This document shows, piece after piece, positions 1-64,000 of a stretch of DNA of 64,000 nucleotides (within the stretch, counting starts at the first letter, position 1; each line of letters opens with the position of its first letter). The position numbers and the translations under genes are program-made. Below the pieces are notes generated by a model that had not been told where the DNA came from, searched no databases, and saw only the letters and a program-made list of their open reading frames with translations. Origin of the DNA: an uncultured Chloroflexia bacterium. Lineage in GTDB: Bacteria; Chloroflexota; Limnocylindria; QHBO01. The DNA lies in the NCBI GenBank assembly GCA_963716585.1, contig CAVQTN010000002.1, positions 28,480 to 92,479 on the forward strand. The letters run 5' to 3'.

Positions 1-138
1 TAGAGGGCGCTACACGATCGTCGGTTGAGCGCGGAACTGGCCGGCGTGCCCGTGGGTGCGACCCGGGAGCGGTCCAATGCTGATCACACCGACACCTGAC
101 CATTCGCAACCGATTCGCATGGGGGGCACGACCCTTGA

Positions 139-226
139 TGGCGGAGGGGGTGGGATTCGAACCCACGGGCCGTCTCCGACCGCCGCTTTTCAAGAGCGGT
201 GCATTCGTCCACTCTGCCACCCCTCC
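139..226 (-). tRNA. tRNA-Ser (anticodon UGA), class II tRNA with long variable arm, CCA encoded
   Basis: The reverse complement folds as GGAGGGG acceptor stem, D-arm GCAGAGTGGACGAATGC, anticodon stem-loop CCGCU-CUUGAAA-AGCGG (anticodon UGA), long variable arm, T-arm GTGGG-TTCGAAT-CCCAC, discriminator G, CCA. It is very similar to E. coli tRNA-Ser(UGA). It lies immediately downstream of serS. Confidence 0.9.
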
Positions 227-254
227 GCCGGGCGCTCATTGTGCCGCATCGCGG

Positions 255-1523
255 CTAGCGGATCGTGTCGGCTCCGAAGTGCGGCTGGAGCGCCGCCGGG
301 ACGCGCACCGTGCCGTCTGCCTGCAGATGCGTCTCCAGCAACGCCGCGTAGGTGCGCGACACGCCGAGCCCCGAGCCGTTCAGCGTGTGGACCAGTTCAG
401 GACGCGCATCGCCCGACGACCGATAGCGAAGATTCATGCGGCGCGCCTGAAAATCGGTGAAGTTCGAGCAGGAGCTGACCTCCAGCCAGCGGCCCACGCC
501 AGGCGCCCACGCCTCGAGGTCATAGCCCTTTGCCGGGGCGAAGCCCAGGTCGCCGGCACAGCGCTCGACGGTGCGGTACGGGAGCTCCAGCGCCTCGAGC
601 ACCGCCTCCGCCGCACGCGTCAGCGACTCGAGCTCGTCGTGGCTGGTCTGGGGCGCGACGAACTTGACCATCTCCACCTTGTCGAACTGGTGGACGCGCA
701 GGAGGCCGCGCGTCTCCTTGCCGGCGGCTCCCGCCTCGCGGCGGAACGACGGGGTGTAGGCGGCGTGGTAGATCGGCAGTGCGTCCGCGCGCAGGATCTC
801 GTCGCGATAGATGTTGGTGACTGGCACCTCGGCGGTCGGGATCAGGTAGAGGTCGTCACGCTCGACGACGTACATCTGCGCCTCCTTGTCCGGCAGCTGG
901 CCGGTGCCACGCGCCGAGGCGGCATTGACCAGCAGGGGCGGCCACACCTCGCCGAAGCCGGCCCGGTCGGCAAGCTCGAGCATGAGCCCGATGAGCGCGC
1001 GCTGCAGCCGGGCGCCCGACCCGGTGTACAGGATGAAGCCCGATCCAGCGATCTTCGCGCCGCGCTCCAGGTCGAACAGGCCCAGCCGCGCGCCGATCTC
1101 CCAGTGGGGTGGAGCGCTGCCCTCGGCCGCGGGATCGCCCCAGCGACGGACTTCCGGGTTGTCATGCTCATTGCGACCGTCGGGGACCGATGGGTGCGGC
1201 AGGTTCGGGATGAGCAGCAGGTCCGCCGCGATGCGCGCCTCCACCTCGGCAAGCTCGACGTCGAGGCCCTTGATCTGATCCGACAGCGTGGCGAGGCGCG
1301 CCTTGAGCACGTCCGACCCGGGCGCGCCAGAGCGCAGCAGCTCGCCAACCTGCCGGCTGCCGGCGTTGCGATCACGCTTGGCCGCATCCGTCGTGGCGAG
1401 CAGGGTCCGCCGACGCGCGTCCGCCGCAAGCACGCGGTCCACCGCGTCCGGTGGCTCACCCTTGCGCGCGATGGCGCGCTTGACGCCGTCCGGATCGTCG
1501 CGGATCACCTGGACGCCGATCAC
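255..1523 (-). CDS. serS: seryl-tRNA synthetase
   Basis: 422 aa with an N-terminal coiled-coil arm and a class II catalytic core (motifs around GFGEVWPP, RREAGAAGKETRGLLRVHQFDKVE, GSGLGVSR). It overlaps the upstream lysK stop by 4 bp. Confidence 0.92.
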   Translation of the reverse strand: MIGVQVIRDDPDGVKRAIARKGEPPDAVDRVLAADARRRTLLATTDAAKRDRNAGSRQVGELLRSGAPGSDVLKARLATLSDQIKGLDVELAEVEARIAADLLLIPNLPHPSVPDGRNEHDNPEVRRWGDPAAEGSAPPHWEIGARLGLFDLERGAKIAGSGFILYTGSGARLQRALIGLMLELADRAGFGEVWPPLLVNAASARGTGQLPDKEAQMYVVERDDLYLIPTAEVPVTNIYRDEILRADALPIYHAAYTPSFRREAGAAGKETRGLLRVHQFDKVEMVKFVAPQTSHDELESLTRAAEAVLEALELPYRTVERCAGDLGFAPAKGYDLEAWAPGVGRWLEVSSCSNFTDFQARRMNLRYRSSGDARPELVHTLNGSGLGVSRTYAALLETHLQADGTVRVPAALQPHFGADTIR

Positions 1524-3148
1524 CTGCTGCCGCCCTTCGTCGAGGCGGCCGGCTCCCCCGACGCGGTGGCGGCGGCCCGCAGGCGGTCGATGACGAAGCC
1601 GCGATCGAGCGAGGCGAGCAGCGACCCGGCGCGCGGTCCGCTGGCCCGTCCGACGAAAGCCAGGTAGATCGCATTGAATGCCTTCCCCGGCGCCAGCTGC
1701 AGCTCACGGGCGCGCTCGAAGATGACCGACTGCAGCGTCTCGCCGTCCCACGCCCGCGCGTCGGGCAGCACCGCCGCCAGGGACTCCAGGTAGCGCCGTT
1801 GCGGTTCGCCGAGGGCGGCGGCGGTCTCCGGCAAGCCATCGAGCGCGACGCTGAACCGGATCCGCTCCGGCGCCCACTCCGGCAGCCAGCGGCGAACGGT
1901 GCCAAGGCGCGTCTCCAGCTCGGCGAGCTCTGGCGCGGCCAGCGGCGCGCCACGGTGGCGGCCGATCTGCTCGGCAACGCGCGTCAAGGTGGCGTTGGGC
2001 ATCTGGGCATAGGTCGCGACCTGCAGGAAGGGGGGCAGGAACCAGGTCGGCAGCGTCCGGCCCGGCAGCTGCGACAGCTCGACGATGCGGCGCTTCTGGG
2101 CGTGCTCGTCGGCATCGGCCTCGGAGGCGGGCCCCGCAAGGGCCGCGATGACGTAGGCGTCGTACTCGTCGAACAGGCGCGGAATGGTCTCGCCGTTCGG
2201 ATCGAACTCGATCGCCGTGTTGGGACGGTAGCGCAGCATCAGGAAGCGAACAATCTCCGGCGGCAGCAGCTCGACCATGGCATCGGCCGCCGCGCCGCTG
2301 CCGGCCGACGACTTCATCTTGTGCCCGCCGATGGTCAGAAACTCGTACGGCACGTTGCGCGGCGGTGTGACGCCGAACACCCCGCGGGCGAGCGCCTCGG
2401 AGCGGTCGCGTGACCCGCCGCGGGTCGACAGGTCCTTGCCGCCGGCCTCGATGGTCACGCCGAAGAGCTGCCACTTGGCCACCCAGTGAAGGTTCCACGG
2501 CAGCTTGGCCCGGCCGCCGAAGGGCGCGACTCGCCCGGAGTGACCGCAACCGGTCGCCCAGGCCACCAGGTCGGGCCGGCATCGGTATGCGACCGTCTCG
2601 CCGTCCCAGTCGTAGGCAAAGGTCGTACCGATGCGACCGCACTGCTCGCAGATGACCTGGAGCGGCAGCCAGTCAGGTCCGTGGTCGACGTGGCTGATCT
2701 CGGCGTACACGCGCCGGACATCGGCGGCGCGGTCCAGTGCGACACGGATGAAGGCGTCGAACAGCCCCGCCGCGTACTGCTCGCTGGCCCAGTACAGCTC
2801 CGGCCGAATCCCGAGCCGCTCGAAGCTGTCGAGGAAGGTTCGCGCGAAATGGCGCGCCCAGCTCTGCTCGCGGGAGCCGCGCGGCGGGGGCACATTGGCG
2901 AGCGGGATGCCCATGTGCTCGGCCACCCCTTCCCGGTTGGCCAGCGTGGCCGAGTCCATCGGGTCGAGGTCGTCGATGCCGTACAGGAACCGGACCTCCA
3001 GACCGCGCTGGCGCACGGCGCGAGCGATGGCGTCGTGGATCACGACCCCACGCAGCGCACCGACATGGATCGTTCCCGACGGCGTCTTCGAGTCGTTGAC
3101 GACCTGCGGGCCGGACGCCTCGAGAGCGATCTCGTCGGCCCAGAACAC
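1520..3148 (-). CDS. lysK: lysyl-tRNA synthetase, class I (archaeal-type LysK)
   Basis: 542 aa. N-terminus MFWADEIA...SGTIHVGALRG matches the class I LysRS HWAD/HVGN signature. Zinc-binding Cys cluster CEQCGRIG...CGHSG, KMKSS (KMSKS-type) motif, and C-terminus LASLDRGFVIDRLR as in Pyrococcus LysRS-I. Confidence 0.85.
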   Translation of the reverse strand: MFWADEIALEASGPQVVNDSKTPSGTIHVGALRGVVIHDAIARAVRQRGLEVRFLYGIDDLDPMDSATLANREGVAEHMGIPLANVPPPRGSREQSWARHFARTFLDSFERLGIRPELYWASEQYAAGLFDAFIRVALDRAADVRRVYAEISHVDHGPDWLPLQVICEQCGRIGTTFAYDWDGETVAYRCRPDLVAWATGCGHSGRVAPFGGRAKLPWNLHWVAKWQLFGVTIEAGGKDLSTRGGSRDRSEALARGVFGVTPPRNVPYEFLTIGGHKMKSSAGSGAAADAMVELLPPEIVRFLMLRYRPNTAIEFDPNGETIPRLFDEYDAYVIAALAGPASEADADEHAQKRRIVELSQLPGRTLPTWFLPPFLQVATYAQMPNATLTRVAEQIGRHRGAPLAAPELAELETRLGTVRRWLPEWAPERIRFSVALDGLPETAAALGEPQRRYLESLAAVLPDARAWDGETLQSVIFERARELQLAPGKAFNAIYLAFVGRASGPRAGSLLASLDRGFVIDRLRAAATASGEPAASTKGGSR

Positions 3149-3159
3149 GATTGGTCGGA

Positions 3160-3624
3160 TCAGCTGATCGAGATGACCGTGAAGTCGACCGGCCCGGCCG
3201 GCGCATGGACGGTGACCTTGTCCCCCTTCTTGGCACCCATCAGCGCGGCGCCCACCGGCGACTCGTTGCTGATGCGGCCCTCGCGCGGAGCAGCCTCGGC
3301 GGAGCCGACGATGGTGAACGTCTCCTCACCATCGGAGCCCTTGATGACGACCTTTGATCCGATGCCGACCTTGTCGGCGCCGTCGACCCGAGCGATGACC
3401 TCGGCGTTCTTGAGCTGACCCTCGAGCGTGGCGATGCGGCCCTCCAGGAACGACTGTTCCTGCTTGGCATCCTCGTACTCGGCGTTTTCGCTGATGTCAC
3501 CGTCCAGCTTCGCATCGTGGATGCGCTGCGCGACACGCGGGCGCTCGGTGGTGATCAGGAAGTTCAGCTCGGCCTTGAGCTTGTCGAGGCCCTCGGCGGT
3601 GAGATAGACGGGCTTGGTGTTCAT
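3160..3624 (-). CDS. greA: transcription elongation factor GreA
   Basis: The six-frame ORF is N-extended. The true start is MNTKPVYLTAEGLDKLKAELNFL at 3624 with GGAGG-like RBS context. GreA coiled-coil plus FKBP-like C-terminal domain, 154 aa. Confidence 0.85.
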   Translation of the reverse strand: MNTKPVYLTAEGLDKLKAELNFLITTERPRVAQRIHDAKLDGDISENAEYEDAKQEQSFLEGRIATLEGQLKNAEVIARVDGADKVGIGSKVVIKGSDGEETFTIVGSAEAAPREGRISNESPVGAALMGAKKGDKVTVHAPAGPVDFTVISIS

Positions 3625-3701
3625 GAGCCCCCCTTCATGGCTTCTCGGGGACATCGCCGCGGTGGGGAAGCCGTGGCGATGGACAGGTCGCGCGCAATAA
3701 C

Positions 3702-3718
3702 AAAAAAGGCCCCGGGCC
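3702..3718 (-). terminator. rho-independent terminator downstream of uppP (minus strand)
   Basis: The minus strand reads GGCCCGGGGCC hairpin followed by UUUUUU. The plus strand reads AAAAAAGGCCCCGGGCC. Confidence 0.6.
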
Positions 3719-3874
3719 TGCCACGTCCGGTGGCGTTCCCGGAGCTGGCCGCACGGGTGTGGCCAGGGTCTCGGCCGGCAGGCGCGCGTCTCTTCCAAGG
3801 GAGCGCCAACGGTTCGGCAGATTGTAGGTCCGAGCATCGCCGGTGTCAAAGATCGGTGCGTGCGCTGCGCGCGC

Positions 3875-4720
3875 TCAGCGACCGATCACCACCAGCATGA
3901 CCACCAGCGCGGCCAGGAGGATCCGATAGACGCTGAAGACAGCCACTGAATGGCGCCGCAGCCACGACAGCAGGAAGCCGATGGCCAGCATGCCGCTCAC
4001 CGCCGCAACGCCGAAGCCGACGCTGATCGCCAGCCACTCGGTGCCACTGTGCGCCTCGCTGAGCAGCCGGCGCGAACCGTACAGACCGGCACCCAGCGTG
4101 ATCGGCGTGGCGAGCAGGAAGCTGAAGCGCGCCGCCGCCTCGCGGCTGAGGCCCAGCGCCAGCCCCGCGGTGATCGTCGCGCCCGAACGGCTGATCCCCG
4201 GAATCAGCGCGAGCGCCTGGCTGAACCCAATGGTCAGGGCAGCGGGCGCGTCGAGCTCGGTCATTGCCCGGCGCCGCGCTCCGAGCCGGTCGGCCAGCCA
4301 CAGGGCGATGGCGCCGATCGCCAGGAAGCCGGCGATCAGCAGCCGCGCCACGTCCGAGTCGCCGTGGAACAGCGAGGTGATCAGGTCCTCGCCCAGGAAC
4401 CCGATGATCGCCGCGGGGATGGTGGCCATCACCAGCAACCAGGCCAGGCGTCGCTCGGGATCGCCGGCGATGCGTCGCTCGCGAACGCTGGCAACCAGCG
4501 CGGCGAGGTAGCGGACCCAGTCGCGTGCGAAATAGACGAGCAGGGCCAGCAGCGTCCCGAGGTGCAGGAAGACGTCGAAGGCGAGGCTGCTGAGCAGCCC
4601 ACCGGTGTCCCAGCCGGCCATCCACGGAGCCAGCGCCAGATGCGCCGAGGAGCTGACCGGAATGAACTCGGTCAGCCCCTGCAGCAGGCCGATCAGGGCG
4701 GCCTGGACGACGAGGTCCAA
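3875..4720 (-). CDS. uppP: undecaprenyl-diphosphate phosphatase (BacA/UppP)
   Basis: 281 aa polytopic membrane protein. N-terminus MDLVVQAALIGLLQGLTEFIPVSSSAHL and PGISRSGATI motif are typical of UppP. Confidence 0.9.
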   Translation of the reverse strand: MDLVVQAALIGLLQGLTEFIPVSSSAHLALAPWMAGWDTGGLLSSLAFDVFLHLGTLLALLVYFARDWVRYLAALVASVRERRIAGDPERRLAWLLVMATIPAAIIGFLGEDLITSLFHGDSDVARLLIAGFLAIGAIALWLADRLGARRRAMTELDAPAALTIGFSQALALIPGISRSGATITAGLALGLSREAAARFSFLLATPITLGAGLYGSRRLLSEAHSGTEWLAISVGFGVAAVSGMLAIGFLLSWLRRHSVAVFSVYRILLAALVVMLVVIGR

Positions 4721-6937
4721 CTAACGGATGAACAACGGCGCGAGCACCAGGGTGATCGTCGCCAGCAGCTTGACGAGCACGTGCAACGACGGACCGGCGG
4801 TGTCCTTGAACGGGTCACCCACCGTGTCGCCGACGACCGCCGCCGCGTGGGCCTCGGTCTTCTTGCCGAGCACGTTGCCGTCGTCATCGGTCAAATGCCC
4901 GGACTCGATGTACTTCTTGGCGTTGTCCCAGGCCCCGCCGCCGTTGTTGAGCACGGTGGCCAGCATGACGCCGGCGATGGTGCCCACCATCAGCAGGCCC
5001 GCCACGGCCTCGTGGCCGAGCAGCAGGCCCACGATGATCGGCGTTGCGACCGCCACGAGCCCGGGGGCGATCATCTGGCGCAGGGCGGCGCGAGTGGTGA
5101 TGTCGACCACGCGCGCGTAGTCGGGCCGCTGCGTGTAGTCCATGATCCCGGGCATCTCGCGAAACTGGCGGCGCACCTCGACGATGATCGTCTGCGCGGT
5201 GGTGCCCACCGCTCGGATGGCGAGGCTGGAGAAGAAGTAGACCAGCATGGCGCCGATCAACGCCGCCACGAAGACCGACACGTTCGACAGGTCGACAGAG
5301 GTGAGCAGCGTGCCCGCCGCGCGTGTCCCGGCGTCGATCTGGCGCTGCAGGATCAGGTTGACCTTGTCGATGTAGGCGCTGAACAGGAGGAAGGCGGCGA
5401 GGCTGGCCGAGGCGATGGCGTAGCCCTTGGTGAGCGCCTTGGTCGTGTTGCCGACCGCGTCCAGCCGATCGGTGATCTCGCGTGCGCTTGCTTCCGACTT
5501 GCTGAACTCGGCGATCCCGCCGGCGTTGTCGGTGATTGGCCCGAAGGTGTCCATGGCCAGGATGTACGCGGTGGTCATCAGCATGCCCATGGTCGCCACG
5601 GCGGTGCCGAAGATGCCGCCGACGTCCTTGCCGGCGGCGTTGGTCAGGCCGGCCTGCGAACCGAGCCAGTGGCTGGCGAGCAGGGCGACGCCGATCGCGA
5701 TGGCGGTCATCAGGGTCGTCTCGTAGCCGACCGCCGTACCCGAGATGATGTTGGTGGCCGCGCCGGTCTTGCTGGCCTCGGCGATCTCCTTGACCGGGCG
5801 CCACCCGCCGGCGGTGTAGTACTGGGTGATGTACACGAAGGCGACGCTGGTGATGAGGCCGACCACTCCGGCGCCGAAGAACCAGATCCAGGTCGGAATC
5901 CCGTTGGCGCCGAGATGGCCGCCGGTGTTCATCATCACCCAGGTGGTCAGCGCCAGCCCGGCAACCGACAGGATGGTCGTCACCCAGTACCCGCGGTTCA
6001 GGATGTTCATCGGGTCTTCGTCCTCGCGGCCGTTCACGAAGAACATGGCGATGATCGTCGCCAACAGGCCGAAGGCCCGCACCACCAACGGGAAGAAGAT
6101 CCATGCCTCGGGGTGCGGCCAGCCCGACGCGCTGGCGATGGCGTACACCGCAACGCCCAGGATCATGGCCCCGATGTTCTCCGCGGCGGTCGACTCGAAC
6201 AGGTCGGCGCCACGGCCGGCGCAATCGCCGACGTTGTCACCGACCAGGTCCGCGACGACGCCGGCGTTGCGCGGGTCATCCTCGGGGATGCCGGCCTCCA
6301 CCTTGCCGACCAGGTCGGAGCCGACGTCGGCCGCCTTGGTGTAGATCCCGCCGCCCAGCTGTGCGAACAGGGCGACGAAGCTGGCGCCGAAGCCGAAGCC
6401 GACGATCAGGAAGGGGGCCTGGTTCGGATGCGTGAAGCCGCCGTACGCGGCGAAGATGCCCCACACACCGAGCAGCGACAGGGCGACGACGAGGAAGCCA
6501 GAGACCGCGCCACCGCGCATCGCGATCTGCACGGCACCGACCAGGCTGTGGCGTGCCGCCGCAGCCGTGCGCAGGTTGGAGCGCACGCTGATGAACATGC
6601 CGATGATGCCCGAGGCCATGGAGCACGCCGCCCCGACGAGGAACGCGACGCCGGTGCGGATCCCGAGCTCGGTGCCGAACACATCGGTGTCCGCCACCTG
6701 CTTGCCCTCGACCACAGCGATCACCAGCCCGATGAGCAGCGCCCCTGCGATGGCGAGGATGCCGATCGTCTGATACTGCCGGCGGATAAAGGCGACCGCA
6801 CCCTCGAAGATGATGGCGGCAATCTCCTGCATCGCTTCCGTCCCGGTGTCAGCGTGGAGGACGCCCCAGGCGAGGTACAGCGCGAAGAGGATCGATGCGA
6901 CCCCGGCGACAGGGATCACCCAGGTGATGAGCTCCAT
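4721..6937 (-). CDS. hppA: membrane-bound H+-translocating pyrophosphatase, K+-independent type
   Basis: 738 aa from MELITWVIPVAG at 6937, with GGAGGA RBS just upstream. Multi-TM, with GNTTKA motif (Lys at the K+-independence position) and DVGADLVGKVE and DNVGDN motifs. The upstream 31 codons of the six-frame ORF are likely spurious. Confidence 0.9.
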   Translation of the reverse strand: MELITWVIPVAGVASILFALYLAWGVLHADTGTEAMQEIAAIIFEGAVAFIRRQYQTIGILAIAGALLIGLVIAVVEGKQVADTDVFGTELGIRTGVAFLVGAACSMASGIIGMFISVRSNLRTAAAARHSLVGAVQIAMRGGAVSGFLVVALSLLGVWGIFAAYGGFTHPNQAPFLIVGFGFGASFVALFAQLGGGIYTKAADVGSDLVGKVEAGIPEDDPRNAGVVADLVGDNVGDCAGRGADLFESTAAENIGAMILGVAVYAIASASGWPHPEAWIFFPLVVRAFGLLATIIAMFFVNGREDEDPMNILNRGYWVTTILSVAGLALTTWVMMNTGGHLGANGIPTWIWFFGAGVVGLITSVAFVYITQYYTAGGWRPVKEIAEASKTGAATNIISGTAVGYETTLMTAIAIGVALLASHWLGSQAGLTNAAGKDVGGIFGTAVATMGMLMTTAYILAMDTFGPITDNAGGIAEFSKSEASAREITDRLDAVGNTTKALTKGYAIASASLAAFLLFSAYIDKVNLILQRQIDAGTRAAGTLLTSVDLSNVSVFVAALIGAMLVYFFSSLAIRAVGTTAQTIIVEVRRQFREMPGIMDYTQRPDYARVVDITTRAALRQMIAPGLVAVATPIIVGLLLGHEAVAGLLMVGTIAGVMLATVLNNGGGAWDNAKKYIESGHLTDDDGNVLGKKTEAHAAAVVGDTVGDPFKDTAGPSLHVLVKLLATITLVLAPLFIR

Positions 6938-7100
6938 TGGTCCTCCGAAAGGGCAGCTGGCCACGGTCCGCCATTCCGGCGACCGGTCTGAACACACGGA
7001 AATCGCCGGCGATCGGGCCGCGAGCCGCATCCGCCAGCGAAGCGGCCGAATGGTAGCCCGCCGGGAGGCGCCGGGTCAACTTGCGCGGGTGGCCGTCGGC

Positions 7101-9188
7101 TCACGGGACCCAGCGCGGCTGCCAGCCATCATCTCCGATGCGACGGCTCCTTCCGCTGGACAGGTCGAACAGCCAGATACCACGCGCCGCCGGTGAGCCG
7201 CTGCGGCCGCCGGCGAGCAGCAGTCGATCCGGATCCGGGGTGAAGCGGACGGCGCTCAGCTGCATCGCGACAAGCAGGCTGCGGCCGGGACCGCCATCCG
7301 GGCGGGTCAGCCACGCGGCGCCGGTGCGGCCGCCGGGATCCAGCAACAGGTAGGCCATTCGCCCGTCGCCGTCGACCGTCGGCCGCGCGATCCCGTTCGG
7401 AAGGAGGCTGTCCACGGTCGCTTCGGCGCCGCGGTCGAGGCGAACGATCACCAGCGACCCGAGCAGCGAGTTGGCCAGGTCGCCGCTCTCGAGCTCGAGC
7501 GGCGCGACGGCCGCTCCGGGGCGCCGTGCGGGCGCGGACCCGGCACCCGACAGGCCGTTCAGCAGCAGGCCGCTCGAGTCGGGCAGCCAGACCGGCGGCT
7601 CGACCGAGCGGAAGGCTGCGGTGGTCAGACGCGCGGCGGGCAGCTCCAGCACGCCAACTCGGCCAGCCTCGTCGACAAAGGCAAGGGCGTGGCCGTCCGG
7701 GGAGTAGCGCGGCGCACGAAGCAGCGAGGCGGCCGGCTGGGCGGCGCTGGGCGATGGGGTCGCGCTGCCGGTCAGCTCGTCGGGCAGTTCAAGCTGGCGC
7801 GCGTCGCCACCGCCCGCCTCGCGGAGCCAGAGGCCCAGCCCGCTGCCGCTCGCCGCGTCGGCGCGGCCGAAGGCGATCTGCGCCCCGTTTGGTGAGTAGG
7901 TGGGATCAAACTCCAGGACGCCATCCTCGGTGAGGATGCGTCGCGATGTGCCGTCGGCGTGCTGCTCGACGAGGCGTGCACCATCGGCCACCACGAATGA
8001 GCGACCGTCGGGGGCGACGGCGTAATCCACGATCGGCGACAGCTCCGCGGAGAGCTGCCGCTGCCCGGTTCCGTCCGGATTCATGGCCCACAGGTTGGCA
8101 ACGCCCGATCGATCGGAGAGGTAGACCACCTGGTTGCCCAGGGTGGCCATCGGCGCGCCGGTCAGGAACGTCCAGGTCACCGACGCCGACAGACGAGAGC
8201 CGTCGGCACCGCGCAGGCCCGGGACGAGCGTCACCCGAAACGTCGTGTTGGGCGGCAGCGGGCCGGAGGGCTGAAACTCCAGCAGGCGGGCGTCGCCGTC
8301 CTGCAGGCCGGCCGCGCCCGGTGCGGCGACGACCGCCAGGGTGCCGGGCACGGCGGGGTCGAGCTCGAACTGGTCGTTGCCGAGGCTGCCCGGATCGAGG
8401 GCGCGGTCGAAGACGATGACGATCGGCGAGGTGACCGCGATGCCGTCGCTGGCATCGGCCGGGACGAGGCTGCGCACCGCCAGGCCGGGTGCCGTGGTCG
8501 AGAAGACGAGGCTGAAGGGCTGCTCAAGCGACGAGCCTCCGAGGTCGCGCGCACCCTGGCCGATGGTCACGGCGTAGCGCTGGTCGGCCGCCAGCGGCGC
8601 GCGTGGCTCGATCGTCAGCTGCTCGCCGCTCCAGCGCAGGTCGTAACCGACGGCCGGCGAAAGCTCGAGCGCGGTTGCCACCGAGCGCGTGTCCATGAGC
8701 GTCGAGAACGTGATGCGGATCGAGGCGTCGAGCGGCACGTCGGTCGCGTTGGCCGCGGGATCGCTGTCCACAACCTGCGGCTCGCCCACCGTCGTGAAGC
8801 CAAAGGCCGCCGAGGCCTGCTGCATCTCGTTGCCCGCGCTGTCGCGAACGCCGGGCTCGATGTGCGCCGTGAAGTCGGTCTTCGGCGGCAGCGGCTGCAG
8901 CGGGGTGAAGGTCAGGGTGCTGTCAGTCCAGCTGTAGGAGCCGTCGACGGCAGGCTCGATGCGGAAGGCGGCCTCCGCCTCCGGCTTGTCGACCGGCTCC
9001 GAGAAATGGATCTCGAGGCTGGTGCTGGTCAGCGCGACGGCGGTGTCCCCGGAGAGATGCTGACTCAGTGAGAAGCTGGTGACGCCCGGCGGACGCGAGT
9101 CGACGGTGCTGGCGTAGTACAGGATCCCGGCGAGCACGGCCGCGCCGACGACGAAGACCGCGAAGCTCCGCAGCAGCACACGCCGCAC
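7101..9188 (-). CDS. secreted or membrane-anchored protein with tandem Ig-like (Big/SbsA-type) domains and a C-terminal TolB-like beta-propeller (PD40 repeats)
   Basis: 695 aa with an N-terminal TM/signal anchor. Four or more repeats of about 90 aa with SPxxG/xDVPLDxxIxIxF patterns typical of bacterial Ig-like domains. The C-terminal half has PDG..xAF.. repeats typical of PD40/TolB propellers. The start overlaps the rpoN stop by 4 bp. Confidence 0.65.
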   Translation of the reverse strand: MRRVLLRSFAVFVVGAAVLAGILYYASTVDSRPPGVTSFSLSQHLSGDTAVALTSTSLEIHFSEPVDKPEAEAAFRIEPAVDGSYSWTDSTLTFTPLQPLPPKTDFTAHIEPGVRDSAGNEMQQASAAFGFTTVGEPQVVDSDPAANATDVPLDASIRITFSTLMDTRSVATALELSPAVGYDLRWSGEQLTIEPRAPLAADQRYAVTIGQGARDLGGSSLEQPFSLVFSTTAPGLAVRSLVPADASDGIAVTSPIVIVFDRALDPGSLGNDQFELDPAVPGTLAVVAAPGAAGLQDGDARLLEFQPSGPLPPNTTFRVTLVPGLRGADGSRLSASVTWTFLTGAPMATLGNQVVYLSDRSGVANLWAMNPDGTGQRQLSAELSPIVDYAVAPDGRSFVVADGARLVEQHADGTSRRILTEDGVLEFDPTYSPNGAQIAFGRADAASGSGLGLWLREAGGGDARQLELPDELTGSATPSPSAAQPAASLLRAPRYSPDGHALAFVDEAGRVGVLELPAARLTTAAFRSVEPPVWLPDSSGLLLNGLSGAGSAPARRPGAAVAPLELESGDLANSLLGSLVIVRLDRGAEATVDSLLPNGIARPTVDGDGRMAYLLLDPGGRTGAAWLTRPDGGPGRSLLVAMQLSAVRFTPDPDRLLLAGGRSGSPAARGIWLFDLSSGRSRRIGDDGWQPRWVP

Positions 9189-9191
9189 GGC

Positions 9192-10607
9192 CTAGCTGTG
9201 GCGCAGCCGAGCGGGCAGGATCTGCAGCTCGTCGCGGTACTTCGCGACGGTCCGTCGGGCGAGAACAACCCCGTCAGCCAGGAGCAGCTCGGCGATTTCC
9301 TGGTCCGAGTACGGATTCGCCTCGTCCTCGGCGTCGATCATCCTGCGGATCTGGTCCTTGATCCCCAGCGAGGCGGTGAAGAAGTGGCTGAAGGGCACGA
9401 CCTCGCCGGATGGGATCATCACGTACTTGTCGGCGGTCGCCCGGCTGACCGTGGACTCGTGCATGCCGATCACCTCCCCAACCTCGGCCCGGGTCAGGGA
9501 CACCAGGTGCTGGACGCCGTGTAACAGGTAGTCGCGCTGGCGATCGCACAGGCATTCGGCTATGCGCTGCATGGTCGCTCGCCGGCGGTTGATGTTGTCG
9601 ATGAAGAACTTGGCGCGGCCGACGTACTCTCGCACGTGCTGCTTCTCGTCCTCGGTCGCCTCCGCGCTGCGCAGCTGTGACGACAGGCTCGAATAGATGG
9701 GCGTCACACGCAGGCTGAAGCGCCGCGACTCGACGACCTCGACGAGGAGCTCACCGTCGACGACCCGGATGAGCACGTCCGGCCGGATGATGGTCCGGAG
9801 GCCACCCCCGCTCACGGCGGCGGTGAACGCCGAGGTCGGGTACGGGTGGAGGTTGGACTTCACGAATTCCCATGTCTCGACCACCGACTGGCTCTCGACC
9901 CCGATTCGCTGGCCGATCTCACGGAACTTGCGCTCGCCCAGCTGCTGCAGGTGGTCGCGGACCACGACCTCGGCGATCGGGGGCACAGACACCTCGTCGT
10001 CCATCTCGCGCAGATAGGCGATCTGCGCCAGCAGGCTCTCGGTGATGCTTCGTGAGCCGATGCCGATTGGCTCGAGGCCGCGCATCGCGGCGAGCACCTG
10101 CTCCACCTCCTCGAGTGTCGCACCGGTGGCCGCCGCAATCGCCTCGTCGCTCTCGGTCAGGAAGCCGCTGCCGTCCAGCGCTCCGATGACGTAGTCGGCC
10201 ACGCGGTGGAGCGCGGTCGGCAACAGGGCGTACAGGTTCCAGGTCAGGTGCTCGTCGAGCGTGAACTCGGCTTCGGCGCGCGCGATCAGGTCGAGCTCAT
10301 CGGCTTCGTCGCGCAGACGCTGCTGAGAATCGGCGGGCAGCTCGTCGACGGCGGAATCGGCCGGGTCGCCCTCGCTGGCCTTGCGAGGCATGCACTCGGT
10401 GCAGTAGTTGCCGCTGATCGGCGAGCCGCAGATTGGGCAGCTCGCCAGCTCCTCCATCTCGAGGGCGGGGTTCTCTTCGAGCTCCTGGCTGATCGCCTCC
10501 TGCAGCTCGACGGAGCTCATCTGCAGGATGTAGTTGGCGGCGATCTGCTTGGGCGTGACCTTGAGGTGCATCGCCGGCTGCAGCTGCTGCTTGAGATCGA
10601 GCGACAT
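9192..10607 (-). CDS. rpoN: RNA polymerase sigma-54 factor
   Basis: 471 aa. Region I MSLDLKQQLQ...LQMSSVELQEAISQELEENPALE, core-binding region, and C-terminal RpoN box ARRTVAKYRDEL. It also contains a C-x2-C-x9-C-x2-C insertion in region II (see findings). Confidence 0.9.
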   Translation of the reverse strand: MSLDLKQQLQPAMHLKVTPKQIAANYILQMSSVELQEAISQELEENPALEMEELASCPICGSPISGNYCTECMPRKASEGDPADSAVDELPADSQQRLRDEADELDLIARAEAEFTLDEHLTWNLYALLPTALHRVADYVIGALDGSGFLTESDEAIAAATGATLEEVEQVLAAMRGLEPIGIGSRSITESLLAQIAYLREMDDEVSVPPIAEVVVRDHLQQLGERKFREIGQRIGVESQSVVETWEFVKSNLHPYPTSAFTAAVSGGGLRTIIRPDVLIRVVDGELLVEVVESRRFSLRVTPIYSSLSSQLRSAEATEDEKQHVREYVGRAKFFIDNINRRRATMQRIAECLCDRQRDYLLHGVQHLVSLTRAEVGEVIGMHESTVSRATADKYVMIPSGEVVPFSHFFTASLGIKDQIRRMIDAEDEANPYSDQEIAELLLADGVVLARRTVAKYRDELQILPARLRHS

Positions 10608-10673
10608 GGCTCCTCAGGTCTGGAACGAAACGGCCCTGACGGGCCGGTTGCCCGATTATAGGCTGGCGACCGC

Positions 10674-11336
10674 TCAGTCCCCGCGAGGGACCGAGAGCGA
10701 TCCCGGAGCGTTGATGCGTCGGACGCCCGGCAGCCCGGCACCGTAGCTCAGCAGGCTGTAGCCCGCGGGGTCCTGCGCCACGCGCCGCCGGTAGTCACGC
10801 ATCGGCCATGCCAGCAGTGCTGCGATCCGCAGGCGGTTGACGTGGTTGTGCGCGACCACGATGGCGCAACGCGCCCGGTCATCGGCGAGCCAGGCCTCGA
10901 CCGCGTGGAAGACCGGGAAGCTGCGTCGCGCCACGTCCTCGCCGCTCTCGCCCCCGGGACAGCGCGTGTGGTACGGATCGGCCACCCAGGCGCGGCGCAG
11001 CTCGGGGTCGCGGGCTCGGCATTCATCGGCCGTCAGACCGTCCCAGGCACCGTAGTCGAGCTCCAGGAGATCCGGCTCGACCTCGACCGACTCCGGGGGA
11101 AGCCCCAGCGCACGCCCCACCGGAGCGATCGTCTGGCGGCAGCGCAGCGCCGGGCTGCTGAACAGCCGGATCTCGTCGTGCGGCAGCTCGGTCAGCTCTG
11201 CGACGAGCGTTCGCGCCAGGTCGTCCGCGACGGTCACGCCCTCGGCGGCCAGGGGCGGGTCATCCGAGCGGCCGAGGTTGCGACCGCCCGCGCTCGCCGC
11301 GGTGATCGAGTGCCGAACCAGCACCAGGCTGCCCAT
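10674..11336 (-). CDS. histidine phosphatase family protein (phosphoglycerate mutase-like)
   Basis: 220 aa. N-terminal LVRHSIT (RHG catalytic motif) and the H of AHNHV; fold family PGAM/SixA-like. Confidence 0.75.
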   Translation of the reverse strand: MGSLVLVRHSITAASAGGRNLGRSDDPPLAAEGVTVADDLARTLVAELTELPHDEIRLFSSPALRCRQTIAPVGRALGLPPESVEVEPDLLELDYGAWDGLTADECRARDPELRRAWVADPYHTRCPGGESGEDVARRSFPVFHAVEAWLADDRARCAIVVAHNHVNRLRIAALLAWPMRDYRRRVAQDPAGYSLLSYGAGLPGVRRINAPGSLSVPRGD

Positions 11337-11416
11337 CGCCGGAGTCTAGCCTCGACCGACGCATGGCGTGGAGTATGCTACCGGCCGCCTGAGTCCCATC
11401 GCCCCACGGAGCGCCG

Positions 11417-12160
11417 ATGACCTACGCCCCCAACGAAGCCACCGGTGACGCCACGCCCGCGGACAGCGAGCGACCGGCGCGCCGAAGCCTCGGCTGCGCG
11501 TTCGAAATCATCGAAACGCTCGTCCTCACCCTCGTCATCTACCTGCTCATCCACAACTTCGTCGCCCAGCCGTTCGAGGTGCAGCAGGAATCGATGCTGC
11601 CCACCATCACCCCCAGCGACTACGTGCTGATCGAGAAGGTCACGCCGCGCTTCGGCGATTACCAGCGGGGCGACGTGATCGTGTTCAATCCCCCGTCAGG
11701 CTACGAGCAGGGCGGCATCCCATTCATCAAGCGCATCATCGGGCTGCCCGGCGACAGCGTGCAGCTGGAGAACGGCCGTGTGCTGATCACCCCGCCGGGC
11801 GGCACGACGGTGCGCATCGACGAGCCCTACATCGCGCGCACCGCCGATGGCCGGCCGGTCCCCACCCAGAACCAGGCGCCGGAGCCGCAGACCGAGTGGA
11901 CGGTGCCGGCGGGCAGCTACTTCGTGATGGGTGACAACCGGATGCAGAGCGAGGACTCGCGGCGCTTCGGGCCGATCGGGCATGACGCCATCATCGGCCG
12001 CGCCTGGCTGCGCTACTTCCCGCTGGATCGCATCGGGTTCGTCCAGCGGCCGAGCTATGCCGGCCTCACCTCGCAGCCGCAGAGCTCGCCCGCCAGCAGC
12101 GCGGTTTCGACCGCGCGATGGTCGGCTGGGCCGTCGAGGACCGCGGCGGGAGCTGGCTGA
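11417..12160 (+). CDS. lepB: signal peptidase I
   Basis: TM anchor, catalytic Ser box QQESMLPTI, Lys box VFNPP.../KRIIGLPGD, and box E GDNRMQSEDSRRFG. Confidence 0.88.
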   Translation: MTYAPNEATGDATPADSERPARRSLGCAFEIIETLVLTLVIYLLIHNFVAQPFEVQQESMLPTITPSDYVLIEKVTPRFGDYQRGDVIVFNPPSGYEQGGIPFIKRIIGLPGDSVQLENGRVLITPPGGTTVRIDEPYIARTADGRPVPTQNQAPEPQTEWTVPAGSYFVMGDNRMQSEDSRRFGPIGHDAIIGRAWLRYFPLDRIGFVQRPSYAGLTSQPQSSPASSAVSTARWSAGPSRTAAGAG

Positions 12161-12616
12161 CTAGTCCTCGGAGACGATCCAGGCGTCGACGTCGCGACGG
12201 TAGTCGAGCAGCTGGTCCGCCCCGAACCACAGGTCGAGCTCCTGGGCCGAGGTCTCCGGGGCATCGGAGGCGTGGATCAGGTTCCGCAGCGCGCTGAGCC
12301 CAAGATCACCGCGGATGGTCCCGGCGTCGGCCTCGTTCGGCATGGTCTTGCCCACCAGGCGCCGGACCGTGGCGATCGCATCGGGCCCCTCGAGGGCGAC
12401 CGCGGCGACGGGGCCCGAGGTGATGAACGTGACGAGGCCCGCATAGAACGGCTTGCCCGCGTGGATCGCATAGTGCTGCTCGGCCATCCGGCGCGGCACC
12501 GTGAGCAGCCGAAGGCCGACGACCTTGAGGCCCTTGCGCTCGAAGCGGGCCAGGACCTCGCCGATGAGGCCGCGCTGCACGCCGTCAGGCTTGACGAGCA
12601 CCAGGGTTCGTTGCAT
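12161..12616 (-). CDS. ndk: nucleoside diphosphate kinase
   Basis: 151 aa. MQRTLVLVKPDGVQRGL...NLIHASD with the active-site His; classical Ndk. Confidence 0.93.
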   Translation of the reverse strand: MQRTLVLVKPDGVQRGLIGEVLARFERKGLKVVGLRLLTVPRRMAEQHYAIHAGKPFYAGLVTFITSGPVAAVALEGPDAIATVRRLVGKTMPNEADAGTIRGDLGLSALRNLIHASDAPETSAQELDLWFGADQLLDYRRDVDAWIVSED

Positions 12617-12642
12617 GCCGCTCCTTGGGGTCTGAAAAGGTC

Positions 12643-13437
12643 TCAGGCTCGAGCGGCGCGGTCGTAGGCAGCCGATGATTCGGCCTGCCGGCCGGCGGCC
12701 CGCAACAGGTCGCCGTAGAGTAGCAGACGTCCGGCCGACGGCTCATGCGCGAGGGTCGGCTCGATGAGCGCCACGCCCTCGGGGCCGATGCGCGGATCGA
12801 GGCGCAGCGCCACACCGAGCTCGCGGTCGCCCAGGTCCTCGGCGGCGGCGGCATACGCCTCCCGGGCCGACTCGAGGCGCGCATGGGCGGCCGCGGTACG
12901 GCCAGGCTCCTGCTCGGTGCTCGCCGTGACGCGCGGGGCGGCGCGGGCCGCCCTGGGACGCAGCGATGCCGGCAATGGCCAGCCGAGGCGGGTTGCCACG
13001 CCGCCGCGCAGGCGCCACGCCTCGTCCACGCCGACCGAACCGAGGACGCGTTCCATGAGCGCCGCGGCACGATCCGGCTCCCCGGAGGCAGCCGATGCCT
13101 CGGCCTCGATAAGGAGCACCAGCGGACGGCGCCGCTCCAGGCTCGAGCCGCGGATGGCTTCGAGCGCGACGCCGGCGGCGCGTGGCCGCTGCTGGCGCCA
13201 GAGTGCCTCGGCCAGCAGCCCACGCGCGACATCGGCCTCCTCCATGGCACCCGGGCCCTCCAGCTCGAGCCGCGCGATCCGGCGCCGAAGCGTCGCCTCG
13301 GCGAGTGCCGGCAGTCCCGAGGCCATCTGCGTGCGCGCCAGGGCCAGGTCGTCCGGGATCAGGTCGACGAGATATTCCTCGCCGGCCTCGTCGCTGAGCG
13401 GCGCGTCCGCACCTGGCTGGGCGTCGGTTCCGCTCAT
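12643..13437 (-). CDS. hypothetical Ala/Arg-rich helical-repeat (TPR-like) protein, translationally coupled to the M16 peptidase
   Basis: The likely start is MSGTDAQPG at 13437, whose ATG overlaps the peptidase TGA (ATGA). The longer six-frame ORF is a spurious extension into the peptidase gene. About 265 aa, helical-repeat composition, no catalytic motifs. Confidence 0.5.
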   Translation of the reverse strand: MSGTDAQPGADAPLSDEAGEEYLVDLIPDDLALARTQMASGLPALAEATLRRRIARLELEGPGAMEEADVARGLLAEALWRQQRPRAAGVALEAIRGSSLERRRPLVLLIEAEASAASGEPDRAAALMERVLGSVGVDEAWRLRGGVATRLGWPLPASLRPRAARAAPRVTASTEQEPGRTAAAHARLESAREAYAAAAEDLGDRELGVALRLDPRIGPEGVALIEPTLAHEPSAGRLLLYGDLLRAAGRQAESSAAYDRAARA

Positions 13438-14765
13438 CCGGCGAGCGCCCGCTCGAAGCGGCGCGCCGACTTGAAGGGTCCGAGCACCGCCAGGCGCGCG
13501 TGCTGCGGGGCAAGGAACCGCCGTGCCACGCGCAGCATGTCGTCGGGCGTCACCGACTCGAGGCGCTCGACGACCTCCTCGACGGTCATGATCCGGGGCA
13601 GCAGGCTCTCGCCGCTGCCGAGCCACGAGGCGACCGCACCCGTCTCCTCCATGCGCAGCTCCAGGCGGCCACGGGTGTAGGCCAGCGCGCGATCGAGCTC
13701 GGCGCCGCTGATCGGCTCCTGGACGACGCGCTCCAGCTGGTCTCTTATGGCGACCACGACGCGCTGCGCCTGGTCGGGATCGAAGCCGGCATGCACCCCG
13801 AACGTGCCGCAATCCGCATAGGTCGACGCGAAGGTCGAGACGTCGTAGGTCAGCGAGCGTCGCTCCCGCAGCTCCAGGAAGAGGCGGCTGCTCATCCCAT
13901 CGCCGAGCACGGCACCAAGCAGGTCGAGCGCCCAACGGTCGGGGTCATCGCGCGAGCTGCCGGGCATGCCCAGGCACAGGTTGCCCTGCGACAGGCGGCG
14001 ATGCACCACCCGTACCCCACCCGCCTGGCCAAGCTCGGGAGCGTGCAGCCCGGGCAGGGGGATGGGTGAGCCGTCGCCAGCCGCCGCATCTGCCAGCCAG
14101 TCGCGCGTCTGGTCGTCCCACCAGCCGGCCGCGGCGCGCAGCACCTCCTCGTGATCGATCGCGCCGGCGACCGCCAGCACGAGATGTGGGGGTCGATACC
14201 AGCGCCGCCAGTGCGCTGCCGTCGAGGCACGCGTTGCGCGCCGCACGCTGCGCGGCGTCCCGGCGATCTCGCGGCCCAGTGGGTGACCGCCGAACAGCAG
14301 TTCATCGAAGAGGGTGAACACATGGTCGCTGGGCGAGTCGACGTACATGCGGATCTCGTCGATGATCACCGGCTTCTCGGCAACGAGGTCGGACCTGCGC
14401 AGCAGCGGACGCAGGGCGAGCTCGGCGACAACCTCCAGGCCGCGCGCCGCCTGGGCGCGGGGCACCCGCGAGGAGTAGACGGTCAGCTCGCGATCGGTCG
14501 ACGCGTTGACGCTGCCGCCGCTGCCCTCGATGACCTCGGACAGCCCGCCCGCCTCCGGGTAGCCGCGCGTGCCCTTGAAGACGAGATGCTCGAGCAGGTG
14601 GGACAGGCCTGCCTGCTCCTCGTTCTCATGGCGGGAGCCGACGCCCACGAACAGAGCGACCGACACCGAACGTGCGGTCGGCATCGACTGGGTCAGCACG
14701 CGCATCCCGTTGGGAAGGACGGTGCGCTCGAAGGCCTGTCCGACGGCCGCCAGGCCGAGGCTCAC
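13434..14765 (-). CDS. M16 family zinc peptidase (pitrilysin-like, inverted zincin HxxEH)
   Basis: 443 aa. HLLEHLVFKGT (HxxEH) and a downstream Glu; two-domain M16 architecture. Confidence 0.85.
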   Translation of the reverse strand: MSLGLAAVGQAFERTVLPNGMRVLTQSMPTARSVSVALFVGVGSRHENEEQAGLSHLLEHLVFKGTRGYPEAGGLSEVIEGSGGSVNASTDRELTVYSSRVPRAQAARGLEVVAELALRPLLRRSDLVAEKPVIIDEIRMYVDSPSDHVFTLFDELLFGGHPLGREIAGTPRSVRRATRASTAAHWRRWYRPPHLVLAVAGAIDHEEVLRAAAGWWDDQTRDWLADAAAGDGSPIPLPGLHAPELGQAGGVRVVHRRLSQGNLCLGMPGSSRDDPDRWALDLLGAVLGDGMSSRLFLELRERRSLTYDVSTFASTYADCGTFGVHAGFDPDQAQRVVVAIRDQLERVVQEPISGAELDRALAYTRGRLELRMEETGAVASWLGSGESLLPRIMTVEEVVERLESVTPDDMLRVARRFLAPQHARLAVLGPFKSARRFERALAG

Positions 14766-15247
14766 CTCGGCGCGTCCTCGTCCTCATCGGTCGCATCCGA
14801 GGAGTCCGACGACATGCTGAGCTCCATCTGGATGAAGCGCAGGTCCCGCGCGAGCTCCTCCGCGTTGCGTGGCAGGGGGCGCCCGTTGGGCTGTAGCTCC
14901 TCGTCCTCGCCAGTCCGCGGCGCGCTGGCGGCGAACTCGATCTGCACCCGCTCGCTGCCGATCACCAGCGTGTAGACCAGCAGCTGCTCCGAGGTCGTGT
15001 CGAACTGCAGGTAGTCGAACGAGTCGAGGTTGAGGCAGATGGCCAGCGGCGTGAAGTAGCTCGCGACCTCCGGATGGTCGACCACCAGCCGCTCGACCCA
15101 GCCCGTTCCGCTGCTCGCTGCCTGGTTGCCGCGGTAGTAGGTGTACGTCACGGTCTGCTTGAGCAGCGGACGCAGGATGTTGTAGATGTCGCTGCGATTG
15201 GTGACGACGCCGGTGTTGATGTAGAGCTTGGCGCGCGCCTCGGACAT
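14762..15247 (-). CDS. hypothetical protein with acidic Ser/Asp/Glu-rich C-terminal tail, first gene of the M16 peptidase operon
   Basis: 161 aa. Protein-like composition (Tyr/Ile/Asn-rich N-terminal half, unlike GC-shadow ORFs). 4-bp overlap with the peptidase start. No family recognised. Confidence 0.55.
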   Translation of the reverse strand: MSEARAKLYINTGVVTNRSDIYNILRPLLKQTVTYTYYRGNQAASSGTGWVERLVVDHPEVASYFTPLAICLNLDSFDYLQFDTTSEQLLVYTLVIGSERVQIEFAASAPRTGEDEELQPNGRPLPRNAEELARDLRFIQMELSMSSDSSDATDEDEDAPR

Positions 15248-15345
15248 CAGGGCACTCTCAGCGTTGGGGGGCGATGATCGTCGGCGAGTCTAGCACCAGA
15301 CCGATGCCGTCTGGAGCGCGCCGGCCTGCTGCTAGGATAGCCCGC

Positions 15346-16179
15346 GTGCAGCTGCTCGCCGTCGACATCGGCAACACCAATATCACGCTCGGGCTGTTCG
15401 ACGGCGAGGAGCTCGTCGGCTCGTGGCGCGCGACCACCCTGCCAGGCGCAACCGAGGATGAGCTCGCCGCGTTGACGGCCGCGCTGCTGGCACTCGACGG
15501 CCACGCGCTCGACGAGCTCGAGGCGGTTGCCGTGGCCAGCGTCGTCCCGCCGCTGACCGCTACGTTCAGCCGCTTCGTCGACGAGCGGCTCGGCATCGCA
15601 CCACTGTCCGTGGACGCGTCGGCGCTGGGAGGCGTGCTCGAGATCCGGATCGACCGGCCAGCCGAGGCCGGCGCCGACCGGCTGATCAACGCGCTGGCGG
15701 CACGCATCGAGGTCGGCGGCCCGGCGATCGTCGTCGACCTGGGCACCAGCACGAATTTCGATGTCGTGGCGGCGGATGGCGCCTACATCGGCGGTGCCAT
15801 CGCCCCGGGACTGGGGCTCTCGCTTGAAGCGTTGGTCGGCCATGCCAGCAAGCTGCCGCGGATCGACCTGCAGCGGCCGCCGCATGCCATCGGCACCACT
15901 ACCGTGCACGCCATGCAGAGCGGAACCGTGCTGGGCTACATCGGGCTGGTCAGCGGCCTGCTGACCGCACTGCGCGGTGAGCTCATCGAGCTGTCGCCGC
16001 CGGGTGCTCGGGTCACGGTGCTGGCCACGGGCGGTCATACGCATCAGCCGTGGCTCCGCGAGGTCCCGGGCATCGACCGCATCGAGCCGGACCTCACGCT
16101 GCGCGGCATTCGCCACGCCTGGCAGGCGCTGCGACGGGGGGCCGCCGAGCGGCCGCGCGCCGGCGAGGCCAGGCGATGA
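15346..16179 (+). CDS. coaX: type III pantothenate kinase
   Basis: LLAVDIGNTNITLGLF N-terminus and the second phosphate motif VVDLGTSTNFD. The probable GTG start at 15346 lies 7 nt downstream of a TAGGAT -10-like hexamer, suggesting a leaderless transcript. The upstream part of the six-frame ORF is likely not translated. Confidence 0.85.
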   Translation: MQLLAVDIGNTNITLGLFDGEELVGSWRATTLPGATEDELAALTAALLALDGHALDELEAVAVASVVPPLTATFSRFVDERLGIAPLSVDASALGGVLEIRIDRPAEAGADRLINALAARIEVGGPAIVVDLGTSTNFDVVAADGAYIGGAIAPGLGLSLEALVGHASKLPRIDLQRPPHAIGTTTVHAMQSGTVLGYIGLVSGLLTALRGELIELSPPGARVTVLATGGHTHQPWLREVPGIDRIEPDLTLRGIRHAWQALRRGAAERPRAGEARR

Positions 16180-17459
16180 GCGACGGGCCGGCCACGCCCT
16201 CGCTCGCCGGGCGCCGGCTGGTCGTGGGCATCACCGGCAGCATCGCCGCCTACAAGGCGGTGCTGGTCGTGCGACGCCTGTTGGCCGCGGGCGCCATCGT
16301 CGACGTCGCCATGACCCCGGCCGCCACCCGCTTCGTCGGGGCGCTGACCCTGGCATCGCTCACCCACCGGCCGGTGCTGACCAACGTGATGGAGCTCGAC
16401 GCCGAGCAGCAGATCGCCCACATCGAGCTGGCCGAGGGCGCCGATGCGATCGTCATCGCTCCGGCGACCGCCAACGTCCTGGCCGAGCTCGCCGCCGGGC
16501 TGGTCCACGACGCCGTCACCGCCATCGCGTGTGCCAGCCGCGCGCCGGTCCTGCTGGCGCCGGCGATGGATGCCGGCATGTGGACCCACCCCGCCACGCA
16601 GCGCAATGTCGCCACGCTGCGCGAGTTCGGCTACCTGATCGTCGAGCCGGAGGTGGGCATGCTGGCCAGCGGCCTGACGGGGATCGGGCGCCTCGCCGAG
16701 CCGTCGAGCATCGTTGAGGCCATCGAGCGGCTGTTCGCCCGTTCCGGCGACCTGGAGGGCGTGCGGGTCGTCGTCAGCGCCGGCGGGACGCGCGAGCCGA
16801 TCGACCCGGTGCGCTTCATCGGCAACCGCAGCAGCGGCAAGATGGGCGTGGCCATCGCCGAGGCCGCTCGCGACCGGGGCGCTTCGGTCACGCTGGTCGC
16901 CGGTGCCATGAGCGTCACTGCGCCGCGTGGTGTGACGCTGGTCGAGGCGCTGACCGCCGCCAGCATGCGCGAGGCGATCATCCGTGCCGCGCCACAGGCC
17001 GATGTGCTGGTGATGGCCGCCGCCGTCGCCGATTTCGCCCCGGTGCGTGCCGCCAGCCGCAAGATCAAGCGCGACGGATCGGCCATGAACGTGGAGCTGG
17101 TGCCGAACCCGGACATCGTCGCCGAGGTGGGCGAGATGCCCGACGCTGTCCGGCCGTTTCTCATCGGCTTCGCCGCCGAGAGCGGCGACCTCGAGGCCAA
17201 CGCCACGGGCAAGCTGCGCGACAAGGGGCTCGACCTGATCGTGGGCAACGTCGTTGGCGGGCCGTTCGACGCCATCGGCTCCGACGAGAACAAGGTCACC
17301 GTGTTCGGCGTCGAGGGAGCCCTGACGGACTGGCCGATGCTGCCCAAGCGGCAGGTCGCCGAGCGCCTGTGGGACCTGATCGCGGACCGATACCGGAAAG
17401 CGCGCAGCGAGACGGCATCAGGAACGCGGCGGACGGGGCGAGGTCGCAGCCGCGGGTGA
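16176..17459 (+). CDS. coaBC: bifunctional phosphopantothenoylcysteine decarboxylase / phosphopantothenate-cysteine ligase
   Basis: ATG at 16176 overlaps the coaX stop (ATGA). N-terminal flavoprotein domain (VVGITGSIAAYKA, PAMDAGMW) plus C-terminal CoaB domain (VSAGGTREPIDPVRFIGNRSSGKMG). Confidence 0.9.
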   Translation: MSDGPATPSLAGRRLVVGITGSIAAYKAVLVVRRLLAAGAIVDVAMTPAATRFVGALTLASLTHRPVLTNVMELDAEQQIAHIELAEGADAIVIAPATANVLAELAAGLVHDAVTAIACASRAPVLLAPAMDAGMWTHPATQRNVATLREFGYLIVEPEVGMLASGLTGIGRLAEPSSIVEAIERLFARSGDLEGVRVVVSAGGTREPIDPVRFIGNRSSGKMGVAIAEAARDRGASVTLVAGAMSVTAPRGVTLVEALTAASMREAIIRAAPQADVLVMAAAVADFAPVRAASRKIKRDGSAMNVELVPNPDIVAEVGEMPDAVRPFLIGFAAESGDLEANATGKLRDKGLDLIVGNVVGGPFDAIGSDENKVTVFGVEGALTDWPMLPKRQVAERLWDLIADRYRKARSETASGTRRTGRGRSRG

Positions 17460-17469
17460 TCGCGCGCCG

Positions 17470-18327
17470 ATGAACGTCATCCGCGACGTTCCCGAGCTGC
17501 GCGCCGTCGTCCTCGAGCGACGGATCGGCGGCGACTCGGTCGGCTTCGTGCCGACCATGGGCTTCCTGCACGCCGGGCAGGCCTCGCTCGTGGCGCGCGC
17601 GTGCGAGGAGAACGGCTGCGTGGTCGTTTCCAGCTTCGTCAACCCCGGCGACTTCCACATGCTCGACGAGCAGACGCGCACTCCGCGCAACACCGAGCAC
17701 GACCTCGCGCTGCTCGAGCAGGCAGGCGCCGACATCGTCTTCCTTCCCGAGGTGACGACCGTGTTCCCGCCCGACGATCGCACGCGGGTCAGCGTCGAGG
17801 GCCTCACCCGCCAGCTGGAGGGGGCATCGCGGCCCGGGCACCTGGACGGCCTCACCACCGTGATGCTCAAGCTCGTGAACATCGTGGGGCCGGCGCATCT
17901 GTACCTCGGCCAGAAGCACGCCCAGCAGGTCGTCATCCTGCGCCGCCTGCTGCGCGACCTGTTCCTGAACGTCGAGCTGGTGGTCTGCCCAACCGTCCGC
18001 GCCAACGATGGCCTGGCCCTGTCGTCGGCCAACGCGCAGCTGTCCATCGAGGAGCGCCACGCGGCGACCTGCCTCTTCACGGCGCTTTCCGCGGCAGAGG
18101 CGGCGTACGACGCCGGCGAGCGCTCCGCCGAGGTGCTTCGCGCGCGCATGACCGATGCGATCGAGGCCGAGCCGATGGCCCGCCTCGACTACATCAGCGT
18201 CGCCGATGCGAACAGCCTGGCCGAGCTGCAGCGGGTCAGCGGCCCGGCCCTTGCCCTGCTCGCCGTGTGGATCGGTCGCACACGGCTCACTGACAACATG
18301 CCGCTCGCCTGGGACGTGGCGTCCTAG
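17470..18327 (+). CDS. panC: pantoate-beta-alanine ligase
   Basis: 285 aa. VPTMGFLHAGQ (HIGH-type motif, see findings) and the conserved Gln of the KHAQQVVIL/GQKD region. Confidence 0.85.
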   Translation: MNVIRDVPELRAVVLERRIGGDSVGFVPTMGFLHAGQASLVARACEENGCVVVSSFVNPGDFHMLDEQTRTPRNTEHDLALLEQAGADIVFLPEVTTVFPPDDRTRVSVEGLTRQLEGASRPGHLDGLTTVMLKLVNIVGPAHLYLGQKHAQQVVILRRLLRDLFLNVELVVCPTVRANDGLALSSANAQLSIEERHAATCLFTALSAAEAAYDAGERSAEVLRARMTDAIEAEPMARLDYISVADANSLAELQRVSGPALALLAVWIGRTRLTDNMPLAWDVAS

Positions 18328-18446
18328 GCTCTGGCCTCGGCGTTGGTGTTGGGGCGTCGCCACGTGGTGCACCCGGGCACCGAAGGTACTAGTGCGCTGT
18401 GGCGTGCCGTTCGTATGATGCCGATCGAGGCCGGTTCGCCGGTCCC

Positions 18447-18484
18447 GGAGGCCGGCGAGTGCCCACGCTCGGCCTCCTTTTCTG
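18447..18484 (+). terminator. putative intrinsic terminator after panC
   Basis: GGAGGCCG...CGGCCUCC stem followed by UUUUCU, located between convergent genes. Confidence 0.45.
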
Positions 18485-18517
18485 CCCGTCTGCCCCTCGT
18501 TGTCGGCAGGTCGCGGC

Positions 18518-19615
18518 TTACAGCCGCGCCAGCAGACCGTCGACGTCGAGCGAAGTCGCGACGAGGTCGATGATCGTGGCGATCTTCTCGGTATCGGTCG
18601 GATGCGTCTTGACCAGGATGTCGTCCACTGCCCGCGCGGTGCGGTACGTGTCCGATTCGACCAGCAGCGCGAACAGCCCGCAGCGCCGCAGCTCGTCGAG
18701 GACGGCGACGGACGGACGGAAGCCGCCGGTAAGGACCACGCCGACCACCGTCGGTCGATCCGGCGCGGCGCGGTTGGCGGCCACCGAGGCCAGTACCAGG
18801 TCTTCTCGGTCGCCCGGCGTGATGAGCAGCACGCGGTCACGAAGCAGCTCCATGGCGTGGCCGGCGTGCATGGCGCCGATCGCCACTTCACCGATCGTCT
18901 GACCGGGGGTTGCCTCGCCGCTGAGCAGCTCGCCCTCCAGGTGGGTCACGATCAGCTCGAGCGACGGATTGGCCAGCAGGTCGCTGTACGGCAGGCAGCC
19001 GAGCAGCTCGACCCCCTGCTGCGCCAGGCCCCGCTGGAGCACGTCGCGCAGCTCAGGGCGGGCCCCGACGTCGACCTTGTTGACGATCGCCCCCAGCACG
19101 CGGACGCCGTGTTCCGCGAAGAGCGCGCAATTGAGCGCGATCTCGTCGATCGGTCGCCCGACGCCGCCCTCCGACACGATGATCACCGGCGCATCGAGCG
19201 TCGCCGCCGCGCGCGCGTTCGAGAGCCCCACCACCGCGCCCACCCCGGCGTGCCCGGTTCCCTCGATGATGACCAGCTCCTTGTCGATCGCGATGCGCGC
19301 GTAGGCATCGGTCACCTGCGCGGCAAGGTCGTCGTGAATGCGGCCCATCACGAAATCGGTGGTGAAGTGTCGCGGCAGGGTCACCGGGCTCATGTCGTCC
19401 AGCGCATCGGTCAGGCCGAAGACGTCGCGAACGAGAACCGCATCCTCGTCGGCTCGCGTGCCATCGACCACCAGGTAGCGCTGTCCCACCGGCTTCAGGA
19501 AGCCGAGCCGATGCCCCCGCCGCAGCACCGCCGCGATCAGCCCCAGCGAGACCGTCGTCTTGCCACGGTTCTGGCCGGTGGCCGCCAGGAAGATGCGCTG
19601 TGCGCCGTCCCTCAC
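18518..19615 (-). CDS. BioD-like P-loop plus DRTGG domain protein (stand-alone homolog of the phosphotransacetylase N-terminal regulatory region)
   Basis: 365 aa. N-terminus FLAATGQNRGKTTVSLGL (P-loop of the BioD/CobQ-like fold), followed by a VVLTGGF (DRTGG) domain. No C-terminal Pta catalytic domain. Confidence 0.65.
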   Translation of the reverse strand: MRDGAQRIFLAATGQNRGKTTVSLGLIAAVLRRGHRLGFLKPVGQRYLVVDGTRADEDAVLVRDVFGLTDALDDMSPVTLPRHFTTDFVMGRIHDDLAAQVTDAYARIAIDKELVIIEGTGHAGVGAVVGLSNARAAATLDAPVIIVSEGGVGRPIDEIALNCALFAEHGVRVLGAIVNKVDVGARPELRDVLQRGLAQQGVELLGCLPYSDLLANPSLELIVTHLEGELLSGEATPGQTIGEVAIGAMHAGHAMELLRDRVLLITPGDREDLVLASVAANRAAPDRPTVVGVVLTGGFRPSVAVLDELRRCGLFALLVESDTYRTARAVDDILVKTHPTDTEKIATIIDLVATSLDVDGLLARL

Positions 19616-19628
19616 CGCGGCGTGCCGC

Positions 19629-20231
19629 TCACCGTGTCGTGCTGCGACGCTCGATCAGCTCGACTCCCTCGCGCAGCCGGCCGACGAGCTCGGCCTCGAC
19701 CATGTCGGGCTCGAGGTGCTCGCCGAGCCGCTCCATCATGTCTGCTGCCACGGCCAGCAGGACGTCGGCGTCGGCGATGAAGAATTGTGGCTCGTTGTTG
19801 TAGCGGACCAGGGTCAGCCGGCCCTGCAGCGTCGTGCCGCCCTCGGCGTGGGACAGCTGCGTGCCGAAGTTGTGCCCCTGGATGCCGTCCGGGTTGTTCA
19901 GGAAGTTCAGCGCGTTGTCGACCGCCAAACCGAAGCGCGCGCGCCAGGAGACGAGTCGCTCGTGGACCTCCGGCGAAAGCCCGATCTCGCCCAGCTCCTC
20001 GAAGACCTCGCGGTTGACGGTCAGCAGCCCGACCAGTGTCGAGCCCGCCCTGGAGCCGAGCATGACCTGCAGCGAGCGCTCCAGGGTGAACACGTCCGAG
20101 TCGAAGCGCGGACTGGTGGTCACCTCGGCGAGCAGGTCCTCGACGTTGTCGAGGGCGCCGGGGTCGGCGAGCGCCGTCGACATGTTCTGAATCTCTTCGC
20201 GGAACAGGAAGCGCTCTTCGTGATCGAGCAT
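19629..20231 (-). CDS. hypothetical protein (200 aa)
   Basis: The real start is MLDHEERF at 20231, preceded by GGAGGG. The long six-frame ORF upstream is an Arg-rich shadow. No recognisable family. It lies between gdhA and the DRTGG protein on the same strand. Confidence 0.5.
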   Translation of the reverse strand: MLDHEERFLFREEIQNMSTALADPGALDNVEDLLAEVTTSPRFDSDVFTLERSLQVMLGSRAGSTLVGLLTVNREVFEELGEIGLSPEVHERLVSWRARFGLAVDNALNFLNNPDGIQGHNFGTQLSHAEGGTTLQGRLTLVRYNNEPQFFIADADVLLAVAADMMERLGEHLEPDMVEAELVGRLREGVELIERRSTTR

Positions 20232-20281
20232 CCGCAGGGTCCCTCCGAGCGGCGCGCTGTGGCGCCGCCCGTATCGGCTGG

Positions 20282-21553
<1,272 letters not shown>

Positions 21554-21643
21554 CGGCTTGTGAAATGCCTCCTCTGCTGCGCGCTCGGGCGCCTCTACAC
21601 GCCGTCTCAGGGCGGAAGCTGGCCGCGAGTGCAGGGTTCCACG

Positions 21644-21674
21644 ATTATAGGGTCCGGCCGGGCCCCCCGGTGAA
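21644..21674 (-). promoter_or_regulatory. putative sigma-70-type promoter of gdhA (perfect TATAAT -10)
   Basis: The minus strand reads TTCACC(G)-18/19 nt-TATAAT about 90 nt upstream of the gdhA ATG. A perfect AT hexamer stands out in 72% GC DNA. Confidence 0.35.
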
Positions 21675-21691
21675 CGCCCCTCCCGAGCGCG

Positions 21692-22873
21692 CTAGACCAT
21701 CTCGACGGCGAGGGCCACCGCGCCACCGCCGCCCAGGCACAAAGTCGCCAGGCCGCGACGGCCGCCGGAGTGCCGGAGCGCGTACAGCAGGGTGGTCAGC
21801 ACGCGCGCCCCGGAGGCGCCGATCGGATGCCCAAGCGCGATCGCGCCGCCGTTGACGTTGACCCGGTCCCAGTCGAAGCCAAGCTCGTTGCCATCGGCCA
21901 GCACCTGCGCGGCGAAGGCCTCGTTGATCTCGATCAGGTCGAAGTCGCCGATGGTGGCGCCGAGCTTGTCGAGCAGCCGCCGGACGCCGTGGATCGGTGC
22001 CTCGAAGAGCCACTCCGGCGCGACGTCGGCCTGCGCATACCCGGTGATCCGCGCCATGGGTGTCAGGCCGTCACGGTCGATCGCCTCCTGCCCGGCAATG
22101 ACCAGTGCCGAGGCCCCGTCGGTGATGCCCGGAGCGTTGCCCGCAGTCACCGTCCCGCCATCGGGCTGGAAGGCCGGTTTCAGCTTCGCCAGGGCCTCGG
22201 CGCTGGTGTCGGCGCGCGGCGCCTCGTCTCTCGACACGATGGTGGGGCCTCTCCGACCGGCGACTTCGACCGGTACGATCTCGTCGTCGAAGGCGCCCGA
22301 CTCCTGTGCAGAGATGGCACGCTGGTGGGAGCGCAGCGCGAAGGCGTCCTGCGCCTCCCGCGTGATGTCATGCTTTCCTGCCACGCGCTCAGCGTGCAGG
22401 CCCATGTGCACATCGCAGATCGAGCACCACAGGCCGTCATGGACGGTGCTGTCCACCGCGGTCTGGTCCCCCAGCCGGTAGCCGGTGCGGGCGCCGGGGA
22501 GCAGGTACGGGCCGAGGTTCATGTTCTCCATGCCGCCCGCCACGATGACCTGCGCGTCGCCAGCGCGGATGGCGGCGCTGCCCATCATCACCGCCTTCAG
22601 GCCAGAGCCGCAGACCTTGTTGATGGTTGTCGCGCCGACGCCCTCGGGCAGGCCGCCCTTGAGCGCCGCCTGGCGGGCCGGTGCCTGGCCGACGCCCGCC
22701 TGCAGCACCTCGCCCATGATCGCCTCGTCGACGCGCTCGGGGGCGATGCCGGCACGCTCGATCGCGGCCCGGATGGCGGTCCCGCCCAGCTCGGGCGCGG
22801 GCACCGTCGAGAGGCCGCCGCCGAACTTGCCGATGGGCGTGCGGGCGGCTGAGAGGATGTACACGTCGTTCAT
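21692..22873 (-). CDS. acetyl-CoA C-acetyltransferase (thiolase II)
   Basis: The start is [19 protein letters not shown] at 22873. It has the thiolase active-site Cys region [11 protein letters not shown] and C-terminal CLGGGGAV. Confidence 0.9.
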
Positions 22874-22942
22874 GGGTCGATGGTACAGCCGGAGCCGTCG
22901 AGGGGCCACGCGGCGCCCTCGACGGGAACGCGCGCGCCGAGG

Positions 22943-24937
<1,995 letters not shown>

Positions 24938-24946
24938 GGAGCCGGC

Positions 24947-26128
24947 TCATCCCTCCCGACGCAGGCCCTCGAGAAGCTGCTGGGCGATGATGAGCCGATG
25001 GATCTGGTTCGTCCCCTCGTAGATCTGCGCCCCCTTGGCATCGCGCATGAAGCGCTCCACCGGGTTCTCGCGACTGTACCCCGCGCCGCCGTAGATCTGG
25101 ACCGCATCCGTGCTGACCCGCATGGCGGTGTCGCTGGCGAACATCTTGGCCATGCTCGAGGCGGCGTTGATCGGCCGGCCGGTGTCGCGCAGCCGCGCCG
25201 CGCGCCAGGTGAGCAGGCGCGCTGCCTCGACCGCGGTGGCCATGTCGGCGAGCATGGCCTGGATCATCTCCTGCTGCCCGATCGGCCGGCCGAACTGGCT
25301 GCGCTGGTTGGCATAGCGACCGGCGTGCTCGAGCGCGGCGCGGGCCAGGCCGACGCAGGCCGCGGCAATGCTGATCCTGCCGGAGCCGAGCGCGCTGAGA
25401 GCAACCTTCAGTCCGTCGCCCTCGCCGCCCAGTCGGTCGGTAGCCGGCACGCGGGCCTCCTCGAAGACGAGCTCCGCCGCGGTCGTGCCGCGGATGCCCA
25501 TCTTGTGCTCCTTCGCGCCGAGCCTGAACCCGGGGGTGTCGTGCTCGACCACGAAGGCGGTGATCCCCTCGCGGCCCCGCGAGCGGTCGACCGTCGCAAA
25601 CACCACATATCGCTGGGCCTCGCCGGCATTGCTGATCCAGATCTTGCTGCCGGTGAGCCGGTAATCGTCCCCGTCGCGCTCGGCGCGCAGCGCGATGGCC
25701 GAAGCGTCCGACCCCGCCTGCGGCTCGGTCAGGGCGAAGGCGCCGAGCTCGCGGCCGGCGGTCATGCCGGGCAGGAAGCGCCGGTGCTGCTCATCGGTCC
25801 CGTGCGCGAAGATGCAGAGCTGGCTCAGGATGTGGACGCTCAGCGAGACCGCCATCCCCATGTCGGCGGCGGCGATCTCCTCGCAGGCGAGAATCCAGGC
25901 GAACGTGGTCAGCCCCGCCCCGCCGACCTCTTCGGGATACGGCAGGCCGGTGATGCCAAGCTCGCCGGCGCGCTCGAAGAGGTGCCGGTCGTACCGCTCC
26001 TGCTCGTCGCGGTCGGCGGCGCCCGGTGCGATCTCGCGCTGGGCGAAGTCACGCACCGTGTCGCGAATACTGCGCTCCTCGGCGCTGAGGGCGAACGGAT
26101 CGCGGACGGTCGCGGTCGCGCGCACCAT
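24947..26128 (-). CDS. acyl-CoA dehydrogenase
   Basis: 393 aa. ACAD N/M/C domains, FALTEPQAGSD and YEGTNQIHRLIIA motifs. Confidence 0.88.
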   Translation of the reverse strand: MVRATATVRDPFALSAEERSIRDTVRDFAQREIAPGAADRDEQERYDRHLFERAGELGITGLPYPEEVGGAGLTTFAWILACEEIAAADMGMAVSLSVHILSQLCIFAHGTDEQHRRFLPGMTAGRELGAFALTEPQAGSDASAIALRAERDGDDYRLTGSKIWISNAGEAQRYVVFATVDRSRGREGITAFVVEHDTPGFRLGAKEHKMGIRGTTAAELVFEEARVPATDRLGGEGDGLKVALSALGSGRISIAAACVGLARAALEHAGRYANQRSQFGRPIGQQEMIQAMLADMATAVEAARLLTWRAARLRDTGRPINAASSMAKMFASDTAMRVSTDAVQIYGGAGYSRENPVERFMRDAKGAQIYEGTNQIHRLIIAQQLLEGLRREG

Positions 26129-27000
26129 CAGCCGATCCTGCTGCCCTGCTCGTCGTAGCGGTAGAAGCCGCGCCCGGTCTTGCGCCCGAGGTGGCCGGCC
26201 GCGACCATCTGGCGCAGGAGCGGTGCCGCCCGAAACTTCGGATCGCCGAAGCCCCGGTACAGGACGTCCAGGACGCCGAGCATCACGTCATTGCCGATGA
26301 AGTCGCTGAGCTCCAGCGGGCCCATCGGGTGGTTGAGTCCCAGTTTGGCGCCGGTGTCGATATCGTCGGCGCTGCCGGTCGAATCCATCAGCGCGAAAAC
26401 CGCCTCGTTGATGAATGGTCCGAGCATGCGATTGACCAGGAAGCCGGGGTAGTCCTTCGACTCGATGACCGTCTTGCCGAGCTCCCCCGCAAAGGAACGG
26501 CAGGCTTCGTAGGTCGCCGCATCGGTCTCGAGGCCGCGGATGATCTCGATCAGCTTCATGACCGGGACCGGGGAGAAGAAGTGCAGGCCGATGAACCTTG
26601 CCGGGCGGTCGGTCGCGGTGGCCAGGCTGGTGATGCTGATGCTGCTGGTGTTGCTGGCGAAGATCGCCTGCGGGCTTGCGACCTCGCTCAGCTCGCGCCA
26701 CGTCTCGCGCTTGAGCGCCTCGTCCTCGTAGACCGCCTCGACGACCAGGTCGTGCTCGGCGGCGCCCCGGGTGCCCTCCGCGGTGACGATGCGGCCGAGC
26801 ATGTCATCGGCCTTCGCCTGCTCCAGCCGGTGCTTGTCGACCTGGCGCTGCAGGTTGTCGGCCACACGCTGCTTTCCCCTGTCCGCGAGCGCCCCGGTAC
26901 GATCGGAGAGCGTGACCTGCTTGCCGGCGGCGACGCTGACCTGCGCGATGCCGTGGCCCATCAGCCCGGCGCCGACGACGTAGATCCGTTCGATGCTCAT
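26128..27000 (-). CDS. hbd: 3-hydroxybutyryl-CoA / 3-hydroxyacyl-CoA dehydrogenase
   Basis: The real start is MSIERIYVVGAGLMGHGIAQV (Rossmann GxGxxG) at 27000. It also has the DYPGFLVNR motif. The upstream six-frame extension is spurious. Confidence 0.88.
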   Translation of the reverse strand: MSIERIYVVGAGLMGHGIAQVSVAAGKQVTLSDRTGALADRGKQRVADNLQRQVDKHRLEQAKADDMLGRIVTAEGTRGAAEHDLVVEAVYEDEALKRETWRELSEVASPQAIFASNTSSISITSLATATDRPARFIGLHFFSPVPVMKLIEIIRGLETDAATYEACRSFAGELGKTVIESKDYPGFLVNRMLGPFINEAVFALMDSTGSADDIDTGAKLGLNHPMGPLELSDFIGNDVMLGVLDVLYRGFGDPKFRAAPLLRQMVAAGHLGRKTGRGFYRYDEQGSRIG

Positions 27001-27028
27001 CGCGACGAAGGGTAGCAGGGGCCTGCGG

Positions 27029-27949
27029 TCAAGGCCCGAGGAGCCGGGCTGCTGCGGTGATTGGATCCAGGTCGCGTGCGGCGACCGCATCCAGGGTCGC
27101 ATCCCACGCCGATGACGCACGCGCACGCCGCAGCGCGAGATCCGCCAGCGCCCGACCGATCTGGGCGCGAGCCCGATCGCGCGCCTGCTCCGGCGATCTG
27201 GCGACGGACCGATGCGCTTCGATGGCGTCGACGAGCGCGGCGACGCCATCGCCCGTCGTGGCAGTCGTGATCATGATCGGCGGGGCGGCGCGTGCGACCC
27301 GTCCACCGGCCGTCGACATCATGGCGCGCAGCTGCCGCGCGGCATGCTGGGCGCCGGGCCGATCGCCCTTGTTGACGGCGATCACGTCGGCGACCTCCAG
27401 CAGCCCGGCCTTGATGGCCTGCACCTCGTCCCCCATCTCGGGCACCTCCACCACGACGGTCGTCTCGGCGAGGTGGGCGATCTCGACCTCCGACTGGCCG
27501 GCCCCGACCGTCTCGACCAGGACCGGATCGTAGCCCGCAGCGTCGAGCGCCGCGGCGGCGGTCCAGGTCGCCGCGGCCAGGCCGCCGAGCTCGCCGCGCG
27601 AGGCCATGGACCGCATGAACACGTCGCGGTCGGCCGCGTGATCCATCATCCGGATGCGGTCGCCCATGATCGCGCCGCCGGTGTACGGCGAGCTGGGATC
27701 GACTGCCAGCACGCCCACGCGGCGGCCACGCCGCCGGAACTCGGAGATGAGCGCGTTGACCAGCGTGGACTTGCCGCTCCCCGGCGGACCGGTGATGCCC
27801 ACCAGGTGCGCCGCGCGGCCCGCGGCGAAGAGCCGCGGCAGCATCGGCCTGAGATCCGGGTCACCGCGTTCGATGGCGGTCAGCAGCCGCGCCAAGGGCC
27901 GCCGCTCACCGGTTCGCGCGGCCTCGATGAGCGCCGCGAAGTCGGTCAC
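27029..27949 (-). CDS. meaB: methylmalonyl-CoA mutase-associated G-protein chaperone (MeaB/ArgK)
   Basis: P-loop [12 protein letters not shown], and switch/NKxD region AVNKGD. 306 aa. The start overlaps the upstream B12-subunit stop. Confidence 0.88.
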
Positions 27950-28359
27950 GCGCGACTGCGCGCGTGCTCTCTGAAGTAGCGCGCGATCTGCCCGATGCTG
28001 GTGCCAGGACCGAAGACCTCTGCGACTCCCGCCGCTTTGAGCTTCGTGATGTCGGCGTCCGGGATGATCCCGCCGGCCGCGATGAGCACGTCGTCCATGC
28101 CCCGGCCACGCACCAGCTCGACGATCCGGGGCAGCAGGGCCATGTGCGCCCCGGACAGGATCGACAGGCCCACGACGTCGACGTCCTCCTGCTCGGCGGC
28201 ATCGGCCACCATCTCGGGGGTCTGCCGCAGTCCCGTGTAGATCACCTCGAAGCCCTCGTCGCGCAGCCCGCGGGCGAGCACCTTGGCGCCGCGGTCGTGG
28301 CCGTCCAGGCCCGGCTTGGCGATCAGGACGCGGATCGGAGTCGAGCGGTCGTCGGTCAT
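27946..28359 (-). CDS. B12-binding small subunit of a methylmalonyl-/isobutyryl-CoA mutase family enzyme
   Basis: 137 aa. Cobalamin-binding DxHxxG signature [11 protein letters not shown] in a Rossmann-like B12-binding domain. A separate large subunit is encoded at 42.7 kb. Confidence 0.85.
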
Positions 28360-28372
28360 CGGCCCGCCGATT

Positions 28373-28957
28373 CTAGCCTCGCCCGATCAGCTTGAGGAAC
28401 TCGTTCCGCGTGCGACCATCGCGCCGGAAGGTGCCCAGCATCGAGGAGGTGACCATCGACGCCTGCTCCTTCTTGACGCCGCGCATCATGGTGCACAGGT
28501 GCGATCCCTCGACGACGCAGGCGACGCCCTTGGGATCGACGCGCTCCATCAGGAACGTGGCGATCTGCTGGGTCATCCGTTCCTGCAGCTGCAGGCGCCG
28601 CGCGAACATGTCGACGATGCGCGGGATCTTTGACAGGCCGATGACCCGGCCGCGTGGCAGGTAGCCGACGTGCGCGCGGCCGTAGAACGGCAGCAGGTGG
28701 TGCTCGCACAGGCTGAAGAACTCGATGTCGCGGACCACGACCATCTCGTCGTAGTCGACCTCGAAGCAGGCACCGTTGATCAGCTCTTCGGGATCGGTCT
28801 GGTAGCCCGATGTCAGCTCCGCGTACATGCGCCGCACGCGCTTCGGCGTATCGACCAGACCGGGGCGTCCGGGATCCTCGCCGATCTCTTCCAGGAGGGT
28901 CCGAACGGCGGCTTCGAGCTCCCCGTCGGGCAGGCGCTGATCGTCCATTCGGGCCAT
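28373..28957 (-). CDS. folE: GTP cyclohydrolase I
   Basis: The conserved core CEHHLLPF...GLSKIPR...[13 protein letters not shown]. The start is MARMDDQ (28957 or 28948). Confidence 0.9.
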
Positions 28958-29044
28958 GCTATCAGTACGTGGGCGTGCCTCCGCGCAACGGCTAGACTGG
29001 CACCGATCGATCTGCCCGACGCACGAGTCCGACGTTTCAGCGCC

Positions 29045-29617
29045 ATGATCCTGCACCAACCCACCACGCGCGGTCATCGCCTCGGCCTGCCGAGCTTCAG
29101 CAGCCTCGGCACGGACCGCCTGGCGGCGGCGCTCGGCCGGCGGCTCGACGACGGCTATCACTACCTGCCGCGGGTCACTGCCGGCACGGAGCCGATCCAC
29201 GCCGTCGTCGTCGGCCCGGGCGGCACCTGGACGATCATGCCGGCTCACGATGCCGGACGCTTCCGCAAGCGCAACGGCCACTGGTACCGCTGGAACCGTT
29301 CGACCGAGTCATGGGTTCCGTGGGCCGCCGAGCCGGTGACCTCCGCCCGGCTCGCCGGTCACCGCCTGGAGCTGCATCTCGATCGCGCCGGCCTGCCGGC
29401 AACTGTCGAGCCGGCGCTGCTGGTGACCCCTGACGTGCAGCTCGGCTGGGAGGCGACCGAGCGACCCGGTGTGCACGTCCACGACGACGTCGCGCGACTC
29501 GCCGCACGAATCTCGCGCGACGAGGCGCTGACGCCCGCCCAGGTGGATCGCATCGTGGCCCTGCTCGATCCGCGGCAGCCGGTTCCGCGCCTCACTCCGT
29601 CGACGCATCGCGGCTGA
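29045..29617 (+). CDS. NERD (nuclease-related domain) protein
   Basis: 190 aa from MILHQ. IHAVVVGPGGTWTIM resembles the NERD signature (DHLVIGPxGVFVIE). Confidence 0.5.
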   Translation: MILHQPTTRGHRLGLPSFSSLGTDRLAAALGRRLDDGYHYLPRVTAGTEPIHAVVVGPGGTWTIMPAHDAGRFRKRNGHWYRWNRSTESWVPWAAEPVTSARLAGHRLELHLDRAGLPATVEPALLVTPDVQLGWEATERPGVHVHDDVARLAARISRDEALTPAQVDRIVALLDPRQPVPRLTPSTHRG

Positions 29618-30284
29618 CGCCCGGCAAGAGGCGCGATCGGAGCAGCGCCTCGAAGAGCAGGACGATCGCCAGCCCGGTGAGCCAGCCTCCCAGCACGTCG
29701 CTCGGGTAATGCACGCCCAGGTAGACCCGTGACACGCCGACCAGCAGCACCACCAGTCCGAGCGCGCCAATCGAGAGCATCTTGAGCGGGCGGGAGAGCG
29801 GGCTGCGGGCGATCAGCAGCGCGAAGATGCCGTAGGTGACCATTGACAGCGCCGTATGGCCTGAGGGGAAGCTGTAGCCCGGCTCGATCTCGAGGGGAGG
29901 CAGCAGGTCCGGTCTCACCCGCTGCACCAGGTCCTTGATGCCGGCGTTGGCCAGCGAGGCGACGCCGATCGTGGCGGCAGCGGCCAGCCCCAGCCACGGC
30001 CGTCGCGCCACCAGCTCGACGATGAGCACGAGCAGGGCCATGGCCGCGACCCAGGGCGTGGATCCCAGGATGGTGAGCGGCTGCAGGAACGCGAGCGGCG
30101 TGACGAGCGCGTCGCTGCGAACGGCGTCGATGATCGCCACGTCCAGGGGCCGGGTCGCGCCGGTGCTGACCGACAGCGCCAGCAGCGTCACGGCGACCAG
30201 CAACGCGGCGGCGGCGAGCAGCGGGAGAAGTGGTCGCCCTGCGACGCTGGCCGGCATGGCTTCCAAGTCTAGGGGTCGCGCCAT
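29592..30284 (-). CDS. PAP2 family phosphatase (phosphatidic acid phosphatase type 2 / undecaprenyl-PP phosphatase-like)
   Basis: Six TM segments. PAP2 motifs KDLVQRVRP, PSGH and SRVYLGVHYPSD. Confidence 0.85.
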   Translation of the reverse strand: MARPLDLEAMPASVAGRPLLPLLAAAALLVAVTLLALSVSTGATRPLDVAIIDAVRSDALVTPLAFLQPLTILGSTPWVAAMALLVLIVELVARRPWLGLAAAATIGVASLANAGIKDLVQRVRPDLLPPLEIEPGYSFPSGHTALSMVTYGIFALLIARSPLSRPLKMLSIGALGLVVLLVGVSRVYLGVHYPSDVLGGWLTGLAIVLLFEALLRSRLLPGVSRDASTE

Positions 30285-30304
30285 CGGCTCCGTATCATGC
30301 AGCG

Positions 30305-31456
30305 ATGACCAATGGCAACGCCGGCGGCGCGATCGTCGAGCTCGACCACCTCACCAAGCGATACGGCCCCCCGTCCAGCGCGCCGGCCGTCAACGATCTT
30401 TCGCTCACCATCCCCGCCGGCGAGATCTGCGTGCTGGTCGGTCCGTCGGGCTGCGGCAAGACCACGACCATGAAGATGATCAATCGATTGGTGGAGCCGA
30501 CCAGCGGCCGGGTGCTGATCGACGGCGAGGACGTGACGCGGCTGCCGGCGGTCGAGCTGCGACGCCGGATCGGGTACGTCATCCAGCAGGTCGGTCTCTT
30601 TCCGCACCTGACCATCGCCGAGAATGTGGCGGTGGTGCCGAGGCTGCTGAAGTGGCCGGGGCCGCGCGTTCGGGCGCGGGTCGACGAGCTGCTCGACCTG
30701 CTCGGGTTGGAGCCCGCGGCGTACCGCGATCGCTTCCCGGCCGAGCTGTCGGGCGGCGAGCGGCAGCGCGTGGGCGTCGGACGGGCCCTCGCGGCGGATC
30801 CACCGGTGATGCTCATGGACGAGCCGTTCGGCGCGGTGGACCCGATCCGCCGCGATCGCCTGCAGAACGAGTTCCTGCGCCTGCAGGCGCACGTGCGCAA
30901 GACGATCGTATTCGTCACGCACGACGTCGACGAGGCGATCAAGATGGCCGACCGGATCGCGATCCTGCAGATCGGCGGCGTGCTGGCCCAGTACGACACG
31001 CCCGAGACGATCCTCTCGGCACCGGCCGGCGACTTCGTGGAGCGCTTCGTCGGCGCCGATCGCGGCCTCAAACGGCTGTCACTGACCCGGGTCCGCGACC
31101 TGGCGCTCATCGAGCCGGCGCTGGCCCGCGTCGGCGAGCCCCTCGGCGAGCTGCGGCAACGCCTGTTCGCCGCGGAGGTGGACTACGCCCTGCTGGTCGA
31201 CGACCGCGATCGGCCGCTGGGTTGGATCGACGCCGACCAGCTCTCCGGCGACGGCGCGCTGCCGGCCGGGCTGGCGACGCCGGGCGCCCCACTGCTCGAA
31301 CCCGAGTCGACGCTGCGCGACGCCCTGTCGGCGATGCTCGGATCGAGCGTGCAGCTCGGCGCGGTGGTCGACGAGAAGGAGGCGGTCATCGGCCTGATCG
31401 GTGTCGACCAGATCGCCGAGATCCTGCGCGGACCGGGGGCGACGCGTGCGACCTGA
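30305..31456 (+). CDS. osmoprotectant (glycine betaine/carnitine/choline) ABC transporter ATP-binding protein with C-terminal CBS domains
   Basis: The start is MTNGN at 30305. Walker A GPSGCGKTT, signature LSGGERQRVGVGRALA, Walker B MLMDEPFGAVD, then tandem CBS modules; OpuCA/ProV-like. Confidence 0.88.
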   Translation: MTNGNAGGAIVELDHLTKRYGPPSSAPAVNDLSLTIPAGEICVLVGPSGCGKTTTMKMINRLVEPTSGRVLIDGEDVTRLPAVELRRRIGYVIQQVGLFPHLTIAENVAVVPRLLKWPGPRVRARVDELLDLLGLEPAAYRDRFPAELSGGERQRVGVGRALAADPPVMLMDEPFGAVDPIRRDRLQNEFLRLQAHVRKTIVFVTHDVDEAIKMADRIAILQIGGVLAQYDTPETILSAPAGDFVERFVGADRGLKRLSLTRVRDLALIEPALARVGEPLGELRQRLFAAEVDYALLVDDRDRPLGWIDADQLSGDGALPAGLATPGAPLLEPESTLRDALSAMLGSSVQLGAVVDEKEAVIGLIGVDQIAEILRGPGATRAT

Positions 31457-32114
31457 CGAGCCGCTGATCGACGTCGCGTGGGTGACCCGCAACCTCGACG
31501 AGATCGGGCAACGGCTGGGCGAGCACGTGGTGATGACCGTGATCGCGGTCGTCGCGGGCTTTGGGGTCTCGTTCGCGCTCTCGCTGCTCATCCGGCGCTC
31601 GCCGCGGCTCTCCGGGCCGGTGCTCGCCATTTCCGGGGTGCTCTACACCATCCCGAGCCTGGCCCTCTTCGCGCTGCTCATCCCGTTCACCGGGCTGTCG
31701 CTCCTCTCGGCCGAGGTGGCGCTGGTCAGCTACACCGTCCTGATCCTGGTGCGCAATATCGTGGCGGGGCTAGAGTCGGTGCCGAGCGACGTCAGCGAGG
31801 CCGCCATCGGGATGGGCTACAGCGCCTGGCAGCGCCTGTGGCAGATCGAGCTGCCATTGGCCGTGCCGGTCATCGTCGCCGGAGTGCGCATCGCCACGGT
31901 CACCACTATCGGGCTGGTGACGGTCACCTCGCTGATCGGCCAGGGCGGCCTGGGCTACTTCATCGTGGTGGTCGGCATCCGCCAGTTCTTCCCGACCGCG
32001 ATCTACGTCGGCGCCGTGCTGTCGATCGCGCTCGCCATCGGCGCCGACCTGGGACTTCTCGCACTGCAGTCCGGTCTCACCCCGTGGGCGCGGGCGCGTG
32101 GCGGCTCGAGCTGA
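31446..32114 (+). CDS. osmoprotectant ABC transporter permease (OpuCB-like)
   Basis: BPD-transp_1-type permease with 5-6 TM segments. Probable GTG start at 31446 overlapping the ATPase stop. Confidence 0.8.
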   Translation: MRPDEPLIDVAWVTRNLDEIGQRLGEHVVMTVIAVVAGFGVSFALSLLIRRSPRLSGPVLAISGVLYTIPSLALFALLIPFTGLSLLSAEVALVSYTVLILVRNIVAGLESVPSDVSEAAIGMGYSAWQRLWQIELPLAVPVIVAGVRIATVTTIGLVTVTSLIGQGGLGYFIVVVGIRQFFPTAIYVGAVLSIALAIGADLGLLALQSGLTPWARARGGSS

Positions 32115-32857
32115 TGGAGCTCATCGGCGCGGCGGTCGCGTGGTTGACCGACCCGAACAACTGGAGCGGCCCTGGCGGCATCCCGACCAGGCTGGTCGAG
32201 CATCTGCTGATCTCATTGGCGCCGCTGGCCGTCGCGCTGCTGGTGGCCCTGCCGGTGGGCCTCTACATCGGTCACACCGGGCGTGGCGCGCTCTTCGCCG
32301 TGTCCCTCGGAAACATCGGTCGGGCGCTGCCGTCGCTCGGCATCCTGGGCATCATCCTGCCGCTGACCCTGCCGCTCACTGCGCGCACCGGCATCCCGCT
32401 GGGGCTGCCGCCCACGCTCATCGCGCTGTTCGCCCTGGCCATTCCTCCGATCGTCACGAACGCGTACGTCGGCCTGCGCGAGATCGATCCCGACCTCGTC
32501 GAGGCGGGACGCGGCATGGGCATGCGCGAGTCCCAACTCCTGCGACAGGTCGAGCTGCCGCTGGGCATGCCGGTCATCCTGGCCGGCATCCGGACCTCGG
32601 CGGTGCAGGTCGTCGCGACCGCGACCCTCGGAGCGGTGCTGGGCATCGGCGGCTTCGGTCGCTACATCCTGGACGGCATCAGCCAAAGAGACGACGGACA
32701 GCTCATCGGCGGTGCCGTGCTGGTCGCCCTGCTCGCGATCCTCACTGAGCTGGCGTTCGCGGGGCTTCAGCGTGCGTCCGTCTCAGCTGGGCTCCGCGGC
32801 GCCCGACGGCAGGCGGCGTTGGAGCTCGGCGGCCAGGCGCTGCGGCCGCCGATCTGA
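32114..32857 (+). CDS. osmoprotectant ABC transporter permease (OpuCD-like)
   Basis: ATG at 32114 overlaps the preceding TGA (ATGA). A second BPD-type permease, 247 aa. Confidence 0.8.
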   Translation: MELIGAAVAWLTDPNNWSGPGGIPTRLVEHLLISLAPLAVALLVALPVGLYIGHTGRGALFAVSLGNIGRALPSLGILGIILPLTLPLTARTGIPLGLPPTLIALFALAIPPIVTNAYVGLREIDPDLVEAGRGMGMRESQLLRQVELPLGMPVILAGIRTSAVQVVATATLGAVLGIGGFGRYILDGISQRDDGQLIGGAVLVALLAILTELAFAGLQRASVSAGLRGARRQAALELGGQALRPPI

Positions 32858-32955
32858 ACCTGGAGGGCGTCATGGGCCCTACACAGATCGACTGATAGAC
32901 TCGGTCTTCACGTCGCGCCCGCGGCGTGGGAAGCATCGGACACAAGGAGGACCCA

Positions 32956-33904
32956 ATGCGGACCTACCGCAAGCTCGCCCTCGGGGCGTCGGTGCTGGCA
33001 CTGCTGGTCAGCGCCTGCACGACGGGTGGGGGCAGCAGCACCAGCGCATCGCCGAGCGGCAGCGTACCGGCTTCGACCGCGGTCAAGCCAAAGGTGGTGG
33101 TCGGCTCGGCCGACTTCTACGAGTCGGCCCTCGTCGCCGAGGTCTACGCGCAGGCCCTCGAGGGCAAGGGCTACACCGTCGAGCGCAAGCTGAACATCGG
33201 CGCCCGACAGGTCGACCAATGCGGCTCTCAAGTCCGGGGAGCTGAACCTGATGCCGGAGTACATCGGCAGCGAGGCGCGCGAGCTCAAGGCGACGGCCAC
33301 CGGCGACCCGGACGCGACGGCCGCGAACCTCAAGGCCGCCCTCGCGCCCCTTGGCCTGACGGTACTCGACATCGCGCCCGGACAGGACCAGAACGGCTTC
33401 GTCGTGCGCCAGGAGACGGCCGACCAGCACAGCCTGGCATCGCTGAGCGATCTCGCCAAGGTGGCCGACCAGCTGAAATGGGGGCTCCCGAAGGAGTGCT
33501 CGACCAATCCCTCCTGCGGTCAGGCGCTGAAGGATTCCTACGGGATCGACGTCAGCAAGCTGCAGGTCACCAAGCTCGACCCGTGCGGCTCGGCCATGGC
33601 GCAGGCGCTGACGTCGAGCAACATCGACGTCGCCGAGCTTTGCACCACACAGCCGGACATCGAAAGCTTCAACCTGGTCCTGCTCGACGACGACAAGCAG
33701 TCGCAGTCGGCCGACAACATGGCGCCGATCGTCCGCCAGGACCTGCTGGACGCGGCGCCCTCCGACTTCGCCGAGACGCTCAATGCGGTGTCCGCCAAGC
33801 TCACCACCGAGCAGCTCACCAAGATGAACGTCGCGGTGGCGGTCGATCACCAGGACCCCGCCAAGGTGGCCGAACAATTCCTGAAGGACAGCGGCCTGGC
33901 CTAG
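32956..33904 (+). pseudogene. osmoprotectant ABC transporter substrate-binding lipoprotein (OpuCC/OpuAC-like), interrupted by a +1 frameshift near 33216
   Basis: AAGGAGGA RBS. Lipoprotein signal LLVSAC. The N-terminal part KVVVGSADFYESALVAEVYAQALEGKGYTVERKLNIGARQVD is in frame 1. The rest ...ALKSGELNLMPEYIGSEAREL... runs to 33904 in frame 2. Removing one C from GTCGACCAATG restores a continuous ~315 aa protein. Confidence 0.8.
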
Positions 33905-33944
33905 GCCCCGTTCGTACAGCAGACCGTGCGGGGCGGCGGGCCGA

Positions 33945-34608
33945 ATGGCTCGCGGCCCCGTATCCTTGCGGCCTCGCATGTCCGACCACCTCGACCTCGC
34001 TGACTATCGCCGGCGCGTCTTCGCCCTGTACGAGCAGATGCGGCGCGACGGCCGCGCCGACCCGCTGCGCCTCGTGAACTTCCGCTCCGCCAAGGACCGG
34101 CTGCTCGCTGAGCACCCGCAGTCCCCCATCGCCGCCGATGAGCGCCGCGACTTCCGCGGCCTGGCCTACTGGCGCCACGACCCCGCACTGGCGCTGTCCG
34201 CTCGCCTCGAGCCCGATGCCGATGCGCCGCCGCTCGACCTGCCCCTTTCCGGCGAAGGTGCGGCCATCCCGTTCGCGCGCATCGGCTGGGTCAGCTTCGA
34301 GGTCGGCGGCGTCGCGTGCCGCCTGTCGGTCTACTGGCTGAACGACTACGCCGGCGGCATCTTCATCCCGTTCCGCGACGGCACCAGCGGCGCGCGAGAC
34401 GTACGGCGGCGGCCGCTACCTGTGGGACTCGTCCAAGGGCGCCGACCTCGGCGCCGACGGTGACCGGCTGACGCTCGACTTCAACTACGCCTACCACCCG
34501 TCGTGCACCTACGACCCGCGCTGGAGCTGCCCGCTGGCGCCGCAGGAGAACTGGCTGAGCGCCCCGGTCGCCGCCGGCGAGCGACTGCTCGGCGTCGGCG
34601 AATCATGA
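33945..34608 (+). pseudogene. DUF1684 family protein, interrupted by a +1 frameshift near 34390
   Basis: The N-terminal 150 aa are in one frame. The C-terminal ETYGGGRYLWDSS...DFNYAYHPSCTYDPRWSCPLAPQENWL (DUF1684 hallmark) is in the +1 frame. An extra C in AGCGGCGCGCGAG explains the shift. Confidence 0.7.
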
Positions 34609-35051
34609 GCAGCCGGACCGTCAGCCACTGCATCAAGTGCGGACGCGAGGTCGGGCCTGAGGAGACCATCTGCGCGGTCTGCAATCGGGCAGGCATGGCG
34701 ACGCCATCCGCCAGCCAGTACCACGGCACCATGGCGGTGGGCATCGTGGCGGGCGTGGTCCTGATGGCAGTCGCCGCGAGCTGGCTCCTCAGCGGCGTGG
34801 GACCGTACCGCGGCAGCGTGCTCGGCACGCAGGCGGCCCCGGGTGGGCTGCAGGCAACGGTGTCGGTGATGAACCAGGGCACCAAGCCCGGCCGCGCCAA
34901 GTGCCAGCTCATCGCCTACGACGCGCAGGGACGTTCGCTGCAGTCGCGTTCGGTCCTTTCGCCGCAGGTTCCGGGCGGCGAATCGGTGACGTTCGACGAG
35001 GGGATCCCCGCCGTCGAGCAGGCGGCCACCGTCACCGTCGACTGCCAGTAG
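34605..35051 (+). CDS. membrane protein with N-terminal zinc-ribbon (CxxC...CxxC) and extracytoplasmic domain
   Basis: 148 aa. ATG overlaps the preceding stop (ATGA). CIKCGREV...CAVCNRAG, then a TM helix MAVGIVAGVVLMAVAASWLL, then a beta-rich domain with two Cys. Confidence 0.6.
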   Translation: MSSRTVSHCIKCGREVGPEETICAVCNRAGMATPSASQYHGTMAVGIVAGVVLMAVAASWLLSGVGPYRGSVLGTQAAPGGLQATVSVMNQGTKPGRAKCQLIAYDAQGRSLQSRSVLSPQVPGGESVTFDEGIPAVEQAATVTVDCQ

Positions 35052-35058
35052 CGGGACG

Positions 35059-35596
35059 CTACTCCATGACCAGGCGGACCCCGATGACGCCGCGCGACCG
35101 CGGTTGGTCGCTGACCACGACCCAGGCCGCGTAGCTCAGGTCGACGACCCGCTGGTCGGCCGTGCCCCAGTAGCACTCGCACCAGTCGACCACCGGCAGG
35201 CGAGCGCAGCGGTCCGCGCAGACCGTGACGTGGCCGTTGACCACGCCGGTGTAGCGTCCGCCGAGCGCGCCGGGGAGCGCGACCACCGCCCGCCCGGAAA
35301 AGCCGGCCGTGCCGGCATAGTTGCTCGCACGTCCGCTGACCGTGGCCAGCGTCGAGTCGGAGACGGGTATCGCCGGCCCACGAGTCGGCCGCCGAAGTTG
35401 GCGCGCGCTGCCGCGCGTCGACGAGTCGCCGCGCGCGGACAGGACCTGCTGCTCGCGCAACCGCTCGCCCGCGCCGGCTGAGCAACTGACGCTGGATGGT
35501 TGGTGCCTCGAATGACGCCGACACGTTGGGTGATGCCGCGACCAGGACGGCCGCAGCGCCGAACAGGGCGACCAGCGCCCCGAGGAACAGTCTCAA
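35059..35596 (-). pseudogene. secreted protein, possible RlpA-like double-psi beta-barrel domain, frameshifted between signal peptide and mature domain
   Basis: The signal peptide [27 protein letters not shown] is in one frame (from 35596). The domain [71 protein letters not shown] is in another frame and ends at 35059. The shift lies near 35445-35460 in a GC run. Confidence 0.45.
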
Positions 35597-35764
35597 GTTG
35601 TCTCTCCAGTGGAGTCATCGGGCGGCGAAGAGGACGTCGGGCAACGACGTCGGAATGGGCACAGCCACCCGGGATCTGCCTTGGGTCAGGCGCAAGAAGG
35701 GTGCCAGCCGCACGCCAGGCGGTCAAATCGGGAGGTCGGCGGTGGGGGGCGCTATCCTGCCGCC

Positions 35765-37498
35765 ATGACGAGTCACGTGCCCCACCCGCGGCTTGCCGGA
35801 ATGCTCGCCATGGCGCTCATCGCGGCCCTGGCGACCACCGCGCTGGCCGCCGGCCCGCCCTTCCCGGCGCCGGTCAGCGGCCAGGCGGTATACGACCCGG
35901 CCGAGGCCATCGATCCTGCCACGGCAGCCGCGCTCGAGGGGCGCATCGACGCGATCGAGCAGCGCAGCGGGGCCGAGATCGTGGTCTACGCGCAGGTCAA
36001 GCCAGGCATCAGCGAGGAGGAGAACCTCGGCGACGCCAGGGCGCTCATGGACGAATGGGGCATCGGCCGCTCGGGCTTCGACGATGGGCTGGTGATCATG
36101 CTCGGCCTGGACGAGACGAGGCAGCACGGGCGGATCAGCCTGTTCGGCGGATCCGGTTTCCTGAGTGCCTACCTCGACGAAGGCGGGCTCAAGCGGATCA
36201 TCGACGAGCAGATTGTCCCCGCGGCCCGCAGCGGCGACATCGGCGGCGCGTTGGTCAATGCGCTGGACGCGATCGCCGGCCACGTGACAGCCGGCGGACG
36301 CGACCGGCTCAGCACACTGCGGCAAGTCAACGCGGTGTTGGGGCTGGCGGTGGCACCGTTGACCCTGCTGATCCTGGTCGGCATCGCCTTCCGTTCGTGG
36401 CGCCGTGAGGGCGACGATCCCGCGTACCTGGACAGCCCGGCGGTGCTGATGGCCGGGCCGCCGGCCGGCATGACACCGCCGCTGGCGACCGTGATGCGCC
36501 AGGGCAGGGCCACCCAGCACAGCATCGACACGACACTCGTCGAGCTTGCGAGCCGCGGCTACATCGCGTTCTTCAACCTTGATCACGTCAAGGAGGCGCG
36601 CAGCGACTCGGACCCCGACCCGGAGGTCGATCCCACGATCCTGGTGCCCCCTTCGCCGGGCGACGCACGTCCGCTCGCGGCGCCGCAGTCCCTGGCCGAT
36701 CAGACCATCCGCCGTCTGGCGGGCAGCGACGGGCGGCTCAGCCGCAGCTCACTGTGGTCGCTGAACGACAACCTGCGGCCGGTGAAGGCACGGCTCGACG
36801 CCGAGGCGATGCGGCTCGGCTGGTTCGCGCACCTCCCCGGCCCGGCCATCACGCGCTGGACGCTCATCGGCGTGGTCGAGGTGGTGGCCGGCATCGTCGT
36901 GGGGATCATCGGCTTCGTGGTGCCGATCAGCGGCGCGACGCTGCTGGGCGGCGCGATCGTCCTGGGCGGGTTGGTGACCATCGCCTTCGCTCAGGCCATG
37001 AGCAAGCGCACCCCGCAGGGTGCGATGGTCGATGCGATGCTGAAAGCGTACCGGCGCACGCTGCAGAAGACGCTCGAGCAGGCGCGCTCGATGACCGAGG
37101 TCGTCGCGGACGAGACGGTTCGGATCCTGGCCGATACTCCCGACAAGGCCGTGGTCTGGGGCTTTGCCCTCGGCCTGCACGGCGAGGTCTCGACCGTGCT
37201 CGAACGCAGCCTCGAGGACGCGCGTGCGGAACACAGCAACGGCCCGGCCTACTACCCGTACTGGATCAGCACGGCGTCTTCCTCGCCTGCCACCGCATTC
37301 GCCGGCCCCGCTGCCGGCGCCACGGTCTTCCCCGGCAGTGGCAGTGGCTTTTCGGGCTCGGCCATCCCCGACTTTGGCGGCATGTTCTCGGCGCTCGGCA
37401 GCATCGGCTCGTCGCCGCCCTCGAGCTCAAGCAGCTCGGGTGGCGGATTCGGCGGCGGCGGCAGCTCCGGTGGCGGAGGGGCGAGCGGCAGTTTCTAG
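35765..37498 (+). CDS. TPM-domain (TLP18.3/Psb32/MOLO-1) plus DUF2207 membrane protein with Gly/Ser-rich C-terminal tail
   Basis: The start is MTSHVPHP at 35765. Signal/TM, then a TPM-like domain (ALEGRIDAIEQRSGAEIVVYAQV...DDGLVIMLGLD). Central and C-terminal TM helices typical of DUF2207. The C-terminus is SSSSSGGGFGGGGSSGGGGASGSF. Confidence 0.7.
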   Translation: MTSHVPHPRLAGMLAMALIAALATTALAAGPPFPAPVSGQAVYDPAEAIDPATAAALEGRIDAIEQRSGAEIVVYAQVKPGISEEENLGDARALMDEWGIGRSGFDDGLVIMLGLDETRQHGRISLFGGSGFLSAYLDEGGLKRIIDEQIVPAARSGDIGGALVNALDAIAGHVTAGGRDRLSTLRQVNAVLGLAVAPLTLLILVGIAFRSWRREGDDPAYLDSPAVLMAGPPAGMTPPLATVMRQGRATQHSIDTTLVELASRGYIAFFNLDHVKEARSDSDPDPEVDPTILVPPSPGDARPLAAPQSLADQTIRRLAGSDGRLSRSSLWSLNDNLRPVKARLDAEAMRLGWFAHLPGPAITRWTLIGVVEVVAGIVVGIIGFVVPISGATLLGGAIVLGGLVTIAFAQAMSKRTPQGAMVDAMLKAYRRTLQKTLEQARSMTEVVADETVRILADTPDKAVVWGFALGLHGEVSTVLERSLEDARAEHSNGPAYYPYWISTASSSPATAFAGPAAGATVFPGSGSGFSGSAIPDFGGMFSALGSIGSSPPSSSSSSGGGFGGGGSSGGGGASGSF

Positions 37499-37582
37499 GG
37501 CCGCCGCGCCCACGTCATCGAGGCGCGAATCGGGGCGGCGGGCAGCTGGCGGTACTGGCGCCGGCCGGCGAAGGCGGGTATC

Positions 37583-38602
37583 GTGGAGCGCATGCAAGAT
37601 GACCGACGAGGTGGAGGAGGCCGGTCCGGCGGGCGGCCGGGTGGAGCACGGCGCGATTTCGGCCCGCGCCGCGACTTCGGTGATCGCGACACCCGCGGTG
37701 CGCGCCGCGAGTTTCCGCGCGAGCGGCCCTATCCATCTGGCGATCGGCCGCAGGGCGGCCAGCGGCCCTACCCCGGCGGTGAGCACCGCGACCGCGGTAC
37801 GCCGCGACCGATGCCATCGCGCCCCACACCGCGGAGCGCGATGGACGAGGGCGGCATGGCGATTCGCCTCGACCCGCGCCGGCTGTCGCTCCTCAAGCAG
37901 CTCTCCGGCGAGTCCGGACTGCGGCCCGGCGAGCTCGTCACGCAGTGGGTCGAGGAACGACTGGACGCGGAACGCACGGGCAGCCAGGCGCCGGCGACCG
38001 GCAGCGCGTCGGCCGGCGGCAGCGGCTCCGCTTCGCCGGCGCTCGCGGCCCTGACGAGGCGAGTCGACGACCTTGCTCGGCGCGTCGAGCAGCTCACTGC
38101 CACGTCGCTGGCTGCTCCGACCGGGACCGCAGCGGCTGACGATCGACCCGGCTCGGCCGGGAATGACAATGGCCGGCGACGGCGTACCGAGACAGCCACC
38201 GCGGGCACCCAAATCCGCGGGGCGACCACGGGGCGCGCAGCCGCGAGCAAGCGCGCAACGGCGACGGGAGCGCGACGAGCGACCCGAGCCAAGGCACCGG
38301 CACCCACGGAGACAGCAGCGGCGCCCACGGCGACCGCAGCGAAGGCGACCGCGCGCCCGAGCCGCCCGTCCGGCGCCGGCAAGCGCGTGCCTCTCCACGA
38401 CGAGATCGCCCGCATCGTTTCCGAGGCTGGGCCAATGACCGCGGCGCAGATCGCCCAGGCGATCGTCGATGGCGGCCGTTACACCGCGCCGCGTAGCGCT
38501 CGGCCACTCGACGCGGCCATCGTCAACAGCCGCGTCTCGAACCCGATCTACCGCTCGCGATTCCGCCGTCAGGACGGAAAGATCGGCCTCGCCGAAGGCT
38601 GA
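37583..38602 (+). CDS. hypothetical DNA-binding protein: RGG/RDFG-repeat N-terminus, RHH-like segment, coiled coil, basic Ala/Thr-rich linker, C-terminal HARE-HTH winged helix
   Basis: 339 aa. Repeats RDFGPRRDFGDR and RPQGGQRPYPGG. The segment MAIRLDPRRLSLLKQLSGESGLRPGELVTQWVEERL is predicted strand-helix-helix. The C-terminus HDEIARIVSEAGPMTAAQIAQAIVDGGRYTAPRSARPLDAAIVNSRVSNPIYRSRFRRQDGKIGLAE matches the HARE-HTH pattern. Confidence 0.6.
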   Translation: MERMQDDRRGGGGRSGGRPGGARRDFGPRRDFGDRDTRGARREFPRERPYPSGDRPQGGQRPYPGGEHRDRGTPRPMPSRPTPRSAMDEGGMAIRLDPRRLSLLKQLSGESGLRPGELVTQWVEERLDAERTGSQAPATGSASAGGSGSASPALAALTRRVDDLARRVEQLTATSLAAPTGTAAADDRPGSAGNDNGRRRRTETATAGTQIRGATTGRAAASKRATATGARRATRAKAPAPTETAAAPTATAAKATARPSRPSGAGKRVPLHDEIARIVSEAGPMTAAQIAQAIVDGGRYTAPRSARPLDAAIVNSRVSNPIYRSRFRRQDGKIGLAEG

Positions 38603-38609
38603 GCGTCGC

Positions 38610-38819
38610 TCAATCCTCGAGGACGAAGGTCACCAGGATGTTGACCTGGAACTCGATGCTGCCATCGCGGCCGACATTGACGCGCTCCTCCTTGACCCAC
38701 GCGCTGCGGACCTGACGCAGCGTCTTGTTCGCGCGCTCGATGCCCTGGCGGACCGCATCCGCGAAGCTCTCGGTCGAGGTGCAGGACAGCTCGGTGACTC
38801 TCGCAACGGACATGTGCAT
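38610..38819 (-). CDS. dodecin (flavin-binding) family protein
   Basis: 69 aa: MHMSVARVTELSCTSTESFADAVRQGIERANKTLRQVRSAWVKEERV...FQVNILVTFVLED, with AAGGAG RBS. The upstream part of the six-frame ORF is spurious. Confidence 0.8.
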   Translation of the reverse strand: MHMSVARVTELSCTSTESFADAVRQGIERANKTLRQVRSAWVKEERVNVGRDGSIEFQVNILVTFVLED

Positions 38820-38979
38820 GACTCCTTCTTGAGACTGGCTCGGGGAGATTGCCAAGTATCGTCCATTGACGAACGCGCGGTGACGTCGCACACTGTTCGG
38901 CACGAAGCGTCGGCGTACTCCTTTTCGGATTGCGATTGCGAGCGTTTCTGCATCGGTCCGAGGAGGCCCGAACAACACC

Positions 38980-39186
38980 ATGCCAACAGGCACCATCAAG
39001 CGCATCGTTGCGGACCGTGGATTCGGCTTCATTGCCGACGATCGTGGCAACGAGCACTTCTTCCACTTCTCCGGCTTGGCCGATGGGCTGCAGATCGAGC
39101 AGCTCCAGGTCGGTCAGCAGGTCAACTTCGAGACGGAGCGTTCCGACCGCGGTCCCCGCGCAACGAACGTCGCACCGGTCGAGTAG
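38980..39186 (+). CDS. cold-shock domain protein (CspA family)
   Basis: 68 aa: GTIKRIVADRGFGFIADDRGNEHFFHFSGL, with RNP1/RNP2-like motifs. It has an about 160 nt 5' region typical of csp genes. Confidence 0.85.
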   Translation: MPTGTIKRIVADRGFGFIADDRGNEHFFHFSGLADGLQIEQLQVGQQVNFETERSDRGPRATNVAPVE

Positions 39187-39219
39187 GACCAAAGCGGCCC
39201 GTCCGGGCCGCTGACCACG

Positions 39220-39256
39220 GAACGAGGCGCCCTTCGGGGCGCCTCGTTCGTTCTCC
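39220..39256 (+). terminator. putative intrinsic terminator after csp (13-bp stem, UUCG loop, U-containing tail)
   Basis: GAACGAGGCGCCC-UUCG-GGGCGCCUCGUUC followed by GUUCUCC. A second upstream hairpin is GCGGCCC-GUCC-GGGCCGC. It lies between convergent genes. Confidence 0.5.
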
Positions 39257-39299
39257 CGACTGCGTTCCCTCGTCCGTCCGTGCCGGAGTGCCGCGGGAC

Positions 39300-40319
39300 T
39301 CAGGCATGGCCGCCGCTCCACGCCAGGAGCTCGTCGGGGGCCAGGGTGTTGACCACCGATCCCGCCTCCACCCCACAGCGAGCCGCCCGCTCACAGCCGA
39401 AGGGCTGCCAGGCCAGCTGCCCGGGGGCGTGCGCGTCCGAGTCGATGGCGAAGCGGCAGCCTGCCTCGACGGCCAAGCGCAGCAGGCGCTTGGGCGGATC
39501 CGCTCGCTCCGGGCGCGAATTGACCTCGATCGCCTTGTCGAAGCGAGCCGCGGCGGCGAACACGATCTCCGCATCGAATGTCGACTCGGGGCGCGGCCGC
39601 CTGCGGACCTTGAGCCTCCCGGTGACGTGTCCCAGGACGTCGAGATGCGGGTTGGCGAGCGCGGCAACCAGCCGGCGGGTCATCGGCTCCGCCGGCATGC
39701 GCAGCTCGGAATGGGCGCTGCCCACGACGACGTCCAGGCGCGCAAGCAGCTCCTCGGACTGGTCGAGCGTGCCATCCGAGAGGATGTCGACCTCGATGCC
39801 GGTCAGAATGCGGAACGGCCCGAGCTCGGCGTTGAGCGCGGCGACCTCCTCCAGCTGTGCGTGCAGGCGTTCCGGCGAGAGCCCGTTGGCGACCGTCAGC
39901 CGCGGCGAGTGGTCGGTCAGGACCATGTACTCGTGTCCAAGGTCTCGCGCCGTCTCGGCCATCTCGCGGATCGGCGCGCCGCCGTCGCTCCAATCGGAAT
40001 GCACGTGGCAGTCGCCGCGAAGGGCGTTGCACAGCTCCTCACCGCCCTCGACCGCCGGTCGCCCGCCGGTCGCCTCCAGGCGACGCAGGTACACCGGTTC
40101 CTCCTGGCGCATCGACTCCAGGATCGTGCGCTCCAGGACCTCGCCGATTCCCGGCAGCTGCCGCAGCGAGCCACTCCGCGCATGGCCGGCCAGCTCTTCG
40201 GGGCCGAGCGCGGCGAGCGAATCCGCCGCGTTGCGAAAGGCGCCGACGCGATAACCCGGCTCGTGGGCCGCCTCGAGCAGGAACGCGATGCGACGCAGGT
40301 CGGCGACGACGTCGCGCAT
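39300..40319 (-). CDS. PHP-domain phosphoesterase with N-terminal PolX-type 8-kDa helix-hairpin-helix domain (PolX lacking the polymerase core)
   Basis: 339 aa. N-terminus LRRIAFLLEAAHEP...LRQLPGIGEVLERTI (HhH of the PolX lyase domain), then PHP motifs GDCHVHSDWSDG, LTDHS, GIEVDI, and C-terminal DSDAH. No palm/thumb segment. Confidence 0.7.
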   Translation of the reverse strand: MRDVVADLRRIAFLLEAAHEPGYRVGAFRNAADSLAALGPEELAGHARSGSLRQLPGIGEVLERTILESMRQEEPVYLRRLEATGGRPAVEGGEELCNALRGDCHVHSDWSDGGAPIREMAETARDLGHEYMVLTDHSPRLTVANGLSPERLHAQLEEVAALNAELGPFRILTGIEVDILSDGTLDQSEELLARLDVVVGSAHSELRMPAEPMTRRLVAALANPHLDVLGHVTGRLKVRRRPRPESTFDAEIVFAAAARFDKAIEVNSRPERADPPKRLLRLAVEAGCRFAIDSDAHAPGQLAWQPFGCERAARCGVEAGSVVNTLAPDELLAWSGGHA

Positions 40320-40323
40320 CGGA

Positions 40324-41262
40324 CTAGGGAAGCGTCAGGATGCGCCGCGGATTTTCGATGGTCATCTGCTGGATCTCGCCCTCCCCCACGGCGGCGGTGC
40401 GCAGCTTGGGCAGGAAGTGCTGCTGCAGGTAGACGTAGCCGAAGCCGCCGTAGGCCTTCAGCTGCGCGTTGTGGCAGACATCCTGGCTGAGCAGCAGCTG
40501 TTCGCCGAAGCCGCGCTCAAGCAGCTCGACGATCAGCTCGATCAGCCGCGGCTCGGCGGCTTCCTCGATCCCGAAGCGCTGGCCCAGGAAGTCGAACTGC
40601 AGGTTCGCGCCCCGGTCCAGGATCGCAAGGTAGTGGTCGAGGTTCGGGTACGAGTCGGCGTGTCCGATGACCACACGCGCCGGATCCACGGACTCTTCCT
40701 CGAAGATGGCCAGCTGGGCGAGGCCCACCGGCGACATCACGGCATGGGTGCTGATCGCCATGCCGGTCTGCCGCGCAGCGCGCGCCGCGGCGCGATGCAC
40801 GCGCTCCTCGCGAGCGCTGACCCACGGCTTGTCGGTGCCGATCTCGCCGATGATTCCCGGCCGCACCCCCGTGCCGGCGACCCCGTCGGCGAGCTCGCGG
40901 ATCATCTCGCCGGCAAGGTCGTCGACGCTGCGTCGATCGATGAGCGCCTCGACCGGGTAGTAGGCCTCGCGATACCAGCCGGTGCCCATCACGATCTGCA
41001 GCCGGGTGCTGCCCGCCAGGCGGCGCAGCCGCTCCGGGTCGCGGCCCACGCCCGGGGCGGTCAAATCCACCAGCGTCGCGCCGCCGCGGCGGCGGAAGTC
41101 GCGCAGCTCGTCCGCGACGAGCTCCTCGTCGGGCGTCAGCTCCCAGTAGTCCCATCGGTCTCGGACGTGCCACAGCGAGATCCCGGTGTGCTCGTGCGGC
41201 AGCGTGAAGCCAACGCTGTCGGGAGGAATCGGTCCGGCGACGGTCATGACGTGGGGTGCCAT
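40324..41262 (-). CDS. phosphotriesterase family (PTE/Php) metal-dependent hydrolase
   Basis: The start is MAPHVMTVAG at 41262. GFTLPHEH (the His-x-His motif of the amidohydrolase fold) and downstream His/Asp ligands. The six-frame ORF N-extension is spurious. Confidence 0.8.
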   Translation of the reverse strand: MAPHVMTVAGPIPPDSVGFTLPHEHTGISLWHVRDRWDYWELTPDEELVADELRDFRRRGGATLVDLTAPGVGRDPERLRRLAGSTRLQIVMGTGWYREAYYPVEALIDRRSVDDLAGEMIRELADGVAGTGVRPGIIGEIGTDKPWVSAREERVHRAAARAARQTGMAISTHAVMSPVGLAQLAIFEEESVDPARVVIGHADSYPNLDHYLAILDRGANLQFDFLGQRFGIEEAAEPRLIELIVELLERGFGEQLLLSQDVCHNAQLKAYGGFGYVYLQQHFLPKLRTAAVGEGEIQQMTIENPRRILTLP

Positions 41263-41423
41263 CTGGCTCACCTCGGCGATCGGTTCGCTCCGGCCAGCGC
41301 ACAGGGGCCGCCGCAGCGAGGATTTCGTGGATGGCGCCATGTTGCCATGCGCGGCGCGAAGGCATGGCGCCGACCCCCGGCAGCGGCTAGCCTTGCCGCA
41401 CCCCGAGCAGGAGCAACGGACGC

Positions 41424-42695
41424 ATGGCCCTCGAGACCAATCGGACGGCAATCCCGGACAACAGCTGGACCGCGGCTCAACAGGACGTCGACGACGCGGC
41501 CGCGCGCCTGCAGCTCGACGACGGCATGCGACGCGTGCTGCGCGTGCCGAAGCGCGAGCTGCAGGTCGACTTCCCGGTAACGATGGATAACGGCACGGTC
41601 CGGACGTTCACCGGCTTCCGCGTCCACCACAACATCAATCGCGGGCCGGCAACCGGTGGCGTGCGCTTCACCCGCGATCTGACCCTCGACCTCGTGCGTG
41701 CCCAGGCCATGCTCAACAGCTGGAAGGCGGCGCTCGTCCAGATTCCGTATGGCGGTGCGGCCGGCGGCGTTGTCGTCAACCCCCGGCGGCTGAGCCGCCA
41801 CGAGCGCGAGGGGCTCACCCGGCGCTACGCGACAGAAATCAGCCCGTTCATGGGACCGGAGCGTGACATCCCGACCCCGGACGTCAACACCGGGTCACAG
41901 ACCATGGCCTGGATCATGGACACCTACTCGATGCACGTCGGCCACACCGTCGCGGCGGTCGTCTCGGGCAAGCCGCTCGAGATCGGCGGCACGCGCGGAC
42001 GGCGCGAGGCGACCAGCCGCGGCGCGTTCCGCACCATTGCCGCCTGCGCCCGAACGATCGATCTGAGCCTCGACGGTGCGCGGGTCGCGATGCAGGGCTT
42101 CGGCCGGGTCGGCAGCATCCTGGCCGAGATGCTGTGCCAGGCCGGCTGCCGGGTGATCGCCATCGCCGACGATCGAGATGCGGTGACGCGGGCGTCGGGC
42201 ATCGACGTCGACCGGGCGACCGGCTGGATCCACGAGCACGACACGATCGGCGGCCTGCCGGACACCGAGCCGATGGATCGGGCCGAGATCTTCTCAGCCG
42301 ACTGCGAGATCCTCGTCTCGGCAGGGGTCCAGAACCAGGTCACTGCCGCGAACGCGGGCGCGGTCCGGGCGCGGATCGTGGCCGAGGCGTCGAACGCGCC
42401 CACGACGCCCGACGCACACGCCATCCTGCGCGAGTCGGGTATCCGGGTCATCCCCGACATCCTGTGCACGGCCGGCGGCATGGTGCTCGGCTACTTCGAG
42501 TGGGTCCAGGACATGCAGTCCTTTTTCTGGACCGATGCGGAGATCACCGATCAGCTCGACCGGATGATGGACGCCGCCTTCGCCGAGGTCGTGGCCACCA
42601 GCGAGGCGAAGAAGGTGGACCTGCGCAGCGCGGCGATGATGGTGGCGGTCGGTCGCGTGGCGGAGGCGACGCAGCTGCGCGGTCTCTACCCGTAG
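41424..42695 (+). CDS. glutamate dehydrogenase paralog lacking two of the three active-site lysines (probable non-catalytic or regulatory GDH-like subunit)
   Basis: 423 aa, collinear with gdhA (20282..21553). PAKGG becomes PATGG and GGGKGG becomes GGAAGG. The second Lys (WKAA) and the Asp box PTPDVNT are retained. Confidence 0.85.
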
Positions 42696-42750
42696 GACAT
42701 CAGGGCGCATCCGCTTGCCGGGGCATCGGTCTTGCCCTCAAGATTGCGCC

Positions 42751-44497
<1,747 letters not shown>

Positions 44498-44736
44498 GCT
44501 CGAACGCGCCGAGATCCTCGCGGGGGAGCGGCGCGGTTCCCGGCTCGCCGTGGGGCGGTCCACCGAGAGTAAAACGCAGGGCACGCGCCCGCGCCGTCCC
44601 CCCACCGCCTCATCCTGCCTGAGAGATCATTACCAGCCGCTTACTGGCGGCTTATCGAGTGGCCGACCGGTTCCGTCGCGCGCAAGCGTCGGCGCGCTCC
44701 TCGGACCTGGCGGTGCCCGTATCCTCATCCGAGAAC

Positions 44737-45606
44737 ATGAAGCTGCATCTGGTCGACGCAACCTTCGAGCTGTTTCGCGCCTGGTTCTCGCGGCCCCCGG
44801 AGCGCGCCCCTGACGGCCGCCCGGTGAGCGCCGTGCACGGGCTGTTGGATTCGATGCTCGCGCTCCTGCGCGAGTCCGATGTGACCCACATCGGCGCCGC
44901 AACCGACCACGTCATCGAGTCCTGGCGCAACGACGTGTATCCGGGATACAAGTCCAGCGCAGGCATCGCGCCGGAGCTGCTCTCGCAGTTCGAGGACGCC
45001 GAGCGAGCCCTGCGCGCCATCGGCATCACCACCTGGGCGATGGTCGAGGACGAGGCCGATGACGCCATCGCGACGGCCGTCGCCCGCTTCAGCGGGGAGG
45101 TCGAGCAGACCGTCATCTGCTCGGTCGACAAGGACCTTGCGCAGTGCGTCGCGGACGGTCGCGTGGTGCTGCGCGATCGAATCCGCAACCGCACGTACGA
45201 TGAGGAGGGCGTCATTGAGAAATGGGGCGTCCCGCCCGCCAGCATTCCCGACTATCTCGCCCTGGTGGGCGACGCGTCCGACGGGTTTCCCGGACTTGCC
45301 GGCTGGGGTGCCAAGTCGGCCGCGGCCGTCCTGGCTCGCTGGGGCCACCTCGATGCAATCCCGCCAAGCGCGCTCGACTGGGAACTTCCCCTGCGGAGTG
45401 CCAGCCGCCTGGCCGCGACCCTGGCGGAGGGCCGGTCCGAGGCGCTGCTCTACCGGCGCCTGGCGACGCTCGGCACCGATTCGAAGATCGGCACCAACCG
45501 CCTGGCGGAGCTCGAGTGGCGCGGTGTGCCGCGCGACGAGTTCATCGGCCTGTGCGACGAGCTCGGCTTCAACCGGATTCGGGAACGGGTGCATCGCTGG
45601 GCCTGA
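44737..45606 (+). CDS. 5'-3' exonuclease / flap endonuclease (Pol I N-terminal-like)
   Basis: The start is MKLHLVDATFELFRA at 44737. PIN-like 5'-nuclease domain with acidic clusters (VDKDLAQCV, GDASDGFPGLAGWG) and an H3TH motif. Confidence 0.85.
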   Translation: MKLHLVDATFELFRAWFSRPPERAPDGRPVSAVHGLLDSMLALLRESDVTHIGAATDHVIESWRNDVYPGYKSSAGIAPELLSQFEDAERALRAIGITTWAMVEDEADDAIATAVARFSGEVEQTVICSVDKDLAQCVADGRVVLRDRIRNRTYDEEGVIEKWGVPPASIPDYLALVGDASDGFPGLAGWGAKSAAAVLARWGHLDAIPPSALDWELPLRSASRLAATLAEGRSEALLYRRLATLGTDSKIGTNRLAELEWRGVPRDEFIGLCDELGFNRIRERVHRWA

Positions 45607-45668
45607 CCGTGGCGCGGTACTTTCGTTGGAATGTGGCGCACTGAGCTGCGCTGGTACGGTGCGGGCCC

Positions 45669-46832
45669 ATGTCACGACTGCCACGAGCTGGCGCCGGCCT
45701 GCTGCTCGCCGCCTTCCTTGCCGCGCTGACTGCCGCTCCGGGCAGCCCGCCGCCGGCTGCGGCCGCCTCGTGCAGCAGCTGGAGCTCCGACACGCAGCCG
45801 CCGCCGACGATTCGCGTCTTCCGCAACGCCAGTGGCGCCGTCGACACGGTCGACTTCCGGGCGTACGTCAAGAACGTCCTGTCGCGCGAGTGGATCGGCT
45901 CCTGGACCACCGAATCTCTGCGCTCCGGCGCGTTGGCCGTCAAGAACTACGCGTGGTACCAGGTGCTGCACTGGCGCGGCTACGTGGCTGCCGCCGGCGG
46001 CCAGTGCTTCGACGTGTTCGATACGACGCGCGACCAGGTCTACGACCCCTCGCTGCCGACCTGGGCCGGCGCAGCCTCCGCGGTGGACGCGACCTGGGCG
46101 ACCCTCGCGCTGAAAGCCGGCAGGATCTTCCCGACCTACTACAACGCGGGCACGCCCCACGAAGCGTGTGGCGCCAATGCCAACGGCTGGAAGCTGTACC
46201 AGTGGGGCACGCAGGGCTGCGGCCTGGCCGGCAGGAGCGCCGCTCAGATCATGGCGATCTACTACACGGGCGTCGTGGTCAGCCAGGCACCACCCGCCGC
46301 GCCGCCGCCCACGACGCCCTCGCCTGCGCCGTCGCCCAGTCCTCCGCAGCCGGCAACCACGCCCAGGCCATCGCCGACCGCGAGCATCGGCCCGTCGCAG
46401 GATCCGGCCCCGACCGCCCAGCCCACGCCGACGCCGCCGTCCATGCCCACGCCCACTCCCAGCGTTGCGCCGACTCCACTCCCGGATCCCAGCCTGCCTG
46501 GCGGCGGGCAGTCGGGCGTGGTCGACGTCGCCACGCCGCCACCTGCCCCACCCCCGCAGCCCAGGCCGATCGTCGTCAGGGCCGGCGCCGCGGCGTCAGC
46601 GACGGCCGCAGCGCACCAGGCGCCGCGCGCCTCGACGCGGTGGCGACGCCTGGAGATCCCGCAGGGCGCCGACATGGCGCCGTCCGCGCCCCCGCCGTCG
46701 GACGGCGATCTGCGCCTCGCGAGCTTCCACGTCCTGTTCCCGCAGGTTCTGCGACGGCTCGCGGCCGGGTTCGTCGATGAGCTCTTCCCGACCGAGCCCG
46801 GCCTCCTTCTCGCATTGCTGCCATCGGGCTGA
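45669..46832 (+). CDS. secreted SpoIID/LytB-domain protein with Pro-rich C-terminal region
   Basis: Signal peptide MSRLPRAGAGLLLAAFLAALTAAPGS. Domain motifs YVKNVLSREWIGSWTTESLRSGALAVKNYAWYQ and QCFDVFDTTRDQVY (compare SpoIID ...AVAARTYA... C.TTHCQVY). Long PT/PS-rich linker. Confidence 0.6.
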   Translation: MSRLPRAGAGLLLAAFLAALTAAPGSPPPAAAASCSSWSSDTQPPPTIRVFRNASGAVDTVDFRAYVKNVLSREWIGSWTTESLRSGALAVKNYAWYQVLHWRGYVAAAGGQCFDVFDTTRDQVYDPSLPTWAGAASAVDATWATLALKAGRIFPTYYNAGTPHEACGANANGWKLYQWGTQGCGLAGRSAAQIMAIYYTGVVVSQAPPAAPPPTTPSPAPSPSPPQPATTPRPSPTASIGPSQDPAPTAQPTPTPPSMPTPTPSVAPTPLPDPSLPGGGQSGVVDVATPPPAPPPQPRPIVVRAGAAASATAAAHQAPRASTRWRRLEIPQGADMAPSAPPPSDGDLRLASFHVLFPQVLRRLAAGFVDELFPTEPGLLLALLPSG

Positions 46833-46908
46833 GCTGACCGCTCGCGGCGCGGTCACGGCGTTCCGGGCACGGGCCTTGCGAAGGAGCGCACCAAGAGGAG
46901 GATTCCAC

Positions 46909-47268
46909 ATGATCGAACGCGTCCGCGATGACATCTCGGACAAGGCCGGCGCGGTCGGCAACGAGCTCAGCGCACTCGGCTGGCTGATTCGCACCGCGGT
47001 CCTCGCCGCTGTGGGCGGCGCCATCTACCAGGAGATGCGCAAGCCGCCGAACGAGCGGACGTGGCACGGCCGGCTGCTCGGTTTCGTGCCGTATGACTTC
47101 CGGCTCCCGGACCTGCAGCGACTCCGGGACAGCTACTGGAACACGGGCAGCACCCGGCTGTTCAGCGACATGCCGGTCGGTGTCGGCTGGGGGGTCAACA
47201 TCCCGGCGCTGCTCGGGCGGCTGGGTCTGATGAGCAAGCGAAAGCGGCGAACGTCGAAGCAGGCCTGA
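46909..47268 (+). CDS. hypothetical small protein (119 aa) with one TM segment
   Basis: AAGAGGAGGA RBS 8 nt upstream of ATG 46909. Hydrophobic stretch ALGWLIRTAVLAAVGGAIY. Basic C-terminus. Confidence 0.5.
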   Translation: MIERVRDDISDKAGAVGNELSALGWLIRTAVLAAVGGAIYQEMRKPPNERTWHGRLLGFVPYDFRLPDLQRLRDSYWNTGSTRLFSDMPVGVGWGVNIPALLGRLGLMSKRKRRTSKQA

Positions 47269-47314
47269 CCCATCGGGGCGGTCCGACGATGGTTGCGCTA
47301 GCATCCGGCCCGAG

Positions 47315-47773
47315 ATGCCCGCCTGGTTCCCTGTCCTGCTGATCGTGCATATCGGCCTCGCCGTGGCACTGCTTGCGCCCAGCCTGATCATGCCCTTCGT
47401 GCTACGTCGTCGGCCGGCCGGTCAGCAGGCGGACGCTCCGACGCGGCTGCTGGCCGGCATGCAGGGCAACGGCACGCTGCTCATCGGGCTGGGCCTGGCC
47501 GTCACCGGGGTCGGCCTGCTGCTGACGCTGGGCACGGGGCTGCTGAGCCAGCCATGGATGCTCGTGGCGCTCGGCATCTACGCCGCGAACCTGCTGGTGG
47601 CGGCCTTCGTCTCCCGACCGAACCTGCGACGCCTTGTGGGCCTGGCGCAGGCCGACACTGATGACGCTGCCTGGACCCGGCGCGCCAAGCGACAGCGCTA
47701 CGTGGCCTACGCCATGGCTGCGGCGACCGGCGCCATCGGCTTTCTGATGAGCACCAAGCCGGCGCTCTGGTAG
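47315..47773 (+). CDS. membrane protein (four TM helices; DUF2269-like)
   Basis: 152 aa, four predicted TM segments, coding-like composition. Confidence 0.55.
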   Translation: MPAWFPVLLIVHIGLAVALLAPSLIMPFVLRRRPAGQQADAPTRLLAGMQGNGTLLIGLGLAVTGVGLLLTLGTGLLSQPWMLVALGIYAANLLVAAFVSRPNLRRLVGLAQADTDDAAWTRRAKRQRYVAYAMAAATGAIGFLMSTKPALW

Positions 47774-47775
47774 GG

Positions 47776-47880
47776 CTAGAAGTTGGGGATCGGCAGCGGT
47801 CGGCCCATCAGCCAGAACAGGCCCGCGACCATCAGCAAGATGGCGATGACGAAGAACGCCAGCCAGCGCAGGACTTCCAT
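47776..47880 (-). CDS. possible 34-aa single-TM micro-protein
   Basis: MEVLRWLAFFVIAILLMVAGLFWLMGRPLPIPNF; GGGAG about 13 nt upstream. Only a weak ab initio call. Confidence 0.25.
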   Translation of the reverse strand: MEVLRWLAFFVIAILLMVAGLFWLMGRPLPIPNF

Positions 47881-47997
47881 TGCTCGGATGAGGCTCCCTA
47901 GGCAGCGATCGGCACGACTCCCGGGCGTGCGGAGGGGATTGTACGCCGGGCAGTCCAGTTCTCCGGCGCTGGGGCGGCCCGCTCTAGAATCCGTAGC

Positions 47998-49275
47998 GTG
48001 ACCCTGCGCCTGCACGACGCTCGCCGCGGCGAAGTCGTCCCCTTCGAACCTATCGATGGCGAGCCAATCGGCCTGTACGTGTGCGGCGTGACGCCCTACG
48101 ACACCGGCCACCTGGGTCATGCGTTCACCTACGTCAGCTTCGACGTTCTGCATCGGTACCTCGAGTACCTCGGCCATGACGTTCAATACGTGCAGAACCT
48201 GACCGACGTCGACGACGACCTGCTGCGCAAGGCACGCGAGCTCGGCGAGGACTACATCGAGCTCGGCAACCGCCACGTCACGACCTTTCTGACCGAGATG
48301 GCGGCGCTCAACTGGCTGCCGCCGGATCGCCTCACGCGTGCCACCGAGCACATCCCCGAGATGCTGGCGCTGATCGGGCTGCTGCTCGACCGTGGCCATG
48401 CCTACCTCGCCGAGGGGCACGCCTACTTCAGCGTCAACAGCGACCCGCATTACGGCGAGCTGTCCAAGCTGACAGCGGTGGAGATGCTGCCCATCGCCAA
48501 CGAGCGCGGGAACGTGCCGGACATGCCCGGCAAGCGCGACCCGCTCGACTTCGTGCTGTGGCAGCCATCGGCAGCCGACGAGCCGTCGTGGCCGTCCCCC
48601 TGGGGAGCGGGACGTCCCGGCTGGCATATCGAGTGTTCGGCCATGAGCATGACCTACCTCGGCGAGCGCTTCGAGATCCATGGCGGTGGCCTTGATCTGA
48701 TCTTCCCGCATCACGAGTCGGAGATCGCGCAGAGCGAGGGCGCCACTGGCCAGCGCCCCTTCGTCAGCTACTGGATGCACACCGGCATGCTCAGCCACGA
48801 GGGCGACAAGATGAGCAAGTCACTGGGCAACCTCGTGCTCGTGCGCGATCTGCTGGCTTCCTATCCGGGCGACGCGATCCGGCACTACCTCATCTCGCGC
48901 CATTACCGTGCCGAGGTGCACTACGACCACGCCGCCCTCGAGGCGTCGGTGCTGCAGGCCGGTCGCCTTCGCTTCGCCTGCCGCGTGGCCGAAGATCTCG
49001 AGCCACTCGCGCCGGCGCTGGCCATCCCCGCGGAGTTGCATCCGATCGTCGCCGAACACCGCACCCGCTTCCTGGCGGCCATGGACGACGACCTCGACAC
49101 GCCGGCCGCGCTCGTCGAGCTGCACGCGCTCGCCGGCCTCTGCCAGCGCACCGAGGAACGCGACGTGATCACCCAGGCGGGCTGGATGGTGCGCGAGCTC
49201 GGCGCTCGCATCCTTGGACTGCGGCTGGCGACACCGGCTGCGCGGCTGAAGGCGGACGAGGCGGTCCCGGCGTGA
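47998..49275 (+). CDS. cysteine ligase of the CysRS family; short form with MshC-like features (Cys-tRNA synthetase or mycothiol ligase)
   Basis: 425 aa. HIGH (TGHLGHAFTY), zinc-ligand Cys, KMSKS (GDKMSKSLGN), and the PSWPSPWGAGRPGWHIECSAM block. The C-terminus is about 140 aa after KMSKS, shorter than canonical CysRS and similar in length to MshC. GTG start at 47998 is 7 nt after a TAGAAT hexamer. Confidence 0.75.
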   Translation: MTLRLHDARRGEVVPFEPIDGEPIGLYVCGVTPYDTGHLGHAFTYVSFDVLHRYLEYLGHDVQYVQNLTDVDDDLLRKARELGEDYIELGNRHVTTFLTEMAALNWLPPDRLTRATEHIPEMLALIGLLLDRGHAYLAEGHAYFSVNSDPHYGELSKLTAVEMLPIANERGNVPDMPGKRDPLDFVLWQPSAADEPSWPSPWGAGRPGWHIECSAMSMTYLGERFEIHGGGLDLIFPHHESEIAQSEGATGQRPFVSYWMHTGMLSHEGDKMSKSLGNLVLVRDLLASYPGDAIRHYLISRHYRAEVHYDHAALEASVLQAGRLRFACRVAEDLEPLAPALAIPAELHPIVAEHRTRFLAAMDDDLDTPAALVELHALAGLCQRTEERDVITQAGWMVRELGARILGLRLATPAARLKADEAVPA

Positions 49276-49823
49276 CGCGCGAGGCGGCGCCCTTGCCCGA
49301 GAAGGACGAAAGCGTCCCGATCAGCGTCAGGCTGGGGGCCGTCGTTCCACCCGAGGACCCCGAGGACTGGACGCGGCCGCTGACCTGGGTAGCGGCACTT
49401 GGCATGCTTGCGCCGCCGATCGTTGCGCTGCTCTGGTTCTGGATCGCTCCGCCACGCACCGGCGCCGGGCAGCTTCCCGCCACGACGCTGCTCGCCGCGG
49501 CGGTCGCCCTCGGCGGCGTGGTCACCGGGGCCACCCAGATCGGCGCGGTGCGCGCCTTCGCGGGGACGCTCGGCGCCGCCCTGTTCGGTGCGCTGGCCAC
49601 GGTCATCGTGGGTGCTGCGATGGCCGGGGAGCGCCAGGTCGGGGCCGCTTCGCCGAGCCTGGCCGTCGCGTTCGGCGGGGCGGCGGCTGGGCTGGCGGGA
49701 GCCCTGGCGGCCTCGACCATCGCACCGTCGCTCGCACCGGCCGCGTCGCGCCTGCGACGTGGACTGGCACCGGCCGGCATCGGGCTGATCGTCGCCGTCG
49801 TCGTCGCGCGCCTGCTAGCGTAG
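49272..49823 (+). CDS. hypothetical polytopic membrane protein
   Basis: 183 aa. GTG start overlaps the upstream stop (GTGA). Four or five hydrophobic helices rich in Ala/Gly. Confidence 0.5.
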   Translation: MTREAAPLPEKDESVPISVRLGAVVPPEDPEDWTRPLTWVAALGMLAPPIVALLWFWIAPPRTGAGQLPATTLLAAAVALGGVVTGATQIGAVRAFAGTLGAALFGALATVIVGAAMAGERQVGAASPSLAVAFGGAAAGLAGALAASTIAPSLAPAASRLRRGLAPAGIGLIVAVVVARLLA

Positions 49824-49828
49824 CGCCT

Positions 49829-51046
49829 ATGCAATCGACCGCCGCGAGCCGTCCGTTGCGAGCCTCGACCGGCCTCGCGGCGATCGGCCGGCTGCGCGGC
49901 TGGGCGCTCGTGCCGATCCTGCTGCCGGTGCTGGCCGGGGTCGTGTATTTCTTCACCGGCCCGATGGCCTCCGGCAGCGACGTCTACGTCCCTCTCGCGG
50001 ACGCCCTGCTCCACGGACGCTTCACGATCGAGGATCGCTCCTGGTTGGAGCTGGTTCCCAGCGCATCCGGCTCGCTCGTCCCCTTCCCGCCGGCCCCGGC
50101 CCTGCTGCTCATGCCGATCGTCGCGGTCATGGGTGCGCAGCCCTGGTACGCGGAGCTGCCGTCGAACGTGATGACCTCGATCATCGGCGGGGCGAATGTC
50201 GCCCTCGCCTGGTCGATGCTGTCGGCGTGGGGCGTATCGTTCAAGACGAGGCTGTGGCTGGTGGTCGCCTTCGCCTTCACCATCCACTGGTGGGTGGCGG
50301 GTTCCGCCGGCACTCACCTGTACGCGCAGGTGTGCGGCGTCTTCTTCACGCTCATTGCCCTCAACCTGGCGATTCGCCGGAAATGGCCGTGGGTCGCCGG
50401 CCTGATGATCGGTCTGGCCGCAGCCAGCCGGCTGCCGATGGGCCTCGCGCTGCCGCTGCTCCTCGGCTTCTACGGCTACCGGCCGCGCTGGGCGCATGCC
50501 GAGCTGCTGCTCGGGCTGGCAATCCCCGCCATGCTGGTGGCGGCCTACAACATCGCGCGCTTCGGCTCACCCACCGACTTCGGCTATGCGCGCATCGTCT
50601 CGAGCAATGGACTGGTGACGGACGAGCCCTGGTTCCGCGACGGGATCGTCTCGCTCAGCTACATTCCGCGCAACCTGTACGCCATCTTCTTCCAGAGCTT
50701 CGACTGGGTCGACCAGGTTCCCTTCCTGCGGCCCTCGTGGACCGGCGCCGCGATCACCTTCACCGCGCCGTTCCTGTTCTGGGTCGTCGCCGCGCGCGGT
50801 CGCGTGGCGATCGGTGTGGCCGCGGCCGTGGTGCTCGTTCTGCTGCCTGACGTCATGCACGGCTCATGGGGCTTCGCGCAGTTCGGCTATCGGTTCATGC
50901 TCGACGCCATGCCGCTGCTGCTGCTGCTGCTGGGCCTGGTGTGGCGTGATCGCATCTCACTGCCCGCACGCGCCGCGATCGTCTTCTCGGTGGCGATGCA
51001 TGCCTACGCCTTCTTCGTCATCAACGTTCTGAACTTCGTCGCGTAG
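49829..51046 (+). CDS. integral membrane glycosyltransferase-like protein (GT-C fold; DUF2029/PMT-like)
   Basis: 405 aa, about 10 TM helices, periplasmic loops with conserved Asp/Glu near the N-terminus (DVYVPLADALLHG). Architecture is like polyprenyl-phosphate-sugar-dependent glycosyltransferases. Confidence 0.45.
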   Translation: MQSTAASRPLRASTGLAAIGRLRGWALVPILLPVLAGVVYFFTGPMASGSDVYVPLADALLHGRFTIEDRSWLELVPSASGSLVPFPPAPALLLMPIVAVMGAQPWYAELPSNVMTSIIGGANVALAWSMLSAWGVSFKTRLWLVVAFAFTIHWWVAGSAGTHLYAQVCGVFFTLIALNLAIRRKWPWVAGLMIGLAAASRLPMGLALPLLLGFYGYRPRWAHAELLLGLAIPAMLVAAYNIARFGSPTDFGYARIVSSNGLVTDEPWFRDGIVSLSYIPRNLYAIFFQSFDWVDQVPFLRPSWTGAAITFTAPFLFWVVAARGRVAIGVAAAVVLVLLPDVMHGSWGFAQFGYRFMLDAMPLLLLLLGLVWRDRISLPARAAIVFSVAMHAYAFFVINVLNFVA

Positions 51047-51057
51047 CCGCCCATCGC

Positions 51058-51606
51058 TCAGGCGGCGGGCGACTTTCGGCTCAGGCGCTTGGCCAGCCCA
51101 CCGACGGTCAATGCCAGGCCGAGGGCGATGATGCCCACCGCGCCGACCACCCGGAACGCCTCGCCGCCGAAGGCGGTGGCGAAGGCAAGGTAGGCGACCA
51201 CCGCGCCGGCGGCGATCCCCGAGCCGATCCACTTGAAGGCCGGGGCGTCCGCGATCCATCCGGCGGCGTACATGCCGAAGCCCAGGCTGAACGGGATGCT
51301 GGTCCACAGGTAGCTCCACGACATCCATCGGTCGGCGAGGCTGGTGTACAGCAGCACGGCGCCGACGCCGGCGAAGATCACACCCGGAATGACCATCCCC
51401 GCGCGAAGCCTACGGTGCTGGCCACCGATGAGCGCCGGGACGAGGAAGAATAGTGACAGTCCGATGACGAGCGCCGGCCACCAGGCGAGCACGTCGTCAC
51501 GGATGCCGAGCCCGCCGAACCATCGGCTGAGCGGGTCGCTGGCCAGCACCAGCACGCCGATAACGAGCAGCATCAGCCCGATCAGCAGCTCGATGGTGCG
51601 GCTCAT
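51058..51606 (-). CDS. hypothetical polytopic membrane protein
   Basis: Probable start MSRTIELLIGLMLLVIG. Five or six TM helices. The six-frame ORF extends to 51666. Confidence 0.5.
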   Translation of the reverse strand: MSRTIELLIGLMLLVIGVLVLASDPLSRWFGGLGIRDDVLAWWPALVIGLSLFFLVPALIGGQHRRLRAGMVIPGVIFAGVGAVLLYTSLADRWMSWSYLWTSIPFSLGFGMYAAGWIADAPAFKWIGSGIAAGAVVAYLAFATAFGGEAFRVVGAVGIIALGLALTVGGLAKRLSRKSPAA

Positions 51607-51688
51607 GCGGGCGAGTATACCGATGAGCCCGCTGCGGTCCGAAGGAGCGGTTTCGGCCGCAGGCAAATGGCTGGGCCGGCCGGCCGAG

Positions 51689-52336
51689 CTACGGCGAGGA
51701 CCGAATGGTCAACCCCACGGCGAACGTGGTCGGGCCCGTATCGCTGAATGCGCTCCTCGACTGGTCGAGGACGACATAGTCGCCGGCCGCGAGGCTGCCC
51801 AGGTCGAAGTAATCCACTGAGCCGTTGAGGCTGACGCCCAGCAGCCGATCGTAGCTACCCGCAACCGTGCCATCGACGTTCCCGACGAAGACGTCGTCCA
51901 GGTCGCCCATGAGGTAGGTGCGCGCCCCGGCCGGCAGGCTGACGACCGGCACGTCGGGCCAATGGCTGGCCGCCGGGTCGAAGGCGTGGGTGCCCTCGAG
52001 CCGAGCGTGGGGGGCCGGCCGGCAGCTCAGCGACGCGCCGTCCTCGCAGACCACCCACGAGCCCAGGCGCAGGTTGGCGTAGTAGGCCTGCTGCAGCACG
52101 TCGGCCACGTGCGGTTGCTGGATCAGGCCGCCGTCACCTCGCACCGACGGAGGTTCGGCGCTGGCATTCGCCGCCGAGCTTGGCCCGATGATCACGGTCC
52201 GCACCCGATCTGGCGCCGATCCCAGCTGGAAGCCGATCAGGAACGCGATGAGCAGTCCGGCGGATGCCCCGATGCCAAGCAGCAGCGGAGTCCCCGGACC
52301 CGACAGCGTCGGCCGTCCACTGCTCGATTCGATCAC
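51689..52336 (-). CDS. hypothetical membrane-anchored extracytoplasmic protein
   Basis: 215 aa. N-terminal TM LLLGIGASAGLLIAFLIGF, then a beta-rich domain with two Cys. Confidence 0.5.
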   Translation of the reverse strand: MIESSSGRPTLSGPGTPLLLGIGASAGLLIAFLIGFQLGSAPDRVRTVIIGPSSAANASAEPPSVRGDGGLIQQPHVADVLQQAYYANLRLGSWVVCEDGASLSCRPAPHARLEGTHAFDPAASHWPDVPVVSLPAGARTYLMGDLDDVFVGNVDGTVAGSYDRLLGVSLNGSVDYFDLGSLAAGDYVVLDQSRSAFSDTGPTTFAVGLTIRSSP

Positions 52337-52378
52337 GACGACACTCTATGCCGGCCGGGCCCGCGAGACCGACGGCCG

Positions 52379-53575
52379 CTACATCTCTCCCTCGTACGCC
52401 GGCTGCGGCATGCGCAGCTGCCGGTCCTTGCGATAGCCGAGCAGGTAGTCGGCCTGCATCAGGGTGTGGATCTGTGACGTTCCCTCGTAGATCACCGAGC
52501 CCTTGCTGTTGCGCATGTAGCGTTCCACGGGGTACTCGTTGGAGTAGCCATAGGCGCCATGCACCTGGATGGCGTCCATGGCGGACTGCACGGCGTGGTC
52601 GGTGGCGAACCACTTGGCCAGCGATGTCTCGCGCGTGCTGCGCTCCCCGCGATTCTTCTTCCAGCCCGCCTTCCAGACAAGCAGCCGTCCCGCCTCGAGG
52701 CCCTGCTCCATGCGAGCCAGCATCTGCTTGACCAGCTGGTGGCGGCCGATCTCCTCGCCGAACGCCGAACGTTCGTGCGCGTACTTGACCGATGCGTCCA
52801 GGCACGCCTGTGTCAACCCAACTGAGCCAGCGGCCACCGTGTAACGCCCCTGGTCGATGGCGCTCATGGCGATCGTGAAGCCCTCGCCCTCTTCGCCGAC
52901 CCGGTTGGCGACCGGCACCTCGCAGTCGCTGAAGTAGACGATCCCGGTGTTGCCGGCACGCACGCCGAGCTTGCCGTGCAGTGAATCGGACGAGAAACCG
53001 GCGAAGCCGCGCTCGACGATGAAGGCGCTGATGCCCTTGTGCCCCTTGCCCTTGTCGAGCGTGGCGAAGGTGAGGAAATGGTCGGCGGTGTCGGCCAGGC
53101 TGATCCAGATCTTCGAGCCGTTGAGGATGTAGCGATCGCCGTCTCGGCGAGCGGTGGTCGACAGGTTGCCGGCATCCGACCCGACGCCCGGTTCGGTCAG
53201 CGCGAAGGTGGCGATCTTCTCCCCCTGCGCCTGCGGAACGAGGTACCGCTCCTTCTGCTCCTCCGACGCCCACTGCAGCAGCGTCAGCGAGTTGAGCCCG
53301 GTGTGCACCGACAGGATCACGCGGAAGGCGGTGTCGGCGCGCTCCATCTCCTCGCACAGCAGCGCGAAGGCGATGTAGTCCATCCCCGCGCCGCCGTAGC
53401 GCTCCGGGATCGGCAAGCCCAGGAAGCCCTCGGCCCCCATCTTGTCGTACAGGCTGCGGTCGTACTCGGCGTTGGCATCCATCTCGGCGATGCGCGGCAG
53501 GATCTCGCGCTCGGCGAAGGCACGCGCGGTGCGCTGCACCTCGCGCTGCGCATCGGTGAGAGAAAAGTCGATCAT
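52379..53575 (-). CDS. acyl-CoA dehydrogenase
   Basis: 398 aa. ACAD motifs FALTEPGVGSD and YEGTSQIHTLM, with a short C-terminal extension. Confidence 0.88.
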   Translation of the reverse strand: MIDFSLTDAQREVQRTARAFAEREILPRIAEMDANAEYDRSLYDKMGAEGFLGLPIPERYGGAGMDYIAFALLCEEMERADTAFRVILSVHTGLNSLTLLQWASEEQKERYLVPQAQGEKIATFALTEPGVGSDAGNLSTTARRDGDRYILNGSKIWISLADTADHFLTFATLDKGKGHKGISAFIVERGFAGFSSDSLHGKLGVRAGNTGIVYFSDCEVPVANRVGEEGEGFTIAMSAIDQGRYTVAAGSVGLTQACLDASVKYAHERSAFGEEIGRHQLVKQMLARMEQGLEAGRLLVWKAGWKKNRGERSTRETSLAKWFATDHAVQSAMDAIQVHGAYGYSNEYPVERYMRNSKGSVIYEGTSQIHTLMQADYLLGYRKDRQLRMPQPAYEGEM

Positions 53576-53648
53576 GACGCCTGATTCTACCGATGCGCCC
53601 CGCTTCAGGCGGGCGGGTCAATCCCGACCGGTTCGTCGGTGATTCGGA

Positions 53649-53679
53649 TTGACGAAGGAATGACCTTAGGCTAGCCTAA
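53649..53679 (+). promoter_or_regulatory. putative promoter (-35 TTGACG, -10 TAGCCT) overlapped by a perfect 14-bp palindrome TTAGGCTAGCCTAA, a candidate metalloregulator operator upstream of the FTR1 permease
   Basis: The palindrome at 53666..53679 is AT-rich in a 72% GC background. Its half-sites TTAGG/CCTAA resemble DtxR/IdeR-type iron boxes. It lies 80 nt upstream of the FTR1 start. Confidence 0.45.
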
Positions 53680-53760
53680 CTCGCGACCAGCATGCGCCGC
53701 CCGAACAGCGAGCCGGCGCGCTCACGACACCAGGAGTGCTCCCCTTTGGACTTCGGTTTC

Positions 53761-54618
53761 ATGACGACCGGCCTGCTCACCGGCCTGCGCGAGGGCGTCG
53801 AGGCCGCGCTCATCGTGAGCATCATCCTCGCCTACCTGGCGAGGACGGGGAACGGCAGGCACGCGGGCAAGATCTGGTTCGGCTCAGGCGCCGCGATCAC
53901 GGTGAGCGTCGCTGCGGGCGTCGTCCTGTTCGTGAGCATCGGCGGACTGAAAGCGCCGGCGGAGCAGATCTTCGAGGGCAGCGCCATGCTGCTGGCGGCA
54001 GCGGTCGTCACCTGGATGCTGTTCTGGATGCGGCGCACGGCGGCGTCGGCCAAGGGTGACCTGCAGGCCAGCGTCGACCGTCATCTCGTCGAGGGCAGCG
54101 TCTGGGGACTGGCGATCCTCGCCTTTACCGCGGTCATCCGCGAGGGCATCGAGACGTCCCTCTTCCTGATGGCGCAGGCACAGGCGGCAACGCAGGCGGA
54201 CGGCAGTGCTCTGAGTACGCTGTTGGGTGCCGTCATCGGCCTGGCCATTGCCGTCGTCATCGGCTACGGCTTCTACAAGGGCGCGCGCGTCCTCAACCTG
54301 CGTACGTTCTTCCGGTGGACGGGTATCGCCCTGGTGTTCATCGCCGCCGGGCTGCTGAGCCACGGTATCCACGAATTCATCGAGGCCGGCGTCATCTCGT
54401 TCGGCAGCGCCACCGCCTTCGACATCCGTACGGTGCTGTCGGACGAGGCAGGGATCGGGCAATGGCTGCGCGCCATCTTCGGGTACAGCGCGAACCCGGA
54501 GTGGATCACCTTCGTCGCCTGGCTGGCCTACGTGACCGCGGTGCTGACTGCCTACCTGCGACCCGTCGAGCGGCGCCCCGCCGCGTCGCGCTCCGAGCAG
54601 AAGGTCGCCGGCGCCTGA
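53761..54618 (+). CDS. high-affinity iron permease FTR1/EfeU family
   Basis: Seven TM helices and two RExxE motifs (LREGVEAAL and IREGIETSL). A TTG at 53746 is an alternative in-frame start. Confidence 0.85.
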   Translation: MTTGLLTGLREGVEAALIVSIILAYLARTGNGRHAGKIWFGSGAAITVSVAAGVVLFVSIGGLKAPAEQIFEGSAMLLAAAVVTWMLFWMRRTAASAKGDLQASVDRHLVEGSVWGLAILAFTAVIREGIETSLFLMAQAQAATQADGSALSTLLGAVIGLAIAVVIGYGFYKGARVLNLRTFFRWTGIALVFIAAGLLSHGIHEFIEAGVISFGSATAFDIRTVLSDEAGIGQWLRAIFGYSANPEWITFVAWLAYVTAVLTAYLRPVERRPAASRSEQKVAGA

Positions 54619-54667
54619 CCCTGTGCGGGACGATGCGCCCCGGCCCGCTGCTCATCGGCCGGACGGC

Positions 54668-54838
54668 TCCACCGGGTGGCGGTAACCGCGAACGAGCGCG
54701 GCTCGACGGCCCCTTCCAACCCTGGTTCTGCCGCGGGACGACCGAAACCGGAAACCTGCGGCCGATTCTGCCGCCAAGTTGATCGGTACCTCCACCCGGT
54801 GGCAAAACCGCGGACGAACTCGACGGCACCAGCGACCC
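54668..54838. repeat. two imperfect direct repeats of about 45 nt, each beginning with a CCACC-N-GGTGG palindrome, in a convergent intergenic region
   Basis: 54668-54715 is TCCACCGGGTGGCGGTAACCGCGAACGAGCGCGGCTCGACGGC. 54791-54838 is TCCACCCGGTGGCAAAACCGCGGACGAACTCGACGGC. Confidence 0.4.
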
Positions 54839-54852
54839 CCGGGCCGGAGACG

Positions 54853-55638
54853 TCAGGAGTTTGACTGCCCGGATCCGGCGGTGACGCCCATGAACTCGAG
54901 CATCTGGCCCCAGGCATCGGCCGATGCGTCGGCGAACGCCTCCGCCTTGCGGTCGAAGAACGAGTGTGGCGCCCCGTCGTACACCACGAACCGATGCTCG
55001 ACGCCCGCCTCGTTCAGTGCTCGGTCGAAGGCATCGCGCGCATCGCCCGTGATGGACCGGTCGGCGCCGCCGAACAGGCCGAGCACCGGGCAGCTGAATC
55101 GTCGCGCTTCGTCGGCGGGCGCCGGCAGACCGCTCCGATGCTCGCCAACCGGCGGGCCGTAAAAACCGATCACGCCGTCGAGGCCCAGGCTGTTCGTCGC
55201 CTGCAGGAAGCTGATCCGCCCACCGACGCAGAAGCCGACGCTGTACAGCCGCTCAGGCTGCCCACCGTCGGGGGAGCGGAGGAACTCGGCGGCTGCGGCG
55301 ACGTCGGCGTTGACGCCATCAAGGCTCAGCTGCACGACGTGCGGGGCGTACTCGAAATCCGCGCCCCGCTTGCCGGTCCCGGCGCTCCTCGAATACAGGT
55401 CGAAGGTGATGGCGTGCACGCCGGCCTGGGCGAAGCGCAGCGCCAGCTCCTCGTAGTACGGGTGGAGGCCACGGATGTCGGGGATGATCACGATGCCAGC
55501 GCCGCTGGGCTGCTCGGCGCGCGCCGCGAAGGCGGCGACCCGGGTACCGTCGGCAGAGGTCAGGGTCAGGTCGCGCGAGTCGAGGGCCGAGCCGCGGATG
55601 GGTGGTAGAGGGGGATGATCATCTGCTTCGAAACACAT
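54853..55638 (-). CDS. dienelactone hydrolase family protein
   Basis: 261 aa alpha/beta hydrolase. Nucleophile elbow GFCVGG, and C-terminal catalytic HSF. Confidence 0.8.
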   Translation of the reverse strand: MCFEADDHPPLPPIRGSALDSRDLTLTSADGTRVAAFAARAEQPSGAGIVIIPDIRGLHPYYEELALRFAQAGVHAITFDLYSRSAGTGKRGADFEYAPHVVQLSLDGVNADVAAAAEFLRSPDGGQPERLYSVGFCVGGRISFLQATNSLGLDGVIGFYGPPVGEHRSGLPAPADEARRFSCPVLGLFGGADRSITGDARDAFDRALNEAGVEHRFVVYDGAPHSFFDRKAEAFADASADAWGQMLEFMGVTAGSGQSNS

Positions 55639-55647
55639 GGACCGATG

Positions 55648-56463
55648 TTACGCGTGCACCGCGCCAGAGAGGCGCGAAACCACCTCGCCGACCGCGGGCG
55701 CGCCGCCGTCACGCATCGCGGCAACCAGCGCCGAGCCCACCACGATGCCGTCGGCCACTCCCCGGAGCTCGCGCGCCTGATCGGGAGTCGAGATGCCGAA
55801 GCCGGCGGCAACCGGCAGACGTCCGGCGGCTGCCACGGCGACGCGCCGCAGCAACGCCGCGGCTCCCTCGGCCAGCCGCTCCCGCGCGCCCGTCACGCCG
55901 AGCAGCGGAACGACGTACAGGAAGCCGGTCGAGGCCTCGATCGCCGCCTCCATGCGCGGCGCAGCCGTGTTCGGTGCGACGAGGAAGGTGAGCGCCAGGC
56001 CACGGTCGGCCGCCGAGCGCTCGAAGCCCGGCATCTCGCCGGCAGGCAGGTCCGGGACGATGAGGCCGTCGCAGCCGGCCTCGGCCAGCCTTCGGAGGGC
56101 GGTCTCGGCGCCCACCGCGAGCAGCGGGTTGAGGTAGGTCATCGCCAGGATGGGCTGCTCCAGGCCCCGCGAACGGAGCGCTGCCACCATCCGCAACGCC
56201 GAGTCGAACCCGCCACCGTGCTCGAGCGCCACGCGGCCCGCCCCGGCGATCACCGGGCCGTCGGCCAGCGGGTCGCTGAATGGGACGCCCACCTCCAGGA
56301 TGTCCGCTCCGCAGCGCAGCGCAGCCTCGCCCGCATCGGTCCCGGCCTCATCGGTCGGAAAGCCGGCCATGACGTACGCGACAAAGGCTGATCGGCCGGC
56401 ATCGGTCGCCGACGCAAACGCGGCGCGCACCCGCGCGGCGCCATCGGGAGCGGACGAGCTCAT
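55648..56463 (-). CDS. trpA: tryptophan synthase alpha chain
   Basis: 271 aa. [17 protein letters not shown] and [10 protein letters not shown] motifs. The start overlaps the upstream trpCFB stop. Confidence 0.92.
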
Positions 56464-59132
56464 GCGGAGGCGGCAGCCAGCGCGGAGGTCAGCGCGCCTT
56501 CGACAATCGCGAGGTCTTTGTCGCCTCGGCCGGACAGGTTCACGAGCACCGCGGCCGAAGCGGTCAGCGAGGGCAGCAGGCGCAGCGCCGCCGCTACCGC
56601 GTGGGCAGATTCCAGCGCCGGCACGATCCCGCAGCGACGGGAGAGCCAGTGCAGCGCCTCGAGTGCCTCGTCGTCGGTGGCGCGTTCAACGTCGAGGCGC
56701 CCGGACGCGGCCAGCGCCGAGAGCTGCGGACCCACGCCCGGATAGTCGAGACCCGCGGACAGGGAGTGCGGCTCGACGACCTGACCGTCCGCCGTCTGGG
56801 TGAGCATCGTGAAGGCGCCATGCAGCACGCCGGGCCGGCCCAAACCCAGCGAGGCGGCGTTGTCGCCGAGCGCGTCGCCCCGGCCGCCGGCCTCGACCCC
56901 GATCAGCCGCACCGACGTGTCCAGGAACGGTCGGAACAGCCCGATTGCGTTCGATCCCCCGCCGACGCACGCCATGGCCACATCGGGGAGACGACCCAAC
57001 CGGTCCAGCATCTGCGCTCGCGCCTCGCGCCCGATGACCGACTGGAGCTCGGCCACCATGTCCGGGTACGGATGCGGACCCGCCGCCGAGCCGAGGACAT
57101 AGAAGGTCGTCTCGACGTTCGCCACCCAGTCGCGCAGCGCCTCGTTCAGCGCATCGCGCAGCGTGCCGTTGCCAGTCTCGACCGGGCGCACGGTAGCGCC
57201 AAGCAGGTGCATGCGCTGGACGTTCGGCGCCTGGCGCTCGATGTCGGTGGTGCCCATGTACACCACGCACTCCAGGCCGAGCAGCGCGCAGGCGGTCGCC
57301 GTCGCCACGCCGTGCTGGCCGGCGCCGGTCTCGGCAATCACCCGCGGCTTGCCCATGCGCTCCGCCAGCAGCGTCTGCCCGATGGCGTTGTTGATCTTGT
57401 GGGCGCCGGTGTGCGCCAGGTCCTCGCGCTTGAGGAACACGCGCTGGCCCACGCCGCCACGCTCGGCGAGCGCGCCGCGCGGAATCTCGAAGATGGGCGT
57501 GGGGCGACCGATGAAATCACGATGCAGACGCCGAAGTTCGGCGGTGTACGCCGGGTCGCGTTTGGCCGCCGCCCAGGCGGCGGCCAGCTCGGCGAGCGCC
57601 GGGATGAGCGTCTCGGGGACGTAGCGTCCCCCGAAGCGGCCGAAGCGGCCCCTGGCGTCGACCCGATCCGCGCCGGTCGGGTCGCGCCGCGCATTGCGGG
57701 CGAAGGTCCTGATGCGTCGCACGTCCGCTTCGCCGTTGCGCTCGAGGCCGCCACTGGCGTCGACCAGCGCGGGGCGGGCAGTGGCGACTGCGCGAGCAAC
57801 GTTCGCCGGCGTCAGGCCCCCCGCCAGGCCGATCGGCAAGATGCGGTTGAGGCGTCTGACAAGCTGCAGGTCCGGGGTGCGTCCCGATCCCCCGCCCTCG
57901 GCATTGGTCGCGCCCTCGAGCAGGAGGCGCGTCGCTCCGGCCGCGTACCACGCTTCGGCGAGGCGCAGCGTGTGGCGCACTCCGTTGGCTCCGTGCAGGA
58001 CGCCGATCAGTTCGTCGTGGTCCACGGCCGCAAGCCAGGCCGGCGGCTCGTCGAATCCCGAAAGCTGCACGTTGCGAATGCCGCTTGAGCCAACCCCGGC
58101 CGCGACCTCTTCGCGCGTCGGCCGATGGAAGACGAGAACCGGCTTCGGCCCGCCGTTGAGGTCGTTGGCCAACGCGCCGGCGAGCTCCAGCGAGATGCTC
58201 CGACGGCGCCCCGAAGCCACGACGAAACCGGCGAAGTCCGCGCCGGCCGCGACCGCGGCCCGGACTCCCGCCTCCGATCGTGTGCCACACACCTTCACCA
58301 ACGTGCGCTTGGGCGGCGACGGCACGACAACCGGCTCGCGTTGCGGCGCAGCGTCCACCAGGTGGCGGGCCGCGGCCGCCGGATCGCCGGACGAGAGCAG
58401 ACTCGTCCCGACCAGCACGCCGTGAGCGCCCGCCTCGGCCGCTCGGTCAAGGTCGGCTGAGCTCGCCAGGCCACTTTCCGCGATGAGCGTGGCACCGGAC
58501 AATCGCGCCTGCGCGACGAGGCGCATGGCACGCGGCACATCCGTCTCGAGCGTCGCCAGGTCGCGGGCGTTGACGCCGATCAGGGTCGCGTCCGCTCGCA
58601 AGGCGCGCTCCAGCTCGGCTTCGTCGTGCACCTCGACCAGCGCGTCCAGGCCGGCTTCGCCGGTGGCTTCGAGCAGCTCGCGCAGCCGGTTACCCCGAAG
58701 GGCCCGGACGATGAGCAGGACCGCATCCGCCCCGAGGGCTCGCGCCTGGAAGACCTGGTAGCGGCTCGTCGTGAAGTCCTTGCGCAGGACCGGCAGGCCG
58801 ATGCCGGACGCCGCCCGCAGGTCCTCGTCACTGCCGCCGAAGCGCGTCGGCTCGGTGAGGATCGAGAGGGCGGCCGCACCGGCGCCGGCGTACGCGCGCG
58901 CCAGCTCGACCACATCGCCGATCTCTTCGAAGCTGCCCGCCGAGGGCGAGGCGCGCTTGATCTCGGCGACGAGACCCAGCCGGTCGCCGTGGCGCAGCGC
59001 TGCCTCGAAGCGGCGGGCTGGGGGCCGGGCCTCCACCTCGCGCTGCAGCTCGCGCATCGGCACGATCCGGGCATCGTGACGCGCCCGGGCACGCGAAGCA
59101 GCCAGGAGCTCGTGGAGCACGCTGCGGCTCAT
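56460..59132 (-). CDS. trifunctional fusion: indole-3-glycerol-phosphate synthase (TrpC), phosphoribosylanthranilate isomerase (TrpF) and tryptophan synthase beta (TrpB)
   Basis: A single 890-aa ORF. Residues 1-265 are IGPS ([27 protein letters not shown]). Residues 270-470 are PRAI (LVKVCGT..., [18 protein letters not shown]). Residues 480-890 are TrpB ([45 protein letters not shown]). No Met or stop at the junctions. Confidence 0.85.
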
Positions 59133-60169
59133 GGGCGGATCGCCGCTGCGGCGGTGACCACCTCGGCGGCCCTGCCCGAATCGATGGAGGTCGCGGCCAT
59201 CTCGACGCCTTCGCCGACGTCGTTGGCGCGCCCGGCAGCGAACAGCGCGGCGCCGGCGTTGAGCAGGGTGACGTCGCGGGCCGGACCCGGCTCGCCGCCG
59301 AGCACCGACATCGCGATCGCCGCATTGAGCTGTGCATCGCCACCGGCCAGGACAAGGGCCGGCGCGCGGCGCAGACCCAGCGTTGCCGCATCGATCTCGA
59401 GCTCCGCGATCACCCGGCCCTCGATGAGCAGTGCCCGGTTCGGCCCGTTGAGTGTCAGCTCGTCGAGGCCCTCTGGCGAGTGGATGACCAGTGCCCGTTC
59501 GGTCGGCAGGCGCGCCAAGGCCCCGGCAATGAGCGGCAGCAGACGCTCATCGGCCACGCCCAGGAGCTGCCGACGTACCCCGGCCGGCGACGAGATCGGT
59601 CCGAGCAGGTTGAAGACGGTGCGCATCGGCAGCTCGCGGCGAATCGGCATGGCGTGTTTCAGCGCCGGATGGTAGGAGGGCGCGAACATGAAGCCGAAGC
59701 ACGTCTCGCGAATGGACCGCGCGACCGCCTCGGGCCCGGGATCGAGGGCGATGCCGAGTGCCTCGACGAGGTCTGCGGATCCGCATCGGCTGGTGATCGC
59801 GCGGTTCCCGTGCTTGGCCACCGGCACGCCGGCGCCGGCCACAACGAAGGCGGCCAGCGTCGAGATGTTGAACGTGCCACTCCCGTCTGCGCCGGTGCCA
59901 CACAGGTCCACCGCGTCATCGGGCGCCTCGACCTTGACGGCGCGGGCGCGCATCACCCGGGCGAATGCCGCCAGCTCCTCCGGTGTCTCGCCGCGCACGC
60001 GCAGCATGGCCAGCAGCGCGGCGACCTGCGTCGCCGGCGCCCTGCCGTCCATCAGCTCTTCCATGGCGGCCTCGGCCAGCGGCGCAGGCATCGCGGCGCC
60101 GTTGGCGACCAGCTCCACCGCGGCGGCCACCGCGGGCCGATGCTCCTGCGTCGCTTGCGTGCCTGCCAT
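59129..60169 (-). CDS. trpD: anthranilate phosphoribosyltransferase
   Basis: 346 aa. [39 protein letters not shown]-binding region. First gene of the trp cluster, with a GAGGA SD. Confidence 0.92.
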
Positions 60170-60185
60170 GGTTCATCCTCGGGTA

Positions 60186-60470
60186 CCGCAACGCCTCCAT
60201 CCATACAAAGGGACGGAGGCGTTCTTCCGCGGTGCCACCCTGGTTCGAGTCCGTTGCTGCGGGCTCGCGCTCGGTTCGACCGCTGCTAACGGGGGTCGGG
60301 TCCGTCGCCGCCTACTGCCCGCCGTCGGCGGGATTTCGGAGCGAGGCTCGCGGGTCCCACGTGGTCCGCATCGTGCACGCCGGCTCCCACGCTCCCGGCT
60401 CGCTGGTGTGGCTCGTTGCAGCGGACGACTCGTCCCGGTCAACGCCTGTCGTGTTCAATTGAGCGCGCAT
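60186..60470 (-). promoter_or_regulatory. candidate Trp-specific T-box riboswitch leader of the trpD-trpCFB-trpA operon
   Basis: The minus strand contains the canonical T-box 14-mer AGGGUGGCACCGCG (60228..60241) about 60 nt upstream of the trpD ATG, preceded by a long stem-III-like hairpin. It is followed by a 13-bp hairpin AACGCCUCCGUCC-CUUUGUAU-GGAUGGAGGCGUU (60190..60223) carrying anti-SD/SD-like CCUCC/GGAGG. The UGGC bulge sequence matches discriminator G of tRNA-Trp. Two UGG triplets sit in candidate specifier-loop contexts. A possible promoter is TTGACG-17-CATGAT (60492..60469). Confidence 0.55.
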
Positions 60471-60521
60471 CATGGGCCGATGGGCTGCGCCCGTCAACCG
60501 GCCGCGCCGCGGAGGTTGCCG

Positions 60522-61733
60522 TCAGCCGAAGCTGGGAACGCGGAGCACGGCCACGTAGGTCCCGGCAACCAGGGCGGCGGCGACCACCAGGTAGACCGAG
60601 GCGCGGATCGCCAGCGGCATCGGCTGCCGCAATCGTTCGCCGGACGGCCCGCGGAACATGGTCGCGATCGTCTCGACGTGTTGCGGCGGCAGCAGGAAGC
60701 CGATGACGCCGCCGACGACCAGCCCGCCGACATGCCCCGTCCAGCTGATCCCCGGCACGGCGAAGGTGATGACCAGGTTGATGACCAGCAGCGTGCCCAC
60801 CTGGCTGAGCAGTGCACGCGCCTGTTGGGTCGTCGCCACGTGGTGGCGCCGGGTCACGACGAAGGCGAGCCCGAAGAGACCGAAAATGGCACCCGACGCC
60901 CCGGCGGCCGACTGGTTGGGGTCCACCAGGATGGTCAGCACGCTGCCACCCGCGGCGCACAGCATGTACATCACGAAATACTCGATGTGGCCGTACATCT
61001 GCTCCAGGATCGGGCCGAACAGGTAGAGCGCGTACATGTTGAAGGCGATGTGCAGCAACCCCAGATGCAGGAACGCGCTGGTGAAGATGCGCCACCATTC
61101 GCCCTGGGCCACACCGTTGGCGCAGATCACGCCGGCCTGCAGGATGGGCGACCCTGCGCCGCAGGCCCCGATGCTCACGGGTCCGCCGCCTCCCCCTCCG
61201 CCTCCACCGAACAGGCCGAAGTTGAAGCCGCTCATCAGGCCGTCGGCGAGGAAGACGAGGACGTTGGCCGCGATGATCGCCCAGGTCGCGTAGGCCGGGT
61301 AGGCCGCATAAGGCCCGCGCGCCCTGTTGAACTGGCGGCGCGCAGCGAAGTCGTGGCCGGTCTCCTTGAGCAGCCAAGCGATGCGATTGGCAATCGCTCC
61401 ACGCTCATGCGCCGGGGCGCGGCGGTCGGCCTCGCGGTAGGCCTCGGTGGCATCCTCCAGGTGGCCGTCACGAACCAGCTGCTCGGCGACGGCGCGCCAG
61501 CCCTGCCAGGCTGCGGCTCCGCCGGTGTTGGCGGCCTGCTGCCAGGCGACCATGGCTGCCGGCTCGTCGTCGCTGCGATAGCGCGCCTGGCCGATCGACA
61601 GCCACGCCTCGCCGGCGAGGTCGTGGTCGGGGTGGCCGGTCAGCGGCCCCAGGATGCGTACCGCCGCGTCGAGGTCCCCCGAGTCGAGAAGGCGTCGCCC
61701 CTCGGCGAGGCGCATCCGCGGTTCGTCAGTCAT
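60522..61733 (-). CDS. rhomboid family intramembrane serine protease with N-terminal cytoplasmic TPR-like domain
   Basis: 403 aa. TPR-like N-terminus, then six TM segments with a GASGAIFG (GxSG) catalytic Ser and the His of HVGGLVVG. Poly-Gly linker GGGGGGGGG. Confidence 0.85.
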   Translation of the reverse strand: MTDEPRMRLAEGRRLLDSGDLDAAVRILGPLTGHPDHDLAGEAWLSIGQARYRSDDEPAAMVAWQQAANTGGAAAWQGWRAVAEQLVRDGHLEDATEAYREADRRAPAHERGAIANRIAWLLKETGHDFAARRQFNRARGPYAAYPAYATWAIIAANVLVFLADGLMSGFNFGLFGGGGGGGGGPVSIGACGAGSPILQAGVICANGVAQGEWWRIFTSAFLHLGLLHIAFNMYALYLFGPILEQMYGHIEYFVMYMLCAAGGSVLTILVDPNQSAAGASGAIFGLFGLAFVVTRRHHVATTQQARALLSQVGTLLVINLVITFAVPGISWTGHVGGLVVGGVIGFLLPPQHVETIATMFRGPSGERLRQPMPLAIRASVYLVVAAALVAGTYVAVLRVPSFG

Positions 61734-61854
61734 CGCGCCGTAGTATGCCGGGCAACGAGAACGACCGCCGAGACGTTGGCACCTCGACGGCCGTTCAGTC
61801 GCCCCCTGGAGGAGCGGATCGCTCCGGTGGGCCCGGAGCGAGCATCAAATGGGG

Positions 61855-62061
61855 TTACTTGGCGCGGCGCAGGAAGTCCAGCACGTCGTCGTAACGGAAA
61901 CGACGATCGCCGCGTTTGCAGACCCGGAAGAACGGCAGCTCGCCGCGGTCTCCCAGGCGCTTCACGGTGTTGACGTGCAGGTGCAGCATCTCGGCGACTT
62001 CCGACGCCGTCAGCAGCTTTCCCACTTCGTTTGTCATCATCGGTGTTGTTCTCCGGATCAC
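61855..62061 (-). CDS. excisionase/MerR-family helix-turn-helix DNA-binding protein
   Basis: 68 aa (real start possibly MTNEV). LTASEVAEMLHLHVNTVKRLGDRGELPFFRV...RFRYDDVLDFL matches the excisionase-family HTH_17 pattern. Confidence 0.7.
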   Translation of the reverse strand: MIRRTTPMMTNEVGKLLTASEVAEMLHLHVNTVKRLGDRGELPFFRVCKRGDRRFRYDDVLDFLRRAK

Positions 62062-62170
62062 GCGCCACCTGAAGGGTGCGGTGGGCGTTGCTCGTGATCG
62101 GATAGTAAGGTTGGGGTGCCGTTTTCAGGCCCGGTACTTTCGGGGGATCGGCAGGGGTACGTTTCTCGTC

Positions 62171-62523
62171 ATGGCCGTCTATGAGCGTCACGTCTTCGTC
62201 TGCACGCGCGGTGAGTGGTGCCCGGCGGTGGACGGGGACGGGATCGGCGTCCACGCCCGCCTGAAGAGCCTGGTCACGGCCGCCGGGCTTGGCGACCGGT
62301 TGCGGATCAACCATTCCGGCTGCCTTTCACAGTGCGGCCATGGACCGATGCTGGTGGTCTACCCCGACGGCGTGTGGTACGCGGGCGTCGCACCCACCGA
62401 TGCCGACGAGATCTTCGAGCGCCACCTGCTCGGCGGCGAGCCGGTCGAACGCCTGCGCTACGACCCACCCACGATGGGGGCTCACAAGCTGCCGCGCGAT
62501 GCCTCCGGGCACGTCCTCGATTG
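62171..62523 (+). CDS. thioredoxin-like [2Fe-2S] ferredoxin
   Basis: 117 aa from MAVYERHVFVC. Cys ligands in VFVCTRGEWCP and HSGCLSQCGHGPMLVVYP, as in thioredoxin-like 2Fe-2S ferredoxins. Confidence 0.75.
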
Positions 62524-63429
62524 ACCGATACGGACCGCGCGCAGCACCTGCTCGACGAACGGACGGCAGCACGGGCCTCGGGCGACTTCGCGACGGCCGA
62601 TGCGCTCCGCGACGACCTGCGCGCCCTCGGCTGGGAAGTCGAGGACGCGGCATCCGGCTCGACGCTGCGCGCCACCCTGCCGCCGGCACCGGTCGCCACC
62701 GGGTACGCGCGTCCCGAGGACCTGGCGTCGCTGCTCCACGAGCCGGCCTTGGTCGACGCGTCGCTGCTCGTGGTCGCGGATGAGCATGCAGACGACCTCG
62801 AGCGCTTCCTGGGCGGCCTGGCGGCCCACCCGCCGGGTGCCTCGTGGGAGCTGATCGTGGTCGCCAACGCGCCGTCGTATGACGTCGGGCCATTGCTTCG
62901 GGGCGACGTCACGCGACTGTCAACCACCACGCGCCTGGGCTGGGCCGATGCGGTCAATCTCGGCCTTCGCCGCTCGCGGGGCGCGATCACGATTCTGCTC
63001 GACACGTCGGTCGAGCCGATCGGCGACTTCGTGGCACCACTGCTGGGCATGTTCGAGGACACCTCGGTCGGGATCGCCGGCGGCTGGGGCGTCGTGACCG
63101 AGGATGGCCGCCATTTCGAGGACGCGCGGCCCGGCCCGGTCCACGCGGTCGAGGCGTACTGCCTGGCCATCCGCCGCGAGGCGCTGCGCGCGGTGGGTGG
63201 AGGCTTCGATCCGCACTTCCGCTTCTACCGGAACGCGGACCTCGACCTCGGCTTCGCGGTGCGCGACGCCGGCTGGCGGGCGGTTGCACTTGAGCTGCCG
63301 CTGACGCGCCACGAGCACCGCGCCTGGATCGCGCTCGCCGACGGCGAGCGCGATCGCCTCTCGAAGCGCAACTTCTATCGCTTCCTCAAGCACTGGGGCG
63401 ATCGGCGCGACCTGCTGCGGCGCGACTGA
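62521..63429 (+). CDS. glycosyltransferase family 2 protein with an N-terminal segment resembling the C-terminal helical tail of Cys-tRNA synthetase
   Basis: A TTG at 62521 overlaps the ferredoxin stop. N-terminus DRAQHLLDERTAARASGDFATADALRDDLRALGWEVED. GT-A core LLVVADEHADDLERFLGGL...ILLDTSVEP..., a DxD-like region and the C-terminal HFRFYRNADLDLGFAV. Confidence 0.65.
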   Translation: MTDTDRAQHLLDERTAARASGDFATADALRDDLRALGWEVEDAASGSTLRATLPPAPVATGYARPEDLASLLHEPALVDASLLVVADEHADDLERFLGGLAAHPPGASWELIVVANAPSYDVGPLLRGDVTRLSTTTRLGWADAVNLGLRRSRGAITILLDTSVEPIGDFVAPLLGMFEDTSVGIAGGWGVVTEDGRHFEDARPGPVHAVEAYCLAIRREALRAVGGGFDPHFRFYRNADLDLGFAVRDAGWRAVALELPLTRHEHRAWIALADGERDRLSKRNFYRFLKHWGDRRDLLRRD

Positions 63430-64000
63430 GCCCCGCCAATCGGCACACGGCAACGGCGGTGGCAGCCACCGTGGCGGCCAGGCGGTCGTAGTCGAGGCTG
63501 TCGGGCAGGTCGAGGCCAGTGTGATAACGCGGGTTGCGCAGGTCGGCCGTATCGGTCACCTGGATGGCGGGGATGGCGTGCCGCCAGAATGCGACGTGGT
63601 CGCTGCGGGCGAAATGGCGGACGGTCGGCACCAGCCAGGGCAGCAGCCGGCCGATGACCGGCAGGTCGAGCGGATCACGCACCAGCAGCGAGGCGTCGAC
63701 GCCCGCCACCGCCACCAGCGCTTCGCCGAACGCCCGCGCCAGCGGCAGGCCGCTCGAGCGGTAGATGGTCAGCGTCCAGACGCCGGCCATCTGCAGGGCC
63801 GCGGCCCGCCGCAGCTGCCCCGGATAGAGCAGGCCCAGCCCCGGCGGGATGCGCTGGCTGTTGGCGCGTGAATCGGTGTAGCCAATGCACTCGAAGACAA
63901 CGGCGCCGGCAATCGGACGCTCCGCCGCCTGCTCGGCGATGAGGGCCTCCGCGCCGCCGAAGTCGCCCGACTCCTCGAGGTCGACCACGGCCAGCACGAG
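63386..64000 (-). CDS. M28 family zinc peptidase (partial; N-terminus beyond the window edge)
   Basis: C-terminal 200 aa with the EE-box LAVVDLEESGDFGGAEAL and HT..D metal ligand region RYHTGLDLPDSLD. The gene continues past position 64000. Confidence 0.6.
   Translation of the reverse strand, partial: LVLAVVDLEESGDFGGAEALIAEQAAERPIAGAVVFECIGYTDSRANSQRIPPGLGLLYPGQLRRAAALQMAGVWTLTIYRSSGLPLARAFGEALVAVAGVDASLLVRDPLDLPVIGRLLPWLVPTVRHFARSDHVAFWRHAIPAIQVTDTADLRNPRYHTGLDLPDSLDYDRLAATVAATAVAVCRLAGLSRAAAGRADRPSA

Follow-up and report, generated by a model that had tools for sequence, protein, structure and literature searches.

The leader in front of trpD

Is the long leader in front of this trpD gene a T-box riboswitch and, if so, which tRNA would it read and how would binding be passed on to the genes downstream? 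The window analysed here is a stretch of 64,000 nucleotides from an uncultured Chloroflexota bacterium, and all features of the locus lie on its minus strand (-), so that leader coordinates run downwards. The original prediction, made from the letters of the sequence, had placed a Trp-type T-box in a gap of 350 nt upstream of a trpD-trpCFB-trpA operon. The gap between the stop codon of a rhomboid-protease gene (60524-60522) and the trpD ATG (60169) measures 352 nt, and the gene order is borne out by Pfam matches. The operon (55648-60169) consists of trpD (59129-60169; Glycos_transf_3), a trpC-trpF-trpB fusion in one 890-aa ORF (56460-59132; IGPS+PRAI+PALP) and trpA (55648-56463; Trp_syntA), with overlapping stop and start codons. 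When we searched the window for trpE and trpG, neither was found.

The ribosome-binding site of trpD (60167-60180) comprises the Shine-Dalgarno (SD) sequence GAGGA (60180-60176), a 6-nt spacer and the ATG (60169-60167). An in-frame TGA at 60175-60173 makes a trpD start upstream of this ATG impossible, and the TrpD N-terminus read from ATG 60169 aligns with homologues. At the other end of the gap lies a promoter-like site (60469-60497) with TTGACG (60497-60492), a 17-nt spacer and CATGAT (60474-60469). It is the sole sigma-70-like match in 20 kb, where 0.7 would be expected, and relatives carry a TTGACC-17-TAGGAT/TAGCAT promoter-like site at the equivalent position. A transcript from this candidate promoter (~60497-60469) would start about 16 nt 5' of Stem I and have a leader of roughly 290 nt.

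The leader aligns with the T-box family over its full length

The window contains the 14-mer AGGGTGGCACCGCG a single time, at 60241-60228, where it matches the conserved 14-nt T-box sequence AGGGUGGNACCGCG exactly. It has the correct orientation and its 3' end lies 58 nt from the trpD ATG, close to the 60 nt first estimated. A chance occurrence had been thought very unlikely and indeed no exact match was seen in 100 dinucleotide-preserving shuffles, the expectation with one mismatch allowed being 0.14. In an E-value-level scan, the Rfam T-box model RF00230 aligned end to end (model positions 1-219) onto 60451-60206 with a score of 50.9 bits, corresponding to E = 2.6e-10 in a 501-nt region and E = 3.4e-8 in the whole window. 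The original prediction had named a scan with this model as its check. The full-length alignment and its E value support it, but the score, which carries a 24-bit composition bias at 72% GC, stays under the Rfam gathering cut-off of 93 bits, an operational threshold and no structural feature. Because 50.9 bits is less than this cut-off, a default Rfam scan misses the element: run on the window at the gathering score, it reported only a tRNA and no T-box. The relatives tested likewise fell below the gathering score (19 of 19). The minimum free energy (MFE) of the whole leader gave z = -0.59, which is uninformative because such GC-rich sequence folds promiscuously. From the conserved sequence, the alignment and the covariation described below, we consider the trpD leader to be a Trp T-box riboswitch of "Candidatus Limnocylindria" (Chloroflexota), with a probability of about 0.9.

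The element is shared and covaries among relatives

Judged from its TrpD relatives, the window belongs to the Chloroflexota class "Candidatus Limnocylindria". We examined 52 genome loci and 6 metagenome loci from relatives, and about 45 leaders from related "Ca. Limnocylindria" genomes have all T-box elements in common, with compensatory changes in Stems I to III as well as in the hairpin and the IIA/B pseudoknot. Covariation was assessed on 38 leaders from Limnocylindria genomes and metagenomes (alignment A3; MAFFT plus explicit pair counts). Pairing in the canonical ON-state helices amounts to 96.7% in this alignment and drops to 34-47% if the 3' partners are shifted by 1-3 columns. Both-sided changes occur at nine pairs compared with 3.5 ± 1.2 in shuffles, and none of 500 shuffles reached this number. 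The window leader is ~92% identical to that of L001 at aligned positions, whereas the third codon positions of trpD (at conserved residues) are 68% identical, so that the leader as a whole must be under constraint.

As had been proposed for the window, the leaders of relatives precede trp genes and begin an operon with trpE or trpD. In context A the T-box is followed by trpE-trpG-trpD; in context B, which is the layout of the window, a rhomboid gene, the promoter and the T-box are followed by trpD; context C is arranged as B but has the core variant AGUGUGGCACC, in which the T-box core reads AGUGUGG in place of AGGGUGG (for example L004:2895-2955).

Anatomy of the leader

Stem I (60345-60446) is covered in full by the RF00230 alignment, which takes in the K-turn base, the specifier loop, the AG bulge and the distal loop; the stem with its UGG-bearing loop can thus be modelled as the original prediction had expected, although the UGG sits 1 nt off the register of the basal helix. 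The basal helix (within 60345-60446) holds a K-turn/GA motif, GGC-GUU-GA-C ... C-GA-GCC. The AG bulge AGCGA lies at 60404-60400 and the distal loop GAGCGUGGGAG at 60394-60384, closed by the distal helix GCCGG/CCGGC. Basal, middle and distal helices are 88-100% paired in the 38 leaders, with compensatory changes in the middle helix, and the K-turn, AG bulge and distal elements are invariant or covarying among relatives.

Stem II (60305-60344), aligned together with its GAA/AGUA motifs, has a lower helix UCGCUCC/GGCGGCGA with GAA...AGUA and an apical hairpin CCCGCC-GAC-GGCGGG. Its lower helix is 97.8% paired, and its apical helix shows both-sided compensatory changes in 10-12 sequences per pair. 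The Stem IIA/B pseudoknot and F-box follow at 60277-60304, where the alignment places Stem IIA (CGG/CCG) with the F-box CCGUUA (60292-60287). The IIA loop CGACC (60298-60294) pairs with GGUCG (60281-60277) as the pseudoknot; the partners are CGACC/GGUCG in the window and covary in relatives as GAGCC/GGCUC, GGACC/GGUCC, CGACCC/GGGUCG and GGCC/GGCC. RNAalifold also proposed long-range pairing of the IIA region with the T-box, which we treated as spurious. The hairpin that had been called Stem III-like is Stem III itself (60266-60247; GAGCCCG ... CGGACUC), aligned as such, with compensatory changes at 5 of 6 pairs and 96% of cells paired.

The alternative structures come last. In the ON state the discriminator (60209-60241) would form from the T-box sequence AGGGUGGCACCGCG at 60241-60228 and a 3' strand at 60217-60209 through the antiterminator helices AGGG/CCCU and GCGGA/UCCGU (dG -11.3 kcal/mol), aligned as AGGG-(UGGCACC)-GCGGA...UCCGU-CCCU. 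Its 7-nt bulge UGGCACC begins with the UGGC (60237-60234) that would pair with the tRNA 3' end 5'-GCCA-3'. Antiterminator helix A2 is 100% paired in the 38 leaders and a G-U pair becomes A-U in five of them. In the OFF state a 13-bp hairpin (60190-60223; dG -24.5 kcal/mol) forms from the arms AACGCCUCCGUCC (60223-60211) and GGAUGGAGGCGUU (60202-60190), in which the CCUCC and GGAGG first noted are indeed found. It is 97.9% paired across the 38 leaders, with C-G to A-U covariation. Antiterminator and OFF hairpin are mutually exclusive because the 5' arm of the hairpin overlaps the 3' strand of the antiterminator. In the MFE fold the OFF helix of the window can be extended to 22 bp (60240-60181) via ACCGCG/UGCGGU and GGGU/ACCC, and then stops at 60181, one nucleotide short of the SD; relatives conserve this extension only in part, with partners that vary. 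In-frame AUGs in the hairpin loop (MDGG.../MEAL...) were judged to be due to chance, as they lie within a conserved arm and their frames differ between loci.

Transcription or translation as the read-out

The step from structure to gene expression is where the window is most ambiguous. Its tail after the hairpin, UUGCGGUACCC, has 3 T in 12 nt and is among the poorest of the family; neither the terminator rule nor the TBDB poly-U rule finds a U-tract after the window hairpin, in agreement with what had been noted from the letters. The arrangement that defines the transcriptional subclass, a terminator hairpin with a U-tract immediately after it, is thus not the one seen here, and the TBDB rule is passed by only 9 of 40 relatives. 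Taken as a family, the 12-nt tails hold 5.7 T (48%, as against a background of 14%), and an A-rich GAAGAA lies 5' of the hairpin. Transcriptional T-boxes need a long Stem I with an elbow-binding motif, most translational ones do without it, and most actinobacterial translational T-boxes have a truncated Stem I (PMC7583486). The window leader has a long Stem I in which both AG bulge and distal loop are present.

The long Stem I with its elbow platform, the GAAGAA 5' of the hairpin and the T-rich tails of the family lead us to favour transcription attenuation, by a modest preference, at a terminator that would be suboptimal because its tail is U-poor. For the same reason, a U-poor tail in the window itself, the read-out is one that we infer. 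By itself the hairpin cannot strongly block expression and so shut the operon off, since four species (L008, L013, L010 and L016) have lost Stems I-III and keep a 12-13 bp hairpin.

The original prediction had instead suggested a switch that sequesters the SD, with GGAGG as the masked element. This part did not hold: the GGAGG of the 3' arm is no ribosome-binding site, being too distant from any usable start, and the SD GAGGA lies 9 nt past the hairpin and outside it. In every relative the start codon is found 16-31 nt beyond the hairpin with an SD of its own. We estimated SD accessibility by partition-function folding, with the antiterminator forced for the ON state. In the window it was 0.60 OFF and 0.45 ON, and over 38 leaders 0.55 OFF and 0.54 ON (Wilcoxon p = 0.67), so that it appears independent of the switch. 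The pattern of the translational subclass, an SD held in the sequestrator and freed in the ON state, is therefore not what the leader presents. A translational T-box could still work in a broader sense, if the OFF hairpin or its 22-bp extension (to 60181) blocked the 30S subunit and the ON state freed the ribosome-binding site. Such a model would agree with a hairpin that has no U-tract, with a hairpin-to-start distance that is short throughout the family and with an extended helix ending next to the SD, as well as with the number of canonical terminators in this genome, which at 22 in 60 kb hardly exceeds the ~13.5 expected by chance. It seems unlikely to us, as the SD and AUG belong to no conserved helix, the predicted accessibility is equal in both states, the extension is only semi-conserved and varies in its partners, and the architecture of Stem I is of the transcriptional type.

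There is also a slim prospect that Limnocylindria Trp T-boxes act through a third kind of read-out, distinct from both SD sequestration and classical U-tract termination. The hairpin might impose a stop that needs no U-tract or is assisted by a factor (NusG or Rho); alternatively, a long OFF helix, made of the 5' half of the T-box and the tail, might abut and occlude the ribosome standby region. If this were true, the hairpin kept after deletion of Stems I-III would have a second, tRNA-independent role.

Tryptophan specificity and an unusual specifier loop

The original prediction had looked for the specifier among UGG triplets in upstream hairpin loops. In the window the 3' side of the specifier loop reads CACG-UGG-GA (60355-60363), with the specifier codon UGG (Trp) at 60359-60357 followed by a purine, G. 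A UGG is conserved here in the ~45 related leaders and stands at the specifier site in 37 of 38 aligned relatives, nearly all of which present the classical S-turn, codon and purine as GAA-UGG-A, immediately before the basal helix of Stem I. Bacterial tRNA-Trp carries the discriminator base G73. The antiterminator bulge is always UGGC or, in four leaders (L012, L031, L043 and the truncated L013), UGGU, and both fit G73 since either fourth base can pair with G; the discriminator G deduced from UGGC in the window agrees with this. A tRNA-Trp gene (anticodon CCA, G73) was sought in the window and the 52 loci and none was found. The genes under the leaders are trpE-trpG-trpD, trpD, or a trpS fragment followed by trpD. 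The last case is L006, with a 99-aa ORF between T-box and trpD (L006:733-1032, plus strand) that matches the C-terminal ~70 residues of tryptophan-tRNA ligase (NF008922, E = 4e-11). Judged by this match it appears to be a trpS remnant, and it hints at an earlier T-box-trpS arrangement. Specificity for Trp is well supported by the UGG specifier, the UGGC/UGGU bulge and the trpE, trpD and trpS-remnant gene contexts.

The specifier loop of the window is nevertheless non-canonical. It has AGUC (C at 60427) and CACG where relatives have AGUA and GAA, so that both halves of the S-turn, an element that is conserved in T-boxes though not universal, deviate in this copy. Departures of the window from conserved columns cluster at 60364-60358 and 60427, and a search among the 38 aligned and 6 metagenome leaders showed this variant to be shared by none. 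One explanation would be that the window T-box is decaying, its altered specifier loop and weakened terminator leading to poor sensing of tRNA-Trp and near-constitutive expression of the operon. This would account for deviations that are unique and clustered in the specifier loop and S-turn, for a tail that is the most U-poor (tied with L003), and it would fit related species in which Stem II, Stems I-III or the entire leader have disappeared. We think decay improbable. The UGG, K-turn, distal platform, Stem II, pseudoknot, F-box, Stem III and T-box sequence are all intact in the window, as are both alternative helices; the upper Stem I helix beside the loop is a perfect 6 bp; and conservation of the leader greatly exceeds that of synonymous sites.

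Relative to the basal helix, the UGG of the window is shifted by 1 nt, and the reading anchored on the model is GGG. Both the Rfam alignment and MAFFT put GGG-A at the site where relatives have UGG-A, which could mean that the specifier is GGG (Gly) in basal-helix register followed by the conserved purine A. Bacterial tRNA-Gly has U73, and the bulge of the window remains the UGGC that fits G73. When the loop is anchored on the upper helix, the offset of the UGG equals that of the closest relative L002 (CGGAC-GAAC-UGG-A in L002, CGGAC-CACG-UGG-GA in the window). As UGG is found in all relatives and the operon is one for tryptophan synthesis, we find a specificity for glycine very unlikely and read the window specifier, from its letters, as UGG followed by an inserted purine. 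That the motif arose by chance or belongs to another RNA (a leader-peptide attenuator or a TRAP site) would be in line with the score under the Rfam threshold, but this reading has a negligible chance and is effectively refuted by the E value of the full-length alignment and the covariation in ~45 leaders, and on direct reading of the sequence we saw neither tandem Trp codons nor a GAG/UAG repeat array.

Proposed mechanism

Starting from the sequence and structural elements, their covariation, the Trp codon and the gene context that we observe, we infer tRNA binding, a response to charging and the read-out by homology to characterised T-boxes. The 5' leader of trpD-trpCFB-trpA would then probably function as a Trp-specific T-box with attenuation at the hairpin. 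Uncharged tRNA-Trp would pair through its CCA anticodon with the specifier UGG, while its elbow would stack onto the distal platform of Stem I formed by the AG bulge and distal loop. Its free 3' end (G73-C-C-A) would pair with the UGGC of the antiterminator bulge, and this contact would stabilise the weak antiterminator (-11 kcal/mol) over the 13-bp hairpin (-24.5 kcal/mol), allowing expression of the operon. Charged tRNA-Trp could not make the 3'-end contact, the hairpin would form and expression would fall. The most likely consequence of hairpin formation would be premature termination or pausing of transcription at the hairpin and not masking of the SD.

Relation to known T-boxes and attenuators

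Trp T-boxes in front of tryptophan biosynthesis genes have long been known in Firmicutes. Within Chloroflexi they have been described upstream of trpE and a trpB-like gene in Dehalococcoides (Wels et al. 2008, PMC2494555), and T-boxes of Chloroflexi are listed in PMC3766115. The window leader shares with the Firmicutes and Dehalococcoides elements Stem I, Stem II, the IIA/B pseudoknot with F-box, Stem III and the choice between antiterminator and hairpin, as well as the UGG specifier, the G73-fitting base and the site upstream of trp genes. It differs from them in its host, a member of the Limnocylindria with ~70% GC, and in a score well below the Rfam cut-off. Unlike known trp T-boxes, the leader in the sublineage of the window precedes trpD and not trpE, with trpE and trpG elsewhere, its hairpin is followed by a poor U-tract, and the specifier loop of the window copy departs from the canonical form.

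The translational ileS T-boxes of actinobacteria (Sherwood et al. 2015), as they are described in PMC7583486, resemble the window in their high-GC host, in a hairpin without U-tract, in the GGAGG of the 3' arm and in the discriminator core. In that description their SD lies inside the sequestrator and their Stem I is usually truncated and has no elbow-binding motif, whereas the window has its SD outside the hairpin, a long Stem I and its specifier in an internal loop. The rtpA-ycbK (anti-TRAP) T-box of Bacillus subtilis senses the charging of tRNA-Trp (Sarsero et al. 2000, as cited in PMC2494555). In the account given there it reads uncharged tRNA-Trp through a UGG specifier and raises tryptophan synthesis, as the window leader would; unlike the latter, it controls a regulator (anti-TRAP) in place of biosynthetic genes and has a canonical terminator. 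The Trp leader-peptide attenuator of Proteobacteria (RF00513) also lets tRNA-Trp charging control a trp operon via alternative leader hairpins. There, charging is sensed by ribosome stalling on tandem Trp codons, while the window leader has no such leader peptide and its RNA would bind the tRNA directly.

A high-GC clade of T-boxes in an abundant soil and freshwater class of Chloroflexota thus lies well below the Rfam gathering score, and because its scores fall under the cut-off standard annotation misses Limnocylindria T-boxes; a clade-specific covariance model would recover them. The family also provides a natural series of changes in a T-box, which is found before trpE, trpD or a trpS remnant, has lost Stem II or Stems I-III in some species and is absent altogether once. 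For the mechanism, the window leader is a compact test case for read-out in high-GC bacteria without obvious U-tract terminators. None of these points of detection, evolution or mechanism alters the understanding of T-boxes. The window leader is of local interest as an element that escapes the Rfam cut-off, stands before trpD after the operon was split, has an odd specifier loop and an ambiguous read-out.

Variation among related leaders and other features of the window

Several further observations concern the relatives. Where the core is altered in group C, 12 leaders have U-U in place of a G-C pair of the antiterminator. The terminator hairpin, by contrast, compensates that C-to-U change (C-G to U-A), which suggests that the OFF helix is under the stronger constraint. 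The group C leaders L005, L012, L015, L020 and L043 have no Stem II, and their Stem I is followed by an IIA/F-box-like element; the same direct order is known from glyQS-type T-boxes. Where Stems I-III are deleted, the promoter runs straight into the T-box core or hairpin; L008 (2330-2470) and L013 have the same deletion, and those of L010 and L016 are different. L011 has no leader at all, its rhomboid stop codon lying directly against the start of trpD. Five leaders from genomes of ~70% GC, those of L017 (~700-760), L026, L030, L033 and L037, carry an AT-rich palindrome of 30-40 nt (GTATAT..CCGG..ATATAC) inserted at the Stem II apex. An extra covarying hairpin (GGCCGGCGCAUCGG...CCCGUGCG) between F-box and Stem III (A3 columns 217-254; for example L033:860-900) is present in most group A and some group B leaders and absent from the window, L001, L002, L006, L021, L055 and group C. 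The metagenome-assembled genome CAVZPD01 has two T-box-trpE-trpG-trpD loci (L028 and L031) on different contigs, one with the bulge UGGC and the other with UGGU, which could reflect duplication or strain heterogeneity.

In the window itself, a tRNA-Ser(TGA) gene lies at 139-226 (minus strand), and the proteobacterial sRNA sX4 gives a weak match that overlaps it (33 bits, cut-off 70) and is probably due to chance. A search with the exact TrpD of the window found no independent assembly. ORFs of 887-890 aa, the length of the trpC-trpF-trpB fusion, come after trpD in L001-L004, L009 and L017, and with lengths equal to that of the window ORF the triple fusion of trpC (IGPS), trpF (PRAI) and trpB (PALP) is likely to be clade-wide. 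A dienelactone-hydrolase-family gene (54853-55638, minus strand) starts 10 nt past trpA in the same orientation and may share a transcript with the trp genes.
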